Shown here: in pieces, positions 1-64,000 of the stretch
How positions within the stretch are numbered: the first letter of the stretch is position 1
Layout of the letters: every line of letters starts with the position of its first letter
Virus record (IMG/VR): IMGVR_UViG_3300013426_000035
Coordinates: 1,329-65,328 of that record
Strand: one strand, 5' to 3'
Source: a virus
Taxonomy: Duplodnaviria; Caudoviricetes
Length of the DNA stretch: 64,000 bases
The notes under the pieces: model-generated
Told to the model about the DNA's origin: nothing
The model's database searches: none
The model's input: only the letters and a program-made list of their open reading frames with translations
Made by a program: the position numbers and the translations under genes

Positions 1-19
1 AAAAAGGAGCGGAATTAAA

Positions 20-223
20 ATGGAAGAAAGCCTGAAAGAGTGGGCAAGACGCTATTTACGCGTCAGGCGCAATTTGAAACGTCTGACAGATTGCCTTGAA
101 ATACTGTTGCTTGACAGAGGCGATGGCGAAGACGTGGAAGATGACATAGAGGCGGCAAGAGAGGAAATCGCCGCCCCCACAAACGAGCTGAACAGGCTTG
201 AAGAGCAAAGGAGCCAAAAATGA
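20..223 (+). CDS. hypothetical protein (coiled-coil)
   Basis: AAGGAG SD upstream; ATGA overlap with next ORF. Confidence 0.6.
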   Translation: MEESLKEWARRYLRVRRNLKRLTDCLEILLLDRGDGEDVEDDIEAAREEIAAPTNELNRLEEQRSQK

Positions 224-597
224 AAACGCGTGAAGAACCATTTGAAAGGCAGTGCCCTTATTGTGACAAGGGTATGCGCGAGCGCCCCGCCAAAAACTGG
301 ATAAGTGACGATTACATTGTCCGGACATTTGAATGTCAGGCGTGCGGCGGTTATGTACATGTTTCCTGTCCAAGACCAGTTTACAAGCCTCTTGAGGAGC
401 TGAAAGCCAAGCGGGGTGAAATTGCTCTGAAACTAAATGCTCTGGAAGACGAGTTTTGCAAGCTAAGTGATCTCACGATGGTACCAACAAAAGAAGTGGA
501 CATCGTGGGAGAACGCATTATTAAGCTCCATAAAGAGCTTAACAAAATCAACAAGAAAATCAACAAGGTCCGCAGAGAGCGGAACGAAAACGAATAA
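220..597 (+). CDS. Zn-ribbon (CPYC...CQAC) plus coiled-coil hypothetical protein
   Basis: Two CxxC pairs; operon-packed. Confidence 0.6.
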   Translation: MKTREEPFERQCPYCDKGMRERPAKNWISDDYIVRTFECQACGGYVHVSCPRPVYKPLEELKAKRGEIALKLNALEDEFCKLSDLTMVPTKEVDIVGERIIKLHKELNKINKKINKVRRERNENE

Positions 598-612
598 AAA
601 CGGAGGAACAAA

Positions 613-1620
613 ATGCTTGTATACGAAACAATTCTGAAGGACGGAAAAGGTAATTATTACCTGAATGTGAACAACGACACAAAACATGACAACGGCGCGT
701 ATCGAATCGTGCAAAACGGCGCTTGCGTCCATATCTCAAGCCTAAAGCAGGATGTAACGCCTGATATGGTGGAACTGGAAGATGTGGTGGAGCTCAACGA
801 TAATATCAAACTTGTACCTTACAAAAAACGTCTTCGCGGGGTCCGTTCCATGAAAAAATCAGACAACTGTTTTTACTACAAAGACAAACTCGTAAACCAG
901 TTTGAAACGTATGTTGTTGCACTCGAAAAAAGGCTTGATATTGGAGCGTATTTTTTCGAATCAGCAGAGCTTTTTGTGTCGTACACATCGCTGGAGAACG
1001 CGGTGAAGGAAGAATACTTGTACGACGATATACCTGATTACGATTTTGCCATTGTCGAGTATTGGGGTGTAGTTTTAAAAAGAAACGAACGTTGGGAAGC
1101 GTCAACCGCAATCGAGTTTGTTAAAAAACTGGATTTTAGGGAGGTTGCTTCTAAATTTTGGGCAATCAAAGGAGAAAATAACTTGGATTGCTTTTTTATG
1201 AAAGGCGACAACAGTAAAGATTGTTGCTATTGTGCCGATATACACAGTTGCGACAGTTGCGAGAATTTGAGCTATTCGGTCGGTTGCGTTGATTGCGATT
1301 ACGGAAGCCAAGTCTTTTTTAGCAAGGGTTGTAAATACTGCTCTGATGTTGACTTTTGCTTTGATGTGGAATTTAGCCGACGTTGCATGTGCTGTTGGAA
1401 AATAAATCACGCAAGTGGCTTGCTTTTCAACAAAAAACGTGGATTGGAAGAGAAGGAAATGTGGATGGACTATTTGAGAGACAAAATCAAAAATTTCAAC
1501 GACCTCTATCACGCGCTCGAATACAACAAAATTCGGCACCTGCTCCGGAAGCCCGGCGCAACGGTGACGGCAAAAGAGGTCGCAGAATTTCGCAAGTATC
1601 TGCTTGATGAGGTTTTGTAA
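613..1620 (+). CDS. hypothetical protein with Cys-rich short-repeat domain
   Basis: GGAGG SD; periodic Cys in CCYCADIHSCDSCENLSYSVGCVDCD...CKYCSDVDFCFD...CMCC. Confidence 0.65.
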   Translation: MLVYETILKDGKGNYYLNVNNDTKHDNGAYRIVQNGACVHISSLKQDVTPDMVELEDVVELNDNIKLVPYKKRLRGVRSMKKSDNCFYYKDKLVNQFETYVVALEKRLDIGAYFFESAELFVSYTSLENAVKEEYLYDDIPDYDFAIVEYWGVVLKRNERWEASTAIEFVKKLDFREVASKFWAIKGENNLDCFFMKGDNSKDCCYCADIHSCDSCENLSYSVGCVDCDYGSQVFFSKGCKYCSDVDFCFDVEFSRRCMCCWKINHASGLLFNKKRGLEEKEMWMDYLRDKIKNFNDLYHALEYNKIRHLLRKPGATVTAKEVAEFRKYLLDEVL

Positions 1621-1629
1621 TACAGAGCA

Positions 1630-1720
1630 TAACACCTGTAGTACAAAACCGCAAAATTGTAACACTTGTAACACGCGCCGCGCTAAAAAGTCTAACACGC
1701 ACGGCGCAAAATCATAACAC
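1630..1720. repeat. five TAACAC direct repeats in intergenic spacer
   Basis: Copies at 1630, 1660, 1669, 1693, 1715. Confidence 0.6.
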
Positions 1721-1734
1721 GGAGGATAAACAAA

Positions 1735-2070
1735 ATGGACAAGACTAGCCAAGAAAACACAAGCAAGGTTATCGACCAGTTGTTTGACGAGATAAAAAGG
1801 CTTGAAGCTGAGAAAAAAGATCTTGAAAAGGCTGTAAAATACGAGAAGGGTTGGAGCCGTGAATTAAGCGACACTCTGATTAGATATAAAGCGCACGAAG
1901 ATTATCTTTTGCACGTTTTTGATCAGATGTTGAAGCGGACAACGAAAATTATGGACATTGGCGGGGATAACGCCCTGGGTTTTAGCACGCAGTGCTTTGC
2001 GCTCGTAAGTGAGGTACATAAATATCTTACTGCTGTTTACAACGAGGGAAGCAACACATTAAACCTTTGA
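1735..2070 (+). CDS. hypothetical protein
   Basis: GGAGG SD; 111 aa ORF. Confidence 0.6.
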   Translation: MDKTSQENTSKVIDQLFDEIKRLEAEKKDLEKAVKYEKGWSRELSDTLIRYKAHEDYLLHVFDQMLKRTTKIMDIGGDNALGFSTQCFALVSEVHKYLTAVYNEGSNTLNL

Positions 2071-2078
2071 GGAACAAA

Positions 2079-2396
2079 ATGGACTGCATGACACATGACG
2101 AAGGTTGCGTTTACCTTTGGGCAATGCGCTACAGCTTTGGGAGAATGACGGCGGCGCCTGACGTAGTTTGCGAACAGATTAAACTTAAGGTCAAGCAACT
2201 GCCGACAAGCGTTTTGATGGTGATTGCAAAGGAGATTTGGGAAGCGTCCAGTATCGACAGGGAAGCGCGGAAAAGAGACGAAAACGCGCCTGTTTTGCTG
2301 GGCGGTGGCTCCATGACTGTAGCTTGGCAAAACTTGGCACTTGAAATTGAAAATGAACTCCGCATAAGAGTGAAAACAGGAGGAAACACAAAATGA
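2079..2396 (+). CDS. hypothetical protein (WAMRYSFGRMT motif)
   Basis: GAGGA SD before ATG 2079. Confidence 0.6.
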   Translation: MDCMTHDEGCVYLWAMRYSFGRMTAAPDVVCEQIKLKVKQLPTSVLMVIAKEIWEASSIDREARKRDENAPVLLGGGSMTVAWQNLALEIENELRIRVKTGGNTK

Positions 2397-2716
2397 ACAA
2401 AACGGAATTTACGCCCGGGCCGTACAATGCGGTCATAGAAGACCATCCGATGTGTGATACAGGAGAGTATTACACATCGTTTTGCATCGAAGCGGAGAAC
2501 GAAGGTAAAAAAAGAACTTTAGCTCAAGTATTCGCTTTTCGCGACAATTATGATGAGGCAGAAGCAACCACACATTTGCTCGCCGCCGCACCGGACATGT
2601 ACGCTCTGCTGGATATGATACAGACCTTTCTTACAGTTGCGGGCGATGAAAACACGCGAATCGCTTTTTTAACTCAAATCCGGAAGGTTCTGGCAAAAGC
2701 GCGAGGTGAAAAATGA
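2393..2716 (+). CDS. phage hypothetical protein (TPGP[WY]...LLAAAPDM family)
   Basis: N-terminal FTPGPY and LLAAAPDMYALL motifs common in small phage proteins. Confidence 0.65.
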   Translation: MNKTEFTPGPYNAVIEDHPMCDTGEYYTSFCIEAENEGKKRTLAQVFAFRDNYDEAEATTHLLAAAPDMYALLDMIQTFLTVAGDENTRIAFLTQIRKVLAKARGEK

Positions 2717-3060
2717 CGATTTACGCGATTGACTTTGACGGCACGATTGTAACAGAGGAATACCCGGCAATCGGGAAGCCAATTCCGGCTACAATTGAGT
2801 TTATCCGCGCTATTCAGAAGCGTGGCGACAAGTGGATTCTCCTCACCATGCGCGAGGGGAAAAGCCTTAGGGAGGCGCTCACGTTTTTAGTGCTCCGGAA
2901 GTGCTTTCCGGCGGCGATAAACGACAATCTGCCAGAACGCGTCGAACAGTGGGGAAACAATCCACGCAAGGTTTACGCGGATATCTACATCGACGACCAT
3001 AACGCGGGCGGGCTGGTGATTCCGGAACTGGAAGAAAACAAGGAGGAAGAGGAAAAATGA
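2713..3060 (+). CDS. small HAD-superfamily phosphatase (BT0820-like)
   Basis: IYAIDFDGTI motif I; RKVYADIYIDDHN motif. Confidence 0.8.
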   Translation: MTIYAIDFDGTIVTEEYPAIGKPIPATIEFIRAIQKRGDKWILLTMREGKSLREALTFLVLRKCFPAAINDNLPERVEQWGNNPRKVYADIYIDDHNAGGLVIPELEENKEEEEK

Positions 3061-3254
3061 ACCTGAAAATTAGAACTTGGAGATGTCCAGAGTGCAACAA
3101 CTTTGCTTACCCGAACTGGTGTAAAGCAAAAGAAATTAAAGTTGACCGCTATTTTGACGGAGAGTGTGATTTAGCAGAGCCGCTTGTCGAAAAAAGAACG
3201 GTTTATTTGGGCAAAACGGACAAAAGCAAGACTGGGAAGGAAGCTGAAAAATGA
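3057..3254 (+). CDS. hypothetical protein
   Basis: ATGA overlaps at both ends; CPEC. Confidence 0.5.
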   Translation: MNLKIRTWRCPECNNFAYPNWCKAKEIKVDRYFDGECDLAEPLVEKRTVYLGKTDKSKTGKEAEK

Positions 3255-3685
3255 CCCTGAAAACCTTTTTTAAGGACCCACTGACAGACGTTTTGCTTGC
3301 GATTCAGGCGTTTTTAGCAGGAATCGCGATTGCGAGAGCGGAACCCGCAGGAATCGTGGTTACAGTCTTTGGGTTGGTGATTATCGCGTATTTGCGGTTG
3401 GTTGACATGCGGATGAAGTGGATGTTTGACATGGTAGACAAGTCGCTGAAAGCAGAAAAAGACGCGTTTGACCGGAACGAAAAAACGCTTGAAATGCTGA
3501 AGACTTGCAACGCCACGCTTTCGCGGTATCGCGACTTGCTGACGATGTTTAGGGAGGGACTTATCATTGGCATGGCAAGCGCTGATGACGAGACCGCAAA
3601 AAGCTACAGGGCGTGGGTTGAGGCAATCGACCGAGCGCTGAAGGACGAACTCAAAAACTTTAATTCTGTTGCCAAGAATCATTAA
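3251..3685 (+). CDS. membrane protein (two N-terminal TM helices)
   Basis: Hydrophobic segments at about aa 13-50. Confidence 0.6.
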   Translation: MTLKTFFKDPLTDVLLAIQAFLAGIAIARAEPAGIVVTVFGLVIIAYLRLVDMRMKWMFDMVDKSLKAEKDAFDRNEKTLEMLKTCNATLSRYRDLLTMFREGLIIGMASADDETAKSYRAWVEAIDRALKDELKNFNSVAKNH

Positions 3686-3745
3686 AGAAAATCGCGAAAA
3701 ATTTTAATGACAAATCGCGTCATTAAAGAAAATCGCGGAAAATTT
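3680..3745. repeat. 25-bp direct repeat pair enclosing TTAATGAC-N7-GTCATTAA inverted repeat
   Basis: 3680-3704 and 3721-3745 are 24/25 identical; inverted repeat 3704-3726. Confidence 0.7.
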
Positions 3746-3761
3746 ATAAGGAGAAAAAATC

Positions 3762-4145
3762 ATGGCTGACGCTGTGAACCATCCGGCGCATTACGCGCCA
3801 ATCTTTGAGGCAAGACAGATAGAGTGTCTTGACATCGCGCGCTATCTCGACTTTTGCAGGGGCAATGCATTTAAGTACGTTTGGAGGGCTGGACTTAAGG
3901 GAGAACCGGGAAAGGCGATTGAAGATTGCGAAAAAGCGAAGTTTTATATGGATCGCACGCTTGACCCGGAAATGAACTTGTCCGCTATCGCAATGTTTAG
4001 AGTATTGGGGATTCCAGATGAAAAAACCTCAATCGAACGTATCAAATACAACGTTTTGCGGGAAATTTTGACTATGGACAGATTCTCCGCAATTGACGCA
4101 ATCAACACACTCGAAAACGCATTCAGAAAGGAGCTCTCAAAATGA
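3762..4145 (+). CDS. DUF3310 (SaV-like) domain protein
   Basis: DAVNHPAHY...IECLD...FCRGNAFKYVWRAG.K motif. Confidence 0.85.
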   Translation: MADAVNHPAHYAPIFEARQIECLDIARYLDFCRGNAFKYVWRAGLKGEPGKAIEDCEKAKFYMDRTLDPEMNLSAIAMFRVLGIPDEKTSIERIKYNVLREILTMDRFSAIDAINTLENAFRKELSK

Positions 4146-4915
4146 GAATCATTGAACCGTCCGTCGAAATCTACACCGAATACGACCACTACAAAAAAAT
4201 CGAAACAGTCGCCCGCGTTTGCACGGGAACGCAAGACAAAGTCGGAAGCAAGCCGGGCTTTGTTGAAAACCTATGGAAGAATCACCATGAAACGCCGTTC
4301 GAGCATGTGAGAGTAGCGGCGGACTGGGACATTCTGCGTCTTTGGGTTAAATCTTACGGTATTTGGGATCGAATTGGAACAACCGGGGATTTGGAAAAAC
4401 GCCTCACAATCAATGTCCGCGATTATCTTACATTAGGTGGGAAACTCAAAGACTTGGAAGAATTGCCGGAAGCTGACGATTACATGACTGTAAAATTTAC
4501 TGTTGACATCGGCGTTTCACGCGAGCTTATCCGGCACCGACAGTTCAGCTTCCAAGAAAGATCAACGCGGTATTGCAACATGTCCGACTGTATCGACTTT
4601 ATCAAGCCCGTTCCGTTCGCATGGGATGAATTCGGTGTTTTGAGCGACGCGTGGCATATGGAGTGCGTCTCAGCGGAAGCCGCGTATCGCCTGATGATTC
4701 GCAAGGGAGCCCGTCCGCAGGAAGCCCGAACCGTCCTTCCGCTCTCAACTGCGACAGTGTTGTATGTCACCGGGATGTACAAGCAGTGGGAAGATATGCT
4801 CAAGCTCCGTCTCGCGCCCGGCGCACATCCGCAAATGCGCTACATCATGGAAAAGCTCGTTGAGCTTGAAGACTTTCCAAAAGACAAAATCAAAGTTCCG
4901 GAGGTGGAAAAATGA
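4142..4915 (+). CDS. thyX: FAD-dependent thymidylate synthase
   Basis: SRELIRHRQFSFQERSTRY signature; H.TPFEH; QEARTVLP. Confidence 0.92.
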   Translation: MRIIEPSVEIYTEYDHYKKIETVARVCTGTQDKVGSKPGFVENLWKNHHETPFEHVRVAADWDILRLWVKSYGIWDRIGTTGDLEKRLTINVRDYLTLGGKLKDLEELPEADDYMTVKFTVDIGVSRELIRHRQFSFQERSTRYCNMSDCIDFIKPVPFAWDEFGVLSDAWHMECVSAEAAYRLMIRKGARPQEARTVLPLSTATVLYVTGMYKQWEDMLKLRLAPGAHPQMRYIMEKLVELEDFPKDKIKVPEVEK

Positions 4916-5235
4916 CTGAACAGGAAAAACGAGAACGCAACAAGCCCAGCATTGAATCGGGGCTTCCAACTTGGGATGAAATACAACAGATTATTGCCGG
5001 GGTAAAAGGGGTAAAAGGTGTAAAAGAGCCAGAGTCGAGCGAGTTTGAGGAGATTTTCCACTGCGCCTTGAACGACATTTTGCGAGTGTGTGTACATGCT
5101 CCGCAGTCGGAAGAGATAAGGGAAATTGAGCATATCGGATCGCAAGCCCTTACACTTTATTTGGATACCATCGAAAAAACCAAATATCGGAATTTTAAGG
5201 ACATGTATTTCCACGAAAAGGAGGCGGGAAAATGA
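4912..5235 (+). CDS. hypothetical protein
   Basis: GGAGG SD; ATGA overlaps. Confidence 0.55.
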   Translation: MTEQEKRERNKPSIESGLPTWDEIQQIIAGVKGVKGVKEPESSEFEEIFHCALNDILRVCVHAPQSEEIREIEHIGSQALTLYLDTIEKTKYRNFKDMYFHEKEAGK

Positions 5236-5504
5236 GAAACCTCGTTTACGAATCTGAGTACAACAGGGGAGCTCGTGACATGGCGCTTGCTATAATCCAG
5301 CACCTGAAAAAAAACGGTGGCAGGATTTTAGAACAAACACCCAAAAAAAACATGTTACAGTTTCTAAGCCTGCTTGAAACGTGGGTCGGAAGAGGCTTTA
5401 ACGCGTCGGAACTGTGTAGATACGGTAACAACGGCTTAAGCTTTGAAATTGAGAGCAAAAACGGAAACTACACAGGCATAAAACTTGAGAAAAACGGAGA
5501 TTAA
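5232..5504 (+). CDS. hypothetical protein
   Basis: ATGA overlap; operon context. Confidence 0.55.
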   Translation: MRNLVYESEYNRGARDMALAIIQHLKKNGGRILEQTPKKNMLQFLSLLETWVGRGFNASELCRYGNNGLSFEIESKNGNYTGIKLEKNGD

Positions 5505-5506
5505 AA

Positions 5507-6121
5507 ATGACCCCCGAAAAAGTCCGTTGCATTGGCTGTAACAACATGGTCGATGCAAGAGCAGTCACCAATATTGCAACCAAAGACAAACCGTTCAAGG
5601 TGTGCCCTCAATGCGCGTTTATCGCGGGCATGTACGTTGTAGTACAAGGCAGGGAAGACAAAGCGTTTGAACCCGGAGCGTTTGACTTGTCCAGAATTGC
5701 CGCGCCAATACGGAAAATCGTCAAGGAGGAGTATCTTAAAGACCCCGTCGGCACTACAGAAAAGTACATGGGCAAGGCGCTTGACGAAGAGCAGGAACGC
5801 AAAAAAGCAGAACGCAAGGCAAAACGCGAAGCCAAGAAGCGCGAAAAAGAGGAAGCGGAGCGCAAGGCAAAAGAAATCGCGGACGGAATTTTTCACGTTC
5901 CACACGCGCTGTATAAAAAGATACAGCTGAAAAACCGTCGGATCGTCCTTTTGCCGCTCGAATACAAGCCATTTAACGCCCGAAAAGGCAAGGTTTTGAC
6001 AATTGTTTCCGATAACGGAAATGTCGCAAAACGCATAATCCGGCGTGCAAAGACAATACGCAATCAGGGAGAGCGCGTAATCGCCTGTATCCTTGAAGAA
6101 AAGTCCGCAAAAATCGCTTGA
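5507..6121 (+). CDS. hypothetical protein with CxxC pairs and charged coiled coil
   Basis: CIGC...CPQC; GGAG SD. Confidence 0.6.
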   Translation: MTPEKVRCIGCNNMVDARAVTNIATKDKPFKVCPQCAFIAGMYVVVQGREDKAFEPGAFDLSRIAAPIRKIVKEEYLKDPVGTTEKYMGKALDEEQERKKAERKAKREAKKREKEEAERKAKEIADGIFHVPHALYKKIQLKNRRIVLLPLEYKPFNARKGKVLTIVSDNGNVAKRIIRRAKTIRNQGERVIACILEEKSAKIA

Positions 6122-6156
6122 ATATTAGCAAAAACACAAAGAAAGGTTATATTACC

Positions 6157-6588
6157 ATGGCAAGCATGAAAATCAAGTTTAAGAAACTCACACCCGAAGC
6201 GCAAGCTCCGAAGCAAGGCAAGTCCGGCGATGCTGGATTTGACCTTACAGCCACCAGAGTTGAACGCCTTGACAGTATCAGAGTTAAGGCGTATTCCGGT
6301 ATTGCCGTCGAAATCCCCGAAGGATTCGAAGGACAGCTTAGAGCACGTTCCAGTATCCACAAATCCGACGCAATATTGTCCAATGGTGTTGGTACGATTG
6401 ACTCCGGGTATCGCGGCGAAATTTGCGCGGTATTTTATCATTGCGGACCTGATTTGCCTTACGAAGCAGGGGACAGATTCGCGCAACTTGTCATAAAACC
6501 AGTGCCGCGCGTCGAATATGTAGAGGCTGACGAACTATCCGAATCGGAACGCGGCGCGGGCGGTTATGGTTCCACGGGCAAAAATTGA
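6157..6588 (+). CDS. dut: dUTP diphosphatase (trimeric)
   Basis: AGFDL, RSS, GTIDSGYRGEI, RFAQL and RGAGGYGSTG motifs 1-5. Confidence 0.95.
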   Translation: MASMKIKFKKLTPEAQAPKQGKSGDAGFDLTATRVERLDSIRVKAYSGIAVEIPEGFEGQLRARSSIHKSDAILSNGVGTIDSGYRGEICAVFYHCGPDLPYEAGDRFAQLVIKPVPRVEYVEADELSESERGAGGYGSTGKN

Positions 6589-6635
6589 ACTGAAACGAAC
6601 TGAAAAAACAGAAAAATACGGAGGCTTTGAAAAGC

Positions 6636-7241
6636 ATGGATTACAACAAGGTTATTTTGATCGGTCGCTTGACCCGAAAACCCGAAATGCGCCACACACC
6701 GAGCGGAATGGCTGTTACCGAAATGTGCATGGCTGTAAACCGGAGGATTGGTAAGGATGATAAACAAGAGGCAACCTACATTGATGTAAAAACGTGGGGG
6801 AAAACTGCTGAATTTTGCGAGCGTTATTTTGACAAGGGAGCGGCGATCCTTGTTGAAGGGCGTTTGACGCAGGAAAAATGGACAGACAAGCAGGGACAAA
6901 ACCGCTCCGCGCTCAAGGTTACAGCTGAAACAGTCGCTTTTGCGGAAAGCAAGGGCAACAGCGATAACCGCAATAGCGGAGGAAATCAGCAGGGAAATTA
7001 TCGCGGCGGCGGTAACAACTACAATGGCGGCGGCTACAATGCACAAAACAACGCAGGAAACGTGCCTAGAAGCAACGAAAGCAATGGATCGCGTCAATCT
7101 TACAGGCAAGCGCCAAACAACGCGTATAACGCGCCGCAAAACGCAAATAACGGCGAACATCGTTACAGCCCTGAAGACGAACCGCAAGCCGCCGCTCCGG
7201 CTCAGATGCAAACAGAAATGAACGATGATATTCCGTTCTAA
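6636..7241 (+). CDS. ssb: single-stranded DNA-binding protein
   Basis: NKVILIGRLT...PEMR OB-fold start; C-terminal DDIPF tail. Confidence 0.95.
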   Translation: MDYNKVILIGRLTRKPEMRHTPSGMAVTEMCMAVNRRIGKDDKQEATYIDVKTWGKTAEFCERYFDKGAAILVEGRLTQEKWTDKQGQNRSALKVTAETVAFAESKGNSDNRNSGGNQQGNYRGGGNNYNGGGYNAQNNAGNVPRSNESNGSRQSYRQAPNNAYNAPQNANNGEHRYSPEDEPQAAAPAQMQTEMNDDIPF

Positions 7242-7271
7242 CTCAAAAAAACGTGAGGATTTAAAAAGAGG

Positions 7272-7305
7272 CTCCCTCAGGGTAAAGGAATAACCCCTGA
7301 GGGAG
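7272..7305. terminator. 11-bp GC-rich hairpin, probable terminator
   Basis: CTCCCTCAGGG / CCCTGAGGGAG with A-rich flanks. Confidence 0.55.
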
Positions 7306-7420
7306 AGAAGAAAAAGAAAGGAAACCGAACAGAACCGAACCCCAAACAAACAGTTCACACAATCTCCAAAGCGTACCATATCAAGTGTCTTCGAAAAGTC
7401 AAACGCAGAGGAGAAACAAA

Positions 7421-8095
7421 ATGCAAAAAAAGTGCAAAAAAAACGATTTGTTCAGCGTCTCCAATGAAAACCATAGCCCCGACTGCTGGGGAAAGTATGA
7501 ACAATCACAAAAATGCCCCGCTTGCGAGTTTAAGCGAAGTTGCTATTTTTCGAAGAAAAACTCAATGGAACAAGAAAAAAAGGATAACGAATTTGCAGGA
7601 TATCGCGAATTTGATGACGCGCGAAAAGTGACTGTAATATCCTCCGAAAAACGCACGTTTAAGCTCCCCGACGGGCGTATAATCGAACCATCAGAAATTA
7701 ACCTCGCCTGTATCATTTGGGCGCTCCAGTTTGGAAGCGAAAACAGGGAGGCGGCTATTGCTCTTGCTCTCAAGCTTTCAGGCGCAAAAAGCATTACAGA
7801 CATTGCGCGTGCAACCGGGCGCTCCAAACAGGCAGAGCACAAAAATATTGCGCGTGAATTAGGCGTTGGGCAGAAAAAAGCGTCAGATTCAAAGTTGCTG
7901 AAGCTCACACCGCGAGAATTCGCAGTGTATAAGCTGAAATTAAAGGGATTTAGTGTAAGAAAAATCGGAGAAAAACTTGGTTTGCACAAAACGGAAGTTA
8001 TGAGATGTGTACAAAAAATGAGTTTAAAAAACGTCAAATTGTGTACACCAGTCCTGTCACGAAACAAAAAAAGATCAAAAAAAAATCGGGCGTGA
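7421..8095 (+). CDS. transcriptional regulator with C-terminal LuxR/sigma4-like HTH; candidate late activator
   Basis: LTPREFAVYKLKLKGFSVRKIGEKLGL; GAGGAG SD; last gene of the early operon. Confidence 0.6.
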   Translation: MQKKCKKNDLFSVSNENHSPDCWGKYEQSQKCPACEFKRSCYFSKKNSMEQEKKDNEFAGYREFDDARKVTVISSEKRTFKLPDGRIIEPSEINLACIIWALQFGSENREAAIALALKLSGAKSITDIARATGRSKQAEHKNIARELGVGQKKASDSKLLKLTPREFAVYKLKLKGFSVRKIGEKLGLHKTEVMRCVQKMSLKNVKLCTPVLSRNKKRSKKNRA

Positions 8096-8106
8096 AATAG
8101 GCTATG

Positions 8107-8137
8107 GGTTGACAAGAAACCTTTGGGCAAGTAGATT
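8107..8137 (+). promoter_or_regulatory. promoter TTGACA-N17-TAGATT; GGTTGACAA motif copy
   Basis: Direct reading of 8107-8137. Confidence 0.7.
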
Positions 8138-8163
8138 AACTCAAAAAAAACAGGAGATTGAAA

Positions 8164-8505
8164 ATGGGTGGAAGAGGTGCTAGTAGCAGTAAAAGCGTTG
8201 CCCCGGAAGAATTCGGGCGCGTCTGGGAAAAATACGGGAAGAAAAGACTTTATTTGGACGAGAACAAGGTTATGAAAGAAATGGGCTTTGAACTCGATTT
8301 TTACAAAGGTGGCGGCATTTCTTCTGCTAAACTGAACGGCGAGAAAATATCTAATAACAAGGCTTCTAAAATTAGAGGAGATTTGTCAAATAGTTATATA
8401 GACTTCCAGACAGGTCTTATTCATTCAAACTATGGGTTAACAGAGGATGAATTGGCGGCAGTAAGGAGAATCCGAAAAAAAATTAATGTGGCTGTCAAAA
8501 AATAA
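8164..8505 (+). CDS. hypothetical protein with N-terminal MGGRG motif
   Basis: MGGRGASS start; AGGAG SD; adjacent to DUF4417 gene. Confidence 0.7.
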   Translation: MGGRGASSSKSVAPEEFGRVWEKYGKKRLYLDENKVMKEMGFELDFYKGGGISSAKLNGEKISNNKASKIRGDLSNSYIDFQTGLIHSNYGLTEDELAAVRRIRKKINVAVKK

Positions 8506-8525
8506 GCGAGAGGGACAAGAAGAAA

Positions 8526-9593
8526 ATGGAAGTCCAGCAAATCGAAATAGATAAAATTTTTCCGTACGAAAACAACCCTAGAAAAAATAAAAAGGCTGTT
8601 AAGTACGTTGAGAACAGTATACGCTCCTTTGGTTTCAGAAATCCGATTATATTGGATAAGGAGCATGTGATTGTTTGCGGACATACACGTTTTCTCGCCG
8701 CAAAAAATCTTGGCTATACAAAATTACCGTGCCTGATTTGTGAAGATTTGGACCCCGAAAAAGTGAAAGCGTTCCGTCTTGCAGATAATAAGGTCTCTGA
8801 GTTTTCGCAATGGGATAAAGGTATGCTTGACCTCGAAATTGAACAGCTTTGCAAACTCGGAATATCAGTCGATGATTTTGGGTTTGAATTTACACCAATG
8901 TCCATTGATGTAAAAACAGATATCCAACCCGACGACGGGTATTATGGCGATGAAAGAGAGCGTACAAATAGAGCCTATAATTTAAGCGATTTTGACCCTT
9001 TCGAATGTGAAGGCTTTTATCAAATTCCAACTCTAAAAAAATGCAATGTCGTTCCGGAGCGCTTGATTGATTTTAATAGTGTGATTGGACAGGATGATTA
9101 CAACGCCGGAGTACATTTTTTTATCGATGATTACCGATTTGAGCGGGTGTGGAACCAGCCGGAACGGTATGTTGACATATTAAAAAAGTTTAATTGTGTT
9201 TTTACTCCGGATTTCTCGCTTTATATGGACATGCCGATGGCACTAAAAATTTGGAATATTTACCGCTCTAGGCTTATTGGTCAAATCATGCAGAATGCTG
9301 GATTGAATGTAATTCCGACGGTCTCATGGGCGGAACCGGAAACATACGCGTTTTGTTTTGATGGGATCCCTAAAGGAGGCATTGTGGCAACATCGACAGT
9401 AGGAATTCTGAAAAACAAAGAAGCCAAAAAAGTGTTTTTAGCCGGAATGGCTGCCATGATTGAAAAAATAAAACCTGAAATGATACTTATGTATGGTAAG
9501 GCTGTTCCAGAGGCTTGCGAGGGGATTGAGTACAAAAGTTATGAAAATGATACGTTCGGATTAAAATTCGCGGAACGGACAAAAAAGAAATGA
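8526..9593 (+). CDS. ParB-like N-terminal domain fused to DUF4417
   Basis: YENNPRKN...GHTR..AA...AFRLADNK; GVHFFIDDYRFERVWNQP...PDFSLYMDMP. Confidence 0.85.
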   Translation: MEVQQIEIDKIFPYENNPRKNKKAVKYVENSIRSFGFRNPIILDKEHVIVCGHTRFLAAKNLGYTKLPCLICEDLDPEKVKAFRLADNKVSEFSQWDKGMLDLEIEQLCKLGISVDDFGFEFTPMSIDVKTDIQPDDGYYGDERERTNRAYNLSDFDPFECEGFYQIPTLKKCNVVPERLIDFNSVIGQDDYNAGVHFFIDDYRFERVWNQPERYVDILKKFNCVFTPDFSLYMDMPMALKIWNIYRSRLIGQIMQNAGLNVIPTVSWAEPETYAFCFDGIPKGGIVATSTVGILKNKEAKKVFLAGMAAMIEKIKPEMILMYGKAVPEACEGIEYKSYENDTFGLKFAERTKKK

Positions 9594-9599
9594 CAAATC

Positions 9600-9633
9600 G
9601 GGCGCGGAATGGTTAAAATCACCATCCGCGCCC
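9600..9633. terminator. hairpin between convergent genes
   Basis: GGGCGCGG..ATGGT / ACCAT.CCGCGCCC. Confidence 0.65.
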
Positions 9634-9639
9634 TTGCGA

Positions 9640-9831
9640 TTATCGCATCAGAGAGGCAAAAGAAAGAGGGCGATAGCGTTGCCCGTATTTTTTCGCGATT
9701 TCAGCCCCTCTCGCGTTCATTTCTGCGATAATGGGCATCGCCTCTGTTTTGGCTGTTTTGTGGTCTATTTCGCCCACAAGAAGCCGCGCTCTGATATCTC
9801 TTATTTTCGCTCTGTAAATTTCGCCGTTCAT
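9640..9831 (-). CDS. small basic hypothetical protein
   Basis: GAAAGGAG SD; own TTGAAA-N16-TATCTT promoter at about 9863-9890. Confidence 0.65.
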   Translation of the reverse strand: MNGEIYRAKIRDIRARLLVGEIDHKTAKTEAMPIIAEMNARGAEIAKKYGQRYRPLSFASLMR

Positions 9832-9929
9832 GTTTGTTCTCCTTTCGTTTCCTTTGAGTTATAAGATAGCACAGAGTTTTTATTTTTCAAGAACGAGAAT
9901 CATTCTCAATAATAAAAATCGCGTTTTTT

Positions 9930-11264
9930 TTAGTATGAGTCCTCGTCTTTTCCGGAGTCCATGCTATAAGGCGCTAGATTATTTATGGACATGGCATCCC
10001 CCTTGAGGAATATAAGTACATTTTGGTGAGTTTTTACGACTTTTCTCCCCTTGCTAAATTGTGCGTTTGCGCGAAGTGCTGAAGAGCCTATAGGGTCTAA
10101 TAGTATACAATCGTTGTAAAGGGTGCATCCGGCATCATAAAACGCTCGTTTTGTGTCTCCTATAAAATCCCTGTAATACCCCTTTTTGTCGCGTATATCG
10201 CCTATTACAATCGCGAAAAACGCATTGTCTTTAAGTTTGGTTACTGTCTTGCGTATAATGGCTCTGTACGTGTTTATAAAATCAGGATACTCCATGTTTG
10301 AGATGTCCGCCGGGTCGTTGCTGTATTTTTCCAAGTCAGCGTATGGAGGGCATGTCAAGCCAAAATCGAAGTCGGATTTTGTCGTTAAAGTGTCTATCTG
10401 CGAGCTGTCGCCTGTAATCCATTCCGGCATGCTTAGTTTAGCGCCTGTAAAGTCGCGCATATCTTCTAGCGCCTTGTAGTTTTCGATATTTGCTTGAATT
10501 TGTTCCGGACGTAAATCAATACCAGTGTATTTTATACCAAGCATTGAGGCGACAAGTCCACGCACGGAACCGCCCGAAAACGGGTCAATCGCCGTTCCTC
10601 CAGCAGGGCAAACCCATTTATACAGAATTTCGCATAAACAGGGGTCAAAAATGCTGGTTTCTGCAAAATTATAACCACTGTAACTAAGTGTTGAGTAATC
10701 GCCTAAGAGATTATCTTTTCGACCCTTTTCGCTGGTTATAATATTTTTCCACTCCGTTTTCCTTTTTTGCCAACCTTTCTTTTTTGAATCTAGTATTGCA
10801 AACGGAGGAATTGTTGATATTGTGTCTTTGATGTCGTTGTTTTGGTGATTTGCACTTTCAGCAAAATTATCGCCTTGTTTAATTGCATGCTGTTCCACGT
10901 CTTCAAAACCGAATGGTTGCATATCAAAATCAAGAGTAATAAGGTTTTGAAGCTCTATTTCAAGGGCGTCCATATCCCACAAAGCAAGCTCGCCTGTTTT
11001 GTTGTCTGCCAGCCGGAACGCTCGAATTTTTGCAGGCGTTAAATCATCTGCGATAATGCAAGGCACTTTTTTCATTTCAAGCAATTTTGCCGCGCTGTAT
11101 CTTGTATGTCCTGTTACAATTACCCCCTCTTTGTCAATAACAATTGGGACTTTAAAACCAAATTCGCGAATGCTCGCGGCAACTGGTTCAACCGCCTCCT
11201 CATTGTTGCGTGGGTTGTTTTTGTAAGGCGTGATTTCTTCCAGTGTTTTATAGATAATTTCCAT
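9930..11264 (-). CDS. ParB-like domain fused to amino (m6A/m4C) DNA methyltransferase
   Basis: ParB motifs; DPFSGGSVRG (SAM-binding); TCPPY (catalytic motif IV-like). Confidence 0.85.
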   Translation of the reverse strand: MEIIYKTLEEITPYKNNPRNNEEAVEPVAASIREFGFKVPIVIDKEGVIVTGHTRYSAAKLLEMKKVPCIIADDLTPAKIRAFRLADNKTGELALWDMDALEIELQNLITLDFDMQPFGFEDVEQHAIKQGDNFAESANHQNNDIKDTISTIPPFAILDSKKKGWQKRKTEWKNIITSEKGRKDNLLGDYSTLSYSGYNFAETSIFDPCLCEILYKWVCPAGGTAIDPFSGGSVRGLVASMLGIKYTGIDLRPEQIQANIENYKALEDMRDFTGAKLSMPEWITGDSSQIDTLTTKSDFDFGLTCPPYADLEKYSNDPADISNMEYPDFINTYRAIIRKTVTKLKDNAFFAIVIGDIRDKKGYYRDFIGDTKRAFYDAGCTLYNDCILLDPIGSSALRANAQFSKGRKVVKTHQNVLIFLKGDAMSINNLAPYSMDSGKDEDSY

Positions 11265-11290
11265 GTTTATTCCTCCTGTCGGTTCGGGTT

Positions 11291-12289
11291 TTAGTATTTG
11301 GGCAAGGTTATCTGTTTTTCGTTGCCTTTTACCAAAACAAGAATGTTTTTATATGTGTGAGCAAGGCGGCGGGCGGCGTTGAATTGAGAAATAGCCTGTT
11401 TGTTGGATTTTTTATAAGGCTCTAGCCAAAATATTTCATTCAACAGCTTCAGCCCTGTATCAAACGCGCATTCTTTTGCGCTAGTTGATGTGTCACAAAT
11501 AGGCTGGTTGTTGTCTTGTCTGTTGCTTGCAACCACGACCAAAAACGCATTGTTTTTCAATTTCTAAAAAGATTGTTCGATGCCTGTTTTTATTTCCTCC
11601 TTGTTTGCTTCGGGGGAAAGGTAAAGCAGGGCAAGGTCGCAATTGTTGTTGTCGCACTGCAAGGCTAGCTTTTGGGCTACTTTTTGGGGCGTTGAGTCGT
11701 CGTTAAAAGGATGGATATATACCGAGCCTTTTTCTGTGCAAAACCAATGGTATATAATCTCGCATAATAAAGGATTTATTACCCCGTTTTGTCCTAGTAT
11801 AGCCTCCCACTCTTGGCACTTGTTTTGTAAGGCTTCCTGCCTTCCGTCGATGACGGAAAACGGAGGAACAATGTATCGATCAGCCAGCGGGACAATGTCT
11901 TTTTCGTCAAACATGTCATTGGCAACAAAGCCAAAATCTTTCATGTCTAAGTCGATGTTTTCGAAAGATAGCAGCTCCTCGCGCAAGACATCTTTTTCCC
12001 ATGTTGCTATTTCAGCGACTTTGTTATCAGCGAGCCTAAAAGCCTGTATTTGAGCCTCTGTAAGGTCGCTGGCTATTATACAGGGTACCTCTTCCAAGCC
12101 TAGTTTTATTGCCGCTTTTAGGCGTGTATGTCCACAAATAACAACATTTTTGCTGTCTATTACAATAGGGACCTTAAAACCAAATGCTTTTATACTTTTC
12201 AACACAGCGTCGACCGCCGTGTCGTTTTTTCGCGGATTGTTTTTATAGGGGATTAATTCCCCTGTTTTCATGGTTACAATTTTTTCCAT
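11291..12289 (-). pseudogene. degenerate ParB-methyltransferase paralogue with one in-frame TAG at 11564-11566
   Basis: EQSF*KLKNNAF continues in frame and aligns to RKTVTKLKDNAF of 9930-11264; FxGxG and PPY motifs lost. Confidence 0.7.
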
Positions 12290-12353
12290 AAACCCCTCCT
12301 GTTACAAGTTGCTATAAAAGGAGGGGTTGTCAACCCCTTGCCGCGTCTTTTTG

Positions 12354-12698
12354 TCAATTTTCTGCTACGGGGCGCGTCTGTACCATGTGTTCCAGTTGCC
12401 ACGCTGTAATGTGGCACTCTGGTGCTGCCCAGATACCCTCGTCGAGCAAAAAGCTAATCATGGGCGTGTCTGTTTTTGTGTTGTAGTACAGGCAGATTTC
12501 ACGTTTCTGCCCTGCCTCGTTGTAAAAATAGAAATGGCGGTCGTTCCAGTGGCACATTGTCCAGCCGCAACGCAAAATCGCGCGGCGCGCCTGTTTCATG
12601 CGATTGCGGGCAGTGCGATTGAGGGTGTATTTACCCTCAAATCCACAATAAATGCTCTCTTCGCGGGTTTCAAATTTGCGGGCGTTTCTCATAGTCAT
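12354..12698 (-). CDS. hypothetical protein
   Basis: AAGGA SD; promoter TTGCAC-N17-TAAATT upstream. Confidence 0.6.
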   Translation of the reverse strand: MTMRNARKFETREESIYCGFEGKYTLNRTARNRMKQARRAILRCGWTMCHWNDRHFYFYNEAGQKREICLYYNTKTDTPMISFLLDEGIWAAPECHITAWQLEHMVQTRPVAEN

Positions 12699-12731
12699 AA
12701 TCCTTTTGTTTGTTGTTATCTTTTGTAAGGC

Positions 12732-12760
12732 AATTTACCACGCTTTTTCCGGCGGTGCAA
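12732..12760 (-). promoter_or_regulatory. sigma70-like promoter TTGCAC-N17-TAAATT
   Basis: Reverse complement of 12732-12760. Confidence 0.6.
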
Positions 12761-12848
12761 GTGCCTTTTTGTTGTTTTTTTGTTGCAATGCCCTTAATGC
12801 TTGCGCTTGCCTTGTAGCAGGCGCAAGAGGTTAAAAACACTGCTCTTC

Positions 12849-13073
12849 TTATCTGGCGTCGAGCTCTCTTTCTTCCAGCTCGACCGCCGTCTCGGCGGCC
12901 TGCTGTCCAGCCTCTTCTGCGGCCTCTACGTCCTCTATTTCGTCCCAGTCGTTGACATAGTACTGCCAGTCGTCAGTATCCTCAAAGTTCGTGTGGTGGG
13001 TGAGCGCGCGGTAGGTCTCGTTCGCGCCTTTGTTGTAAGCCGCGCGTTTGGCTTTTTCCAGTTCGTCCATCAT
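12849..13073 (-). CDS. small highly acidic protein, paralogue of 49131-49526
   Basis: ELEKAKRAAYN..ANETYRALTHHTN.EDTDDWQYYVNDWDEI shared; GGAG SD. Confidence 0.75.
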   Translation of the reverse strand: MMDELEKAKRAAYNKGANETYRALTHHTNFEDTDDWQYYVNDWDEIEDVEAAEEAGQQAAETAVELEERELDAR

Positions 13074-13126
13074 GATTATATCTCCTTTTGCCTTTCGACG
13101 TTGTTTTGTTTTCTGTCTATGTCGTT

Positions 13127-13154
13127 AATATATACGCAAAAAGAAAAATTGCAA
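13127..13154 (-). promoter_or_regulatory. sigma70-like promoter TTGCAA-N16-TATATT
   Basis: Same hexamers and spacing as 49815-49842. Confidence 0.6.
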
Positions 13155-13295
13155 ATGAAAAAACAAAAAAAATTGAAAAAAAATTATTTTTGAGTGTAGA
13201 ATGGCTTTTTTAAAGTTCCCATCGACTCTTGATTTCTGTGTTTTATGGTATATATTATATTACATATACAACAAAAACGGAAAGGAAAAAGAAAA

Positions 13296-13730
13296 ATGCC
13301 AACTGGACAATACGAGAGAAAAGCAACACCAGCACGCCTTGAAGCTCAAGCACGCAACCTCGCAAGAGCGCACGAAGTAGCAAGGTTAAACCCCTCAAAA
13401 CGCCTTATAGAGGCAAAAAAACGCAACGCGCAAAAAGCCGTGCGCGTTCGAGTCGCGCGCGCTATCCTGCGTAATTGCCCTATAGGAGCAAAGGCAGGGG
13501 AAACATTTAAGGCTTCAAACGACGTTTATGCTGTGATTGATGATAAACCTTGGTTTGACGTGGACCAGCGCTGGAAACAGCGCTTTAAGCGCCAAATCCG
13601 CGTAAAAGTCGGAGCGGATGTAAAACTGTTTGAGGAGACTGTAACAATCGCGTGGGATTACGAACCAACGGTTGAAAATCTCCTTGTCTTGCCAATCGTC
13701 GAAGAGCGCGAAAGCGGGGAGGGAATGTAA
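13296..13730 (+). CDS. basic hypothetical protein
   Basis: GAAAGG SD; TTGATT...TATATT promoter-like sequence at about 13229-13256. Confidence 0.55.
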   Translation: MPTGQYERKATPARLEAQARNLARAHEVARLNPSKRLIEAKKRNAQKAVRVRVARAILRNCPIGAKAGETFKASNDVYAVIDDKPWFDVDQRWKQRFKRQIRVKVGADVKLFEETVTIAWDYEPTVENLLVLPIVEERESGEGM

Positions 13731-13742
13731 GAAAGAAAAATT

Positions 13743-13832
13743 AAAAAAGCGGACATAAAGCGGACGCCGTTTTTTTGTTTTTTGAATTCAAAATAGGCTA
13801 AAAAGCCTGAAAAAAGCGGACATAAAGCGGAC
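13743..13832. repeat. 23-bp exact direct repeat AAAAAAGCGGACATAAAGCGGAC x2
   Basis: Copies at 13743-13765 and 13810-13832. Confidence 0.8.
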
Positions 13833-13931
13833 ATTGAAATCGCTTGAAAATGCCGGATGCCACGGACGGGAAATCGTCTAGGAAGTCCGGCTTTTTTTGT
13901 GCATGTTTTAACCAGTCGTAACCAGTCGCAA

Positions 13932-14020
13932 AAACCCAGAAAACCCAGATGGTTTTTCAGAAACCCAGAGAAACCCAGAAAACCCAGATGGTTTTTCAGA
14001 AACCCCCCAAGAAACCCCCC
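13932..14020. repeat. 35-bp direct repeat x2 (period 39) built from AAACCCAG units
   Basis: 13932-13966 equals 13971-14005, followed by AAACCCCCC copies. Confidence 0.8.
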
Positions 14021-14203
14021 AAAAAAAATAATAACAGTTATTTTTGCAAAAAAGGAAAAACCTATCAAGGGGGGCTATGGGGGGATTAAGGGGAAAAAGA
14101 ATAAAATATGGCAGGAATCTATATTATATATTTTTTTTTAATTTAAAAACCGCACGCACGTAGCGTACACGCGCGAGAAGAATCAAGAAAAAAACTCCCT
14201 CAA

Positions 14204-14212
14204 GGTTGACAA
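14204..14212 (+). promoter_or_regulatory. GGTTGACAA motif upstream of terS (one of about 10 late-module copies)
   Basis: Other copies at 8107, 12327 (minus), 17481, 21394, 26039, 28649 (AGTTGACAA), 31428, 37863, 45232. Confidence 0.65.
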
Positions 14213-14431
14213 CAAAACCCTCTATTGAAACGCGGTATTTTTTAGCGCAATCTCTCTATATACACATCACCACGCATGAGGCGCGGAAGAGAGATTAAAA
14301 AAAGTCTGATTCGGGAGGCGTTTGCATGGGCTATGTCTCTTTTGGTACAAAATGCAAAGAATAAGAAAATCAGCGCAAAAATACCAAACAAAAAAAGCTC
14401 CTTAAAACATGGGTTGAAAGTGAGGGACAAG

Positions 14432-14851
14432 ATGAGCAACAAAAGCACAAAAGCAACCGGACGCGGCGCAAGCAATGTCAAAAATGGCGAGACGCGCGCG
14501 AAAATAAGGATGAAAATCAGCGCTGAAAAACTTATCACGGCGGCTGAAAAAAGCAACGGAATCATGTCTGTCTGCGCACGCTTGGCGGGTATCAATCGGC
14601 GCACGGTTGAAAAGTATTTTGAGCTTGTCCCGGAAGCGAAAAACGCATTTTTGGAGCAGCGCGAAGTTATCATTGACCTTGCAGAAAGCAAGCTCCTGAA
14701 CATGGTTAACGCGGGAGACAAAGACGCGGTGTTTTTCCTTCTCAAAACAATTGGCAAGAAACGCGGATACAGCGAGCGTTCTGAAACCGAAGTTTCCGGC
14801 GCGGTGCAGACTGTCGTTGACCGCTTCACACTCAAAATCGAGAACAACTAA
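14432..14851 (+). CDS. terminase small subunit
   Basis: HTH (ARLAGINRRTV), IIDLAESKLL...AVFFLLKTIGKKRGY motif; directly upstream of terL. Confidence 0.75.
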   Translation: MSNKSTKATGRGASNVKNGETRAKIRMKISAEKLITAAEKSNGIMSVCARLAGINRRTVEKYFELVPEAKNAFLEQREVIIDLAESKLLNMVNAGDKDAVFFLLKTIGKKRGYSERSETEVSGAVQTVVDRFTLKIENN

Positions 14852-14914
14852 TCACACATCATACAGCGCCTGAAAACGGCGCTTATTGCTTTTTTCTAGG
14901 GAGGTGGTCGCTAT

Positions 14915-17479
14915 ATGATGGCAGTGAACGAAATCGGGCTTCCGGCGTTGCATCCTCGACAAGGTTGCGTGCTGAAAACGGACGCAACAGAAATTTTGTA
15001 CGGAGGGGCTGCGGGCGGTGGGAAAGCGCTATGGATTGAAACGCCAATTTTGACCGATTCCGGCTTTAAACGAATGGCTGATGTGCATGTTGGGGATGTT
15101 GTTTTTGACGAAAACGGGAAACCTTGCAATGTCATAGCAGAAACACCAATTTTGACAGACAGACCATGCCGGAAAGTCGTTTTTGATGATGGCTCTAAAA
15201 TTATCGCTGACGATTTGCATCAGTGGGTAACAAAGACAGACGCACAAAGAGTGGCGGAACACAAAAGAACGCCCGAATACCGCGCAAATCGGCGCGCAAA
15301 ACGTCCCTTGCGTGGCATGGGTAAGCGCCCGGATTTGGCAGTTGCAAACTCAAAACGCGTGTATTGTGGCGATGAACGCAAGTTTGAATCTGTCGTTACG
15401 ACGGAAACCATTGCGGCAACCTTACGAGTGCGTGGACGGCTGAATCACTCTGTAGCGGTTTGCGGGGCTGTTGAAATGCCGGAATCGCGGGAGGAGCTGA
15501 TAATCCCTCCTTACGTGCTGGGTTTGTGGCTCGGTGATGGCAACTCCGACGGGTGTGGATTTTCTACTGGCGATGACGATGTTATCCCTTACATCCGCGC
15601 TTGCGGATTTGAAGTTACCAAACGTGCGGCAAAATACAAGTGGGGGATAATCGGTTTAACTCCGCTCCTTAAACGCCTGAATCTGATACACAATAAGCAC
15701 GTGCCGGAACGGTACCTGTTTACCTCGATTGAAAACCGGATGGAACTTTTGCGCGGCTTTATGGATTCGGACGGTACAGTTGGCGAGAATGGGCATTGTG
15801 AGTATACCAGCATTAACAAAGACATTGCAGTGTCTTTGTGCTTTTTGCTTAACTCGCTCGGAATCAAGGCAACTCTTAAGCAGGGTATAGCGCGCCTGAA
15901 TGGTAAGGATTGCGGCATAAAATACCGCGTGCATTTTATCCCGTGGCAGACTGATATAACGCGCTTGGACAGGTACAAAAAACGCATAAAAACGGTACGG
16001 AATCCATATTCGCGGCGGCGGATGATTGTATCTACGGATCGTTGTAAGAGCGTGCCTGTCAAGTGTATACAGGTTGATTCCGCGTCCAGCTGTTATCTTG
16101 CCGGGAAAAGCTGTATTCCAACGCATAACTCGTTTTTAATGCGCATTTTTGCCATTATGCTTTGCGATAACGTCAAAGGCTTGCAAGTGTACCTTTTCCG
16201 TCGCCTGAGTGATGATCTGCTGAAAAACCATTTTGAAGGTGAAACAGGCTTTCCGGCGTTGCTTGCTGAAGCGGTGGAACATAAGAGTGTACGCATTACG
16301 ACAAACCCTCCCAAAATACGTTTTGTGGAATCAGGGAGCACTATACATTTGTGCCATTGCCAGTACGAAAAAGACGTCATGAAGTATCAGGGCGCGGAAA
16401 TTGGCGTGCTGTTGATTGACGAATTAACGCACTTTACAGAGTATCAATACCGCTTTTTGCGCGGGCGCTGTCGAGTGTCAAAACAGGTTGCAATTGACCC
16501 GGCAATCAGGAAATTGATACCAAATTTGACGTTTCCAAAAATATTGTGCGGTTCGAATCCCGGCGGTCCCGGACATAACTGGGTTAAAGCGATGTTTATC
16601 GACCCACAGCCAGCGGAAACCATTTGGAAAACAGCCGCTTCTGAAGGTGGAATGCTCCGGCAATTTGTACCTGCGAAGCTGTCAGATAATCCCTCGCTCA
16701 ATCAGGAAGAATACGCTAACCGCTTGCGTGGATTAGGGCAAGACTGGTTGATTAAAGCGATGTTGGAAGGCGACTGGAACATCACGGCGGGAGGGGCTGT
16801 TGATGACCTCTGGAACGAGCAAATCCACGTTATGCCGCGCTTTAAAATTCCTGAATCGTGGTACATTGTCAAGAGTTACGATGATGGCAACTCTCACCCG
16901 TGGGCGGTCGGCTGGTTTGCTGTATCTGATGGCACTGATTACGTGACAGCGGACGGAGAAAAGCGCCCTACAATCGCAGGAGACGCGTTTTTAATACAGG
17001 AGCTTTACGGTTCCACAGGAAAGGCAAATGAGGGCGATAAATCCAGTATCAGAGACCGTGCAGAACGCATAAAAGAGACGGAAAAAATGCTCGGTTATCG
17101 CGTTGACGAAAGCATCGCAGATTCCGCGATTTTTGCCTCAACCTCGGCGGCTCAAGTGACTGTTGCGAAGCAGTTTGAGGAGTATGGCGTGTTTTTTGCG
17201 CCTTGCAACAAAGCGCCCGGAACGCGGCATCAGATGTTGACGCTACTTAGAGAGCGCCTTACAGGCGCAATCGAACGCGACGCGGACGCTGGGTTATTTG
17301 TGTTTGACCATTGCCGGAATTTTATCCGGACGGTGCCTGTTTTACAGCGCTCACAAAGAGACCCTGACGATGTGGACACCACGCAGGAAGACCATATCTA
17401 TGACTTGACAGGCTATTTCTTGCTTGGCGAATACGCATCCCGGAAAATCGTTGTTGCCTCTGCTGGTAACGTAGGCTGA
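14915..17479 (+). CDS. terminase large subunit, intein-containing
   Basis: Walker A GGAAGGGK|S split by intein; Walker B LLIDE; GSNPGG coupling motif; C-terminal nuclease DHIYD. Confidence 0.93.
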   Translation: MMAVNEIGLPALHPRQGCVLKTDATEILYGGAAGGGKALWIETPILTDSGFKRMADVHVGDVVFDENGKPCNVIAETPILTDRPCRKVVFDDGSKIIADDLHQWVTKTDAQRVAEHKRTPEYRANRRAKRPLRGMGKRPDLAVANSKRVYCGDERKFESVVTTETIAATLRVRGRLNHSVAVCGAVEMPESREELIIPPYVLGLWLGDGNSDGCGFSTGDDDVIPYIRACGFEVTKRAAKYKWGIIGLTPLLKRLNLIHNKHVPERYLFTSIENRMELLRGFMDSDGTVGENGHCEYTSINKDIAVSLCFLLNSLGIKATLKQGIARLNGKDCGIKYRVHFIPWQTDITRLDRYKKRIKTVRNPYSRRRMIVSTDRCKSVPVKCIQVDSASSCYLAGKSCIPTHNSFLMRIFAIMLCDNVKGLQVYLFRRLSDDLLKNHFEGETGFPALLAEAVEHKSVRITTNPPKIRFVESGSTIHLCHCQYEKDVMKYQGAEIGVLLIDELTHFTEYQYRFLRGRCRVSKQVAIDPAIRKLIPNLTFPKILCGSNPGGPGHNWVKAMFIDPQPAETIWKTAASEGGMLRQFVPAKLSDNPSLNQEEYANRLRGLGQDWLIKAMLEGDWNITAGGAVDDLWNEQIHVMPRFKIPESWYIVKSYDDGNSHPWAVGWFAVSDGTDYVTADGEKRPTIAGDAFLIQELYGSTGKANEGDKSSIRDRAERIKETEKMLGYRVDESIADSAIFASTSAAQVTVAKQFEEYGVFFAPCNKAPGTRHQMLTLLRERLTGAIERDADAGLFVFDHCRNFIRTVPVLQRSQRDPDDVDTTQEDHIYDLTGYFLLGEYASRKIVVASAGNVG
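15026..16129 (+). mobile_element. class 3 intein (368 aa, Ala1) with LAGLIDADG homing endonuclease
   Basis: ALWIETPI start; block B ADDLHQW; LGLWLGDG and LRGFMDSDG; block F VKCIQV; block G IPTHN then Ser+1. Confidence 0.92.
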
Positions 17480-17545
17480 TGGTTGACAAGGATAACTTAA
17501 GTGTGGGCAAAATGGCAAAAAAAACATTGAAACAAGGAGCCAAAA

Positions 17546-19087
17546 ATGGCAGGTATAAAACGTGACGAAGAGCCTAAACTTTCAGAATTTGCGTTCAGCG
17601 GTTACGATGATTTTGTAGTGAGGCGGCGGCGTGTTGCTGATTGCTTGGGTGGGCAATTGATTGTCAAAGGTGAGGCAGACAAATACCTCCCACGCGACAA
17701 ATGGCAAAAAGAACACACAGAGGATTACGCAGCATATCTCAACCGTGCGCTGTTTTTTAATTACACCCGAAAAGCGCTGAATCGGTACGTTGGAATGCTT
17801 GACATGGGAGAGCCTGATATTGTTTTGGGTTCTGACAAGCTCGAATTTATGCGCGATACAGCAACACAGTTTGGCGATGGGCTGAAAGCTCTACAGAGGC
17901 GTGTCAACACTGCGCAATTGTCGCGTGGTTTGATTTGCCTGTTGCTGGAATCTACAGGCGATAACGAGCGTCCATTTGTAATCCAGACATACGATGCAAA
18001 CGCATTTTTACGCACGGATTTTGTGACTGTCGACGGCAAGAGCGAAATCAAGTTTGTGCTACTTGATGAATCGGGATATGACTACAACCCTGTCACAAAA
18101 CAAGATGAATACAAGTATCGAATGCGCGTTCTCGGGATCGACGGGCGCGGATATTACTATCAGGCGGCAATCTCGCCTGAAGAGTGGGCAAAATTTAACA
18201 TTGACGAACCATCCGGCAATGTTGTTTATCCTGATTGCTTTGGAAAGCCTCTTGACAGAGTGCCTTTTACGTGGTGTGGAGCGTCCAACCTGTCCGGAAA
18301 GGACTTTCAGGAACCGCCAATTTTGAACGTGGCAGATGCGGAAATCTCGCTGTATCAGCTGTACGCGGACTTCAGACAGGTCATGTTTATGACTGGACAA
18401 ACTCCCCTTGTTGTTGCAGGGCTTAAAGGCAAGGTTGAGGATATTAATAAGTCCCTGAGTGCTTTAAAGGTCGGTTCCGGTGCTGTTATGGGCTTGCCTG
18501 AGGGAGCGAATGCGGGCTATCTCGAAATGGCGGCAAGCTCCTTGCAGACAATTTCCGGTGAGGTTGAGACGCTGAAAAAGCTCTGTACGGATGACGCGCT
18601 GAGTATTGGCGATGCACAGGCGAATGAATCCGGCGTTGCCTTGCAGTTGCGTGTTGATTCCAACACCTCGCCTTTGCAGATTATCAACTCAACCGCTGGC
18701 GATGCGATTACAGAGCAGTTGCGTTATGCCGCGCGCTGGCTTGGCATGTCTTACGATGAGATACTTGAGACGCGTTATACGCCCTCTAAAGACTTTGCGG
18801 AAGCGAATTTGACAGTGCAAGAGCTTGTAGCCATTGAAAGCTCTGAATCGCTCACGCAAGAGGAAAAGCGCAAGGCGTGGACTGACAATGGTTATGGCAA
18901 CCCTAAAATCACGTTTGATGAGTTTTTGGACCAAAAAGACGCAGACACGGAGCGTAGTATGGCAGGTGCAATGTCGCAGATGATGTCGGGCGGCGCGGCA
19001 ACTGGGAATCCATTTGCAACCTCCGGAAACGGCGGCAACGAACAGGCAAAAGCGAGCGTAAACAATGGCAACGAAAAGAACGCTTGA
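17546..19087 (+). CDS. portal protein (DUF4055 / SPP1-like)
   Basis: Follows terL; YLP...Y..YL.RALFFNYT pattern; 513 aa. Confidence 0.8.
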   Translation: MAGIKRDEEPKLSEFAFSGYDDFVVRRRRVADCLGGQLIVKGEADKYLPRDKWQKEHTEDYAAYLNRALFFNYTRKALNRYVGMLDMGEPDIVLGSDKLEFMRDTATQFGDGLKALQRRVNTAQLSRGLICLLLESTGDNERPFVIQTYDANAFLRTDFVTVDGKSEIKFVLLDESGYDYNPVTKQDEYKYRMRVLGIDGRGYYYQAAISPEEWAKFNIDEPSGNVVYPDCFGKPLDRVPFTWCGASNLSGKDFQEPPILNVADAEISLYQLYADFRQVMFMTGQTPLVVAGLKGKVEDINKSLSALKVGSGAVMGLPEGANAGYLEMAASSLQTISGEVETLKKLCTDDALSIGDAQANESGVALQLRVDSNTSPLQIINSTAGDAITEQLRYAARWLGMSYDEILETRYTPSKDFAEANLTVQELVAIESSESLTQEEKRKAWTDNGYGNPKITFDEFLDQKDADTERSMAGAMSQMMSGGAATGNPFATSGNGGNEQAKASVNNGNEKNA

Positions 19088-20009
19088 AGAGCTGGCAGAA
19101 ATCGTCAATACTCACCTCGCCAATTTGCAACGTATAGGCGTTAACTGGTCGGGCGATTTGCTGGAACACCTGAAAGAGGTGCAAGCGGAACTGATGGATT
19201 ATGTCCTTTCTGCACAGAAGAGTTTCGGGAGCGCTGGGCTCGATTCCGGCACTAACAAACGCCTGAAAATCATCAAAACGAAAATAGAATCCCTGTTGAA
19301 TCAAGCGTATTCGCAGGGATACGATACTATCAGCACGCAAGCGACTGGATTGGCTGAAAATGAGGCTAAACACGCAGCAAGTCTTGTTCGGGCGATGGCT
19401 GGAACGGCGGTTGCGCAGGTTGGAAAGCGGACGGTTGAAAACATCGTGAAATACGGGCGTTTTAATGGCTTGACGCTTGCGGAAATGTTCAACTCGATGT
19501 CGGTAAAGGATGCGGACAAAATCTACACCACAGTAGCTAAAAACATCCTTTCCGGCTCCACACCTCAAAGTCTGAAAAAAGCGGTCCAGCACGTGTTTGA
19601 TGTATCGAATTATACGGCTAAAACGGTCGGTTTGACGTGCGCAAATGGCATATCAAACGACGCGCGGCTTGCCACTTTTGCACAAAACGACGATGTCGTT
19701 AAAGGCATTGAGATACTTAACACGCTTGATGGGAGGACATGCTTAGCAAGGGGGCAATTAATACAAACTCCGAATGGTGAAAAGCCTATTGAGACGGTTA
19801 AAACTGGTGACTTTGTGATTGGGGGGAGTAGAAACAGGCGAAGGGTGCTTGGAACGTCCACGAAGAAAGTGAAACAGATTGTTGTTGTTACTCTTTCAAA
19901 CGGTGAAAAGATAAGATGCACAGCAGACCATTTATTCCTGACGAAAAACAAGGAGTGGAAAGATGCAGGAAAACTTAGAATTGGTGAAAAACTCGCAGAA
20001 AGTCTTTAA
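19065..20009 (+). CDS. MuF/gp7 head morphogenesis protein N-part fused to split-intein N-half (IntN 19740-20006)
   Basis: ...TLDGRT|CLARGQLIQTPNG...CTADHLF...LRIGEKLAESL*; Cys1 and block B TxxH. Confidence 0.9.
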   Translation: MATKRTLEELAEIVNTHLANLQRIGVNWSGDLLEHLKEVQAELMDYVLSAQKSFGSAGLDSGTNKRLKIIKTKIESLLNQAYSQGYDTISTQATGLAENEAKHAASLVRAMAGTAVAQVGKRTVENIVKYGRFNGLTLAEMFNSMSVKDADKIYTTVAKNILSGSTPQSLKKAVQHVFDVSNYTAKTVGLTCANGISNDARLATFAQNDDVVKGIEILNTLDGRTCLARGQLIQTPNGEKPIETVKTGDFVIGGSRNRRRVLGTSTKKVKQIVVVTLSNGEKIRCTADHLFLTKNKEWKDAGKLRIGEKLAESL

Positions 20010-20793
20010 ATGTCTTGTTTGTGGTAAGACTTTTTGTGACAAAAAACACGCTAAACGTAAATATTGCTCTCCGGAGTGTCAACATAAAGGCAGGCGAAAA
20101 AGATGCGGTGTGACATGTCATTGGTGCGGTAAAAAGTTCAAGGCAACTGACGATGAAAATTTTTTCTGCTCTAGGCAATGCTATGATTCGTTTCGGGCAG
20201 AAAAAATAAAGCAAAGAATGCGTCCTTGTAAAGTGTGCGGTACTATGTTTGACCCAACTAAACATGAGGCAGATTATTGCTCTAATGAATGTTGGAGAAG
20301 AGACCAAACCGCAAAACTTTTGCGTTTTTGTGTTGTGTGTGGGCAAATGTTTGTTCCGTGGAAGGGTGATGTTTTTCATGATATGCCGATTGCGTGTTCT
20401 TCAAAATGTTTGGAGATATATTCCAAACAGCAAGAAGAAATTAGGCGTAAAAAAATATCTTTGGCGTTTCGCGGTGTTAATCATCCAGCATGGCTTGGCG
20501 GGAAACAAAATTGGAGAGGTGAAAACTGGAAATGGCAGAGAAGTGCTGCTCTAAAAAGAGATGGTTATAAATGTTGCTCTTGCGGAATATCCAACAAGGC
20601 ACATAAAAAGAAATACAAGAGCTCTCTAGAAGTACACCATATAAAGCCATTTCGATTCTTTGGGGATGATTACATGGCGGCTAATGATTTGGAGAATTTA
20701 ATAACGCTTTGCATTAGCTGTCATAAAAAAGCTGAATACGAATACTATAGGAGGCATCCGGATGTTGTACGTCGCAAACATAGAAGTCATTGA
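19963..20793 (+). CDS. free-standing HNH homing endonuclease with Zn-finger repeats
   Basis: RDGYKCCSCG...LEVHHIKP...NLITLCISCH; AAGGAG SD 7 nt upstream; separate frame. Confidence 0.9.
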   Translation: MQENLELVKNSQKVFKCLVCGKTFCDKKHAKRKYCSPECQHKGRRKRCGVTCHWCGKKFKATDDENFFCSRQCYDSFRAEKIKQRMRPCKVCGTMFDPTKHEADYCSNECWRRDQTAKLLRFCVVCGQMFVPWKGDVFHDMPIACSSKCLEIYSKQQEEIRRKKISLAFRGVNHPAWLGGKQNWRGENWKWQRSAALKRDGYKCCSCGISNKAHKKKYKSSLEVHHIKPFRFFGDDYMAANDLENLITLCISCHKKAEYEYYRRHPDVVRRKHRSH

Positions 20794-21379
20794 AGAAGAA
20801 GTAGATGTCTTTGATATTACAGTTGAAACAGACGAATCGTTTATTTGCGCTGGTGCTGTTTTACATAATTGCCCTACATGTGCCCAAATCGGGGGGTTAC
20901 GCTTTGCTGTTGACGCAAAAGATATACCAGTGCTTCCGGTGCATCCGCGCTGTCGTTGCTGTTATATCCCTGTTACTGTGCTCTCTGATATGTCAGAGGT
21001 TACCAGACCTGCCGCGAATGCTGATTTTATGACAGAGGCAAAACGGGCGTATGAGGCAAAATATCCCGACAAAAACTGGAATAATTTGGCTGAAAGCTCG
21101 AAGAAGCGCTATTATCATCAGGCAATACACGCGTATGAGGAGCGCACGGGAAAACCAGCATTCCGGCAAGTGTCAGGCTCTATGACTTTTGCGGAATATT
21201 TTGAATCTCAAAGCGAGCAGTTCAAGCGGGATTGGCTAAAGCCTACTAGATACAGATTGTACAAAAAAGGTATGCTCTCCCTGAATGACATAATGGACCC
21301 GGCAACAGACCGCCTTTTTACGCTTTCCGAACTCAAAAAGCGCGATATTGACGCTTTCAAAAAGGCTGGGTTGATGTGA
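20762..21379 (+). CDS. split-intein C-half (IntC 20762-20869) fused to MuF/gp7 C-part
   Basis: MLYV...VFDITVETDESFICAGAVLHN|CPTC...PVHPRCRC; AGGAGG SD at 20749-20754. Confidence 0.9.
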   Translation: MLYVANIEVIEEEVDVFDITVETDESFICAGAVLHNCPTCAQIGGLRFAVDAKDIPVLPVHPRCRCCYIPVTVLSDMSEVTRPAANADFMTEAKRAYEAKYPDKNWNNLAESSKKRYYHQAIHAYEERTGKPAFRQVSGSMTFAEYFESQSEQFKRDWLKPTRYRLYKKGMLSLNDIMDPATDRLFTLSELKKRDIDAFKKAGLM

Positions 21380-21471
21380 TAAAAATGGGTTTAGGTTGAC
21401 AACTATCTCCTAGTTTAGAAAGTTGCAAACATGAGGTTTGCGGCTGAAAACAAAACAGGAGTGTGTCAATC

Positions 21472-22182
21472 ATGGGATTGAAATTTAAGGTCGAAAATCT
21501 GAACGATGTAGCAGAGGAACACAAGAAACTTTACACCGAACGCGATGGCGCGTTTTATTTGGATGTCGAAGGGATGCCCTCCGGCAAAACAGATGAAGAT
21601 GTGAAGAAACTGCAAAACGCGCTTGAAAAAGAGCGGAACGACCACAAAGCGGCAAAAGAGAAAATCCGCTCATTTGTGGACGAATTCGGCGATTCAGAAA
21701 GCATTCGGGAGCGGTTTGATGAACTTGAGAACCTCAAGTCAAGCGGCGGCAAGTCTAACGAAGAACTGCTGGATTACAAGAAGCGGCTCCGGGCGACTGA
21801 GAAAGAGCGCGACAGCTACAAGACGCAGTTTGAAGCGCGTCAGAAACGCCTTGACGAACTGGAAGCGGTCGACAAAAGAACGAAAGTGCATGGCAAGCTG
21901 AAAGAAATCGTTGAAGCGCTTGATGCGAAATACGACAAATCCAAAATCTATTCCGTGCTTGAGGACTATGAGGACATGTTTGAGCTCGATGATGTCGGCG
22001 ATCTTGCGCCCTTTAAGGGCAAGGCGCTTAAAGACTGGATTCCAGCAAGAGCAGACCTTTTTAACTTTTACGTTGCCTCAACTCCGGGAGGTTCCAAACC
22101 GGGAAATGGACCTTGCGGCGCTGAAAAAGCCAACGCGTCGGGAGATGTTTTTGAACAGATTGCGGATACGCTCCATGGCTAA
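21472..22182 (+). CDS. capsid scaffolding protein
   Basis: LKFKVENL.DV.E..K.LY.E.DG.FYLDVEG...KLQNALEKER coiled coil; precedes capsid gene. Confidence 0.75.
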   Translation: MGLKFKVENLNDVAEEHKKLYTERDGAFYLDVEGMPSGKTDEDVKKLQNALEKERNDHKAAKEKIRSFVDEFGDSESIRERFDELENLKSSGGKSNEELLDYKKRLRATEKERDSYKTQFEARQKRLDELEAVDKRTKVHGKLKEIVEALDAKYDKSKIYSVLEDYEDMFELDDVGDLAPFKGKALKDWIPARADLFNFYVASTPGGSKPGNGPCGAEKANASGDVFEQIADTLHG

Positions 22183-22232
22183 AACAAACACAAAAAACAA
22201 GAACATACATAACAAAAGAAAGGCTGTAAAGC

Positions 22233-23180
22233 ATGAAAAACAACATGTATGAAGTCGCAGTCGAACTGGCACCGAAGCAGAGCCAGCTTATCGACTACCT
22301 CGTTGAGGATGCTGTAATTGTGAAGGAAATCCCCTTTCAGGCGGCAACTCATGGAATCAAGAACGTTTTCGAACGCGTGAAGGACGTTACGGGTCCCACT
22401 CTGGTTGACCTTGACGCGCCGCTTCCTCTCGTTACCGCTCTCACGGAGCTGGGCGAAACTCCGCTTTTCAAAATTGGCGGCAAGCTCGAAATCGGTAAGG
22501 ATAAAGCGGAGGCAATGCGCGGAAAGACTGAGTATCTCCGCCGCCGTCTTCCGGCTATCCTCAAGCTCGCTGGCTCCTCGCTTGACAAGGCTATCTACTA
22601 TGATGTCATGCTCAAGCGTGCGATGGAAATGAAGCGCGTCAAGTCCTGCACCGCGTCTGTTACTGACACAAGCGAGAAAAAGTACTACTCTATGGTCGCT
22701 ATCCGCTGGTCCGCTGGTGAAAACTGTGGTCTGTACAACGACAATCGCACGAACGGAAGCGCGGAAGGCTCGTTTTTCACCACGGATAACCTCTGGGGAG
22801 GCAATCTCGGCACGCTTTCCGGCGGTGAAACCGGATGGGCAATCGACGTTACCTCGATGATTGGACTCCAGCTCGAAAATCCCAAATACATCATGGGTTT
22901 TGTCAACATCACGGAAGACAATCTGCCCTCTTACGCGGATCTTATCGGAATCGCCAATGGCGTGCGTGGAAATGGCACGAATGCCCGAATTTACGCATCC
23001 CCGGAACTGGCTGATATTCTCGCTTCCAAATACAGCCGCGCGGCGGGCGACAACTCCTTCAGTTCGCTTGTCACTGTTGATACGGAAGGCAACGTCCGAA
23101 TCAAAGGTATTCCGGTCGTGGGAGACTACAACATCCTCCCCGGAACTGAGGCTGGAATTCTCACTTCTACCCTTGCTTGA
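22233..23180 (+). CDS. major capsid protein
   Basis: Position after scaffold; 315 aa; C-terminal IKGIPVV typical of HK97-fold coats. Confidence 0.7.
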   Translation: MKNNMYEVAVELAPKQSQLIDYLVEDAVIVKEIPFQAATHGIKNVFERVKDVTGPTLVDLDAPLPLVTALTELGETPLFKIGGKLEIGKDKAEAMRGKTEYLRRRLPAILKLAGSSLDKAIYYDVMLKRAMEMKRVKSCTASVTDTSEKKYYSMVAIRWSAGENCGLYNDNRTNGSAEGSFFTTDNLWGGNLGTLSGGETGWAIDVTSMIGLQLENPKYIMGFVNITEDNLPSYADLIGIANGVRGNGTNARIYASPELADILASKYSRAAGDNSFSSLVTVDTEGNVRIKGIPVVGDYNILPGTEAGILTSTLA

Positions 23181-23203
23181 CGCAAGAGAAAGGTTAGGTA
23201 AAA

Positions 23204-23632
23204 ATGAACGACATTGGAACTCTCGAAAACATCAAGGAAGGTCCGTTTTTCTATCATGACGCGCCTTTTCGCGACAAGGCACTTGGCAACGCCGGAGCCA
23301 TCGAATCCGGAACGTTTGACATGGCTTGCACGCAGGGAGCACTGAAAATCATGCTCTTTGCGATTACGGGCGCAACCGTGGCGGCAAGCAAAACAGTCAA
23401 AGTTGACCTGCTCGGAAGCGACAAAGAGGATGGTACGTACACTGTCTACAAGACTGTTACGATTACTGGCGCGGAAACGACCGGAACTGCAATTACTGCT
23501 GACGAAAAACAGCCGCTTGTGCAGTTTATCCCTGAACCGGACGCTCCGAAGTACGGCAAGCTCAAAATCACCACTGACAGCAATCTTTCCGCTGTCAAGG
23601 TGACTGCGAAAATCGGGTATATTGCCCGATAA
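23204..23632 (+). CDS. probable capsid decoration/cement protein
   Basis: Beta-rich 142 aa ORF directly after the capsid gene. Confidence 0.5.
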   Translation: MNDIGTLENIKEGPFFYHDAPFRDKALGNAGAIESGTFDMACTQGALKIMLFAITGATVAASKTVKVDLLGSDKEDGTYTVYKTVTITGAETTGTAITADEKQPLVQFIPEPDAPKYGKLKITTDSNLSAVKVTAKIGYIAR

Positions 23633-23706
23633 GCCGGAAGCGGGCGGCGATAACATCAAAGCCCGCAAATCTCTTTACAAAACGATTTTCAGGAGGCAAC
23701 AAAAAC

Positions 23707-24075
23707 ATGTATTTCAAACTCTGTCAGAATTGCGACCGCTTTTTTTACTCTTCTGCGGCGTTTTCCGCGCACAAATGCAATGACCCTGATTGCGATGTGG
23801 GCGCGCCTGTAAAAGCGCGTGAAGCGGCTGGGAATGCCGAAAAAGACGGGAAGACAGAACCTGCTCCGGCTCCGGTTCCCCCGGCTGAAAGCGCACCGTC
23901 TGCGGTTGATGAAAAGAAGCTCCGCAATCGCGTGCTGATTGCCATTAAAAAGCGCCTTGCGGACAAGGGTATTGACTGTCAGACACTCAAGATGGAACAG
24001 GCGAAAGCGCGGTATATCGAAGAATTCGGCAAGCGCGATTTTGACAACCTAGAAAAGGCAATCAGAGGGGTGTAA
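23707..24075 (+). CDS. hypothetical head-region protein
   Basis: AGGAGG SD; N-terminal CxxC...HxC. Confidence 0.55.
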   Translation: MYFKLCQNCDRFFYSSAAFSAHKCNDPDCDVGAPVKAREAAGNAEKDGKTEPAPAPVPPAESAPSAVDEKKLRNRVLIAIKKRLADKGIDCQTLKMEQAKARYIEEFGKRDFDNLEKAIRGV

Positions 24076-24080
24076 AAATC

Positions 24081-24554
24081 ATGGCAGAAACACTCCCTGA
24101 ACTCAAATCCTACTGCTCGAAAGACTGGGCAGACGCGTTTTTTGCGTCCTTTTTGTGGTCTACAAACTGGGATGGCGCGTCAGACAAGCAGAAACTCGCG
24201 GCATTGTGTACAGCGACTAACCTTATCCAGCGTTTCACACTGTTTTACGATGACGCTGGGGAGGCGTTTACATACGACCCCGCCGGAACGCTTGAGATTC
24301 CGGACCTGATCAAAGAGGCAACAGCAAAAGAGGCAATTTACCTTTTGTCGCTTGATGAATCAATCATTGAGCCCAACAGCTTGCTTACAATGGGTATCCA
24401 GTCAGCAAATGGCGTTGTTTTCAACAAGGATTTTCAGGGCGATATTTTGACCATATCCGTTCGCAACTTGATACGCTCGATGGGCGGGGAAATCCTGCCG
24501 GGCGCAAGCGCGGACGACAACGGAGGGATTGTACAGGGCAGAACCTTACGATAA
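24081..24554 (+). CDS. head-tail adaptor/connector
   Basis: SY.S..WADAFF...W...K..AL..AT..I; IP..IKEA pattern; position. Confidence 0.65.
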   Translation: MAETLPELKSYCSKDWADAFFASFLWSTNWDGASDKQKLAALCTATNLIQRFTLFYDDAGEAFTYDPAGTLEIPDLIKEATAKEAIYLLSLDESIIEPNSLLTMGIQSANGVVFNKDFQGDILTISVRNLIRSMGGEILPGASADDNGGIVQGRTLR

Positions 24555-24605
24555 ATCCGTTTTTTGCGGGAATAATGGGCGCCACCTCCTCGCCCTTATG
24601 GTTTC

Positions 24606-24646
24606 GCCCCTGTACCAGTTCTTTATGACAAAACAGGGGCTTTTTT
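24606..24646 (+). terminator. intrinsic terminator
   Basis: GCCCCTGT / ACAGGGGC followed by T6. Confidence 0.65.
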
Positions 24647-24715
24647 ATGGCTTTTTGAGTTCAGGATTGACAATCTTACCTTATGTGTAAAGCGATAAAC
24701 AGGGAGCGTTGAAAT

Positions 24716-25180
24716 ATGGCAAAACTTACACCATTTCAAAAAATCAGTGGGAAACTTGTCAAGGCTAAAGTCTTCCGGAATACTGCAATTTTGAAGTACA
24801 ACTTTAAAACTTACAACTGGGAAACGGGCGAAGACGCAACAACGACGATTGCGCGGGAAATCCAGTGTTACCCACCTGAACAAGTCAATCAGCGGCTTGT
24901 AGATGGTAAAAATTACCTCTCTGAAGACCAAATTATGCGCGTGCCTTACACAGAGGTTTTGAACTCAAGAGCGGCGCAAGACGGCGACCCTGTAATTACC
25001 AATAACGGCAAGACAAAGACGCTCGAAGAAATGCGCCCTTACAACGCAACGACGGGAGGGATTGCAACAACGACTGATACGCTCGAATTTGGCGGCAAGA
25101 CTTACCACATCGCGGCGGTGCGTGGCGATACGTGGATGGACAACGCTCCAGCTGATTACTACTTTACACTGCGTGGGTGA
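24716..25180 (+). CDS. probable head-closure/stopper protein
   Basis: Position; beta-rich; ends YYFTLRG. Confidence 0.5.
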   Translation: MAKLTPFQKISGKLVKAKVFRNTAILKYNFKTYNWETGEDATTTIAREIQCYPPEQVNQRLVDGKNYLSEDQIMRVPYTEVLNSRAAQDGDPVITNNGKTKTLEEMRPYNATTGGIATTTDTLEFGGKTYHIAAVRGDTWMDNAPADYYFTLRG

Positions 25181-25599
25181 TAAACATGGAATTTGACATG
25201 ACAGACCCGGACGGACTGAAGCGATTTGAGGGGAAAGTTAAAAATCGCATTACGCATTTTGCCAAAATCGCAATGGTTGAGGCATTCCGGCGAATCACGA
25301 TTAAAACGCCTGTTGATACAGGTAATGCGCGCTGGAACTGGTGGTGCTCGATTAAAACGATTGACTACAAGTATGACTTGCATAACAGTCTTGTCGTTGA
25401 TTATGGGCGTGCAAATCAAGCCTTTATCAGGGTTAGCGCTGGTGATACGCTCTATATCGCCAATTCAACGCCTTACATCAAAAAATTGAACGAAGGCTGG
25501 AGTAAACAAGCGCCCGCGCGGTTTGTTGAAATGACTGTTGCAGGCGTGGAAAACGACGTAAACAAATACGCAGAACAAGCAATCAGGGAGAATCCGTAA
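25177..25599 (+). CDS. tail completion protein (HK97 gp10-like)
   Basis: KTPVDTGNARWNW...IANSTPYIKKLNEGWSKQAP motif. Confidence 0.8.
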   Translation: MINMEFDMTDPDGLKRFEGKVKNRITHFAKIAMVEAFRRITIKTPVDTGNARWNWWCSIKTIDYKYDLHNSLVVDYGRANQAFIRVSAGDTLYIANSTPYIKKLNEGWSKQAPARFVEMTVAGVENDVNKYAEQAIRENP

Positions 25600-25600
25600 A

Positions 25601-26044
25601 ATGGCGATTGACGACGAGATTATCAGGAACGCAATGCGGGCGCGAATCATCAAGAATAACATCTTTGATGAGAGCGATTTCCAGTTTGAAAACGTGAAAT
25701 TTGACCCGTCGGGTAAAAATTTGTGGGTGCGTGAAACGTGGATTGGCGGCGATGAGGAAATCTACTCAACAGCAAGCACGCGCATAGCGACTGCGCTTGT
25801 TGAGTACGACATTTATGCTAAAGCGGATACTGGGACATTGCGATGTGGGCGGGCAGCGCTGGCAATCGAAAACGAGTTTAACCTGCTGACAGAGGGCGCA
25901 ATTATCACAGTTGCAAACCATCCAGAGCTTGACATTATGGTGTACAAAACGGGCGTAAATACGCGCTCGGAAGATACATGGTATGTCCAGTCTGTCTTGC
26001 TCTATTTGCGCGTGATAAACCGCCCGAATTTAGCGCAAGGTTGA
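25601..26044 (+). CDS. tail terminator protein
   Basis: FENVKFDP...WVRET pattern; position before tail tube. Confidence 0.6.
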   Translation: MAIDDEIIRNAMRARIIKNNIFDESDFQFENVKFDPSGKNLWVRETWIGGDEEIYSTASTRIATALVEYDIYAKADTGTLRCGRAALAIENEFNLLTEGAIITVANHPELDIMVYKTGVNTRSEDTWYVQSVLLYLRVINRPNLAQG

Positions 26045-26189
26045 CAAGGTTTGCTTATATGACTTGATTTTTTTAGAGGGGAGCAGTTCCCACGATTGAT
26101 GCGAAACCTCGCTTTAGTCGCTCCTCTCGATTTTTAGGGAAAACAAGAGATTTTGAACATAAAAACAAGCAAAAGACGGGAGAAAAAAG

Positions 26190-27074
26190 ATGTCTAAAGC
26201 TGATGGAATCGAATCAAGAGCGCTTGATATCAAGGCTGTTTTCAAGGCAACAGGCGATGACGCAATCGCGCTTGAGTGGACAAATGAGGAACTGCCGGGC
26301 GCGGGAGCACCTGAATCGTGGAACATGCTGACAGACCAGCAGCGGATCAAGGAAACAGGCATGGGCGGCGAGATGAACAACGTCACGCTCACTTGTCCCT
26401 TTGATCTTGCGCTTTACAAGAAATTTCTGGGCTACAACCTGAACGGCACGGAGGGTATTCTGACTTTCAGTTCGAAATATACAGAAAAATCCTCCTCCTA
26501 CAAAGTCGGTGTGGGCGCAATCGGCTTTAACTCAAACAACCCGAACAGCGCGTTTGAATTTACAGTCAATTTTATCGTCAAGGACGTTTCCACATCCAGC
26601 GCCGGAACGGCTGATTTTGACACGTCTGCAATCAAAGAAACGCGCGCGCTTGACTGGAAAGTCTCGTTCTCGCTTGAGGCTGGCTCTGAGACCTCTCAGA
26701 CTGCTGTAACTGATACTCAACTTGAGTGGACAAACCTTGCGTTTCCGGGCATGGAAGACCCCGAATCTTGGACGCTCCGGAGTGACAGGAAACTGTACAA
26801 GGAGAGCGGAATCGGCGGCAATTATACGGACGTGCAAGTTACAGTCCCCTACATTGAGGATAACCACGCAAAATACTTGCAGTACAACCGCGACGGGCGG
26901 CAGGGAACACTCACCTACACGCACAAAACAGCTTCCCCGGCGCGCTCAATCTCTTTCAAGGTTGGCTTTGGTGAGGTTGGCAACGCGTCTTCTGCTCCAA
27001 ATGGAGGCATGGAGCACACAATTGGCTTTATCGTCAAATCTTGCGACCAAATCACCAGAGACACGGGCGATTGA
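26190..27074 (+). CDS. major tail tube protein with internal tandem duplication
   Basis: Two roughly 140-aa repeats (LEWTN..PG...PESW...KE.G.GG...FIVK); position before chaperone and tape measure. Confidence 0.65.
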   Translation: MSKADGIESRALDIKAVFKATGDDAIALEWTNEELPGAGAPESWNMLTDQQRIKETGMGGEMNNVTLTCPFDLALYKKFLGYNLNGTEGILTFSSKYTEKSSSYKVGVGAIGFNSNNPNSAFEFTVNFIVKDVSTSSAGTADFDTSAIKETRALDWKVSFSLEAGSETSQTAVTDTQLEWTNLAFPGMEDPESWTLRSDRKLYKESGIGGNYTDVQVTVPYIEDNHAKYLQYNRDGRQGTLTYTHKTASPARSISFKVGFGEVGNASSAPNGGMEHTIGFIVKSCDQITRDTGD

Positions 27075-27156
27075 TACGCGCTGGGAAAACAAGCAAAAAA
27101 ACAACAATCATAAACCATAATCAAACCATAACAAAAACCTAAGGAGGTACACTCAA

Positions 27157-27528
27157 ATGGCTATTGATTTGTCCACAGTAAAGGCGCTGGAAGTCCCCAC
27201 AAAAGAAATCAGCGTCAAGGTCGGCGAAAAGGTGCAGAAACTCACGATTCACCCTTTCAAGGGTCGCGGGCGCGTGGCTCTGCATGAGTTCAATATTGAG
27301 TTTGCGGGCGCGGGCGAACAGCTTGAGACGCTGGCTCTCGTTTATGGCGCTGACATGTCAGAAATTCAGGCAAAATTCCTGCTTGACAATGCTCCGGAAA
27401 CTGCCCTTGAAATCTCTCAGGCGGTGTGGGAATTCAACCACGAATATTCCGCGAAAATCAAGGCAGAGCGTGAGGAGGCAAAAAAAAAATCCGGAACGGC
27501 GGTGACGGAGACGAATACGCCGAACTGA
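27157..27528 (+). CDS. tail assembly chaperone (gpG-like)
   Basis: AAGGAGG SD; A10 run at 27480-27489 near the 3' end. Confidence 0.75.
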   Translation: MAIDLSTVKALEVPTKEISVKVGEKVQKLTIHPFKGRGRVALHEFNIEFAGAGEQLETLALVYGADMSEIQAKFLLDNAPETALEISQAVWEFNHEYSAKIKAEREEAKKKSGTAVTETNTPN

Positions 27529-27950
27529 TTTTGCTCGCCTCAGAATACAAGGATTTAAGCGTCCTTGGGAAGCCGCTCTCGGTCCGTGATGTCATATGGC
27601 TGAGAGCGGCGTCTTTTTGTGAAAAAGAGCTGGAAATCAAGGAAAAAGACAGTCTGCTGAAGCAGGTTGGCACTCTCTACAGCGATATGTACATGCTGGG
27701 TCTGGATTTGCGAACCATGCTTATTGACATTGATAACCTGTCGCGTGCGGAATATACTAACAAGATGTTTGATGAGCGCAACTTGCCTTCCGTCATTGCG
27801 GAGCGCAGGAAATTTATCAAGACGCACCGCAAAAAACGCGCGGACGAATACTCAGACGCTGAGCGGAAAGAACGAGTTGAAGCAGTCCTTACAGGCAAAA
27901 AAACTGTAAAACAGCTCGAAGAGTGGGTTGAAATCGAAGAAGACCTGTGA
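27157..27950 (+). CDS. frameshifted chaperone (gpGT-like) via -1 shift at 27480-27489
   Basis: -1 frame open from the A10 run (KKIRNGGDGDEYAELILLASEY...) to 27950. Confidence 0.7.
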
Positions 27951-27960
27951 TATATTACAG

Positions 27961-28029
27961 CACTCTTCTCCCCCCATAGTGAAGAGTGGCGGGGAGCGCT
28001 CCCCCTCGTTGCGCTCCTCGCTTTTTTTT
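27961..28029. terminator. double hairpin, probable bidirectional terminator
   Basis: CACTCTTC/GAAGAGTG; GCGGGGAGCGC/GCGCTCCTCGC followed by T8. Confidence 0.75.
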
Positions 28030-28033
28030 GTTG

Positions 28034-28585
28034 TCAGTGTACAACGACCTTTGACGTTGATCCGCTAAAAGTTTTGTAGAAATAGAACGCAACAACCGCA
28101 ATAATAATCACCATGATAACGCTAAATATGATGTTTGCGGATTTATACAGTTTTCGCGTCTCCATGTCAGTACAAAACGCCTTTGTCAGCCACGCAAGCC
28201 AAGCGGCGAACATGGCAACAAGCCCAGCTGGTGCCAACCCCCAAAAAACGAAGTTTGCAAGAACCATGATAATACAGCGCATGTAGTAGCCTAAATACGC
28301 TTCTCCCACGCCTAAATGCCCTAAAAAGAATGTCAGCAGGATATATACAGCTCTGCTTTTAGGTTTGCTGTTTGGTGATAGCCATTCCCCGCAATTTAGG
28401 CATTTTTTCGCGCCCGCTGGAACGGTTGAAAAGCAGTAGGGACATTTTGCCTGATTGGATCCGATGCCGCCTTGAGCAGTGACCTTGATTTTGTTTTTAC
28501 AGCCAGCGCAAGTAATTGTTTCCCCAATGTACATTTCAGGGAGGTTATATTCTTTTTTACAACTTGGGCATATGATTTTAATCAT
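28034..28585 (-). CDS. Zn-ribbon plus TM2/NINE-like membrane protein (moron)
   Basis: CPSC..CAGC, CPYC..CLNC; KSRAVYILLTFFLGHLGV..YLG TM2-like motif. Confidence 0.7.
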   Translation of the reverse strand: MIKIICPSCKKEYNLPEMYIGETITCAGCKNKIKVTAQGGIGSNQAKCPYCFSTVPAGAKKCLNCGEWLSPNSKPKSRAVYILLTFFLGHLGVGEAYLGYYMRCIIMVLANFVFWGLAPAGLVAMFAAWLAWLTKAFCTDMETRKLYKSANIIFSVIMVIIIAVVAFYFYKTFSGSTSKVVVH

Positions 28586-28620
28586 TTCCTCTCTCTCCTT
28601 TTTGGTTTGTTTGGTTATTT

Positions 28621-28649
28621 AATATAGCATGTACAGGCGGCTGTTGCAA
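28621..28649 (-). promoter_or_regulatory. promoter TTGCAA-N17-TATATT (extended -10) for the moron
   Basis: Reverse complement of 28621-28649. Confidence 0.7.
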
Positions 28650-28695
28650 GTTGACAAACAACCTTTTTATATATAACTGACAAGGAGCTTTTGAC

Positions 28696-31293
28696 ATGGC
28701 AACAGATATTACTACACTAGCGATTGAGTGTAAAACGAACGACGCAATAAACAGTGTTGAATCGTTTACAAAAAGCATGGAAGGCGCGCGCGGAACGGCA
28801 AAAAGTCTGCTGGGAATGCTCGCGGGACTGTTTGCATCCAACGCCTTACGACAATTTAAACAAGAAAGCGTTGCGGCTTTTTCAGACATGGAAGAGGCGC
28901 GAAACAGGTTTAGCGTTACGTTTGAAAATACCATTGACAAAGCCAATGCAAGCATGGAAACATTGCGCTCGGAATTTGGACTGTCAAGGTCGGCGGCATA
29001 CAGCATGCTTGCAAGTACAGGTGACTTGCTGACTGGTTTTGGCATGACATCGGAATCCGCGCTTGATTTGTCAGAAAAGGCGGCGCGTTTGGGTATGGAC
29101 TTATACTCTTACACAAACTATGCGGGAGGCGCGGCTGGAGCAACTCAGGCGATTACGGCGGCTATGCTCGGCGAAACAGAGCGTATGAAAGGGCTCGGCG
29201 TTGTTATCCGTCAAGATTCCGACAGCTTTAAAAAAATGGTTAAAGAGCAAATGCAAACCAAAGGCGTGACGGAGTCAGTCGCAAAAGCGTTTGCAGTGTA
29301 TACCGAAATCGTCAATCAAAGTAAAAATGCTATTGGCGACTGGAATCGTCCGGGCGAAACTTTTGCACAGGTTTTGCAGGCGCAAGGTCAGCTGTTAAAC
29401 GAGTTTAAAACCAACGTCGGGGAGACATTGCAAACTCCGGTAAAGGCGTTTATGAAAAACATCAACTCCCTGCTTGAGGGCTTTAACAACCTTGACAAAT
29501 CAACGCAAAAAATGATTGTTACGATTGGCGGTGCTCTTGCTGTTTGGGGCTCTATTAGAGTGGCTGTCAGCGCGTTTAATATCGCGCAAGGATTGAGCAA
29601 TGCGTTGACTGGACAATCAGCAGCTGCAAAAGCAACGGAAACGGTGGAAACCACAAAGCAAACTGTTGCAACAGAGGCATATAATGTGGCTCTTGCAAAG
29701 CAAATCGCACTATTGCAAGCGCGGGCGGCATCAGTCGGAAAAATGCAGATGGCAAGCAATCCAGCGCCTTTTATGCTTGAAAATGCGCGTCAAGATTTGG
29801 CGTATACACAAACTCGATTCGGGCAACATCAGGCGAACCGCGCGGCAAATATCAACTCTAAAATTTGGGACCAGTATTACAATTCAGCGGCTTCCGGCAA
29901 AAATATGAGCTCGACGAGCTTGCGTATCATGCAGTCGGGAGGCAAGGGAATTGTTGACAAGGGCGTTGTATCGCTCAGAAACAACATCAAAAGCCTGAAC
30001 TCGACGGCGGCAAATACGGCTAAAAACATCGGACAGCGCCTTGTACCTCAATTTACCAATATCAATCCGGCTTTTGCGTCTGCTGGTAAACAGGTTGCTG
30101 CAACGGGCGGTAAATTGGCAATGCTTGGCAAGGCGGCGGGGGCTCTTGGCAGTATTGCGCGTGTTGCAACTGGTCCTATTGGTATGATTGGCGGCACTCT
30201 TATTGCCCTTGTTGCTCAATACAAAGATGAAATTGCGAACTGGACAGTTGACTTGTTTACAGGTGGAAAAGCGTCTGAGTATGACAAAATGATGGCAGAG
30301 CAGGAAAAAGCCGCGAACGAAAAAAAACAGAAACAAGTTGAAGAACAGCAGAAAAAAGAAGAGCTGACGCGGGAACAGCTAAAGCGACAAGAGCTTATGG
30401 AGGAACTCCAGAGGAAAGAATCTGATATCTATTACAGCGAGATGACAGTAGAAACGAAGATTTTGCGTGATAGAATGCGCCTGACAGAGCTTTCAGGTAA
30501 GTATGCTGATGTGATGAAAAAACAGAAACCGGACCTTGAAAAAGCCAATAAATTGGCAGATGAAATCAGCGAGATTTACAAGAGGATTCCGGAAAACGAA
30601 AAGCGCCTTAAACGGTCAAGGGAGGAATTGCGCAGTATCTATCTTGATTACTTGTCGAACAATGGCAATATCGACGCGGCGCAAATCTTGAATACCCGCG
30701 CAATTGAGGATACGGAAAAGCAGTTTGAAGAGGCAAAACGGAAGAACTTGCAGGGGCGAAATCCTGAAGAATATAACAGTCTTTTGCGTAAATATATAGG
30801 CTCTCTGAGTACCCGCCGACAGCTCGAAAAAAGGACGCGCGACAATGAACAGTGGTTGCTTGGCTATCAGCTTGACGCGTCTAAAACAGTGGCAGAAAAG
30901 GCAAAACTCTTGCAAGACGCATTCGCCAAATCGCTACAGCAAATGGAAATTTTTGCGGCTAATGGACAAGTGGATGCGTTTAAGGAGGCGGCTGATAGGA
31001 GCAAAAGCCTTGCACAGCAGATTGACGACTTGAGAAAAGGTGCTTCCGCGCGCTTGGGCGGCGTTATAACATCAAGCGCAAGTTTGCAATACGGCACAAT
31101 GGAAGCATACCGAGAACAGCGTCGAATTTACGAAAAAGACGGCAACAGCGAAAAGGATACCAAACAGCTGGCACGTAAGGCAAATCAGAAAGTGTTAGAC
31201 CTTATGCCACAGATGAGCAAAAACCTTGCAAAAGTGGCAGAAAAGCTCTCAAAAACCACGGAGACAAGCAGCATGCCAATTGAGTTGTATTAA
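28696..31293 (+). CDS. tail tape measure protein
   Basis: 865 aa, Ala/Gly-rich helical; after the chaperone pair. Confidence 0.85.
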   Translation: MATDITTLAIECKTNDAINSVESFTKSMEGARGTAKSLLGMLAGLFASNALRQFKQESVAAFSDMEEARNRFSVTFENTIDKANASMETLRSEFGLSRSAAYSMLASTGDLLTGFGMTSESALDLSEKAARLGMDLYSYTNYAGGAAGATQAITAAMLGETERMKGLGVVIRQDSDSFKKMVKEQMQTKGVTESVAKAFAVYTEIVNQSKNAIGDWNRPGETFAQVLQAQGQLLNEFKTNVGETLQTPVKAFMKNINSLLEGFNNLDKSTQKMIVTIGGALAVWGSIRVAVSAFNIAQGLSNALTGQSAAAKATETVETTKQTVATEAYNVALAKQIALLQARAASVGKMQMASNPAPFMLENARQDLAYTQTRFGQHQANRAANINSKIWDQYYNSAASGKNMSSTSLRIMQSGGKGIVDKGVVSLRNNIKSLNSTAANTAKNIGQRLVPQFTNINPAFASAGKQVAATGGKLAMLGKAAGALGSIARVATGPIGMIGGTLIALVAQYKDEIANWTVDLFTGGKASEYDKMMAEQEKAANEKKQKQVEEQQKKEELTREQLKRQELMEELQRKESDIYYSEMTVETKILRDRMRLTELSGKYADVMKKQKPDLEKANKLADEISEIYKRIPENEKRLKRSREELRSIYLDYLSNNGNIDAAQILNTRAIEDTEKQFEEAKRKNLQGRNPEEYNSLLRKYIGSLSTRRQLEKRTRDNEQWLLGYQLDASKTVAEKAKLLQDAFAKSLQQMEIFAANGQVDAFKEAADRSKSLAQQIDDLRKGASARLGGVITSSASLQYGTMEAYREQRRIYEKDGNSEKDTKQLARKANQKVLDLMPQMSKNLAKVAEKLSKTTETSSMPIELY

Positions 31294-31306
31294 CCTCTTT
31301 GGCGCG

Positions 31307-31336
31307 AATGCGCGGTTTTAAAATTCCGCGCATTTT
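31307..31336 (+). terminator. hairpin after tape measure gene
   Basis: AATGCGCGG / CCGCGCATT; short T tract. Confidence 0.5.
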
Positions 31337-31478
31337 ATGCCAAAAGAACGGGACTGGAGTTTTGAAGCGCTGGTTTTGCTTTAGCCACGCTTGAAAGCTC
31401 CTTTTTTTAGCTGGTTTCCGCGCCTTAGGTTGACAAGTTTTGCTATAGTGTAACAACACTTTTTAGGAGGTTTGAACC

Positions 31479-32150
31479 ATGGGTAAAGACGCGAAAAACG
31501 GAACAGCTTGCCTTGCGATTGAGGGACGAATTTTTGACGGTGAAGAACAGGCATCTGTGAACGCCCGCGAACTTTGGAAAGCTCTGGGGAGCAAAAGACA
31601 GTTTGGAAACTGGATTAAAGAGCGCCTGAGTGATTTTGTTGATGGACAAGATTACACCATTAACAAAATTGTTAACGGTGAAAATCGCGGTCGTTTTGCT
31701 CCTACAGAGTATTACATCACTCTCGATGTTGCAAAACATCTCGCAATGCTTGAGCGCAACGACGCGGGGCGCAAAATCAGACAGTATTTTATTGAGGTTG
31801 AAAAAGAGTATCGGCGAAAAGCTGAAACGCCGCGTCCGGAGCAGATTATAGCCGGAATGATTAAAAAACTCGGCTTGGCGGAAGTCGCAAATCGTTTGCG
31901 CATGTACGAGATAGCGATGGAGTATTTCCCGAAAAACGCACTTGGAACGCTTACAGGGGATGGAAAAGTTCGGGGAACCGTTCGGCGCGGCTCTAATCCG
32001 GTTCGTGGCGGCAGACCTGCAACAGTCGTAGCACAGCATCAGCTCGATTTGTTCGATTTTGCGCAGGAACATGGCATGCTGATGCTCGTTGACGATGACA
32101 AAACATCTACGTTTTATGCGCCTGTTGCAAGGGTTGTTTGCGGAGGCTAA
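31479..32150 (+). CDS. AntA/AntB-family antirepressor-like DNA-binding protein
   Basis: VNARELW..L..K..F..WIK.R; EYYITLDVAKHLAMLERN..GRKIRQYFIEVEK. Confidence 0.85.
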   Translation: MGKDAKNGTACLAIEGRIFDGEEQASVNARELWKALGSKRQFGNWIKERLSDFVDGQDYTINKIVNGENRGRFAPTEYYITLDVAKHLAMLERNDAGRKIRQYFIEVEKEYRRKAETPRPEQIIAGMIKKLGLAEVANRLRMYEIAMEYFPKNALGTLTGDGKVRGTVRRGSNPVRGGRPATVVAQHQLDLFDFAQEHGMLMLVDDDKTSTFYAPVARVVCGG

Positions 32151-32156
32151 ATAATC

Positions 32157-33218
32157 ATGGCTATCATCTACAAGTACGCAGTCGACGGAGAGACATGGAG
32201 CACGGACGCGAACGGGACTACAACCTTGACGCGCGAGCTGGTGTTTGAGCTTACAGGCGCGGACTATGGCAAGCTGGAAAGACTGTACAAGAGCGCGTCT
32301 GCTCCTCAAATCCCTGTAAAAGGCGCGGCGCATCCTAACAACGCGCTTTTTAAGGCGACTGGGGAAAAGTCTGTGCGTAAAGAGGCAGACGGCAAGAACG
32401 CTGTTGTTACTGTCAAGTATTCTTGCGATGATAGTGTAGAGGATACAAACGGGGAAAAGAAGCCTTGGGAACTCGGTTTCTCCTCCCTGTCAACATCGGT
32501 TGAAGTCATTGCAAAGCCTATGTTGCGTGATGTTACGGGAGCGCCAGTTGAATCCACATCCGGAACGGGAATTGAGGTAGTGCATGACGAAAGGCACGTT
32601 ATCTTGCGCGCAACCTATGCGGTACAGCGGTTTGACGCGGGCTGGGTTGAAAACTACAGCGGAACAGTCAACGAAAAAGAAATGCGCTTTGGTAAAAAGT
32701 TTAACCTCCGCGCTGGCATGTGGCGGATTCGGGACATTTCAGGCACGAACGTAAAAACCACGGATGACAAAGGCAAGGAAAAGTGGAACTACTACAACGT
32801 ATCAATTGAACTTGAGGGTGTTCCGTGGGTCGACGTGAACTATGAGGACTACGAAAAGTTTTATAAATACGAATCTGGGGACTGGGTTGAACTGGGGAGG
32901 GGACAGCTCAGCGGTTTTGCTATTGCTGTAGCCAATCGCTCGACGCGGATGGTTGTTGGCAGTGGCAAGAAAAAGCAGACAGTGCGTATACACCAGTGCA
33001 AAAAGACGAATTCAGAGCCTTTTTTCGGCTCCTACGAAGAGTGCTTTAAGGTCGCCTCCAATCAGACAGGCATTGAAGAGGTTTCGGAGCCTATTTGGCT
33101 TAAAATGGATGGTACACCGGAACTTCCGGACGCGGACGGTAAAGTTATCCATAACTGGCTATGTTACAAGGATTTTGTATCTAAGGACTGGTCGCCGCTG
33201 TCGTTTCCAGAAGAGTAA
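32157..33218 (+). CDS. tail-tip/baseplate hub-region protein
   Basis: First structural gene after the tape measure region. Confidence 0.5.
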   Translation: MAIIYKYAVDGETWSTDANGTTTLTRELVFELTGADYGKLERLYKSASAPQIPVKGAAHPNNALFKATGEKSVRKEADGKNAVVTVKYSCDDSVEDTNGEKKPWELGFSSLSTSVEVIAKPMLRDVTGAPVESTSGTGIEVVHDERHVILRATYAVQRFDAGWVENYSGTVNEKEMRFGKKFNLRAGMWRIRDISGTNVKTTDDKGKEKWNYYNVSIELEGVPWVDVNYEDYEKFYKYESGDWVELGRGQLSGFAIAVANRSTRMVVGSGKKKQTVRIHQCKKTNSEPFFGSYEECFKVASNQTGIEEVSEPIWLKMDGTPELPDADGKVIHNWLCYKDFVSKDWSPLSFPEE

Positions 33219-33238
33219 AAAAGTGAGGTAAGAACATC

Positions 33239-34648
33239 ATGGCAGACATACAGGTATACAAGCGCACGCCTGAGCGCGACGCGATTCTAACCGCAGTCCC
33301 GCGCCGCTCGCACGTACCCACGAAGCAGACAGTGCAGAATGTGAGCACGAGGAGGGAGGAAGAGGAAGGCGGGTATACTGGACCTTTTGAAATTTACTGC
33401 GAGGTGGTTGAGGACCCGGACGGGAATGAATCTAAAAATCAATATTTTATTGGCGTTCGGTGGCGGGATCAGAAACACAGTTCTACACCTCTTGCCGGAA
33501 TGATTTTTATTTTGCAAAATGGAACTGTTCCAAACTACAAATATATTGAATGCGAAGAAAACCTTTATAAGGCTGAATCTGATGTTTATGTTTTTTTGGA
33601 TGTTTCCAACGAAAAAATTATTTATCAGCGCGGCGATGCTGACAAAGTAGGTTTTTTCTGGGTGTATTTAGGGGCTTTTAAATGGGCATCTAAGACAATA
33701 GAACAGCCGCTTTTATTGGAACGTTTTATGTACATATCAAGAGATTCTGAATATCCAATTTTTCGATATAATGACGGAATGGTTCATATAGACAAATTAA
33801 CAATTAATATAAACGGGATTGCCCTAGATTTTCCGGCGTTTGACGGAGATTTACCGGAGGCAAAAAAATATAAATACTACTATGCAAGGCTTACTTTAAC
33901 AACAAAAAACAACGGATATTCGCCAATTTGGAATGAAGAAGAGCGGGAGGAAATGCGCGAGCAGATCAAAGAATATGAATCTACAATATTAGACCTGAAA
34001 GAGGATATGAAAGAAGATCTTAGTGATGCGGATAACTATCTTGCGGAGGCTAATTCAAACAAAAAAGCCCGTGGTGCTGTGACTGATACATATGCAACGA
34101 ATGTTTCAACCGAAAACACGAAGTATCGCAACCAAATTAATAGCTTATACTCGGAAATGGAGGCGCTGGATACTTCGTCTGAAAATTATGAATCTCAAAA
34201 AAAAGAGGTTGAGAAAAAAATAAATGATGAAGAAGAACGTCACAAAAAACGATTGCAAGAGTTGTGGAGTAAGTATAACTCCGACTACAATAGTTATACC
34301 ACAAAGATAACCACAGCTATGAGAAACTATCATAAGTCAATGGAGAAAGTTGGAAGCTATAACAGCAGGATAAATGCGGCTCAACTAAATAAGGATAAAG
34401 TTGAAATTAAATTATATGGGGTCGCTGTAGAATCGGTCGCTAAGATGGATATAATATCTTCCTATTATCAACATGGCTCAAATGATATGTATTGTTACGT
34501 TTTGTTGGGTATTATCTATGGGAGGGATATGAGTAATGACCCACGCCGCTACGAGATGTCTTCTTGGAACTGCGAGTTGTATCGAGTGAAAGGTGTTACC
34601 CATTTTTGGATTGGTAGTTCTTGCGTTATATCAGGAGATGAGCGATGA
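33239..34648 (+). CDS. tail-associated protein with central coiled coil
   Basis: GAGGT SD; position; AT-rich 3' portion. Confidence 0.5.
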   Translation: MADIQVYKRTPERDAILTAVPRRSHVPTKQTVQNVSTRREEEEGGYTGPFEIYCEVVEDPDGNESKNQYFIGVRWRDQKHSSTPLAGMIFILQNGTVPNYKYIECEENLYKAESDVYVFLDVSNEKIIYQRGDADKVGFFWVYLGAFKWASKTIEQPLLLERFMYISRDSEYPIFRYNDGMVHIDKLTININGIALDFPAFDGDLPEAKKYKYYYARLTLTTKNNGYSPIWNEEEREEMREQIKEYESTILDLKEDMKEDLSDADNYLAEANSNKKARGAVTDTYATNVSTENTKYRNQINSLYSEMEALDTSSENYESQKKEVEKKINDEEERHKKRLQELWSKYNSDYNSYTTKITTAMRNYHKSMEKVGSYNSRINAAQLNKDKVEIKLYGVAVESVAKMDIISSYYQHGSNDMYCYVLLGIIYGRDMSNDPRRYEMSSWNCELYRVKGVTHFWIGSSCVISGDER

Positions 34649-36882
34649 GCGAATATTATCTTCCTGCAAATCAAATACTTAAACCTTTACAGGTTGGGAA
34701 ATATGGAGCATTAGACAGATATAGAGATTATTACTATTCTTACTGGTTGAGCACAGCGCTTTGTCATGTTTACGAAGAAATTGTAGATATCCCACTCCTT
34801 TATGCATTTCCATTGGAATGGAAAAATGGAGCTCCAAACTATGATGATTTTGTAATGCAATCTACAATTAAAGAACGCGTTTGGGTTTGGTATGTTGATT
34901 CTGTGGCTGGCGGTAAAGATATGAGTGGCGACGGAAGTAAGGAAAATCCGTTTAGAAGCATTAATTCTGTATTAAATATACTTGCCTATTTAAACTATTA
35001 CAACCTTTGTAATAATAAATGTTTTATGATAAAGGTTAAGGGTGTTGTTGATTATGATATTGAAAATAAAGAATGTCAATGCGTTGCTGGATCGGGAGCT
35101 GTTTGTTTCGTTGAAGGCAATTACACAAAACACGTCTCTAGAAATAATGGTAGTCCCTATTTAAGAGCCAGCGCGCATTCTGTTTGGTATACAAGAATTT
35201 TGCTTAGAGGCTGGACGGATGAACAAAGAGTAAAAATTACTGGTTCGGTAGCTTTGAGCGGATGTACATTTATTGGGTGCGATTTCGAAATCCCTGAAAA
35301 AGGCTCTATTTCTGCTGGGCATGACGTGTTTGTAGACTGCTCGTTTCTGTCTAAAGAAAAAGAAGAAATTTGTTTTGATGCTGGAGTAGGAGGGTACTAT
35401 AGATTATTTGTTGAGTATGATTCTTCATCCTATGTAGATAATGCTTTCAATGCTAAGCTTTTTAGATGTAGAATTTATTTTAATGAATCTGTTGCAAGAC
35501 TTAGAGGGGCTTTGTTTGTTGAATGTGATGTATTATGTAACCCATATGGGCATTATAATGATTATTATCCTGCATTATTCTATAAAGGTAGAATTCATCT
35601 GGTTGATAATAAAGAAAAAGACGAGGAACAAAGCGTATATTTGAAGAACATTATTTTTGTTGGGGTTGAAACAATTTTTGAAGGCAGTTTTATTTTGGAA
35701 TGTTGTAGTTTTTTAAATATGAATATTTCAAAAATATCGGGTCGAATATATGGTGCAAATTTTCTCAATACTATCATCGATGTATTGGATGCAGAAGATG
35801 GTTTTACTCTTTATGTTGGTTCTGCCCTTGGCACTGATATTTGGGGGCTTTTTTATGATTCTAAAATAAAACTATTAAAAAGCAAAAGCCAAGTTCACCT
35901 TTCCGGGAATAATAATGTTTGGCTTTATGAAATGAATGGAACGTGGAATTGGGATATCAGTCTTTCTATAAAAGATCTTCCGTTCATTTTTGAATACAAA
36001 AATGAAAAAAAGAATCTTTTAGGTCTGCTTGATTTTTATCTTGAAAATGTTGAAGTTGTCGGCGAATTGTACCGCACAACTTGGACGACAATTACAACTA
36101 TAACCTATGGATTGAGTATTCTTTTTTCGTTTTCTTGTTTTGTTAACAACGTGCTATTTAAGAAAGTTAGTGGGGTAGCTTATATTAGTAATGCTATAAA
36201 TACAAATATTGAAAATGTAAAAATAGAAGAAGTTGAAGATGTTTACAATGCAACCCATACTCTTTTTAGGTTCTTTGGTTATGTGGAAAATGTTAATATA
36301 AAGCTTAATGGGGTGATTAAGGTGTATAACGTAAGAATTGCTATTTCTATTATGGGAGGCCAGAGCCATGTGATAAAAAACATAAGTATTAGAGGAATTG
36401 TTATTGATTCTTCCAATGTATCAGTTGAAGCCGCTGGATATTATACTAAGCCTGAACGGGATTGTGTTTTTGAAAATATAAATCTTGATTGCAAAATAAA
36501 ATCAACATTTTGGAATGAATATTCGAATTTAGATAAAGGAAGAGTAAGCAAGATATCATATTCTTTGTTGCCCGGCATATATAGTGGTTTTCCAGCGGTA
36601 AATATTTACAGCGAAGAAGAGTTGTCTAGGTGGCTTAATCTTGCAAGGAATATTAAAATTGATGTAACAGCTGAGAAACATGTAAATTCTGAAGAATGTG
36701 CTGGTTCGTCGTCTTCTGCCGGTTATTACTCTTTTTTGAATGGATTTGAATATACATACGAAGGCAAACGGTATCTTTATGGAGATGGAAATGTTGCTCT
36801 CTGTAGACAAATTAGGTCGCATTACTATGAGTGGCTAGATATGAGTTATGGCGAATACTTTGAGCGATTTTATGGAACATAA
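34645..36882 (+). CDS. AT-rich putative beta-helix tail protein (depolymerase/receptor-binding-like)
   Basis: YVDS..G.D.SGDGS.ENPFRSI motif typical of pectin-lyase-like domain starts; beta-repeat composition. Confidence 0.5.
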   Translation: MSEYYLPANQILKPLQVGKYGALDRYRDYYYSYWLSTALCHVYEEIVDIPLLYAFPLEWKNGAPNYDDFVMQSTIKERVWVWYVDSVAGGKDMSGDGSKENPFRSINSVLNILAYLNYYNLCNNKCFMIKVKGVVDYDIENKECQCVAGSGAVCFVEGNYTKHVSRNNGSPYLRASAHSVWYTRILLRGWTDEQRVKITGSVALSGCTFIGCDFEIPEKGSISAGHDVFVDCSFLSKEKEEICFDAGVGGYYRLFVEYDSSSYVDNAFNAKLFRCRIYFNESVARLRGALFVECDVLCNPYGHYNDYYPALFYKGRIHLVDNKEKDEEQSVYLKNIIFVGVETIFEGSFILECCSFLNMNISKISGRIYGANFLNTIIDVLDAEDGFTLYVGSALGTDIWGLFYDSKIKLLKSKSQVHLSGNNNVWLYEMNGTWNWDISLSIKDLPFIFEYKNEKKNLLGLLDFYLENVEVVGELYRTTWTTITTITYGLSILFSFSCFVNNVLFKKVSGVAYISNAINTNIENVKIEEVEDVYNATHTLFRFFGYVENVNIKLNGVIKVYNVRIAISIMGGQSHVIKNISIRGIVIDSSNVSVEAAGYYTKPERDCVFENINLDCKIKSTFWNEYSNLDKGRVSKISYSLLPGIYSGFPAVNIYSEEELSRWLNLARNIKIDVTAEKHVNSEECAGSSSSAGYYSFLNGFEYTYEGKRYLYGDGNVALCRQIRSHYYEWLDMSYGEYFERFYGT

Positions 36883-36891
36883 GGAGGTTTT

Positions 36892-37311
36892 ATGTTTAAC
36901 CAAGAAAAATGCCCTGTCTGCTCAGCGCGCAGGGAGCGCGCTGAAATGATGTGGCGAAACATGAACGATATTTCGGCTTTTGTGCAACGGAGCAACGGGA
37001 CATTGACGCAAGATTCTTGCGTTTTGTGCGTGGAAAAACATGTCTCAGACGCGAGAACGGCAATGCGCAAAACGCGGGAAGAAACGGATGAAACGAAACG
37101 CGAAATCTTGCGACTTGACGTAATCGGTAACTTGCGAGAGGCGACGGATGAAGCGACGGCATTTCCGGAATTGCATGACTTTTTAGCTGTTTCGGAGCGC
37201 GATTACAGGTACAACGGCAACGCACCGGATTGGGTTAAAGTTGCAGAGCTGATTGTCGCGGCTAAACGGGCGCAAGAAACGCAAGAAGACGCGCGGGCGG
37301 TGATTGTATGA
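36892..37311 (+). CDS. hypothetical protein, paralogue of 37308-37868
   Basis: Shared ATD.A..FP.LH.FL...ER.....G..PD motif. Confidence 0.6.
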   Translation: MFNQEKCPVCSARRERAEMMWRNMNDISAFVQRSNGTLTQDSCVLCVEKHVSDARTAMRKTREETDETKREILRLDVIGNLREATDEATAFPELHDFLAVSERDYRYNGNAPDWVKVAELIVAAKRAQETQEDARAVIV

Positions 37312-37868
37312 TACGCAAGGATCTCAACGTTACAACGCCTGTAAAAACGCAAAAAACGGCAAGCCTGAAAACGACAGAAGTTGAGATTTGCGCGGAATGC
37401 GGACAGCCAGTTGTTGACTACACTAAACAGCTACACGGGATTGACGCGGAATGGCGCGGCTATCGGCGAATGTCGGGGCGTTTCGGGGAGGGGGATTTTG
37501 ACTTGATACGCGATGTCGTGCGAGAAAACAACCTTGTCCGGAACGACGCGACGGCGGGCATGTTGCATGGTGTGGAAATGCACATTGCCAATGCCTTGAC
37601 GTTGCTTAAAGAGCTTGCGAGTGCAACGAGCGCGACGGCAATAGAGGCGAGAACAGAATTGCAGTCAGACGCGAGAATCAAGGGGGAAAAGAACCTTATC
37701 AAGATACTTTATCACCTGCAATTTGCCACGGATTGCGCGAGCGGATTTCCGGCGCTTCATGCGTTTTTGCTGAAAGCGGAACGTGTGTTTGAAGCGGAGG
37801 GTGTGTTTCCGGATTTGGGGAAATTTACGGCATTGCTGAAAGAGGCTCGTTCTGCCCTCACTGGTTGA
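37308..37868 (+). CDS. hypothetical protein, paralogue of 36892-37311
   Basis: Same shared motif; ATGA overlap. Confidence 0.6.
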   Translation: MIRKDLNVTTPVKTQKTASLKTTEVEICAECGQPVVDYTKQLHGIDAEWRGYRRMSGRFGEGDFDLIRDVVRENNLVRNDATAGMLHGVEMHIANALTLLKELASATSATAIEARTELQSDARIKGEKNLIKILYHLQFATDCASGFPALHAFLLKAERVFEAEGVFPDLGKFTALLKEARSALTG

Positions 37869-37930
37869 CAAGTTTCCCCTGTTTTGAAGCGACTAGTCAA
37901 TCATAAAACCATACCGGAAAGGGCTTGAAA

Positions 37931-40900
37931 ATGTCGGTTACGTTGATATACGTTGATGTTAACACGGGGGATTGCTACAGCGAGAGCGGCGGGCAGTTTG
38001 TGAACAGCAATCGCCTTGTCAGTTACCTTGATTCGCACGAAACCTACGAACTGCACTACGTGACGAACGGGGGAGCGGCTGGCGAGCCTGACACGTGGGA
38101 TAAGTACACGGGATTTGCGGGAAGCTCGGTTGCGTCCCTGTTTGGCATTGACAATAACGTAATCCATCAGTTTGAGGCTAAGCTTGCGGCGAATGGCGCG
38201 ATTGCAAAGGGTGACAGCGTAACGAGTATTACAGCCACCCTTGCGGCTGAAGAAATGCTTGTCCCGAAAACGGGCTTTCTGCTCCTCCGGAATGGCGCGG
38301 GAGAAGAACAAACTTTTGCGTATACAGCACGCACGAAAGGCACTGGAACTTACACCTTTACGATTACAGCGACGGCGGCAACTTACGCATTCGCGGCAGG
38401 TGATACGGTTGGCGTGCCTGAAGCCCTGATGGTCAAGGCAGAGGGAGTGTACGACGAAGAGGATAACGCGCTGAACTGGGTCGATGATACGCGCAAGGAT
38501 GAGGGTATTTTTACTGTCCATTTTTGGATGATGAGCGACAAGGTAATGTCCTTTTTCGACTTTGAGACAACGGAGGAAATGGACGTTCGTTTTGAGCACG
38601 CGATTGCCATTTCCGGCGAGGTTGTCAAGCGAGTCCAGCAGGAAATGTACATCAAAAAACCTCTGCTGTTTAAAAATCCCTCTGCAAGCGTGCCTAACGT
38701 CAACGCGCAGGGAATCGCAAGTCAATCGTGGGTGCTGTCACTTTTGCGCGATACCACAGAGGTTGAATACTCTGTCAATGGCACATCAGGCTGGCACGCG
38801 GAAGCCACGGAAGACGATGAGTATTACCATGAGCGCCCTAAAACGCTTGGCGGCGAGTGGGGAGCGGCGAAAAAGAGGTATCGCGGCGCTGCTGGACAGA
38901 TTAAAAGCGTGACTGCTGTCACAGGCGAGGCGGGGACGGAAGCGAGCGTTGAAAACACCGGAAGCAGTTCTGAAGCTGAACTGAAATTCACGATTCCGAA
39001 GGGCGCGAAAGGCGATACAGGCGCGGCGGCGGGATTCGGAACTCCGACTGCGACGGCGACGGCGGGAGCGGCTGGGGGAAATCCTTCGGTTGAAGTGACG
39101 GCAAGTGGGGACAATACGTCAAAAATTTTCAACTTTGCTTTTGGAATTCCGGCTGGACCTCAGGGGACGGCGGCAGGGTTCGGAACTCCTACTGCCACGG
39201 TGGAAACTCTTGACGCTGAAAGCGACGCGGAAGTTGCGATTGCGGCGAGTGGGGAAAACAGCGCTAAAGTGTTTGCTTTTACGTTCAAAATTCCACGCGG
39301 CAAGACTGGTTTTATGGATGAGGCGGCGGCTCTTGATACGAGCGCGGCGGGGTACGTAAAAGGCAGTATTGTGACGTTCGGAACGCCTGTTGAGACGTAT
39401 CAGGTTATTACAGCAACCACGCAGGGGGAAACTCCGGCAAACGCTCCGGCAAAATTTATCAAACTCGCAGCGGCGGGAGGCACGGGCTCAAAAGGCGAGC
39501 AGGGAAACACAGGCGCGGCGGCTGGATTTGGTACACCTACAGCCACGGCGACAGCGCTTGATTATGGCAAGGCTCCGACTGCGGCGGTCACCGCATCAGG
39601 CACGAACACGGAAAAAGTCTTTGCATTTGCTTTTGGCATACCTAAGGGCAAGGATGGAACCAACGGCACGAACGGGACAAACGGTACAAACGGCGTGACT
39701 TTTACGCCATCAGTGAGCGCGGACGGCGTGCTTACGTGGACTAACGATGGTGGCAAGCCTAACCCGTCGGCGGTGAGTATCAAAGGCGAGGCGGGAAGCG
39801 GCGTTAATCCTAAGGGAGTGTACGACGCGGCGACTACTTACGCTAAATTTGACATGGTACGTGGAAACGGCGGGCAGTGGGTCAGCAAGGTTGATAATAA
39901 CAAGGGCAACGCGCTTCCGACGCTCCCCACAGAGCAGAACGACTACTGGTATTTGGGCTCAAAAGATGGGACGAACGGAACCAATGGAACCAATGGTGCG
40001 AACGGCACTACTTACACTCCGGCGGTAAGCGCATCGGGCGACTTGTCATGGACGAACGATGGCGGCAAAAGCAACCCGGCAACGGTCAATCTCAAGGGAG
40101 CGCAGGGTGAATCGGCGTATGATGTTTGGAAAGCGCAAGACGGCAACTCCGGCAAGTCCGAACAGGCGTTTTTAGAGGATTTGCGCGGCAAGGCGTTCCG
40201 GCACTCGTTTACCTCTGCGGACGTTACATCAGGCACGCTTACAATCGCGGAAACGGGGATCCCTGTATCAATCAGCGACAATACAGGCGTGACATATCCC
40301 TTGCAGTTTGGCACGGCGACAATCGCGGCAGACGGCGGCTCTGTTGCCATTGACATGGCTTCAAACGTCGCGGCAATCGGTAAGGCTATAACTGGCACAT
40401 GGTACGTCAATTTTGCGGCTGGTGCGTCTGCTGGCAGTAGTGGCGATACGTGGCAGTATGGCATCGACTATGACACGTCAATCGCGACGGCGGCGAGTGC
40501 GTGCAAGCGGATTCAGGCTGTCAATGGGTCGATTTATACAGAGGTCTCATCCTTTTCGCAAATGCCAGCGCATAACCTGCGACGTTGCGTGATGAGCAAT
40601 CTTGCGACGCGGACAATCGCCTATTATTTGCATCCCTCAAATTCAAATTTGAAAGAGGATGGCACGGACGCGACGCTTACAGGCGCGGACGGGGATGTTA
40701 TGGTTGAGATACCTATCACGCATTGGCGCGTTGATACTTACACAGACGCAAGCGCGCATGTGCACTACAGGTACCTTGTATCTGACAAGCCGTTCCCCGG
40801 CTCCTCGATTCACCCCTTCTTCTACGTCTCTCCGGACGGCGCGACGGCACGCGTGCAGTACGTGGGAGCGTTCCGGAGCGTGCTTTGCGGCTCGGATGGT

Positions 40901-41737
40901 ACACCTACAGCAACTACAGGCTTGACGGAAGCGGCGGCTTACGCGAGCGGCAACAAGTTCCGGTCCCTGCCTCAATACAAACCACATTCGGGCGCAACTC
41001 TTGCACAATATCGCGCTGGACACGTTGCGAATGGAGGGACAAACGTAAACTGCCTGTTTGGCATGTGGGCTATGCTGATGATGGCGATTGACGCGGGCAG
41101 TTTTGATACGCAGACGCTGTCGCCCGGCTTTACCAATTTGACAGCGTTCTCGTATTCAGCACTTCGGGATACTGGGCGCACTCGGTCGTTTGGCAACGCA
41201 ACAGGGAGCTGTCTTGCTGATACAGCAGGGACGGACGCGGATATTACAACATGGTTTTCCGGTACAACTGATGACAAAAAAGTGGTCCAATGGTCATGGC
41301 GTGGGATTGAGGACCCCTTCGGGGCATTGGCATACTTTGAGGATGGTTTCCAGAAACATCCCTCCGGGTATTGGTTTACGCAGTCTACAAGCAAGTATAG
41401 CGAGTTCGACGCTATTCTCGCCGCGGGCGAAACTTCGGGTGTTTTCCCGCCCTCCGGCTACACTGGAAACGCGCTCAACTGGGTCTATCAGGTATTCCCG
41501 AATTCCGGCGGTTTTATCAAGACTTTTGACAAAAAAACCTTCTTGCCTCTAACCATAGGAGGGGCGAGTACAACTTACCTTTGCGACAGGATATACAACG
41601 ATGGCGAAACGGGCGCAAGGGTGATTTATCGAGGCGGTCAGCAGTCGGCGACAAACTCGGCGGGAATGGGTTGCGTGTACCTACTTGGCGAGCGTACAGT
41701 TGCTCTGAAATACGCTGGCGGTCGGCTTGCATGCTGA
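37931..41737 (+). CDS. tail fibre with collagen-like G-X-Y segments and C-type-lectin-like C-terminus
   Basis: PKGAKGDTG, GTNGTNGTNG, AAAGFGTPTA x3; ends RVIYRGG...GGRLAC. Confidence 0.8.
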   Translation: MSVTLIYVDVNTGDCYSESGGQFVNSNRLVSYLDSHETYELHYVTNGGAAGEPDTWDKYTGFAGSSVASLFGIDNNVIHQFEAKLAANGAIAKGDSVTSITATLAAEEMLVPKTGFLLLRNGAGEEQTFAYTARTKGTGTYTFTITATAATYAFAAGDTVGVPEALMVKAEGVYDEEDNALNWVDDTRKDEGIFTVHFWMMSDKVMSFFDFETTEEMDVRFEHAIAISGEVVKRVQQEMYIKKPLLFKNPSASVPNVNAQGIASQSWVLSLLRDTTEVEYSVNGTSGWHAEATEDDEYYHERPKTLGGEWGAAKKRYRGAAGQIKSVTAVTGEAGTEASVENTGSSSEAELKFTIPKGAKGDTGAAAGFGTPTATATAGAAGGNPSVEVTASGDNTSKIFNFAFGIPAGPQGTAAGFGTPTATVETLDAESDAEVAIAASGENSAKVFAFTFKIPRGKTGFMDEAAALDTSAAGYVKGSIVTFGTPVETYQVITATTQGETPANAPAKFIKLAAAGGTGSKGEQGNTGAAAGFGTPTATATALDYGKAPTAAVTASGTNTEKVFAFAFGIPKGKDGTNGTNGTNGTNGVTFTPSVSADGVLTWTNDGGKPNPSAVSIKGEAGSGVNPKGVYDAATTYAKFDMVRGNGGQWVSKVDNNKGNALPTLPTEQNDYWYLGSKDGTNGTNGTNGANGTTYTPAVSASGDLSWTNDGGKSNPATVNLKGAQGESAYDVWKAQDGNSGKSEQAFLEDLRGKAFRHSFTSADVTSGTLTIAETGIPVSISDNTGVTYPLQFGTATIAADGGSVAIDMASNVAAIGKAITGTWYVNFAAGASAGSSGDTWQYGIDYDTSIATAASACKRIQAVNGSIYTEVSSFSQMPAHNLRRCVMSNLATRTIAYYLHPSNSNLKEDGTDATLTGADGDVMVEIPITHWRVDTYTDASAHVHYRYLVSDKPFPGSSIHPFFYVSPDGATARVQYVGAFRSVLCGSDGTPTATTGLTEAAAYASGNKFRSLPQYKPHSGATLAQYRAGHVANGGTNVNCLFGMWAMLMMAIDAGSFDTQTLSPGFTNLTAFSYSALRDTGRTRSFGNATGSCLADTAGTDADITTWFSGTTDDKKVVQWSWRGIEDPFGALAYFEDGFQKHPSGYWFTQSTSKYSEFDAILAAGETSGVFPPSGYTGNALNWVYQVFPNSGGFIKTFDKKTFLPLTIGGASTTYLCDRIYNDGETGARVIYRGGQQSATNSAGMGCVYLLGERTVALKYAGGRLAC

Positions 41738-41777
41738 AAAAAAAGAACAACAGATAAAAAACAAGGAGTGATAAAGC

Positions 41778-42464
41778 ATGATTGAGACAATCGAGGCACT
41801 TCCGGCGGGGTTTCATCCGGAGTTTTTCCGCGAAACGGAATCTGATACAGCGCCGGAAATCCGGCGCGAGGGCATGACAGTTTATTTTCCGGCATTTGTA
41901 AGGGCTACAACGCACGAAAGCGATGAAGACGGTACAACTACTACATACCGCTATTTTGACGTTTCTGTCCCCTTTACAGGGCAGGATTTGACGGATGAAG
42001 ATGAGTTCGCATTTGCTAATTACGCGCCAATTCGCAAGTTTTTTTATGGTACGCAGGAAATGCAAGCGGAACTGCGTGACGACTTTGTGTGGGAGGCGCA
42101 CAGACAGGCAGTCCGAAGCGCGTTTCCAAAGGCGGCGGGGGCTGTAAATGAGCTTGCACAGCGATTTAAGGCAATCAAGGCGACGTTCTGGGCGGCAGTT
42201 GATGAAGTGTGCTCGAAAGTGGGCAAGACGCGCGTGGATTTGCCTGTTTCCGGCGGTTTTAACGCGGAACAGATGGTCGCTTTTGCCACTGAGAACGGCA
42301 TGAGCGCGGCGGACATTGCATCGTATACAAGCGAGTTTGCAATTATCAGCTTGAATCTACTGCAAAACAACCGGAATTGGGATGAACTCTTTGTGGACAT
42401 TCCGGATCCGGCGGCGACTGAAACAGAGACTACAAACACCACAGCAGAAAACGGGGAGGAATAA
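41778..42464 (+). CDS. probable tail fibre assembly-associated protein
   Basis: AGGAG SD; directly follows the fibre gene. Confidence 0.45.
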   Translation: MIETIEALPAGFHPEFFRETESDTAPEIRREGMTVYFPAFVRATTHESDEDGTTTTYRYFDVSVPFTGQDLTDEDEFAFANYAPIRKFFYGTQEMQAELRDDFVWEAHRQAVRSAFPKAAGAVNELAQRFKAIKATFWAAVDEVCSKVGKTRVDLPVSGGFNAEQMVAFATENGMSAADIASYTSEFAIISLNLLQNNRNWDELFVDIPDPAATETETTNTTAENGEE

Positions 42465-42469
42465 GCACT

Positions 42470-42802
42470 ATGCCTTTTACGGAAAAGTTTTACACTGACG
42501 CGGAAATGACACAAACGCCTCCGGCTGGGACGCGGGTTATTTTTCAGGGTTACTCGGACGGCACGGCGAGCGGTGACAAAGTCTTGCGCTACAAAGACGA
42601 AAATGGAGAATTCGGCACGGTTTCGGCAAGCGGTTCGGGCGGTGGAAGTACACCTGAGCAGGAAATGGCGATTACGTGGGGCGTGCTTGCGTCTGTAACA
42701 GATACTGCGACTTTTACAGGCACGGCGCAAGCGCTGAACTCGGACGGTACGCTTGGCTTGCCGGGCGCGGTGACATACGACTTTACAAAACCGGAGGCGT
42801 GA
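42470..42802 (+). CDS. hypothetical tail-region protein
   Basis: GGAGG SD; S/G-rich linker. Confidence 0.55.
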   Translation: MPFTEKFYTDAEMTQTPPAGTRVIFQGYSDGTASGDKVLRYKDENGEFGTVSASGSGGGSTPEQEMAITWGVLASVTDTATFTGTAQALNSDGTLGLPGAVTYDFTKPEA

Positions 42803-42806
42803 CGGT

Positions 42807-44372
42807 ATGAGTTATCTGTACATCAGAAAGCAGGATCCGACGGCAGGGATGAAGGGCATTATGTGCGGCGGGGTGTTTTTGCCGATTGAAGATTACGATG
42901 CGGGAGCGGCAACACCGGCGGAGCAAATACCGACAAGCGGCATGGTTTTCTATCTCCCCTGCGACAGCTCGGACTATACCACGGCGCAGACGGGGCAGTC
43001 GTTGACGAAAACCGGGACGGTGACCGCAAAGACGGTCGACGGCATACCGTGCCTTGAAATAAAGTCCGGTTCGTATCTGAGCGGCACGCTTGACGGGTTT
43101 TCCGGGGATGTATCTATGGCTATGTCTTTTTGGTTTAAGCGGCTCAACAGTAACTCAAGCGCGTATATTACAGCAGGGCGCGGCAATTACAGCCTGAGTG
43201 GAGGTGATGAAATCTGGGCAAGTGTGGAATCGGACCATATTGAGACGGCATGCGGGAGCTCCAACAGTGATGCAAGACGCGCGGGAATCCTGTATTCCGA
43301 GATTGGAACTGGCTGGCATCACGGCTATTTCAGCTATGACGCGACAAGCAAGAAGTTTAAGACAGTTCTTGACGGGAACACGGACTACGCGGCGTATTCA
43401 GCGGAGCGGTCATACAGTTTCCAGAGCGGGCTTAATTTTTGCATCAACTCGCTGGCGCGAGCCACTTATGCTATTAGAGGCAACGCGAACTATTCGCGAA
43501 TCCGCATTTTCAACCGAGCGCTTACCGACACGGAAATACAGGCGCTGGCGCGGGAATTCGTGTTTAATAAAGTACCGTCCGTGGGGCGCAAGGGAATTAT
43601 GATACCGACGGGGCAGAGCATGACCGTAGAGCATAACCCTGCAAAATCGCTGTTTATCCCTCTTCAAACAGCCAACGGAACGCCTCAAGCCGGGCAGAAA
43701 GGGATTATTGTGCGGAGCACGGCGGCGGGAGTAGGTAACCTGTTTATCGCGGTAAAAGAACCGCCCGCACTTCCGGAAGATGGGCTTGTATTTTACGCGC
43801 CGCTGGAGGAAGAGGCAAGCTCGGCAGATACTGGGCAGGCGTTGACCGTGGCGAATGGAACTCCAGTTTATACAACCTATAAAGGCGTCCCATGTGCAAA
43901 AATGGAGGCTACTAGGATTGATTTTCCAACTACCGGGTTCCCTACTACAACGTTCACTATTTCAGCGTGGTATTACAAAGTTTCGGGGAGCGGCTATCGG
44001 TCGTTTTTCGGGTGGGGATATGATTCGCCGTATAAGGCGTGTGTTTTGCAAGACCATGACGGAAAACTGGCGGTTGAACGGGCGAACGGACGAGAAGACA
44101 CGACGTTCACGCTTTCTGGCTGGGTTTGCTGTACCATGACTTACAATAATGGGACGTGCAACATTTACGCAAACGGGGAGCTTGTAAAGACATTCACAAT
44201 GACGCTTTATTTAAGCTCGACAAACAACAATGGGACCATTGGCGGCTGGATTGCTAATACATATTCCGAAGGCTCTTGCAACGCTTATATTGCCGCGTGC
44301 CGAATTTACAACCGGGCGATATCGGCATCGGAAATCACCGCCCTTGCGAACGAGTTCACACCGGAGGCATAA
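42807..44372 (+). CDS. double LamG/concanavalin-like domain protein
   Basis: Two domains ending RIFNRALTDTEIQALA and RIYNRAISASEITALA. Confidence 0.8.
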   Translation: MSYLYIRKQDPTAGMKGIMCGGVFLPIEDYDAGAATPAEQIPTSGMVFYLPCDSSDYTTAQTGQSLTKTGTVTAKTVDGIPCLEIKSGSYLSGTLDGFSGDVSMAMSFWFKRLNSNSSAYITAGRGNYSLSGGDEIWASVESDHIETACGSSNSDARRAGILYSEIGTGWHHGYFSYDATSKKFKTVLDGNTDYAAYSAERSYSFQSGLNFCINSLARATYAIRGNANYSRIRIFNRALTDTEIQALAREFVFNKVPSVGRKGIMIPTGQSMTVEHNPAKSLFIPLQTANGTPQAGQKGIIVRSTAAGVGNLFIAVKEPPALPEDGLVFYAPLEEEASSADTGQALTVANGTPVYTTYKGVPCAKMEATRIDFPTTGFPTTTFTISAWYYKVSGSGYRSFFGWGYDSPYKACVLQDHDGKLAVERANGREDTTFTLSGWVCCTMTYNNGTCNIYANGELVKTFTMTLYLSSTNNNGTIGGWIANTYSEGSCNAYIAACRIYNRAISASEITALANEFTPEA

Positions 44373-44377
44373 AAACC

Positions 44378-44770
44378 ATGAACTTTTATAAACCTATTTT
44401 GAAACTGACGGCAGAGTACGAGAAGCGAACGGACTGGCTTTTTAAGCTGGCGTGGGAATACATCCCTATCATCAAGATTACAGGCAAAGAAGGGAAGAAA
44501 CAAGCGGCATATCGAGCGGTTTCGGACGCTATAGAGCTCGCGCCGGATGACAATGTTGCGGTGCTTTTTGGCTCGTACATCCACGAGCTGTACCACGCTT
44601 ACCAGAGGCGCAAATTGACACTGCCTGTTTACCTGCTCGCGCTCGGATTGGCGCGTCCCTTGCTGGAAAAACGCGCAAAAGAAGAAGAGCTGAAAGCGGT
44701 TGAGTGGGCGGGGGTGTATCACATCGAGCAGTGGCGAAAAGACGCGGAAGAACGGCTTAAAAACCGCTAA
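44378..44770 (+). CDS. putative zinc metalloprotease (HExxH)
   Basis: SYIHELYHAYQ and downstream LLEKRA. Confidence 0.55.
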   Translation: MNFYKPILKLTAEYEKRTDWLFKLAWEYIPIIKITGKEGKKQAAYRAVSDAIELAPDDNVAVLFGSYIHELYHAYQRRKLTLPVYLLALGLARPLLEKRAKEEELKAVEWAGVYHIEQWRKDAEERLKNR

Positions 44771-44795
44771 AAACAGGGGAAGGAGAATAAGCACG

Positions 44796-45308
44796 ATGAG
44801 TGAACATTGTCACCATAACCCGAAAATCGAGGTTATCGAGCGGACGGCGCACGGGGATATTTTCCGACTGCTGAAGCCTCTTCCGTTCAATTTTAAGGGT
44901 AAGCGTTTTACCGTCCCGCGTGGTTTTTTGAGTGACGGCATGAGCGTTCCGGCGTTTTTATGGGCGATTGTATCGCCTCGTATTGACCCTAGAACGCTAT
45001 GCGGCGCGATTGCCCACGATTATATCTACAGGGAGCAACCGCAGGGCTGGACACGGAAAGACGCGGACAAGATGTTGTACGAGATTATCCGTGCAGACGG
45101 GCTAAGCTGGATACGCTCTCAACGCGTCTACTGGGGCGTTCGGATGTTCGGCGGCGTGGCATGGCGGGAGAATCGCAAGGCGATTATCAGAGAGTACCTT
45201 TACCGCTTTTTGAGCTCTAAAGAACGCGCGAGGTTGACAAGTTTTGCTACTGGTGTAAGGCGCGATGTCCACGCGGGACGGCGCAAACACACAAAGCAAA
45301 AATTTTAA
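44796..45308 (+). CDS. DUF1353 domain protein
   Basis: FTVPRGFLSDGMSVP..LW...AIAHDYIY...RKDADKML..I. Confidence 0.8.
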   Translation: MSEHCHHNPKIEVIERTAHGDIFRLLKPLPFNFKGKRFTVPRGFLSDGMSVPAFLWAIVSPRIDPRTLCGAIAHDYIYREQPQGWTRKDADKMLYEIIRADGLSWIRSQRVYWGVRMFGGVAWRENRKAIIREYLYRFLSSKERARLTSFATGVRRDVHAGRRKHTKQKF

Positions 45309-45332
45309 AGTTGAGAGACAGAGGGCGAGTTT

Positions 45333-45620
45333 ATGACACAGGAATGGGCGATTGCATTGCTCGGTATTACGCTGAGCGCGATGACTGCAATCTTGGCTTG
45401 GATGGCTGGCACGATTTCAGGCATTCGACGCGATTTGCAGAAGTTTGTGCAAAAAGAGGATTGCAACAGGGCAATGGATACACATTGCGTGGAGATTCGA
45501 ACGATTACGGAGGAAATTCGGAACGTTTGGAAGGATATCCGGAAGAACGACACGCGCATTGCACACCTCGAAAACATCACTGGCTATGTGCCTAACGCGC
45601 ACCATGTCAATCATCCTTGA
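45333..45620 (+). CDS. single-TM plus coiled-coil protein, holin/XhlA-like
   Basis: N-terminal TM helix; RIAHLE coiled coil; lysis-module position. Confidence 0.55.
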   Translation: MTQEWAIALLGITLSAMTAILAWMAGTISGIRRDLQKFVQKEDCNRAMDTHCVEIRTITEEIRNVWKDIRKNDTRIAHLENITGYVPNAHHVNHP

Positions 45621-45678
45621 GAACTAAACAAAAGTCGGCAAAACAAGATAAAAAACAGGATTTAGGGAGACTAAAAAA

Positions 45679-46023
45679 ATGAAGCTGAAAAACATCACGA
45701 AAATGGCAATTGCGGGCGCGTTTTGCGCTGTGATTCTGACAGGCTGCGAGCTCTTCAACGCGGACAAAAAAGCGGAAATCCGGGACAAGGCGCACGCGGC
45801 AATCATTGAGTTTTTGGAGACAAAGGGACAGGATAAAGCGCTTGAATACATCGACAAGCTCGTTGCGGAAGGCAAGCTCGGTGCGGCAAATGCGGAAAAA
45901 ATCAAAGCGGCAATTCCGCTCGGAATCGACAAAGTCAAAGAGGTTATGAACAGCGGCAATGCTGATTCCGGCGCGACAGACGCGGGAGCAGATACGAAAA
46001 CCACGCAGGAACAGGGCAAGTAA
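45679..46023 (+). CDS. lipoprotein
   Basis: Signal peptide with lipobox ILTG-C. Confidence 0.7.
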   Translation: MKLKNITKMAIAGAFCAVILTGCELFNADKKAEIRDKAHAAIIEFLETKGQDKALEYIDKLVAEGKLGAANAEKIKAAIPLGIDKVKEVMNSGNADSGATDAGADTKTTQEQGK

Positions 46024-46027
46024 TATC

Positions 46028-46273
46028 ATGGCACTGTACCTCAGAAAAACGCCTGTTGAGGCAATACAGGTAACACGCAAAAACGCGGACAAAGTGCGGG
46101 ATTTTGTGGGGAAACACGGGCAGTATTTCCCCTCTCAACTCGCCTTGCGTGTTGTAACTCCGGACGGGCTTACATTGGCAAGCGACGGAGAATATATCGT
46201 CAAGGATGGCGATGACTTTTTTGTTGTTCCAGCAGAACAGTTTGAGGCAAAATACAAGAAAGCGGGAGACTGA
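46028..46273 (+). CDS. phage hypothetical protein (RKxPVEAIQ...GEYIVK...FEAKY family)
   Basis: Recognised small phage family motif. Confidence 0.7.
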   Translation: MALYLRKTPVEAIQVTRKNADKVRDFVGKHGQYFPSQLALRVVTPDGLTLASDGEYIVKDGDDFFVVPAEQFEAKYKKAGD

Positions 46274-46279
46274 TAAAAC

Positions 46280-46711
46280 ATGAAGAAAAGCGGAATTGTT
46301 GCCGCCGCTGTTGCGGCTGTCGGACTGGTTGCGTTTGCGACTGGATGTTATTCAACTGTAACACATTACGACGAAAACGGAAAAGTTATCAAGGTTGAAG
46401 AAGCAACCAATTTTTCGCGCGTGATGGATGGTACAAACTCCAAAAGTCAACTTATGCTTGTCAATGGCTTTTACGCGGGATTTGAGGCAAGCGCGACTGC
46501 TGGCGAGAATTGCACTCCGGGCGTGATTACCAAGTTCGCAAATGGCAAAATTGCGGTTGTCAACATCAAAGACAAGGCGAATTTCACGGGCGCGGACGCG
46601 GTGATCAAGACGTTTTTTGCGGGAGGGGTTGAAGTCGGACCTACTGGCGTAAAAACTCAAGAAAATTCCGGAACCAGTGCAGAAAAAACAGTTGAACAGG
46701 GGAATAAGTGA
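46280..46711 (+). CDS. lipoprotein
   Basis: MKK + hydrophobic stretch + FATG-C lipobox. Confidence 0.7.
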   Translation: MKKSGIVAAAVAAVGLVAFATGCYSTVTHYDENGKVIKVEEATNFSRVMDGTNSKSQLMLVNGFYAGFEASATAGENCTPGVITKFANGKIAVVNIKDKANFTGADAVIKTFFAGGVEVGPTGVKTQENSGTSAEKTVEQGNK

Positions 46712-46717
46712 TAAACT

Positions 46718-47191
46718 ATGGCGTGTTCGGGGAACTGCTCTAAATGTCCTTTCCCGTGCGGGGGAGCGTCAAAGCTCTTTGAGCGCGCCAAAACAACAAT
46801 TACAGGCGAAAACAAAGCGTCTGAGCACGGGGATAAAACAGTCAAGGGGGGAATCAAAATGAGTGAAGCGGTCGGGGGATGCCACGCAGGGAATGAAGAG
46901 AAAATCGGTCGCCTTGATGAGCGGAACAATGCGAACGCGGAGCGCGGCAAAACGTGCCTCACGTGCTTTGTGGTTGGCGCTCTTGTAGTGGCTGGCTCTC
47001 TTTGGTACATCAATGGCAAGATTGACGCTCTCAAGGTAGAAATTGCGACTGGAATAACCAAAGTCCAGACGGAATCCAGCATCAAACTACAACACCTCGA
47101 AAAGCGTGTGGAAGAGCTGAAGCGCGAATGCGAACAGGCAAAACGCGACTACACCTCCGCGCGCGTCTATGTCTCAAGGCACAAAGAGTAA
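46718..47191 (+). CDS. membrane protein with coiled coil (spanin/holin-like?)
   Basis: One TM helix then coiled coil; Cys-rich N-terminus; alternative start at 46859. Confidence 0.5.
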   Translation: MACSGNCSKCPFPCGGASKLFERAKTTITGENKASEHGDKTVKGGIKMSEAVGGCHAGNEEKIGRLDERNNANAERGKTCLTCFVVGALVVAGSLWYINGKIDALKVEIATGITKVQTESSIKLQHLEKRVEELKRECEQAKRDYTSARVYVSRHKE

Positions 47192-47233
47192 CTGTTACAC
47201 AGCTGTTACGTAACAATAACGTAACTGTAACAC
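47188..47233. repeat. cluster of six GTAAC/GTTAC pentamers including TGTTACGTAACA palindrome
   Basis: Copies at 47188, 47194, 47205, 47210, 47221, 47227. Confidence 0.6.
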
Positions 47234-47366
47234 ATGCCTCTTGAACTCAAAAAACAGCGTTTTAGGCGCGTTCTGAAAGTCTGAAATTTCAACTTTTCAG
47301 GGCGCGCCTTTATCTTTATGCAGTCACTTCAAAAAGTCAAAAAAAAGAACAGGGAGGATTGCAAAA

Positions 47367-47720
47367 ATGGCAACGCTGAATGACGTGGCAAAAATGGTTA
47401 CAATGCTTTTTCCGGACGCGATTCCGGGGGAAGATTTTAAGCTTGAAGTCAGGGGAGACGGGGATCTGAAAGTTCCGGCGTTTTCATACTGGAACACCGC
47501 GAAACTAGGTATAAAACACTCGATTCCGGAACTCCACGAAGTCTACATGCGCTTTATTGGTGAAATCAATCGTGTAAACCCGACGGAGCCGCTCGGCGAC
47601 CCACTTCCGGAGCTGACGGAGCGACGGGAAAAAGTGTTGCGTATGAGGCAGGAACGGGCGAAATTGAGCGCGGTTCCTGAGGTTGTAGACGGCGTTGTAT
47701 TGACTAAGGTTATACGATAA
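47367..47720 (+). CDS. hypothetical protein, weakly XkdW-like
   Basis: GGGAGG SD; LFPDA.PGEDF.L...GDG...YW pattern. Confidence 0.5.
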   Translation: MATLNDVAKMVTMLFPDAIPGEDFKLEVRGDGDLKVPAFSYWNTAKLGIKHSIPELHEVYMRFIGEINRVNPTEPLGDPLPELTERREKVLRMRQERAKLSAVPEVVDGVVLTKVIR

Positions 47721-47749
47721 AAAACACTCAAACGGGGAGGGGATTTTTT

Positions 47750-48184
47750 ATGGCTGAATCGGTTACTGGAACATCTGAAAACGGGGAATTTTACAGCGTG
47801 CGGAACGCGGCAGAGCTGTTAGGTTTGAAGAGTATCAGCTACACGCGGCGGCGCTTAGGCACGCCGGACGCGGTAGAAAAGCAGAAAAGTGGCGTTCGGT
47901 TTTTGTACACCTTGCAGCACATCGAAAAGCTGAAATTTACGCTCAAAAGAGAGCGAAAAGAGCGCGAATCAGAGCGCGGAAAGATTGCTTGCTATCATTG
48001 TCGGCGGCGGTGTGACAAGTGCGCTCTGCGGTCAGGGATTTGCCCTGATTGCCAAGCTAAAAAGCTGGTCAAAAATTTTGCTTGCCACGGAGACTGTACC
48101 AAGTGCGCGCCTGACTGTCACCTTTTGCGCGTGCTTGACAGGGCGTTACATGAGTATGGATGCGCTGTTGCAGGTGCGATTTAA
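47750..48184 (+). CDS. HTH plus Cys-rich Zn-finger hypothetical protein
   Basis: YSVRNAAELLG; several CxxC. Confidence 0.55.
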   Translation: MAESVTGTSENGEFYSVRNAAELLGLKSISYTRRRLGTPDAVEKQKSGVRFLYTLQHIEKLKFTLKRERKERESERGKIACYHCRRRCDKCALRSGICPDCQAKKLVKNFACHGDCTKCAPDCHLLRVLDRALHEYGCAVAGAI

Positions 48185-48193
48185 AACAGAAAA

Positions 48194-48215
48194 GCCGCCC
48201 TTTTTAGGGGGCGGC
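48194..48215. terminator. terminator between convergent units
   Basis: GCCGCCC / GGGCGGC hairpin. Confidence 0.65.
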
Positions 48216-48311
48216 AATGCCTCTTTTTTGAGAACTTAGCAGTCGCAACAGCCTTTCGGCAAGGGGCATTTTTAGTTTCAATACATAGCAGGATTTCTCC
48301 GGCTAACAGCT

Positions 48312-48761
48312 TTAATTTAGCGCGGCTTCAAACTTTTTCAAGTCTTCCGTGGAGCTTTTTTCAATTTTTTTTATCAGCTCTTTTTTCGTGGCTTCTTTCT
48401 CTGCTTTTTCCTGCGGAGATTCGACAAAAAAGCCATTGCGCTGGACAGCGATTGCCGCCTCCGCGATGTTTAACGCAAGCTCCTTTCGTGCCTGCGGGAT
48501 AATCAAGCGTCCGTTTTTGTACGCTGTAAAGGTGGAGTATTTAACTCCCAGCGCCTTGCAAAAAGCCTCAGAGGTCAAGCCCGATGCCTCGAAAATATCC
48601 TCAAAGGAGAGCTTTTCAAGAAGCTGTTGGCGGTAGTAGAAAAACTGCAAGTTGCCAATTACGTGCATACCTGCAAGGGTATAGATATGCGTGTACGCAG
48701 TCTCAGCGAACGGCGAGCTGTCTTCCGTAAACGCAATTTTATACAGCTTTGGTTCTTTCAT
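48312..48761 (-). CDS. XRE-type HTH domain protein
   Basis: SGLTSEAFCKALGVKYSTFTAYKNGR. Confidence 0.7.
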   Translation of the reverse strand: MKEPKLYKIAFTEDSSPFAETAYTHIYTLAGMHVIGNLQFFYYRQQLLEKLSFEDIFEASGLTSEAFCKALGVKYSTFTAYKNGRLIIPQARKELALNIAEAAIAVQRNGFFVESPQEKAEKEATKKELIKKIEKSSTEDLKKFEAALN

Positions 48762-48832
48762 TTTTAAATTTTTACTCCAGTTTTAAACCGCGCCTTCCGT
48801 TTTTTGTGAAAGGCGCGGTGTTCTTTTTGATT

Positions 48833-49129
48833 TTATGCGTCGTATTCTTCGAAGACAGGTCCTTCGTCGACAACCTGCGCTTCCGCGGGCATGCAATCTT
48901 GCCAGTCTTCATAAAAACCGGAATCTCCAATTTGGATTGCATTATCGCAATCCTCGATTCCGTCCATGCAACCGCGCCAGCGGCGCACGATTGAGTTTGA
49001 TACATCATCATCGTCGATGATGTATATATCTGCCTGACTGTAGCAGGCGTTCGCATCTGCGACCTCTTTTGCGTGGAAGAGGTCGCCGGATTCGATATTG
49101 GTTTTGATTCCGTTGCAGTAAATGTATAT
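48833..49129 (-). CDS. acidic hypothetical protein with apparent ATA start (absent from ORF track)
   Basis: 98-codon open frame starting 1 nt after the upstream stop; AAGGGGG SD; D/E-rich. Confidence 0.6.
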   Translation of the reverse strand: MYIYCNGIKTNIESGDLFHAKEVADANACYSQADIYIIDDDDVSNSIVRRWRGCMDGIEDCDNAIQIGDSGFYEDWQDCMPAEAQVVDEGPVFEEYDA

Positions 49130-49130
49130 T

Positions 49131-49526
49131 TTATTCCCCCTTTCTCATGTTGATAATGAGGCGGAGAGATTCTGCCTCTCCAAGGTCTGAGGCAACAAAA
49201 CCAACGTTTGGGGTGCCATTGCAAACTTCTTTATCGAAGAAGTTCACGCCTTCGATTTCTTCGACCCCCTCGCTGAAGTCGTCGACCTCATGCAGGTCGC
49301 CTTCTGCGTCTGTTTCGAACAGGCGCTCTGCGTCCACCGCTGTCTCAGCGGCCTGCTGTCCAGCCTCTTCAGCTTCCTCTACGTCCGCGATTTCGTCCCA
49401 GTCGTTGACATAGTACTGCCAGTCGTCAGTATCCTCAAGGTTCGTGTGGTGGGTTAGCGCGCGGTAGGTCTCGTTCGCGGCGCGGTTATAGGCTGCACGT
49501 TTTGCTTTTTCAAGTTCTGTCATCAT
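49131..49526 (-). CDS. highly acidic protein, paralogue of 12849-13073 with C-terminal extension
   Basis: First about 65 aa near-identical; AAGGAG SD. Confidence 0.75.
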   Translation of the reverse strand: MMTELEKAKRAAYNRAANETYRALTHHTNLEDTDDWQYYVNDWDEIADVEEAEEAGQQAAETAVDAERLFETDAEGDLHEVDDFSEGVEEIEGVNFFDKEVCNGTPNVGFVASDLGEAESLRLIINMRKGE

Positions 49527-49544
49527 GATTTTTTCTCCTTTCTC

Positions 49545-49745
49545 TTACTCGCCGCGCTCTGCGGCGAATTCCTTTTCCTGCTCGATAAATCCGCGCAGTT
49601 CCGCGCGGACTGTCTCTTCGCTTTCGTACTCTTCGTGGGCGCTTGCGTATGCCCACTGCTCTGTGCCCTCATTGTGGGCATCGAGCCCTTCTGCGGCGTA
49701 CATTTCTTCTGCTATTTCGAACAGTCTTTCTTCCGTAAACTTCAT
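49545..49745 (-). CDS. small highly acidic protein
   Basis: AAGGAG SD; MKFTEERLFEIAEEMY... Confidence 0.7.
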   Translation of the reverse strand: MKFTEERLFEIAEEMYAAEGLDAHNEGTEQWAYASAHEEYESEETVRAELRGFIEQEKEFAAERGE

Positions 49746-49814
49746 TTTTTTCTTCTCCTTGCCTTTCGGCGTTGTTTTTTTTGTTTCAGGGTTGCTTTTC
49801 CTGCTACAGTGCTT

Positions 49815-49842
49815 AATATACACCATATTTTATACTTTGCAA
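49815..49842 (-). promoter_or_regulatory. promoter TTGCAA-N16-TATATT
   Basis: Same architecture as 13127-13154. Confidence 0.6.
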
Positions 49843-49917
49843 GCCAAAATATAAAAATTTTTGCATTTTTCTTGTTTTGAACTCAATTTTTCTTGATTAT
49901 CTGATAGCGATTATTGA

Positions 49918-50373
49918 TTATTGGCAATTTTGCGGGTAAAAAAAGGCGAAGAGTGTGCGCTTGTCGTGCGATGATAGTAGCATAGAGCCACGCGCTATCA
50001 CGTCCATGCCTAGCAAGAGGTCAAAGCCAGCATCAGCTCCAGCCTCTGCGACATGTAGGCTAGACAGTGCAAAGCCTCCTTTAAAGCGCACGTCTATGGT
50101 ATATATAGATACGCGCTCTGTACCATGTACACCAGTGACAAGCGCAGTGTCGATACTTTGCAAGTGCAAGGCGCGCGCTATGTCGCTTGATACCATCGAC
50201 GATGTCGCGCCTGTGTCAAAGATAGCCTTACAGCTCCTTACAGAGTCCGCGCCTGTCTCCATGCCTTGCGTGGCGTGGGATATGGTGACTGGTACAGCTA
50301 ACTCACGCGCGAGAGTATCAAAGTATAGGGAGCAAGCAAAAATCTTGTTATCGTCTGTATCGTGATGTTCCAT
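49918..50373 (-). CDS. retropepsin-like aspartyl protease
   Basis: AIFDTGATSS catalytic motif; LLLGMDVI C-terminal motif. Confidence 0.85.
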   Translation of the reverse strand: MEHHDTDDNKIFACSLYFDTLARELAVPVTISHATQGMETGADSVRSCKAIFDTGATSSMVSSDIARALHLQSIDTALVTGVHGTERVSIYTIDVRFKGGFALSSLHVAEAGADAGFDLLLGMDVIARGSMLLSSHDKRTLFAFFYPQNCQ

Positions 50374-50404
50374 TTTATGGACCTTTCCGGCGTTGGATTA
50401 TACT

Positions 50405-50429
50405 AAAAACCCCGCTTTTTGAGGCGGGG
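50405..50429 (-). terminator. intrinsic terminator
   Basis: CCCCGC/GCGGGG followed by T5 on the minus strand. Confidence 0.65.
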
Positions 50430-50466
50430 GAACAGGAAGGGGAGATAAAACGGTGTAATTTTTCGG

Positions 50467-50805
50467 TTACGTGGTAGTAGTAGCCGGATTTGCGGCGTTG
50501 AGGATGTTGAGAGTTGCAACACCTCCGACGCAAATAATTGTGGCTAGATACACTCGTTCACCGACAAGTCCACTTGCTTCAGCCGCCGCGCTTGAGCCTG
50601 AAAAGACAATGGGGAGCACCGTGCCGTTGCAGAGCTGGACCGCCGGGGGAAGGGTGGAAGTTGTAGTTGCCGGGACTGACAGCATGAAAATATCCTGCTG
50701 TCTGAGGCGGCAAAGTGTGGAACGAAGCGAGTATATGACGTTGGTTGTCCCTACAATGGGAGCACCGAGCGCATATCTGCAAAAATAACCATGTTTGCAA
50801 GCCAT
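50467..50805 (-). CDS. hypothetical beta-rich protein (cassette gene 1)
   Basis: AAGGAG SD. Confidence 0.65.
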   Translation of the reverse strand: MACKHGYFCRYALGAPIVGTTNVIYSLRSTLCRLRQQDIFMLSVPATTTSTLPPAVQLCNGTVLPIVFSGSSAAAEASGLVGERVYLATIICVGGVATLNILNAANPATTTT

Positions 50806-50885
50806 TTTTAAATCTCCTTAAATTGCTTGATTTAGGTTGTTCCCGTTCCAGTTTTTGAGGCTGAAACGGGAGGTTTTATGGGTTG

Positions 50886-51701
50886 TTAGCAACCGGAGTT
50901 ACAGCCACATCCACCGCAGGAATTTGCGGCGGCGGCACATCCGCTTCCGGCGGCGTACTGCCCGAAGCGCTCAAGGACAAACAACTGCTGCTTTGCCTCT
51001 GCAAGTTTGCGTTCGACGTCTGCGGTATACTGTGCCTGAATAAGCGCACGCGTCGCCGCGCCTTCTGCCGCGATTGCGGTTTTGAGCTCGCAATTCTGCA
51101 TGGCGTTGTTGTAGTTGAGCTGTCCAAACTGCTGGCTGATATTGGCGTTGAGCGACTGAATGCTCTGCTGAGTGTTACAGCAACAGGAGGCAATTGCCGC
51201 CTGAATGTCTCTCTGCCCGAGCTGATTCTGATACGCGGAATTGGTAACTGCGTTACTGATTTCGCGCTGTCCGAGCTGGTTCTGATACGCGGCGTTGGTG
51301 ATTGCCGCGTTGGTGTCAGCAAAGGACTGGAAGAGGTTGGAACGGAGGTCGCTGAGCGTGTTTCTGATGCCATTGACAGTCTGGGAGGTGTAGTTTGCAC
51401 CTGCCTTGAGCTCTGCGATGTTGGTCGCGTCTGTGATAGCAAGGTCAGCACCGAGCGCGCCAATTCCGGACGTGCAACCGCCGCAATTTCCAGCTCGATT
51501 TCCGAATCCTCCGAAGCCGCCGCCCCATCCGCCAAAAGCGAAGAAAAGCAGGATAATCCAAGCCCACCAGCCGCCGCCGAAGCCGCCGCAATCGCCCCAG
51601 TTGGAGTTGTTTCTGTTGTTGTTCAAAAGTGCCATTGCCTCCCAGCCGTTAAAGCCCGAATTCCCGGCGGGATTGACGTTGTAAATCGGAACTGCTTCCA
51701 T
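50886..51701 (-). CDS. Gly-rich membrane protein with CCC motif (cassette gene 2)
   Basis: GGGWWAWIILLFFAFGGWGG; AYQNQLGQR x2; SCCCNTQ; C-terminal CGGCGC; GAGGT SD at ATG 51701. Confidence 0.8.
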   Translation of the reverse strand: MEAVPIYNVNPAGNSGFNGWEAMALLNNNRNNSNWGDCGGFGGGWWAWIILLFFAFGGWGGGFGGFGNRAGNCGGCTSGIGALGADLAITDATNIAELKAGANYTSQTVNGIRNTLSDLRSNLFQSFADTNAAITNAAYQNQLGQREISNAVTNSAYQNQLGQRDIQAAIASCCCNTQQSIQSLNANISQQFGQLNYNNAMQNCELKTAIAAEGAATRALIQAQYTADVERKLAEAKQQLFVLERFGQYAAGSGCAAAANSCGGCGCNSGC

Positions 51702-51933
51702 GATTTTACCTCGTTTTTTAGTGTGTTTTTTTTGTTTAAAAGTGAGTGTAAACGACGCGAATTCCGGAGCTCCGCGACGATTACAGGGAGGAATATAAAA
51801 ACTGATTTTAGAAAGTTGAAATATTGGAAAATCGGGGAACGTATGCGGACTTTGAAAACTTGATTTTTTGATAAAATAGAGGGCGTGGATATAGTGCAAC
51901 AAACAGGAAAAATAAACGCGGGGAAGTCCAAAA

Positions 51934-52566
51934 ATGAGCGAAGAAACTAACATCGTTGAAGCAGAGGAAACGGCGGTTTTGGCGGATACTCCAAAGACGG
52001 AGGAACAGACGGTTGAAACACCTGCTCCGACTCCGGAAAATCCGGTTGAAACACCAGCTCCGGCGGTAACTGCTGAAAGCGTCTATTCCGAACGCGTCAA
52101 GCTCGAAAATGACGCGTATCAAAGGCATTTTCAGGCGTTGCAAGATGAAATCGCGGAGATACGCAAAAAGTATCCGGACGCGGGCGCTGAAACGGAACCT
52201 GAAGACCCGGTGAAGCGACTTTCGGGAGAGGTCAACGACCTGAAAACGGGGCTAGGCGAACTCAAAGAGCTGATGGAAAGACAGCAAGCGCAAGCGGCGA
52301 ATAACGCGCAAGCGTTGCAGAATCAGGGGGACACGGGAAACACGTATCAACAGCCTGTACAACCCTATTTCCAGCCTGTTTTTCAACAGCCCTATTACAC
52401 GCCGCCAATGTTTCAAACGTCAACGATAATGCCAGCGCCGCCCTTGCCATTTATACAAACTCCTAGCTTTGCTCCGGCGAATACATTACCGCCAATGCTG
52501 AGCAGGGGAGGCGGCAACGGGAATGGCATGAATGGCTTGAATTTTAACTCAAACGGAGGAAAATAA
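51934..52566 (+). CDS. acidic coiled-coil plus Q/P-rich low-complexity protein (cassette gene 3)
   Basis: Composition; operon with the next two genes. Confidence 0.7.
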   Translation: MSEETNIVEAEETAVLADTPKTEEQTVETPAPTPENPVETPAPAVTAESVYSERVKLENDAYQRHFQALQDEIAEIRKKYPDAGAETEPEDPVKRLSGEVNDLKTGLGELKELMERQQAQAANNAQALQNQGDTGNTYQQPVQPYFQPVFQQPYYTPPMFQTSTIMPAPPLPFIQTPSFAPANTLPPMLSRGGGNGNGMNGLNFNSNGGK

Positions 52567-52567
52567 A

Positions 52568-52888
52568 ATGGCAGAAAACGCTAATCAGAAGGGCTTTACC
52601 ACGATTAAGATTATCGGGGGCGATGATGGAACATCTTACAAGATGGAAATCGTCGAACCTGAAGCAAAAAACGGAAGCAGGATAGACCAAAAGGTTGCAA
52701 ACTACATTTTGAGCCTCGACAATCAGATGCGGGACCCTAATTTTGTAGGCATGATGCAACAGGCGCGGCAGAACCCACAGGGGCTTATGCAACAGATGTT
52801 CCAAAGGTTTATGGGCGGCGGTATGCCTATGGGAGGCATGGGCGGCGGCTTTAATCCTATGAACATGTTTATGGGCGGCGGGCGATGA
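52568..52888 (+). CDS. M/Q/G-rich protein (cassette gene 4)
   Basis: MMQQARQNPQGLMQQMF...GGMGG; GGAGG SD. Confidence 0.7.
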   Translation: MAENANQKGFTTIKIIGGDDGTSYKMEIVEPEAKNGSRIDQKVANYILSLDNQMRDPNFVGMMQQARQNPQGLMQQMFQRFMGGGMPMGGMGGGFNPMNMFMGGGR

Positions 52889-52941
52889 CTTGAACGCCGC
52901 GTTTTGAACTCAAAACAAGCAAAAAAGAAAGGCTATCTATC

Positions 52942-53739
52942 ATGGATAAGCAAGCGGAAATGATGAAATCCGGAGAGCGTGAAAACTATCCGGAACGGTA
53001 CGACAAAGAGGCTTTTATCGAAGAGCTGAAAAAGAGCGAAAATCCGGACAAGATGTCATGGGTCATGCTCTCTTACATCGTGCAGAATATGGCAGATGAA
53101 GTCATGCGACGTGGGGAGCGCGGCGAATCCAGTCGCTACTCCGGAGCGCATTACACAGATTCGCGATTCCGGCGCGATTACGGGCGGCATGGATACGATG
53201 GGTATGACGACAGGGGCGAGTATTACGACGGCGCGCATATGTACCGCGCGGGCGTTGGAATGCGACGCTACACGCGTTATGCTGGTGATGAGCGTATCTG
53301 TGAGGCAAAAGAGCAGATCGGCAAAAAGGTCGGGCATGAGCTTTCAGACGATGAAATCAAGTGCCTGATTGTAACCGAAGCGGCATCGCTTATCAAGAAA
53401 CTTGCACAATGCGAGGATTACGGAGCTGTGAAGGAATTCACGGAGCTGGAAATGGCGATGAAAGGACTGACAGATAACATCCCTGAAGAGGTCGAATATC
53501 AGGCGAAAGTTGACGCAATCTCAACGTATGCGCGCATGTTTGGCGAAAGCGGGGATGAAACGCGGAATCGGGCGTATCGGTCCTATTCCTCCTCTCCAGC
53601 GCGGCGTTATGATTATGAAGACCGTGAACGCTTTCACAATGGCGAAAGGGAGGGACGCAGAAGCGAACTTCCGCGCGTTGAGATTGGCGAGTTCGGGCGG
53701 CGTGGGCGTTCGCGTGATTCGATGGGACGCTTTAACTGA
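52942..53739 (+). CDS. R/Y/D/G-rich protein ending RGRSRDSMGRFN (cassette gene 5)
   Basis: GAAAGG SD; RDSMGR motif. Confidence 0.75.
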   Translation: MDKQAEMMKSGERENYPERYDKEAFIEELKKSENPDKMSWVMLSYIVQNMADEVMRRGERGESSRYSGAHYTDSRFRRDYGRHGYDGYDDRGEYYDGAHMYRAGVGMRRYTRYAGDERICEAKEQIGKKVGHELSDDEIKCLIVTEAASLIKKLAQCEDYGAVKEFTELEMAMKGLTDNIPEEVEYQAKVDAISTYARMFGESGDETRNRAYRSYSSSPARRYDYEDRERFHNGEREGRRSELPRVEIGEFGRRGRSRDSMGRFN

Positions 53740-53786
53740 CAGATAAGACAGAATTACCCTCTGTTCAAAAAAAATGAAGATTTTTT

Positions 53787-53821
53787 CCGTTTTCCCTCTT
53801 TGCGGAGGGAAGCGGTTTTTT
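53787..53821 (+). terminator. intrinsic terminator
   Basis: CCG.TTCCCTC / GAGGGAA.CGG followed by T run. Confidence 0.6.
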
Positions 53822-53831
53822 GTTTGAAAAG

Positions 53832-53993
53832 TTACATACAGTTTTACATACAAAAGGCACGCTCAAGCGGTGTTTTTAAATGTCCCTCGTTTGGGAATTT
53901 GAGTTCAAATTGGTGGAATTTATGGAGCGGGTGAAGGGAGTCGAACCTTTTAAAACCGCTACAAATTTGAACGTTACATACCTTTTTACATAC
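53832..53993. other. attP: tRNA-Gly 3'-end core (53923-53947, minus strand) flanked by TTACATAC arm repeats
   Basis: Minus strand reads GGTTCGACTCCCTTCACCCGCTCCA; TTACATAC at 53832, 53844, 53974, 53986; adjacent to the integrase stop. Confidence 0.85.
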
Positions 53994-54001
53994 AGCCGAA
54001 A

Positions 54002-55105
54002 TCACGAAAAAAGCCCGATTTTGGGCAGTTTTTCGACCTCGTGCGCGGCTGAAACATCGTGACTGTACAAGTCGTTCATAACATCGCTTTTGTGTCCTCC
54101 AGCAAGCGATGTAGTGCGTCTGTGTAGCTTGCCTGCGTCGCATCGCGTGAAGAACGACGCGCGGAGGCTGTGGAAACTTGCTTTGCCCTCCTCGTTATCT
54201 TTGATTTTGAGCTTTTTTAGAAGTTTTCTGAAGTCCACGCCTGAGGAGTGGGCTGTTTTTGCGTTGTAGTGGCTTAAAAGAGGTTTTTCGGAATCCTCTG
54301 GGAAATTGAGCTCTGTGAGAATTTGGAGTAACTCAGGCTGGATACCACATGTGAACCATTGCTTTGATTTAGGGCGTTTCCAGCGTATCAGGCGCTCTTT
54401 AAGATTGATTGCGTTGCAAGGTATGGAAAAGGCTGTCGATATGTCCATGCCCGCGAAAAAGCCTAAAGCAGAGGCAACACGCAACGGAAGCCCGGCGGCG
54501 CGGTAAATGCGCTTGAACTCCTTTGCTGTAATAGGACGATGAGAAACGACGTTTCTAATCTTGCGTGATACAATGTTTTCGAACGGGGAGCGTGTCAATT
54601 TTGCCTTGACAAGCAAGAGCCGGAAAGCCTTGTTTAGCACGCTCCTATTGTTGTTGTAGGACTTGTAATTGCGCCCATTTGTAAAGTTTTGCTCTAGGTA
54701 ATTTTGCGCCATTTCCGGCGTTACCATATCCATGTATTTTACAGTCATACTTTTTATAAATCGGGCGATAATCCGGCGGCTGGTAACAGGCAATGTTTGG
54801 ATTTTTTCCAGCTCCTCAATCATGCTTGCAAGAGGTAAGCCGCTCCGGCAATGTTCCCCCTCTTTAGGGAGGGGAAGGACGGTTTTTGGAAGCGGTGTTA
54901 CAGCTAAATGTGCCTGTGGGAAGAATTCCGGAAAGTCCTTGACTATAACGTGTGTTTGCTTGCGTTTTAGCACAAAAGACATGTATTCCGCGTGCAGTCT
55001 GATAGCGTCTACAGGGTCTTTGGTCTTAAGCGTACGGGTCTTAAGTCGCCCGTCAACGTCCCTAAAATAGGCGTAATAGCAACCTTTGATACAGCGTAAA
55101 GCCAT
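54002..55105 (-). CDS. int: tyrosine integrase
   Basis: FHSLRASF and GGHKSDVMNDLY catalytic boxes; TAATG coupling to upstream gene; GGAGG SD. Confidence 0.9.
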   Translation of the reverse strand: MALRCIKGCYYAYFRDVDGRLKTRTLKTKDPVDAIRLHAEYMSFVLKRKQTHVIVKDFPEFFPQAHLAVTPLPKTVLPLPKEGEHCRSGLPLASMIEELEKIQTLPVTSRRIIARFIKSMTVKYMDMVTPEMAQNYLEQNFTNGRNYKSYNNNRSVLNKAFRLLLVKAKLTRSPFENIVSRKIRNVVSHRPITAKEFKRIYRAAGLPLRVASALGFFAGMDISTAFSIPCNAINLKERLIRWKRPKSKQWFTCGIQPELLQILTELNFPEDSEKPLLSHYNAKTAHSSGVDFRKLLKKLKIKDNEEGKASFHSLRASFFTRCDAGKLHRRTTSLAGGHKSDVMNDLYSHDVSAAHEVEKLPKIGLFS

Positions 55106-55353
55106 TACTTTAACCCTCCGTTTCCTGCGCTCGAAATTTGCACGTTTGCGCTTTGGTCGAATGTGTGGTGGACCTCCTGAGGGATGAGGCGACAACCTAT
55201 TGCAGTAGCACAAAATGCCAGCGCAATTCCAGCCGCCGCCCATACCACGTAAGGAGGCAGATTGATAATCGTTTGATTGCCAATGCAATCACCTTTTAGG
55301 GCTTCGAGATGCGTGATACTCCCCCTGTTATCACGCCCGAAGGAGTTATTCAT
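55105..55353 (-). CDS. small single-TM protein between cI and int
   Basis: Overlapping start/stop at both ends; hydrophobic segment VVWAAAGIALAF. Confidence 0.55.
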   Translation of the reverse strand: MNNSFGRDNRGSITHLEALKGDCIGNQTIINLPPYVVWAAAGIALAFCATAIGCRLIPQEVHHTFDQSANVQISSAGNGGLK

Positions 55354-55829
55354 TGTTTCTGTTTTTTCTCCAGCCTGTGTAAGCTAAATTTAACCTTTTC
55401 AGCGTCAGAAAACGAATCCTCTTTTAGAATGTCTATGACCTCTGAAAGGATGTTTTCCGAATCTCCGTTTACGATGTGTGTTATACTCCCTATATTGTCC
55501 CCTCCGAAAGAGTTTAAATCTCCTTTGCTCGTATTTGTGGAGGCGTTCGCGGTGTTCCCTCGGATAGAAATTTTTGCAAATGGAAAGAGCTTGCAAAACT
55601 TGCGGAGAGACAGCTTATCAATAGGCGCAGTCCCTGATATCAGCGCTGATATATAGGATTGTCCTATTCCAGTTTGTCTATGTATCTGCGACTGTGATGT
55701 CTGGTTTGCCATCTCTCTAAGCTCACCCACAAAACCTTCGAGGCGTGGGTCTAGAGGCTCTTTTTCCTTTTCTTTCTCCCCTTTTGCCAGTTGCTCTGTC
55801 TTTTGGGTGTCGATGTTGACTGTTGTCAT
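55350..55829 (-). CDS. CI-like repressor (XRE HTH)
   Basis: SQSQIHRQTGIGQSYISALISG; GGAGGT SD; divergent switch. Confidence 0.75.
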   Translation of the reverse strand: MTTVNIDTQKTEQLAKGEKEKEKEPLDPRLEGFVGELREMANQTSQSQIHRQTGIGQSYISALISGTAPIDKLSLRKFCKLFPFAKISIRGNTANASTNTSKGDLNSFGGDNIGSITHIVNGDSENILSEVIDILKEDSFSDAEKVKFSLHRLEKKQKQ

Positions 55830-55852
55830 CTGTCACCTCCATTTTTTGGTTG

Positions 55853-55951
55853 GCTAGCGCTAATGTAGCACCCGTTTTATAAAATTTCAACTTTTTTTAA
55901 AACATCACTTGAAAATTATCTTTGCAGTGCTAGATTATCGCTACAACGCTA
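55853..55951. promoter_or_regulatory. divergent lysis/lysogeny promoters with TAGCG/CGCTA half-sites
   Basis: Minus: TTGAAA-N17-TACATT (55862-55890); plus: TTGAAA-N16-TAGATT (55909-55936); related palindrome at 56118-56137. Confidence 0.65.
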
Positions 55952-55964
55952 AGAGGTGCGAAAA

Positions 55965-56150
55965 ATGAAAAGTAAGAAAAGGCGGCAAATTGCGCTGGTG
56001 GCAACACCAGACGAAATTCGCAAAATTGAACTCATTATGCGCCATTTTCGGCGCAATTCGTACAGTGACACTATGCGTATGCTTATTAGTGCCGCGAGCG
56101 AAAAAATTTTAACCAAGTCTAGCGATATAGCGCTAGATGAGGGGTGCTGA
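55965..56150 (+). CDS. Cro-like / ribbon-helix-helix small regulator
   Basis: First gene divergent from cI; basic; GAGGTG SD. Confidence 0.55.
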   Translation: MKSKKRRQIALVATPDEIRKIELIMRHFRRNSYSDTMRMLISAASEKILTKSSDIALDEGC

Positions 56151-56152
56151 AA

Positions 56153-56389
56153 ATGAAAAAAGAATCAGCAGAAATGCCAGTCTTCCAGTCCCTCGAAGAG
56201 TTTGACTACTCTTGGGGGCAGGAAATGGCTCTGCGTTGCATAGCGCAGGGCGAGCACATGATAGTCGCCACCATGCGGCTATTTGGCACGTGCTATCCAG
56301 AGGGCGTGCGACGTGGCTTTGTGGCTAAGCTACAAGCCTACAGAGCCGCGCAAGCGGCAGGGCTTGAGATTGCCTTACCAAAGGCATAA
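56153..56389 (+). CDS. hypothetical protein
   Basis: GAGGGG SD. Confidence 0.55.
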   Translation: MKKESAEMPVFQSLEEFDYSWGQEMALRCIAQGEHMIVATMRLFGTCYPEGVRRGFVAKLQAYRAAQAAGLEIALPKA

Positions 56390-56707
56390 TCGAGCTCAAA
56401 AGACAGGTGTTATCCCTTACACCTGAAAAAGAAGGGGTGCTCCTTGTAAGAGGAAAAAGGCGCGAGAAGCGCGTGGCAGTCATGGTGACTGCTTGACCTG
56501 ACCCGGAACCAACCCCCGGTCGAAACGGAACTGCGATTTTTAAGGTCTTTACGCAGAAAAACGTTGTTTTGTACCAGCTTTCCTCGCTCCGGTTTTTTGC
56601 GACTGGAACGCGGAAAATTGGCACAAAATGCGCAAGCAGAAAAAAACTTGCAAAAATACCAAAAAGAGGAGGCGTGATAAAAAATGCGAGATTTTTTGAA
56701 ATCGCGC

Positions 56708-56736
56708 TTGCAAAATTCGCCCGGCGGTGTTATTGT
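56708..56736 (+). promoter_or_regulatory. promoter TTGCAA-N17-TATTGT (extended -10) of the C4-like/ant unit
   Basis: Direct reading. Confidence 0.65.
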
Positions 56737-56839
56737 AAATGCGTTGGACCTAGAAATCCACGCAAGTAGCGGAAGTCGCTCCGTCAACTCGACAAACGAT
56801 TCCCGGAAAAATCTTACAGCTCACCCGCTTTGTATTTTT

Positions 56840-56916
56840 GCGGGCTTGAGGGATTGCATCGGAGTAATCCATGCGGCACGACTACTTGCGTGTTTCTAGC
56901 TCCCTATCAAGCCCGC
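56840..56916 (+). ncRNA. C4/CI-like antisense RNA
   Basis: Closing stem GCGGGCTTGA-GGGA / TCCC-TA-TCAAGCCCGC; GTAA hairpin; CACG-ACTACTTG-CGTG hairpin; TTTCTAG bulge; complementary targets on both sides. Confidence 0.75.
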
Positions 56917-56984
56917 TTTTTTTGTGCCCTAGAAAGCGCGAAAAAGCAAAACAAAATAACAGTCTTACAAGTAGGAGACGAACA

Positions 56985-57014
56985 ATGTTTGCTTGCTCAA
57001 ACAATCCTAATTGA
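56985..57014 (+). CDS. 9-aa leader peptide whose SD overlaps the downstream antisense target
   Basis: CAAGTAGGAG (target plus SD) then ATG...TGA. Confidence 0.4.
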   Translation: MFACSNNPN

Positions 57015-57148
57015 ACTCAATTCTCCTTGCGTCTAATCAATAGATTGACGCAGTTCGAACTACAAGCCGTTTTGTTAAAAATGGCAATTTCGCAAAAACA
57101 ACGGGCGCGGAATGGTTCCGCTCCTATAAACAACAGAAAGGTACTCAA

Positions 57149-57955
57149 ATGAGTAACGAAATCATGAAATTCAACTTTGAGGGCGCAGATGTGCGCGTGA
57201 AGACAGAAAACAACGAACCTTGGTTTGTTGCAAAAGACGTTTGCAATGTTCTCGGCATGACAAATTCGAGGGTTGCAGTCAGTCATCTTGATGAAGATGA
57301 AAAGGGAGTAAAAAAAGTTTACACCCTTGGAGGAGAACAAACACTGTCAGTTGTCAACGAATCCGGACTTTATGCGTTGATTGTACGCTCCAACAAACCT
57401 GAAGCGCGCAAGTTCCGGAAGTGGGTTACTGCTGAGGTTCTTCCCTCCATCCGGAAATCCGGCGGTTACATCGCGGCGAAGGCTGACGAAACGCCGGAAA
57501 TGATTATGGCAAGAGCAATCAAACTTGCAGATGAGACAATCAACAGACAAAAACTCCAGCTTGAGGAGAAGGACAAGAAAATCGCGGAAGCGAACAAGCA
57601 AATCGAAATGGATAAGCCCAAAGTCGTATTTGCTGAAAGCATCGCGGTCGCCAAAACGTCAATCCTTGTTGGTGAAATGGCAAAACTTATCAAACAGTCA
57701 ACGGGCGTGGAAATCGGGCAGAATCGCTTTTTTGATTACCTGCGAGAAAAAGGCTATCTCCACAGCAAAGGCAGCCAGAAAAATCTCCCCACACAGCGAA
57801 GCGTCAACGCTGGATGGTTTGAGGTGAAGGAGGGCGCGCGAATCAACAGCGAAGGCGTTAGCGTTATCACTAGAACACCTAAAATTACGGGCAAGGGGCA
57901 AATCTACTTTGTGAACCTCTTCGCGAAAGAATCGAACTCACTTCCCCTGATGTAA
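57149..57955 (+). CDS. phage antirepressor (Bro-N plus ANT/KilAC)
   Basis: EPWFVAKDVC..LG...VNESGLY.LI.RSNKPEA..F..WV; KPKVVFA...LIK...GQNRFF..LRE...TGKGQIYF. Confidence 0.92.
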   Translation: MSNEIMKFNFEGADVRVKTENNEPWFVAKDVCNVLGMTNSRVAVSHLDEDEKGVKKVYTLGGEQTLSVVNESGLYALIVRSNKPEARKFRKWVTAEVLPSIRKSGGYIAAKADETPEMIMARAIKLADETINRQKLQLEEKDKKIAEANKQIEMDKPKVVFAESIAVAKTSILVGEMAKLIKQSTGVEIGQNRFFDYLREKGYLHSKGSQKNLPTQRSVNAGWFEVKEGARINSEGVSVITRTPKITGKGQIYFVNLFAKESNSLPLM

Positions 57956-57994
57956 GACAGGGGAAATAATCTGAAAACTGAAAGAGAACAGAAT

Positions 57995-58132
57995 ATGAAC
58001 AAAATCAACTTGAAGCTTATCGCCGCCGCGCTGGTTTTCGGCGCGGCTATGGGCTATATGATTGGACTTGTACAGATGACTGTACAGTCCGAAAAGCGGC
58101 TTGCTGAGATTGCGGCGGTGTGCAATGAGTAA
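57995..58132 (+). CDS. 45-aa single-TM protein (below ORF-track cutoff)
   Basis: MNKINLKLIAAALVFGAAMGYMIG... Confidence 0.55.
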   Translation: MNKINLKLIAAALVFGAAMGYMIGLVQMTVQSEKRLAEIAAVCNE

Positions 58133-58310
58133 CACAGAAACTGAACACATCGGATGGCGTGGAATTTGCCTGTCTTGCAAGCGCTGGAACGGCGTTATCT
58201 GCGACGCATCAAGACGCAAGAGAGAGGCAACAGATGACTGTTCCTCGCGTTCAAAAAAATATGAACAAAATCCAGCTTACAACACAAAAAAGAAAGAGTT
58301 TGAGGCATAA
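58125..58310 (+). CDS. small Cys-containing hypothetical protein
   Basis: Overlaps previous stop; CLSC. Confidence 0.45.
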   Translation: MSNTETEHIGWRGICLSCKRWNGVICDASRRKREATDDCSSRSKKYEQNPAYNTKKKEFEA

Positions 58311-58311
58311 A

Positions 58312-58581
58312 ATGAGAAGAGAAAAACATCCTGTTGTTTACACCTTGTTTGAGAACGGGCACGGCATGAAAATCAACTACTTTGGCAAGTGTAGCCACTT
58401 CCCTTATCAGTGCGCTGTACATACGCCAATGGGGTATTTGCATGGGCACGGAAGAACGCCAATGGGCTCTGTTTATGAGGCTATGAAAGGCATCAGAGCA
58501 CTTGACAAAGACAAGCTGATTGGCGAGCTGGAACAGTTTGCCTTACAGGTAAAACGAGAAAATGAAAACAGGGAGGACTAA
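58312..58581 (+). CDS. hypothetical protein
   Basis: GAGG SD. Confidence 0.5.
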   Translation: MRREKHPVVYTLFENGHGMKINYFGKCSHFPYQCAVHTPMGYLHGHGRTPMGSVYEAMKGIRALDKDKLIGELEQFALQVKRENENRED

Positions 58582-58798
58582 AAAGATGGTTAAGGTTGTT
58601 TGCGACATTTGCGGGAAACCTGCGATGTATGCGCTCGATTGCGCTTGCGGCGTGTTCGTTTCCGAAAAAAACTTGCCTATGTATAATCACCATATTTGCC
58701 GGACTTGCGCCTCAAAAATCGGAATCGCGGATTACATGGACGCACGGAAAGCAAAAGAAAAAGCAGATACGGAAAACGAGGAGGAACAGGCAAAATGA
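58562..58798 (+). CDS. Zn-finger hypothetical protein
   Basis: CDIC...CRTC. Confidence 0.55.
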   Translation: MKTGRTKKMVKVVCDICGKPAMYALDCACGVFVSEKNLPMYNHHICRTCASKIGIADYMDARKAKEKADTENEEEQAK

Positions 58799-59052
58799 CA
58801 TACCAGTGCCCCTATTGCAAAGGGCGCGGCTATCACTACTTGGAACGGGGTTGCAGTCTCACGTACATCTGCGAAGACTGCAAGGGCTCCGGCGAGCTTG
58901 CAAGGTGTGATGAGTGTGGTGACGTATGTGCTATAAGCGACATTGACCTTGACGGACTATGCCCGGAATGCGCTGAAGAAAAGAGAGAGCGCCTTGAAAA
59001 AGAAGAACTTGAAGAAGACGAAAACACGCTCAAAAACAAGAAAGGAGCATGA
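58795..59052 (+). CDS. Zn-finger protein (DnaJ-like CxxCxGxG repeats)
   Basis: CPYCKGRG and CEDCKGSG; ATGA overlap. Confidence 0.6.
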   Translation: MTYQCPYCKGRGYHYLERGCSLTYICEDCKGSGELARCDECGDVCAISDIDLDGLCPECAEEKRERLEKEELEEDENTLKNKKGA

Positions 59053-59055
59053 CTT

Positions 59056-59970
59056 ATGAACACGGTTATGAACAACCAAACAAACACAAACAACGGACTT
59101 CTGAACAGCAATCCGGCGGCTCCGGAGGCGAAGCTTTCTCCGGTTACGTTCCAGCCGGGCGAGATTTTTATGAACATTCAGGCGTTTGAGGCGGCGCAAC
59201 GAATGATCCGACCGCTTTCGGAAAGCGACCTTGTCCCTGTCACTTTCCAGAAGCGCCCGGCGAATTGCTTGATTGCACTCGAAACGGCGCAAAGGATAGG
59301 AGCGTCGCCTATGATGGTGATGCAAAACTTATATATTGTCCATGGCAAGCCCGCGTGGTCAAGCACATTTTTGATTGCGTGTATCAACGCCAGCCGGAAA
59401 TTCACCCCGCTCCGGTATCGCATGACGGGTGAAAAGGGAACGGATAGTTACGGCTGTATCGCGTGGGCTATTGACCGCGACGGCGAAAAACTGGAAAGCC
59501 CTGAAGTAACAATCGGAATGGCAAAAGCTGAAGGCTGGTATGGAAAAACAGGCTCAAAATGGAAGACCATGCCTGAACTTATGCTCCGTTACCGAGCGGC
59601 TACATTTTTCGCGAGAACATACGTCCCTGAACTCACAATGGGCATCCAAACGCAGGATGAAATTATCGACGTAACACCCGTCTCCGCTGAATCCGTGCCT
59701 GTTGCCTCCAAGTTTGAGAAGCGGAAAAAGGAGGCAGTCAAGGCTGTGACTGAAGCGGAAAACGAAGACGCAAAACCTGTTGAAACTGAACAGAAACAGC
59801 CCGAAAAAAACGACCTTGAAAAGCTGGCTGAAGTGATTGACAGAAAAGGGATTCCGGTATCAGCTGAAGAGGTGAAAGCGTTCGTGGAAAAGAACGGCGA
59901 GTTTTTCTCTTTTGCGATGGTTGAACCGAATCTTGACGCAATTGCCGATGCGATTTTAGGAGGAAAATAA
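59056..59970 (+). CDS. RecT-like ssDNA annealing recombinase
   Basis: ANCLIALE.A.R.G.SP..VMQNLYIVHGKP.WSS; W..MPELMLRYRAA.FFAR. Confidence 0.75.
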   Translation: MNTVMNNQTNTNNGLLNSNPAAPEAKLSPVTFQPGEIFMNIQAFEAAQRMIRPLSESDLVPVTFQKRPANCLIALETAQRIGASPMMVMQNLYIVHGKPAWSSTFLIACINASRKFTPLRYRMTGEKGTDSYGCIAWAIDRDGEKLESPEVTIGMAKAEGWYGKTGSKWKTMPELMLRYRAATFFARTYVPELTMGIQTQDEIIDVTPVSAESVPVASKFEKRKKEAVKAVTEAENEDAKPVETEQKQPEKNDLEKLAEVIDRKGIPVSAEEVKAFVEKNGEFFSFAMVEPNLDAIADAILGGK

Positions 59971-59971
59971 A

Positions 59972-60661
59972 ATGGAAACGACAGAAACCAAACACCATGT
60001 TTTTTCGCCTTCCACGCTCGAACGGCGCGAGGCATGCCCTGCAAGTTATCGCTTAGAGGAGGGCTTGCCCTCCTTTGATACAGAAAACTCCAAAGAGGGG
60101 ACAAGCAAACACGCGGTTACCTCGGATCTGATTACTGCTTGTATTAACCAAAAGCCGCTTCCGGAGGTTGATGACGCGGATGTTATGGCGGCATTTGATA
60201 AGTTCTCGGAGATTCTGCGACTTTCCGGCGTTTCCGGCGATAATTTTCAGATTTTCGCGGAACGGAAATTGAGCTACAAGTTTTGCGGCTTAGAGGTTTA
60301 CAACGGCACGGCAGATGTGGTGATTGTCACGCCTGAAAAGGTTGTTGTAATCGACTGGAAATTCGGGCACAAAGAGGTGACGGAGGCGGCGAACAACCCA
60401 CAGGGCGCGGCTTACGCTCTGGCGGCTATGCAAGAGTTTGAGCGCAAGGTTGCTGATGTCCACTTTTACAATCCTGTTATCCACCAGTACAGCAACTACA
60501 CGTTTGAGGGCATGGAGGGCATCAGAGATTACGTGATGGGCGTGATTGCCGAGTGCAAGCGCGATTCCGCACCCGCAATTGCAGGGGAAAAACAGTGTAG
60601 ATACTGCAAGGCGGCTTACTATGGTACGTGCCCTGCATACGCGGAATTTGCGTCAAAGTGA
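59972..60661 (+). CDS. PD-(D/E)xK / Cas4-like exonuclease (DUF2800-like), N-part
   Basis: HH.FSPS.L.R...CP; GTADVV; IDWKFG; C..C...C cluster. Confidence 0.8.
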   Translation: METTETKHHVFSPSTLERREACPASYRLEEGLPSFDTENSKEGTSKHAVTSDLITACINQKPLPEVDDADVMAAFDKFSEILRLSGVSGDNFQIFAERKLSYKFCGLEVYNGTADVVIVTPEKVVVIDWKFGHKEVTEAANNPQGAAYALAAMQEFERKVADVHFYNPVIHQYSNYTFEGMEGIRDYVMGVIAECKRDSAPAIAGEKQCRYCKAAYYGTCPAYAEFASK

Positions 60662-61083
60662 TGGTTGTATCGCAGAAACTTGACGCACTCCCGACGCTGG
60701 CAGAAGTCCCCGACGCTTTTTTATGCGAACTGGCTGGCAAGTTTAAGATTGTTACCAAGTTCGCAGAACGGGTAACAGAGGAAATCAAGGCGCGTTGCTC
60801 TGAAAAGGGAGCGTGCGGAAATTACGTTTTGAAGACAAGTTCCGGCGGTAAGGAAATCCCCGACATCAACGCGGCGTTTAATGCCCTTTCCAGCGTGTTT
60901 AAGGCAGAGGAATTTTTGACCTACTGCAAAGTAGCGGAACCAGCCTTGCGTAAAGCATACGCCGCGAAAATGAAAGAAAACGGTATGTGCTCAAGTCTCA
61001 AGGATGGCGAGAAGCTGTTTGCGGAAGCTATGGGCGAGCTGATACAGCTTAAAGCGCCGCGTCAAGTCTTAGCGGAGGCGTAA
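60661..61083 (+). CDS. probable C-terminal part of DUF2800-like protein as a separate ORF
   Basis: TGATG overlap; content resembles the usual C-terminal helical region. Confidence 0.5.
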   Translation: MVVSQKLDALPTLAEVPDAFLCELAGKFKIVTKFAERVTEEIKARCSEKGACGNYVLKTSSGGKEIPDINAAFNALSSVFKAEEFLTYCKVAEPALRKAYAAKMKENGMCSSLKDGEKLFAEAMGELIQLKAPRQVLAEA

Positions 61084-61086
61084 AAG

Positions 61087-61440
61087 ATGGCAAGCTACTA
61101 CTTGTACGAATCGCAAGCCGAGAAGTTGCGGGGGCTCAAAACCCCTGCAACGCAAGAGCTGGCGCGCGCGGTTGAAAGGTATCTTGCTGGCGAGTTTGCG
61201 AAAAGTTTGGCATTTACAGACAAAAACGCAGAAAACTTGACAAAGATGCCAAAGAGCAGAGTATCAGTCAATCACAGGTTTGCGGCGATTGATGACGCGC
61301 TTATGCGCAAGATACTTGCTTGCCACTGGCAGATACCTGATCCACGCTTAAAAGCGCTTGAAGAGGCTCTACGGCGCGCGGAAAAGGACGTTGATGAGCT
61401 AATGCGCCATTACACAAAACGCAAGTATGTGATGGAATGA
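61087..61440 (+). CDS. hypothetical protein
   Basis: GGAGG SD. Confidence 0.55.
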   Translation: MASYYLYESQAEKLRGLKTPATQELARAVERYLAGEFAKSLAFTDKNAENLTKMPKSRVSVNHRFAAIDDALMRKILACHWQIPDPRLKALEEALRRAEKDVDELMRHYTKRKYVME

Positions 61441-61476
61441 GACAAACAACCAAAAACAAACAACAGAGGATTGAAA

Positions 61477-61830
61477 ATGAAAAAGGCAGAAGGTTTTTAC
61501 GTGTATCGCTGGATGATTGAGGATTTGCATCTTAGAGGTGCTCAGCTACTTACGTATGCAATAATTTATGCTTTTTCTCAAAACGGAAAATGTTTTGAGA
61601 ATGGGCATAGATATTTAAGTGCAAGGGTTGGATACAGTATTCACGGCGTGATTAACGCATTAACAGTTCTTGCGGCAAGGAAACTAATCTCAATAGAAAA
61701 GCACTTTGGGGCGACGAGTGTATATCGCAACATTTACAAAAGGGAAAAACTACAACCGGATAGTGCAACGTTTAGCCCTTTTTGTTGCACGATAAACAAC
61801 CTTGACAGCTTAAAGGAGGCTTGCAAATGA
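61477..61830 (+). CDS. short winged-HTH replication-initiator-like protein
   Basis: WMIEDL.L.G..LL.YAIIY.FSQ motif; GAGG SD. Confidence 0.6.
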   Translation: MKKAEGFYVYRWMIEDLHLRGAQLLTYAIIYAFSQNGKCFENGHRYLSARVGYSIHGVINALTVLAARKLISIEKHFGATSVYRNIYKREKLQPDSATFSPFCCTINNLDSLKEACK

Positions 61831-62582
61831 GCATAATTGGACTTATCGCTTCAAACAATTTTATTGTGGTGAACAAGACGCTAATCCGAGAATTCGGACT
61901 TGAATGCGCAGTCGTTTTAGGGGCGCTCGCAAGTCAGCTTGAATATTTCAAGGAAGACTTGCAAGATGGCTTTTTTTACGCGACAGTGGACAGGATAAAG
62001 GAGGATACCGGACTTTCCGATTACCAGCAACGACAGGCAGTTTCAAAGCTACAGGCGGCTGGAATAATCGAAACAAAAGTAATGGGACTTCCGGCAAAAA
62101 GGTTTTTCAGAATCTGCGAAGAAGTATTGCAGAACAAGTTCTCAAAAAATTGCAGAACACTGACTGAAAAAACTGAAGAACTGGTTGCTGAAAAATTGCA
62201 GGGAAATAAAAATATAATAATAAGAAAAGATATAAGAAATGATTCTTCCCCCCTTATATCCCCCCCAAGGGGGAATGCCGCTGACGCGGCGATTGTCGAG
62301 GAGGTGAAGCATCGGATTAACGTACTCTTCAACCGTCGCGAATCGACGGCATGGAGTGAGAAGGAGACCAAACAACTAAAAACCATTGCAAAGCGCGAAG
62401 GCGTGCTTGATGAGCTGACAGAGATTGAGGCGCTCTATAACTCCGGATACCAATACCGGAGACGGGACGTTATCACGTTTCTGAACAACTTCGACGTTGA
62501 GCTTGACCGAGCACGCAACAAGGCGCTTCCAACCTATGGAGGGAGACCAAGAAATGTCGCTCTGGACAAATACGACATTTGA
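61827..62582 (+). CDS. replication initiator / replisome organiser
   Basis: LIASNNFIVVNK.LI..FG...A..LG.L...GFFY.T; precedes the helicase loader. Confidence 0.75.
   Translation: MSIIGLIASNNFIVVNKTLIREFGLECAVVLGALASQLEYFKEDLQDGFFYATVDRIKEDTGLSDYQQRQAVSKLQAAGIIETKVMGLPAKRFFRICEEVLQNKFSKNCRTLTEKTEELVAEKLQGNKNIIIRKDIRNDSSPLISPPRGNAADAAIVEEVKHRINVLFNRRESTAWSEKETKQLKTIAKREGVLDELTEIEALYNSGYQYRRRDVITFLNNFDVELDRARNKALPTYGGRPRNVALDKYDI
62127..62240. other. candidate replication origin (short repeats plus AT-rich tract) inside the initiator gene
   Basis: TTGCAGAACA x2, CTGAA(A/G)AA x3, AAAAATTGCAG x2, then A/T-rich run. Confidence 0.45.
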
Positions 62583-63321
62583 CGGACCGCTTGTACACGT
62601 CGATTATGACTACACCTGCAAGGAGTGCGGTAAGACCTTCCACTCCTCAATGGACGTTCCGGATTTTGCGGCTGATATCATTCCACGCCCCACGCTCTGC
62701 AAGGAGTGCGGGGATCGTATCAGTCAGGAAATCGAAAAACGCGAAAAAGAAGCCCGCTATCGCACGAGAAGCGTTGAATGCGGTGTTCCACTAGGGTTTC
62801 TTGATTACGATAAATCTAGAGGCAATACAGCGCTTTTTTCGGCGATGAAAAAAGACTGGAACAAGTCAATGTTTATCATTGGACCATACGATACCGGAAA
62901 AAGCCGCGCGCTTGCTTACTGTCTCACGCGTTGGATTATCGCTGATAAGGGCTTGAGAACGCAGTTTTACAACTGGACGCGATTGTGCGAGCTGTACGTA
63001 GCCAAAGCGGCGGAAGGCATGGTTAAAGCCAATGACTTTAAGTCTGATTTGCTTGCTACTGATATCCTTGCAATCGACGATTTCGGCAAGAGGCGACCTA
63101 CTCCGGTGATGGAAGACCTGACGTATGAGCTGATTAACGGCGTGTATGAATCGGGGAAACGCCTCTGGATGACCTCGAACAAGCCTCTCCGCGAGGTTTT
63201 GCAGGTGTACGAAAATCGCGATGTCGCAGAAGCGGTTATTTCGCGGTTTGACAGGATGATACGCGACGGGACAATGGTCAAGATAACAACGACCCCAATA
63301 AAGGGGCTGAAAAGCCCCTAG
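62554..63321 (+). CDS. DnaC/IstB-like AAA+ helicase loader
   Basis: CKEC x2; Walker A GPYDTGKS; Walker B LAIDDFG; TSN...SRF. Confidence 0.85.
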   Translation: MSLWTNTTFDGPLVHVDYDYTCKECGKTFHSSMDVPDFAADIIPRPTLCKECGDRISQEIEKREKEARYRTRSVECGVPLGFLDYDKSRGNTALFSAMKKDWNKSMFIIGPYDTGKSRALAYCLTRWIIADKGLRTQFYNWTRLCELYVAKAAEGMVKANDFKSDLLATDILAIDDFGKRRPTPVMEDLTYELINGVYESGKRLWMTSNKPLREVLQVYENRDVAEAVISRFDRMIRDGTMVKITTTPIKGLKSP

Positions 63322-63345
63322 AACGAACGAAAAAGGAAAAGACGG

Positions 63346-63540
63346 ATGAAGACATGTATCAAACCGAAAAAGCCCGTAGAGGCGCGTTTCTGTGAATTTT
63401 GCGGGAATCGGATACCCGTGAACGGGGAATCTTACTCCATATACCAGAAACGGCGTTTTTGCTCGCCTAAGTGCTCCGCAGTGGCAACGCGAGAACGAAA
63501 GCTGGAAGAAAAGCATAAAAAGGAGGCTGTTGGGAAATGA
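63346..63540 (+). CDS. Zn-finger hypothetical protein
   Basis: CEFCG...FCSPKC. Confidence 0.6.
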   Translation: MKTCIKPKKPVEARFCEFCGNRIPVNGESYSIYQKRRFCSPKCSAVATRERKLEEKHKKEAVGK

Positions 63541-64000
63541 ACGAAGAAAAAGAAGTGGTATTTCGGTCTTGTACCAAATGCGGCAAGATGTTTTACGTAC
63601 GAAAAGGACGAGAAAGCAGGTGCTCGGCTTGCAGAAAAGACCCGTACGGGCAACCGAAAAAGACAGTGACAAAAACTTGCGTACATTGTGGTGCTGAGTT
63701 TGAAGCTCCATCCTACAAGAGCCGGAAAATCTACTGCTCCCAAAGATGCGCAAGAGCGGCTTGGAAGGAGAAATACCGCCAAAAATACGTAGTAAACAGG
63801 GAGATGAAGCATTGCATTTGCAAAAAGTGCGGTGCGGAGTTTGAAAGCAAATATGCGCGCAAGACGTGTTTTGAGTGCACGGAAAAACGCTCGGAAAGCG
63901 GTATTAAGATTACGAGATACTGCGAGTGTTGCGGCAAGGCGTTTGAGATTCCGAAGTCGCATTATTATCGCCGTTTTTGCTCTGTGGATTGTATGAAAAA
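63537..64000 (+). CDS. multi-Zn-finger protein, truncated by the window end
   Basis: Open frame to 64000 with repeated CxxCGxxF...CSxxC units. Confidence 0.65.
   Translation, partial: MNEEKEVVFRSCTKCGKMFYVRKGRESRCSACRKDPYGQPKKTVTKTCVHCGAEFEAPSYKSRKIYCSQRCARAAWKEKYRQKYVVNREMKHCICKKCGAEFESKYARKTCFECTEKRSESGIKITRYCECCGKAFEIPKSHYYRRFCSVDCMK

Follow-up and report, generated by a model that had tools for sequence, protein, structure and literature searches.

How one head protein could be made from a gene that lies in two pieces, and how such an arrangement could spread, are the questions raised by a locus in the 64,000-nucleotide stretch of caudoviricete DNA analyzed here (the window), a complete phage genome. 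The gene encodes a head-morphogenesis protein of the MuF/SPP1-gp7 type, and an HNH endonuclease gene lies between its two parts. We consider it very likely that the MuF gene was invaded by a selfish cassette, that the locus gives rise to three proteins, that MuF is assembled by protein trans-splicing, and that homing by the HNH endonuclease spreads the whole unit. Of these, trans-splicing and HNH homing are inferences from sequence, albeit with good support. The MuF gene is located directly after the portal gene, in a head module with the order TerL, portal (DUF4055), MuF, a 239-aa ORF (which we take to be the scaffold gene), and the major capsid protein.

A MuF gene divided among three reading frames

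The preliminary description of this DNA had placed three ORFs at the locus, in three different frames and with overlaps of 47 and 32 nt, and this layout was re-found exactly (Table 1), with ORFs A, B, and C in frames 0, +1, and +2. The strong Shine–Dalgarno sequences ascribed to the two downstream ORFs could also be read directly from the sequence, and each is separated by 7 nt from its start codon (ATG at 19963 and 20762). The GC content of the cassette is 39.6%, compared with 47–49% in the flanks.

Table 1. Features of the split MuF locus, in window positions
Feature	Position	Strand	Details or evidence
ORF A, MuF residues 1–225 + 89-aa N-intein	19065–20009	+	314 aa
ORF B, free-standing HNH endonuclease gene	19963–20793	+	276 aa; four C4 zinc ribbons, then HNH nuclease domain
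ORF C, 36-aa C-intein + MuF residues 226–394	20762–21379	+	205 aa
N-extein, MuF/SPP1-gp7 head-morphogenesis protein residues 1–225, TLDGRT at end	19065–19739	+	phrog_241, TIGR01641, P0009
IntN, 89 aa, Cys1...TADH...AESL, and TAA stop	19740–20009	+	Pfam, 6qaz, dN/dS
Shine–Dalgarno AAGGAG of the HNH gene, within the IntN coding sequence	19950–19955	+	direct sequence reading
Shine–Dalgarno AGGAGG of ORF C, within the 3' end of the HNH gene	20749–20754	+	direct sequence reading
IntC, 36 aa, M...VFDITV...VLHN	20762–20869	+	Pfam Intein_splicing, TIGR01443, dN/dS
C-extein, MuF residues 226–394, first residue the +1 Cys of CPTC...HPRCRC	20870–21379	+	phrog_241, TIGR01641, P0009
Whole mobile cassette IntN-HNH-IntC, 1130 bp	19740–20869	+	absent from L001; common to L002 and L003
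5' flank brought in with the cassette	19719–19739	+	9/21 bases differ from empty allele, mostly silent; Val to Thr at −1
3' flank brought in with the cassette	20870–20876	+	4/7 bases differ from empty allele; CAS to CPT

The exteins of ORFs A and C together constitute one conserved MuF/SPP1-gp7-type protein, with a match far beyond chance. Positions 11–239 of phrog_241 were matched in ORF A (E = 4.7e-31) and positions 239–365 in ORF C (E = 3.2e-27), and TIGR01641 was similarly divided (positions 5–72 and 72–108), each half alone scoring below the cut-off. The coordinates of both profiles abut exactly, bearing out the earlier claim that the joined exteins rebuild the MuF motif TLDGRT-CPTC...HPRCRC. 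The preliminary description had also proposed a search of relatives for uninterrupted muF alleles, and such alleles, of 394 aa (225 + 169), were found among related phages (P0009 and L001). The N-extein is 96% identical to residues 1–225 of P0009, and the C-extein is collinear with its residues 226–394. In a profile search, the empty L001 allele scored 37.1 with PF04233 (cut-off 29.6) and 53.9 with TIGR01641 (cut-off 39.65).

Given the frames 0, +1, and +2, two single-base errors could in principle fuse the ORFs, and contiguous inteins with a nested out-of-frame HNH ORF exist, as in the TerL of Synechococcus phage S-EIVl. The locus might then be a contiguous HNH-containing intein broken by two frameshifts introduced during sequencing or assembly. 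However, independent assemblies from different samples (L002, L003, L004, L005, L006, and the P0098 locus) show the same three-ORF structure, and in two of them, gaps of 40 nt (L004) and 64 nt (L005) lie between ORF A and the HNH gene. Each ORF also has its own start, with a strong ribosome-binding site in the window, and the 89-aa IntN lies within the range of 88–105 aa reported by Dassa et al. (PMC2677866), with 46 representatives of its family ending at 86–100 aa. An assembly error was rejected because the layout is repeated in independent assemblies, and we regard its probability as negligible.

The intein halves and the HNH endonuclease

The intein halves named in the preliminary description were recovered at both ends of the insertion. 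In ORF A, matches to Pfam Hint_2, PT-HINT, and Intein_splicing agree with the sequence in placing the 89-aa IntN between TLDGRT and the stop codon, and in ORF C, the proposed 36-aa IntC (with VFDITV and a terminal HN) before CPTC matched positions 123–155 of the 155 in Intein_splicing with its residues 4–36. The NCBIfam model intein_Nterm scored at its cut-off in ORF A, and intein_Cterm (TIGR01443) scored 21.3 bits in ORF C against a cut-off of 15.6. The best solved relative of IntN is the naturally split intein gp41-1 (6qaz, E = 1e-8), a fast trans-splicing intein with an IntN close to 89 aa in length. Cys226 of ORF A, directly after TLDGRT, is the nucleophile Cys1; this residue and the Thr at −1 were invariant across 38 aligned family members, and the Thr and His of the block B motif TxxH (TADH in the window) were invariant in the family alignment. 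The block F Asp (VFDITV), the penultimate His, the terminal Asn, and the +1 Cys are likewise present (VLHN|C), and IntC ends with HN|C or HN|S in L004, L005, and L007. Cys1, TxxH, the block F Asp, the penultimate His, the terminal Asn, and a +1 Cys or Ser are kept in all lineages.

The split point lies between blocks B and F, with each intein half fused to one extein half on a separate ORF, and the net charges of the two intein halves in the window are +9 and −9. The HINT fold was checked on the allelic contiguous homologue P0038, which is 45% identical to the window IntN; its model had a pLDDT of 87.8, and the intein part matched solved inteins, including gp41-1, at TM 0.80–0.83. In comparison with L002, dN/dS was 0.04 for IntN, 0 for IntC (seven synonymous and no non-synonymous changes), and 0.10 for the HNH gene, and both intein halves and the HNH gene are under purifying selection. 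In the intein halves, this selection and the intact catalytic residues fit a need for trans-splicing.

The product of ORF B matched Pfam HNH (PF01844) with 32.8 bits (cut-off 21.4) and phrog_1271 with an E value of 3.4e-32. Its Cys quartets and residues H225/H226, N241, N245, and H254 were invariant or nearly so in 33 homologues, and the top fold match of its AlphaFold2 model (pLDDT 84.8) was the GVE2 HNH protein 5h0m. A relative of this HNH gene appears to split the tape-measure gene in L012, where it is found without intein halves.

Phage group I introns often contain HNH genes, and the insertion could accordingly be a group I or II intron with an HNH ORF, removed at the RNA level. However, an Rfam search of positions 19000–21500 returned no family match, even at E values up to 1. 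The borders of the insertion coincide codon for codon with the intein termini, and each border is adjoined by an intein half whose protein sequence is under purifying selection. The lack of an Rfam match and the intein halves at both borders led us to reject the intron reading, for which we see virtually no chance.

Alternatively, no protein splicing might take place: the intein halves could join the MuF fragments non-covalently, or the fragments could act on their own. Functional genes fractured by HNH genes without inteins are documented, such as Aeh1 nrdA (PMC2677866), and the apparently split tape-measure gene of L012 is a case with a related HNH. Nevertheless, the conservation of the catalytic residues in all lineages, the dN/dS values of the intein halves, the invariance of Thr −1 and Cys1 in the 38 members, and the identity of the closest solved relative, gp41-1, all speak for splicing, and we consider the non-splicing alternative improbable. 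SPP1 gp7 is not known to be strictly essential, and selection on the ligated product may therefore be weaker than assumed.

In the trans-splicing model that we prefer, a 1130-bp selfish cassette would have invaded the MuF gene at a conserved TLDGR(T)|CxxC site, bringing in the two halves of a class-1 intein and, between them, a free-standing HNH homing-endonuclease gene. The late operon would yield three separately translated proteins, each from its own start and the two downstream ones from their own ribosome-binding sites. The MuF fragments most likely meet through the intein halves, which would fold into a HINT domain. A thioester at Cys1, transfer to the +1 Cys of CPTC, and cyclization of the terminal Asn would then generate a normal 394-aa MuF protein with the junction DGRT-CPTC.

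Recurrence of the split form and transfer of the cassette

At least five other diverged lineages also have the split layout. The three-gene layout with a homologous HNH gene was found in L004 (35% extein identity), L005/L006 (27%), and the P0098 locus, and two short contigs (L027 and L028) carry only the N-fragment followed by a homologous HNH gene. IntN-terminated proteins accounted for 51 of the best 150 representative clusters (50% identity) matched by IntN; nearly all were approximately 290–340 aa in length, with a few shorter fragments, and an xLDxxT|C site precedes IntN in 46 of the 51 representatives. No split form was found in cultured phages in a GenBank search. Allelic contiguous mini-inteins occur at the same MuF site in P0038, P0184, and P0066. 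With empty, mini-intein, large-intein, and split alleles with HNH all present, the MuF-a site is well suited to studies of the intein life cycle.

An empty allele is present in L001, which carries the uninterrupted MuF without the cassette and whose flanks are 97.5–98.9% identical in DNA to those of the window. Positions 19719–20876 of the window correspond to 28 bp in L001, and all of the local divergence is packed into positions −21 to −1 and +1 to +7. The cassette is 99.3–100% identical between L002 and L003, whereas the portal, extein, scaffold, and capsid genes of these two phages are only 50–67% identical, indicating that the cassette is transferred as a unit; the block of identity spans positions −17 to +1134. 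L024 and L026, which are empty and belong to the L002 clade, match the L002 flank at every base adjoining the junction and differ from it at only two and four, respectively, of the 66 bases compared. The filled alleles of the window and L003 differ from the empty alleles of their own clades (L001 and L025) only beside the cassette. Hence, the cassette is transferred as one unit with short co-converted flanks; we infer the direction of transfer from these sequences.

The preliminary description had suggested that the HNH mobilizes the whole split unit. The identity of the cassette across clades and the near-identical but empty L001 fit this suggestion. The four zinc ribbons of the HNH protein would serve in DNA recognition, and its beta-beta-alpha-metal nuclease most likely cleaves intein-less MuF alleles near the insertion site when relatives co-infect. 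Repair from the cassette-bearing genome would copy the cassette with approximately 15–21 bp upstream and 0–7 bp downstream. At 6–9 of the 21 upstream bases, however, empty alleles from the recipient clades do not match the presumed native site, so that this HNH may or may not cut them, and the cassette could also have spread by ordinary recombination between co-infecting phages. The converted flanks replace Val/Ile by Thr at −1 and change the +2/+3 residues; selection for efficient splicing, and not a repair tract or immunity to the nuclease, could account for their retention.

The HNH protein could instead be a packaging-associated nuclease of the HK97 gp74 or GVE2 type, a terminase helper, with the cassette spreading by ordinary recombination only. 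This would agree with the GVE2 protein being the best structural match of the nuclease domain and with the location of the gene in the packaging/head module. However, L001, L024, and L026 lack the HNH gene together with the cassette, indicating that the phage does not need it. Moreover, the HNH gene always accompanies the intein halves, lying between them, and has diverged in step with them. Identity ends abruptly a few bases beyond the cassette, a classic sign of endonuclease-initiated gene conversion. We therefore regard a packaging role as very improbable and favor homing.

Relationship to known fractured genes and biological significance

The locus belongs to the class of fractured genes described by Dassa et al. 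in 2009, with a new host protein and a new nuclease family. In that class, found in ocean metagenomes (gp41-1, NrdJ-1, IMPDH-1, NrdA-2, DnaE, ligase, and terminase), a free-standing homing-endonuclease gene lies between the halves of a split intein, with IntN of 88–105 aa and IntC of 33–54 aa (PMC2677866). The anatomy proposed in the preliminary description matches this layout: the order of N-extein with IntN, endonuclease ORF, and IntC with C-extein on one strand, the short overlaps or gaps, the separate translation signals, and the split at the usual endonuclease-insertion point are all shared, both intein halves in the window are within the size ranges, and its IntN is detectably homologous to that of gp41-1. 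In contrast to the loci of Dassa et al., with their hosts among the enzymes of DNA metabolism, the window has a virion head-morphogenesis protein as the host, and empty and filled alleles and cross-clade transfer were seen directly among relatives. The endonuclease also differs. At the 2009 loci, this place was occupied only by GIY-YIG or Vsr-like genes, and the paper went no further than predicting that an HNH could fill it (PMC2677866); the window has an HNH with four zinc ribbons there.

The preliminary description suggested that such an arrangement is not known from a MuF gene, and no prior report was found in the literature searched, although contiguous MuF inteins are known. These include an intein in the F protein of a Mu-like prophage of Methylococcus capsulatus (PMC517821), inteins in actinobacteriophage "minor capsid proteins" with antisense or out-of-frame endonucleases (bioRxiv 10.1101/2025.01.02.630785), and the Jerseyvirus MuF intein (Salmonella phage PK2, L008), which is located approximately 30 residues downstream, in an HPN|CR motif. 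They share with the window the host family, a non-canonical endonuclease arrangement, and signs of recent transfer between divergent exteins, but they are single polypeptides spliced in cis, whereas the window intein is two genes with a sense-strand HNH gene between them. In Aeh1 nrdA, an intein-less gene is fractured by the HNH gene mobE and the subunits assemble non-covalently (PMC2677866); there, too, a free-standing HNH gene splits a phage gene (essential in Aeh1) into two co-transcribed ORFs, but it is not flanked by intein halves. In the terminase intein of S-EIVl (L009), the IntN is related to that of the window (hmmsearch E = 7.7e-7), as is the zinc-ribbon HNH encoded by an ORF nested in the +1 frame to that of ORF B, but the intein frame is open through the HNH region, giving one polypeptide, and the host gene is terL.

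These results extend natural split inteins and fractured genes from enzymes of DNA metabolism to a structural, virion-associated protein, and, in line with the prediction of Dassa et al., they add HNH to the endonuclease families located between split-intein halves. Filled and empty genomes that are nearly identical, together with one cassette shared by phages whose flanks are approximately 60% identical, provide unusually direct population evidence for homing of the unit, with borders resolved to a few bases, and the evidence of transfer supports the model in which free-standing endonuclease genes invade mini-inteins. The dozens of diverged gp41-1-like split inteins, some of them strongly charge-complementary, are candidate orthogonal tools for protein ligation. 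In phage T4, the seg and mob genes give marker exclusion. A speculative and rather unlikely extension is that the cassette is a weapon between phages, in which the HNH cuts the head gene of co-infecting relatives that lack the intein, leading to marker exclusion, and the split intein gives immunity to the carrier without loss of MuF function. Trans-splicing might also gate head maturation on the balanced synthesis of both MuF halves. If such a weapon or gating role were true, this family of approximately 50 clusters would be the first in which protein trans-splicing is an integral step of virion assembly, and it would be a rich, untapped source of gp41-1-like orthogonal split inteins.

Organization of the split MuF locus

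The 65,328-base IMG/VR record was rated 100% complete by CheckV, and the window contains all of it except the first 1328 bases. All the elements of the preliminary description, namely the three ORFs, the two intein halves, the Shine–Dalgarno sequences, the overlaps, and the frames, were found at the coordinates claimed for them. The three ORFs are separately initiated within one late operon, lie in three different frames, and overlap by 47 nt (A/B) and 32 nt (B/C). ORF A encodes the head-morphogenesis protein MuF through …TLDGRT, continues with Cys into an 89-aa segment containing TADH (IntN, the N-terminal half of the intein), and then stops. ORF C opens with 36 aa that contain VFDITV and end in HN (IntC, the C-terminal half), followed by CPTC…HPRCRC. 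The insertion is a compositional island, with a GC content of 39.6% versus 47–49% in its flanks.

Features of the head module and the split MuF locus in the window
Feature	Position	Strand	Length	Remark
Large terminase	14915-17479		854 aa	Head module, before portal
LAGLIDADG intein of large terminase	about 15026-16129		368 aa	Directly after GGAAGGGK
Portal	17546-19087			Head module, before the three overlapping ORFs
ORF A	19065-20009	+	314 aa	MuF N-extein and IntN
Insertion proper (IntN–HNH–IntC cassette)	19740-20869		1130 bp	
AAGGAG	19950-19955			7 nt 5' of ORF B start codon
ORF B	19963-20793	+	276 aa	HNH endonuclease gene
Terminator-like hairpin CGCAAAACTTTTGCG with T-run	20310-20324			Within HNH gene
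AGGAGG	20749-20754			7 nt 5' of ORF C start codon
ORF C	20762-21379	+	205 aa	IntC and MuF C-extein

The proposal that the joined exteins rebuild MuF was borne out by two profiles that run across the break. Positions 11–239 of phrog_241 (PHROG head-morphogenesis) correspond to ORF A residues 4–226 and positions 239–365 to ORF C residues 37–204, and in TIGR01641 (NCBIfam; SPP1 gp7, minor capsid), positions 5–72 come from ORF A and 72–108 from ORF C. Because the profile coordinates adjoin, the two exteins abut to the residue. No solved MuF structure was found by sequence search. The ORF A tail matched Pfam Hint_2, PT-HINT, and Intein_splicing, and the head of ORF C matched the last 33 positions of Intein_splicing; TIGR01445 (intein N-terminal region) just reached its cut-off, and TIGR01443 (intein C-terminal region) exceeded its own. 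Among solved structures, the closest relative of IntN is gp41-1, a naturally split intein (E 1e-8). The net charges of the halves are complementary in the window (IntN +9, IntC −9), but this is no family trait, because the net charge of IntN varies between −10 and +9 among 46 split relatives.

ORF B is an HNH nuclease (Pfam, 32.8 bits, cut-off 21.4; phrog_1271, E 3.4e-32), in whose family four C4 zinc-ribbon modules and the Cys quartet and His/Asn residues of the HNH domain itself are invariant or nearly so (33 homologues). Its AlphaFold2 model (pLDDT 84.8) best matched the HNH structure of phage GVE2, and the N-terminal part of the model weakly resembled zinc-finger arrays.

Assembly error, which would have created the stops and frame changes artificially, is ruled out, because the identical three-gene layout recurs in independent assemblies from different samples. 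These are the filled loci L002 (about 90% DNA identity to the window), L003 (exteins about 70% identical in protein), L004 (exteins 35%), and L005 and L006 (exteins 27%), together with the locus of protein representative P0098. On two short contigs (L027 and L028), only an N-fragment and then a homologous HNH gene are seen. The HNH proteins are homologous in all lineages (59% and 39% identity to that of the window), so nuclease and intein have diverged together. The alternative that the interruption is an intron was rejected, as a search of Rfam at E up to 1 across 19000–21500 matched no intron or other RNA family. Internal promoter-like sites (9 versus 4.3 ± 2.0 in shuffled sequence) and terminator-like sites (3 versus 2.7) were close to expectation, and the hairpin within the HNH gene may therefore mean nothing.

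The lengths of the split cassettes of the window, L004, and L005 (1130, 1154, and 1313 bp) are all 2 mod 3, with the frame order 0, +1, +2; in L004 and L005 the HNH gene does not overlap ORF A but follows it after gaps of 40 and 64 nt, respectively. This constancy of length class and frame order, despite overlaps in some loci and gaps in others, is consistent with one fracture in a common ancestor, after which only in-frame changes and start-codon shifts occurred.

Empty alleles, transfer, and selection

Uninterrupted muF alleles, which the preliminary description had proposed to look for in relatives, were found. The phage of locus L001, which is 97.5% identical to the window upstream and 98.9% downstream, encodes an uninterrupted MuF of 394 aa (225 + 169 residues), and 28 bp in L001 correspond to window positions 19719–20876. 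Local divergence is confined to two stretches. In the 21 bp before the insertion there are nine differences, mostly silent, with Val to Thr at −1; in the 7 bp following it, CAS is changed to CPT. When filled loci were compared with the empty alleles of their own clades (the window with L001 and L003 with L025), they differed only within the 15–21 bp upstream and 0–7 bp downstream. L024 and L026, the empty alleles of the L002 clade, agree with the L002 flank at every junction-adjacent base, with two and four changes, respectively, in the 66 bases compared.

The whole split unit moves, as had been proposed: the cassettes of L002 and L003 are 99.3% (IntN), 99.6% (HNH), and 100% (IntC) identical in DNA, compared with 50–67% for the portal, extein, scaffold, and capsid genes, and the block of identity extends from −17 to +1134, counted from the Cys1 codon. 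Short co-converted flanks are the classic trace of endonuclease-driven gene conversion. These comparisons suggest an L002-like clade as the donor and entry of the cassette, together with short co-converted flanks, into two further lineages, those of the window and L003. Both filled and empty states are common in the clade of the window (N-extein identity of 88% or more), with filled clusters of 24 and 1 member sequences and empty clusters of 24, 2, 6, 2, 5, 109, 2, 2, and 1.

Between the window and L002, dS was 0.2–0.4 across the cassette, and dN/dS was 0.04 for IntN, 0.10 for HNH, and 0 for IntC (seven synonymous and no non-synonymous changes). These values are comparable to those of the exteins (0.06–0.11), indicating that each of the three cassette products is preserved at the protein level. 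In a 38-sequence alignment, no variation was seen at Cys1, at the Thr and His of TxxH, or at the Thr at −1; all five IntC sequences compared retain the Asp of block F, the terminal His-Asn, and a +1 Cys or Ser. Inteins depend on neighbouring extein residues, and since empty alleles allow Val or Ile at −1, the converted flank may also be under selection for splicing efficiency.

The large terminase intein is present in the window, L001, and L026, and in the corresponding terminase of L025 (848 aa). The terminases of L002 and L024 (486 aa each) and of L003 (480 aa) lack it. Its distribution is thus independent of that of the MuF cassette, and this one phage group is polymorphic for two mobile elements.

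Inteins at the MuF site and in known systems

When 1.84 billion representative proteins were scanned in full with IntN by HMMER, 2146 matches were obtained at E up to 0.001. Among the best 150 of these, 51 proteins end no more than eight residues from the end of IntN; nearly all are about 290–340 aa, apart from a few shorter fragments, and in 46 of the 51 an xLDxxT|C site precedes an IntN of 86–100 aa. The same TLDGR(T)|CxxC insertion point (MuF-a) is occupied by contiguous mini-inteins (P0038, 454 aa; P0184, 494 aa; P0066, 556 aa) and by large contiguous inteins of about 410 aa (P0059 and P0139), in which no in-frame HNH was found. Combining empty alleles, N-fragments, and C-fragments in one alignment left the intein region misaligned, and alignment A3 was used for folding. 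The intein part of the P0038 AlphaFold2 model (pLDDT 87.8) superposes on solved mini-inteins, including gp41-1 (target TM 0.80–0.83). With empty, mini, large, and split HNH-bearing alleles all at MuF-a, the whole intein life cycle is represented there.

Fractured genes were described at 26 loci in gp41, IMPDH, DnaE, NrdA, NrdJ, ligase, and terminase genes; they held GIY-YIG or Vsr-like endonuclease genes, HNH being only predicted by the authors, and their split inteins had halves of 88–105 and 33–54 aa (Dassa et al. 2009, PMC2677866). The architecture of the window locus is alike, as the preliminary description had recognized, and its halves of 89 and 36 aa fall in this range, but the host protein class and the endonuclease family (HNH) are new. 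The preliminary interpretation of the locus is supported. Contiguous inteins are already known in a MuF-type protein of a Methylococcus capsulatus Mu-like prophage (PMC517821) and in minor capsid proteins of actinobacteriophages, where the endonucleases are antisense or out of frame (bioRxiv 10.1101/2025.01.02.630785). In agreement with the earlier impression of novelty, no published split intein in a MuF, gp7, head-morphogenesis, or minor capsid gene was found in the literature searched. In tblastn searches of GenBank and cultured phages, both ORF A and IntN by itself hit contiguous inteins but no split form, and no close DNA relatives of the window were found among GenBank phages.

In Salmonella Jerseyviruses, a contiguous intein interrupts MuF elsewhere, at HPN|CR. 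In phage PK2 (L008:2495-4354), the 619-aa 'head morphogenesis protein' contains an intein bounded by AHPN|C…IAHN|CRST, a type that, among the matches listed, recurs in about 230 other records of Salmonella phages. Two hypothetical ORFs annotated on the opposite strand inside the intein region may represent an antisense endonuclease arrangement. In the cultured Vibrio phage 1.265.O (MG592630, L030:1730-3823), a 697-aa 'hedgehog/hint domain protein' is encoded a short distance downstream of the portal gene, the two being separated by two small ORFs on the opposite strand. It matches IntN at around residue 257 and probably represents a MuF interrupted at MuF-a by a contiguous intein.

Endonuclease relatives and the proposed mechanism

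A scan of IMG/VR with the HNH alignment added only a single fractured MuF, L010, whose contig is that of L006; near the remaining HNH relatives, no halves of the MuF-a intein were detectable. At L018, a free-standing relative adjoins a MuF-like gene. At L012:2278-6197 (IMGVR_UViG_3300045988_015009), an HNH relative (2863–3975) lies between apparent halves of a tape-measure protein, the first ending …AEALSYMAL before a stop and the second reading LLAGWDAQQMAAG…; no intein halves were detected at this locus, which may be an intein-less fractured tape-measure gene. In Synechococcus phage S-EIVl (KJ410740), a contiguous intein interrupts the annotated 846-aa terminase (L009:2109-4649); read in the terminase frame, the middle of this intein is low-complexity. 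Nested there in the +1 frame, an ORF of 319 aa (L009:2692-3651), unannotated in the record, encodes zinc ribbons and an HNH domain related to that of the window.

The fracture could have arisen by decay of an intein with an in-frame HNH or by invasion of a mini-intein by a free-standing endonuclease gene. The latter appears the better candidate, because HNH relatives are free-standing elsewhere (L018 and L012), one is nested out of frame in the S-EIVl terminase intein, and allelic mini-inteins occupy MuF-a.

Judging from these sequences, the MuF fragments would associate via their intein halves, which would fold into a HINT domain and perform class-1 trans-splicing to yield a 394-aa MuF with the junction DGRT-CPTC. 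The HNH zinc ribbons would recognize the intein-less site, and the nuclease would cut or nick near the insertion point in the DNA of co-infecting relatives, with the carrier genome serving as the repair template from which the cassette is copied. The HNH gene is dispensable for the phage, as L001, L024, and L026 lack it, which argues against a role in packaging. The split MuF-intein family is large and undescribed; the exteins join exactly, the cassette is mobile as a unit, and the comparative evidence for this mobility is unusually clean.

Follow-up and report, generated by a model that had tools for sequence, protein, structure and literature searches.

Organization of the locus

The locus lies on the + strand at positions 56708–57955 of the window, i.e., the whole 64-kb stretch of temperate-phage DNA, from an IMG/VR virus record, that was analyzed. 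It is placed within a lysogeny region, in which an integrase gene (54002–55288, − strand) and an HTH repressor gene (55350–55829, − strand) are followed by two small rightward ORFs and then by the module described here. The module opens with a putative σ70-type promoter (56708–56736), made up of TTGCAA (56708–56713), a 17-nt spacer and TATTGT (56731–56736), and an extended −10 TG can be read at 56728–56729. With a score of 8/12, the promoter falls below the 9/12 threshold of the consensus scanner and was not called by it, yet it is conserved in the relatives discussed below, where the −35 element is invariant and the −10 element is either retained or strengthened (TATATT); conservation extends to the 20 nt preceding the promoter. 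A search for a repressor operator common to the cI-cro region and the RNA promoter yielded nothing convincing.

The promoter is followed by a hairpin (56741–56763; 7-bp stem, one bulged U, 8-nt loop) that displays a first word, a1 (CTAGAAA, 56750–56756), in its loop, and by a second word, b1, the core of which (CAAGTAG, 56763–56769) begins on the last stem base of this hairpin. The b1 target as a whole (56759–56769) is an exact 11-nt complement of positions 56882–56892 (inverted repeat I7, 100%), which belong to a 77-nt C4-like RNA (56840–56916) with a 10+4 bp outer stem and two hairpins. Upstream of this RNA lies a candidate anti-terminator arm, CTCACCCGC (56820–56828), with the potential to pair with the 5′ strand of the outer stem (56840–56850), and directly 3′ of the GC-rich outer stem a U7 tract (56917–56923) completes what looks like the end of an intrinsic terminator. 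Both target words then recur. The second copy of the first word, a2 (CTAGAAA, 56929–56935), sits in the 8-nt loop of a hairpin with a GUGC/GCGC stem (56924–56939), while b2 (CAAGTAG, 56968–56974) runs into the Shine-Dalgarno (SD) sequence AGGAG (56973–56977) of a 9-codon leader ORF (56985–57014; MFACSNNPN, stop codon TGA), so that the last two bases of b2 are the AG of the SD. An untranslated spacer of 134 nt (57015–57148), which contains hairpins at 57066–57085 and 57103–57125 and the SD of the next gene (GAAAGG, 57136–57141), leads to the antirepressor gene ant (57149–57955).

Direct reading bore out every element listed in the first-pass annotation of this DNA, and placed the start of the leader ORF, which had not been given there, at 56985. 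Each of the 7-mer words occurs only 7–8 times on both strands of the 64-kb window, and three copies of each lie inside 225 nt, which excludes chance. The ant product carries Bro-N and ANT/KilAC domains (Pfam; Bro-N 2e-26, ANT 4e-31). Compared with the proteins of P1, its C-terminal/ANT domain shows 38% identity with the C-terminal part of Ant1 (E 4e-21) and 35% with KilA; its family membership points to an antirepressor function.

Relatives of the module and their word combinations

The module is carried by 16 related loci from metagenomes and IMG/VR, and an Ant homolog that is 64–99% identical to that of the window is always found downstream. One relative, L002 (Ant 79% identical), came from a protein-based scan and seven metagenome contigs from a pattern for hairpin 1 of the RNA, while eight further relatives are contigs encoding Ant clusters of 64–87% identity. 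A covariance model built from six of the 17 loci (window included) matches 17/17 with 85–111 bits. No match to the region was found by blastn among 50,697 phage records. Of the 117 loci, mostly chance ones, that a 14-base pattern picked out of IMG/VR, the covariance model retained just the relative already known; the one match to a 20-base spacer pattern (L133) was due to chance, two more pattern scans of IMG/VR gave the L002 contig only, and neither the RNA pattern nor Ant was found in species-representative genomes. Ant relatives at 35–59% identity (L003–L015, L147–L149 and L155), one of them named from an Oscillospiraceae MAG, are without the RNA as judged by the covariance model, and nine of L003–L015 gave no C4 match when scanned with Rfam.

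The RNA itself contains two words, b′ and a′, that are complementary to the b and a targets, and these differ between relatives in a compensated manner. In L002, b′ is changed from the CTACTTG of the window to CTTGTTA, and both b1 and b2 from CAAGTAG to TAACAAG; likewise, a′ is changed from TTTCTAG to TTTCTAA and a2 from CTAGAAA to TTAGAAA. Five word combinations exist across the family, plus one chimera, namely (b′/a′) CTACTTG/TTTCTAG in type A, CTTGTTA/TTTCTAA in type B, CTACTTG/TTTTCAG in type C, CTGTTTA/TTTCTA(A) in type D and CTTGTAG/GTTGTTAA in type E. In each of types A–E, a1, b1, a2 and b2 match the RNA words, a1 being complementary to a′ throughout the cognate types. In a nine-sequence MAFFT alignment, 100% of the 63 cells of the b′–b2 pairing are paired and three of its seven pairs covary, with up to three pair types; the b′–b1 pairing reaches 98%, again with covariation at three pairs, and the a′–a1 pairing 93%, while register-shifted controls fall to 31–46%. 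For a′–a2, an indel distorts the count in this alignment; inspection of the sequences themselves shows that a2 tracks a′ in every type. In the divergent member L157, the sequences show that b1 and b′ can pair only via two G-U wobbles, which fits RNA–RNA pairing rather than a DNA-level repeat.

Calculated duplex energies are best for the cognate RNA–target pairs, with the exception of one tie, as the type C RNA does as well as the window's own RNA on the window's targets. Some types have one word in common (b in A and C, a in B and D), so that for certain pairs the energies predict only modest discrimination. Nevertheless, a diversification of words that is compensated at three sites is hard to explain unless the words constitute a specificity code that acts in trans. 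The chimera, L138, combines the a1b1 of type C with RNA words and a2b2 of type D, and its RNA gene is itself recombinant, with a 5′ half matching type C and a 3′ half matching type D. Despite the type D words, the Ant of L138 is 98.9% identical to that of the window, i.e., Ant subtype and RNA type are unlinked, and this mixture implies that the module is shuffled by recombination. The mismatched a1b1 of L138 means either that matching of a1b1 is dispensable or that this phage is defective. Together with the chimera, the five orthogonal two-word codes offer natural material for testing how two words of 7 nt set immunity specificity.

Fold and 3′ end of the RNA

The RNA at 56840–56916, present in one copy in the 64-kb window, is predicted to fold into a three-way junction of −37.4 kcal/mol (z = −5.4), and none of 200 shuffled sequences folds equally well. 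Hairpin 1 (56856–56874) is capped by a GUAA loop and hairpin 2 (56876–56893) presents b′ (CTACTTG, 56882–56888) in its loop, while a′ (TTTCTAG, 56893–56899) is located in the joining strand. The loop-plus-bulge design put forward in the first-pass annotation therefore holds for CTACTTG, which is in a hairpin loop, but TTTCTAG is in a junction strand and not in a bulge. When 11 distinct sequences were fitted to the covariance model, 96% of the cells in the RNA helices were paired and seven pairs were changed on both sides (0/500 shuffles as high), with covariation in all three helices; an independent MAFFT alignment gave the same picture. In L157, the entire stem of hairpin 1 is swapped for another pair of complementary strands. 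The hairpins that display the targets are preserved as well: 94% of the cells of the a1 hairpin are paired, with covariation at two pairs (A-U to G-C and G-C to A-U), and the a2 hairpin is recovered by RNAalifold as a helix with a base-pair switch (G-C to A-U). Covariation in relatives, the lack of which the first-pass annotation would have counted against an RNA-based switch, is thus strong both at the three word sites and in the RNA helices.

A U tract 3′ of the outer stem (U6–U7) is found in 17/17 loci. Since the outer stem is followed by U7 and not by a CCA-like tail, the RNA gene resembles its own intrinsic terminator, and transcription of ant would occur only by readthrough. The terminator was not called by the scanner because its "loop" is the entire junction. 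The modeled ends of the RNA are 56840 and 56916. This terminator-like combination of outer stem and U7 is an addition to the earlier reading of the locus, as is the possible cis pairing of a1b1 described below, which would abolish the terminator.

In an identical contig, a gene caller placed a 71-codon ORF (56684–56899, 71 aa) over the promoter, a1b1 and most of the RNA, and the region could accordingly be taken to encode a small protein, the RNA-like features being incidental. Starting at a conserved ATG, its frame remains open in all nine close relatives, and the lengths of most spacer indels sum to multiples of three. However, the ORF ends at 51, 61, 70–72 or at least 100 codons depending only on the RNA word, because its stop codon is either the a′ word (TAG/TAA) or lies within b′ (TGA), and its start codon is located 5′ of the conserved promoter. 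The SD-like GGAGG of the window is not conserved in L002, the changes in a1 and b1 are non-synonymous, the start codon is missing in L157, and gene callers report no ORF there in L157 or L160. With covariation that tracks base pairs and not codons, a small protein is scarcely credible, and the 71-codon ORF is treated here as spurious. For annotation, this means that gene callers put a spurious ORF of 51–100 codons over what is best read as an RNA gene.

Comparison with C4, CI and other RNA-controlled systems

The annotated record of P1 immI lists a C1 operator, two promoters, a1, b1, the 77-nt c4, a2, b2, icd and ant1/ant2, and the order of parts common to it and the window is a promoter, a1 in a hairpin loop, b1, a spacer, the RNA, a2, b2 on the ribosome-binding site (RBS) of a short ORF, and the antirepressor. 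The spacings can be compared directly (P1 vs. window): 14 vs. 13 nt from a1 to b1, 66 vs. 70 nt from b1 to the RNA, 77 vs. 77 nt for the RNA itself, 29 vs. 39 nt from a2 to b2, and 10 vs. 10 nt from b2 to the start codon. The helices of the Rfam C4 consensus and of the window RNA follow each other in the same order, i.e., an outer stem, a first hairpin capped by a tetraloop, a second hairpin that displays b′ in its loop, a single-stranded a′ and the closing strand. The words are 7–8 nt long in P1 C4 and the window system alike, a1 in a hairpin loop with b1 directly 3′ is a feature shared with the c4-a1b1 motif, and the effectors P1 Ant1 and the window's Ant have the ANT domain in common. Compensated word changes also distinguish the immunity types of P1 and P7. 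The first reading of the locus, a C4/CI-like antisense switch with a private code in front of an antirepressor, is supported by this agreement in layout and topology, which is nearly element for element, and the feature is real.

The differences to P1 concern both ends of the RNA gene and the leader. The outer stem has 14 bp in the window RNA vs. 17 in P1 C4, and the 3′ flank is U7 in the window, whereas P1 has a CACC tail (GCCACC; Rfam consensus CCaCC), which is linked to RNase P processing. In P1, a terminator-like hairpin lies between b1 and c4 (an isrK-like part), while in the window the RNA itself would be the terminator. P1 icd has 73 codons and overlaps ant1, in contrast to the leader ORF of 9 codons (7 in L157), which bears no resemblance to Icd. 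To call the leader icd/kil-like, as the first-pass annotation did, is therefore an overstatement: it is a short conserved frame 134 nt from ant, and nothing about it suggests a toxic or division-inhibiting peptide.

The likeness does not extend to sequence models. No gathering-level match to Rfam C4 (RF01695, clan CL00128; gathering threshold 45 bits), c4-a1b1 (RF03163), isrK or sRNA-Xcc1 was found in the window, none of these four models gave a match at E ≤ 10 in the 801 nt and 101 nt searched, and the Rfam searches at E ≤ 10 near the locus returned only spurious miRNA-like matches on a nearby inverted repeat. The Infernal check with the Rfam C4 and c4-a1b1 models that had been proposed for this locus is therefore negative, while the positive controls were recovered, with 68.8 bits for C4 on P1 and 74.9 on P4 CI, and 51 and 44 bits for c4-a1b1 on P1 and P4, respectively. 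With filters off, the covariance model of the new family aligns to P1 c4 at full length and helix for helix, but with only 8.4 bits, which is below a chance match. The RNA would thus appear to work like C4, yet by sequence it is unassignable to the C4 family, of which P4 CI is a clear member; either homology with C4 has eroded past detection or the design is of independent origin.

P4 CI (seqA–cI/seqB–seqC, kil/eta) is a small processed RNA in the leader of its operon with complementary sites on its flanks, and its pairing leads to premature transcription termination, aided by blocked translation of a short ORF; the stop site is downstream and separate. Among the systems compared, P4 CI comes closest to the attenuation layer proposed below, although the genes under control serve replication and derepression in P4, whereas a Bro-N/ANT protein is controlled in the window. 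Cassettes of the IsrK (RF01394) and sRNA-Xcc1 type resemble the window in having one promoter, a short terminated RNA plus a long readthrough transcript, and an antirepressor-type gene downstream. The terminated RNA of IsrK is the a1b1-like part and has been reported as activating, unlike the layout of the window, and the isrK model, which recognizes the a1b1 regions of P1 and P4, finds no match in the window. As in the plasmids pT181, pIP501 and pAMβ1, a small RNA acting on the nascent leader would decide between an anti-terminator and an intrinsic terminator. The plasmid antisense RNAs are encoded on the opposite strand and are fully complementary, whereas the window RNA lies in the same strand and transcript as its targets and relies on a pair of short words.

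A model for secondary immunity

We consider it probable that the locus is a secondary-immunity module of the P1 immI/P4 type, in which the RNA silences ant in trans by means of a two-word code. Transcription from the promoter at 56708–56736 would produce a1b1 and the 77-nt RNA and, on readthrough, also a2b2, the 9-codon leader ORF and ant. The outer stem and U7 would end most transcripts and release an RNA that either still carries its 5′ leader or has been processed at the 5′ end. In the free RNA, the b′ loop word and the a′ junction word could then pair with b2 on the leader SD and with a2 in its hairpin loop, which would block translation of the leader and keep ant off. Given the five word combinations among relatives, a prophage would silence only an ant that bears its own code. 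P1 C4 and P4 CI act in trans, as established by genetics and, for P1, in agreement with the annotation.

The position of b2 is consistent with such a role, as it lies on the leader SD, 10 nt before the start codon, in all types. The start, length and TGA of the leader ORF are kept in 15/16 relatives, with changes that are synonymous and conservative, and L157 has a 7-codon ORF at the same place. As the leader ORF ends 134 nt before ant, there is no coupling by overlap in the manner of icd and ant1 in P1; leader and ant are most likely linked by polarity, i.e., termination or decay in the 134-nt spacer. The spacer is mildly C-rich (31 C vs. 25 G over 133 nt from 57016), and its hairpins (core GCGGAA-TGG-TTCCGC for 57103–57125) are conserved in eight sequences, while L157 lacks these blocks. 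A helix of 6 bp that joins the ant SD to sequence 5′ of b2 in the consensus fold shows no covariation and was set aside.

The leader also bears on the question of whether the RNA might activate and not repress. In the consensus fold, a UCUCC that follows closely on the stop codon of the leader forms a 5-bp helix with the leader SD (one change is compensatory, several are one-sided), hence the RBS may be closed by default, and RNA binding could then open the long transcript and permit translation of the leader and expression of the antirepressor. Such a logic is reportedly used by IsrK of Salmonella Gifsy-1, a short RNA that is said to open a long transcript for leader translation and antirepressor expression, and the matches of the isrK model in the a1b1 regions of P1 and P4 show that activating and repressing systems have parts in common. 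However, the SD/anti-SD helix is short and weakly supported, and in all types b2 extends over the two leading SD bases and stands 10 nt before the start codon, which is an inhibitory position. Activation is for these reasons very unlikely, and repression of ant by the RNA is the preferred reading.

A possible attenuation layer at a1b1

The role of the upstream targets can be approached through two alternative folds of the leader, which are both found in silico. For all cognate types and L157, the minimum free energy (MFE) fold of the predicted primary transcript is one in which a1b1 pairs with b′a′ and a CTCACCCGC-like arm occupies the 5′ strand of the outer stem, with no terminator. In the cognate types, this fold is 1–10 kcal/mol more stable than the terminator fold and is already the best one before the 3′ strand of the outer stem is made; the chimera L138 cannot form it. 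The MFE preference is to be expected from words that are complementary anyway. In the anti-terminator arm, the potential for pairing is kept within a variable spacer, but with zero two-sided covariation, so that the attenuation layer is offered only as a hypothesis.

According to this hypothesis, a1b1 would pair in cis with b′a′ in the nascent transcript, and the 5′ strand of the outer stem would be freed for CTCACCCGC, which would remove the terminator. Binding of free RNA to a1b1 would bring termination back, and the RNA could in this way act both on translation and on readthrough of its own gene. Supplied by a resident prophage, the RNA would bind a1b1 so that the terminator forms and more RNA is released. 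It is conceivable, though we regard it as tentative, that a1b1 is the sensor of an RNA-controlled attenuator and that immunity is exerted at two levels with one two-word code, first at termination and then at the leader RBS, in a lineage of PVC-group phages without detectable homology to proteobacterial C4 and possibly of independent origin. If true, this would provide a function for the long-unexplained a1/b1 sites of C4-type systems. The fusion of an RNA gene to a terminator that a1b1 pairing can abolish suggests a testable role for the upstream a1/b1, which are termed "putative" in the P1 annotation.

Self-pairing of the leader could also be the basis of a switch that acts purely in cis, in which b′a′ toggles between a1b1 (readthrough, with the RBS free) and either a2b2 (RBS blocked) or the terminator, with neither a trans-acting RNA nor immunity specificity. 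Both cis foldings are predicted, the a1b1:b′a′ fold is the MFE of the primary transcript, and a processing signal like the CCA-like tail of P1 C4 is missing. Yet a switch of this kind would not explain why five word combinations are kept complementary at three sites, whereas the recombinants that reshuffle Ant type and RNA type fit selection on a diffusible specificity determinant. The stable product of a stem plus U7 moreover has the look of a released, trans-acting sRNA, and P1 C4 and P4 CI, with the same layout, act in trans. We therefore judge a switch confined to cis to be unlikely, and retain the silencing of ant in trans as the more probable role of the RNA.

Host and habitat

Evidence on the host comes from a relative (Ant 85% identical, RNA 109 bits) that is integrated in contigs of 121–130 kb. 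The host flank contains PSP1/YaaT-like and Zn_peptidase_2 genes, the only named homologs of which are from Lentisphaeria/Lentisphaerota MAGs (64–71% identity), and by these sequences the host of the integrated relative is a member of the Lentisphaerota. The portal protein, the capsid-like and lysis-region proteins, the tRNAs and a Pfam search of the tail and lysis region gave no host signal. The published range of C4 is "Proteobacteria, phages" (PMC2864571). For C4 of P1/P7 the hosts are Proteobacteria, compared with Lentisphaerota here. RNA-based secondary immunity in the style of P1 and P4 would thereby be extended from Proteobacteria to phages of gut Lentisphaerota, with an RNA family that current databases do not recognize, and such switches are for this reason probably under-annotated in gut viromes. 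The interest of the module lies in this wider taxonomic range, in its natural orthogonal codes and in the arrangement of terminator and anti-terminator. The IMG sample that contains L002 is a co-assembly of human fecal samples (bioRxiv 10.1101/2023.07.31.550844). As a separate observation, the window has a weak match to an Rz-like spanin, which fits a Lentisphaerota host.

Recombinant and divergent forms of the module

The words of the C4-like module have been reshuffled in L138 (4650–4950), a related locus which is a natural recombinant with its crossover within the RNA gene, such that the upstream targets (a1b1) and the 5′ half of the RNA are of type C, while the b′ and a′ words within the RNA, like the downstream targets a2 and b2, belong to type D. 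In the outer stem, recombination has left one C-A mismatch and one G-U pair; moreover, the RNA is not matched by its own a1b1. A fifth, divergent type is found in L157 (840–1310), where a different pair of strands makes up the stem of hairpin 1 and the words are CTTGTAG / GTTGTTAA. Its leader ORF comprises 7 codons (MFTLFHS), and the spacer preceding ant also differs, lacking the GCGGAA-TGG-TTCCGC hairpin.

Loci of more distant Ant relatives

Among the more distant Ant relatives, two encoded on human-gut phage contigs are accompanied by a RAGATH-18 RNA (Rfam RF03064, ~63 bits; L003, 4694–4766, and L010, 741–804). In Oscillospiraceae-type prophages (L147–L149), the region upstream of the Ant gene, whose product is 57% identical, harbors a LexA-like repressor (HTH and Peptidase_S24) and two small ORFs, and no C4-like RNA was found at these loci. 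Compared with the window, the same effector, Ant, is placed here under a different form of control.

Host of the phage group

No match to the phage group of the window was obtained among 50,697 phage records. The related prophage L145 (1–6500) is integrated at a site adjoining a PSP1/YaaT-like gene, and because the genes flanking it have only Lentisphaerota MAG proteins as named homologues, the phage group is assigned, on this genomic context, to a host within the Lentisphaerota. In the window, a weak match to an Rz-like spanin (46718–47191; phrog_739, E 3.6e-4) is consistent with a diderm host; no family was detectable for the adjoining 143-aa ORF.

Sequences upstream of and overlapping the module

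In non-coding DNA upstream of the module lies an imperfect inverted repeat of 62 nt (56567–56628) with arms of ~27 bp each, which gave spurious matches to miRNA families on both strands in the Rfam search; pairwise alignment of the window with the close relative L002 showed that much of the surrounding stretch is absent from the latter. Two terminator-like hairpins on the minus strand (56404–56425 and 56631–56652), located between the promoter of the RNA and the small ORFs that run rightward, may insulate the module against leftward transcription. On the identical ENA contig, a gene caller placed a 71-codon ORF (56684–56899) that overlaps the promoter, the a1b1 targets and the RNA, and its stop codon is the a′ word itself; this ORF is likely a mis-annotation, one that can be expected to recur in databases.
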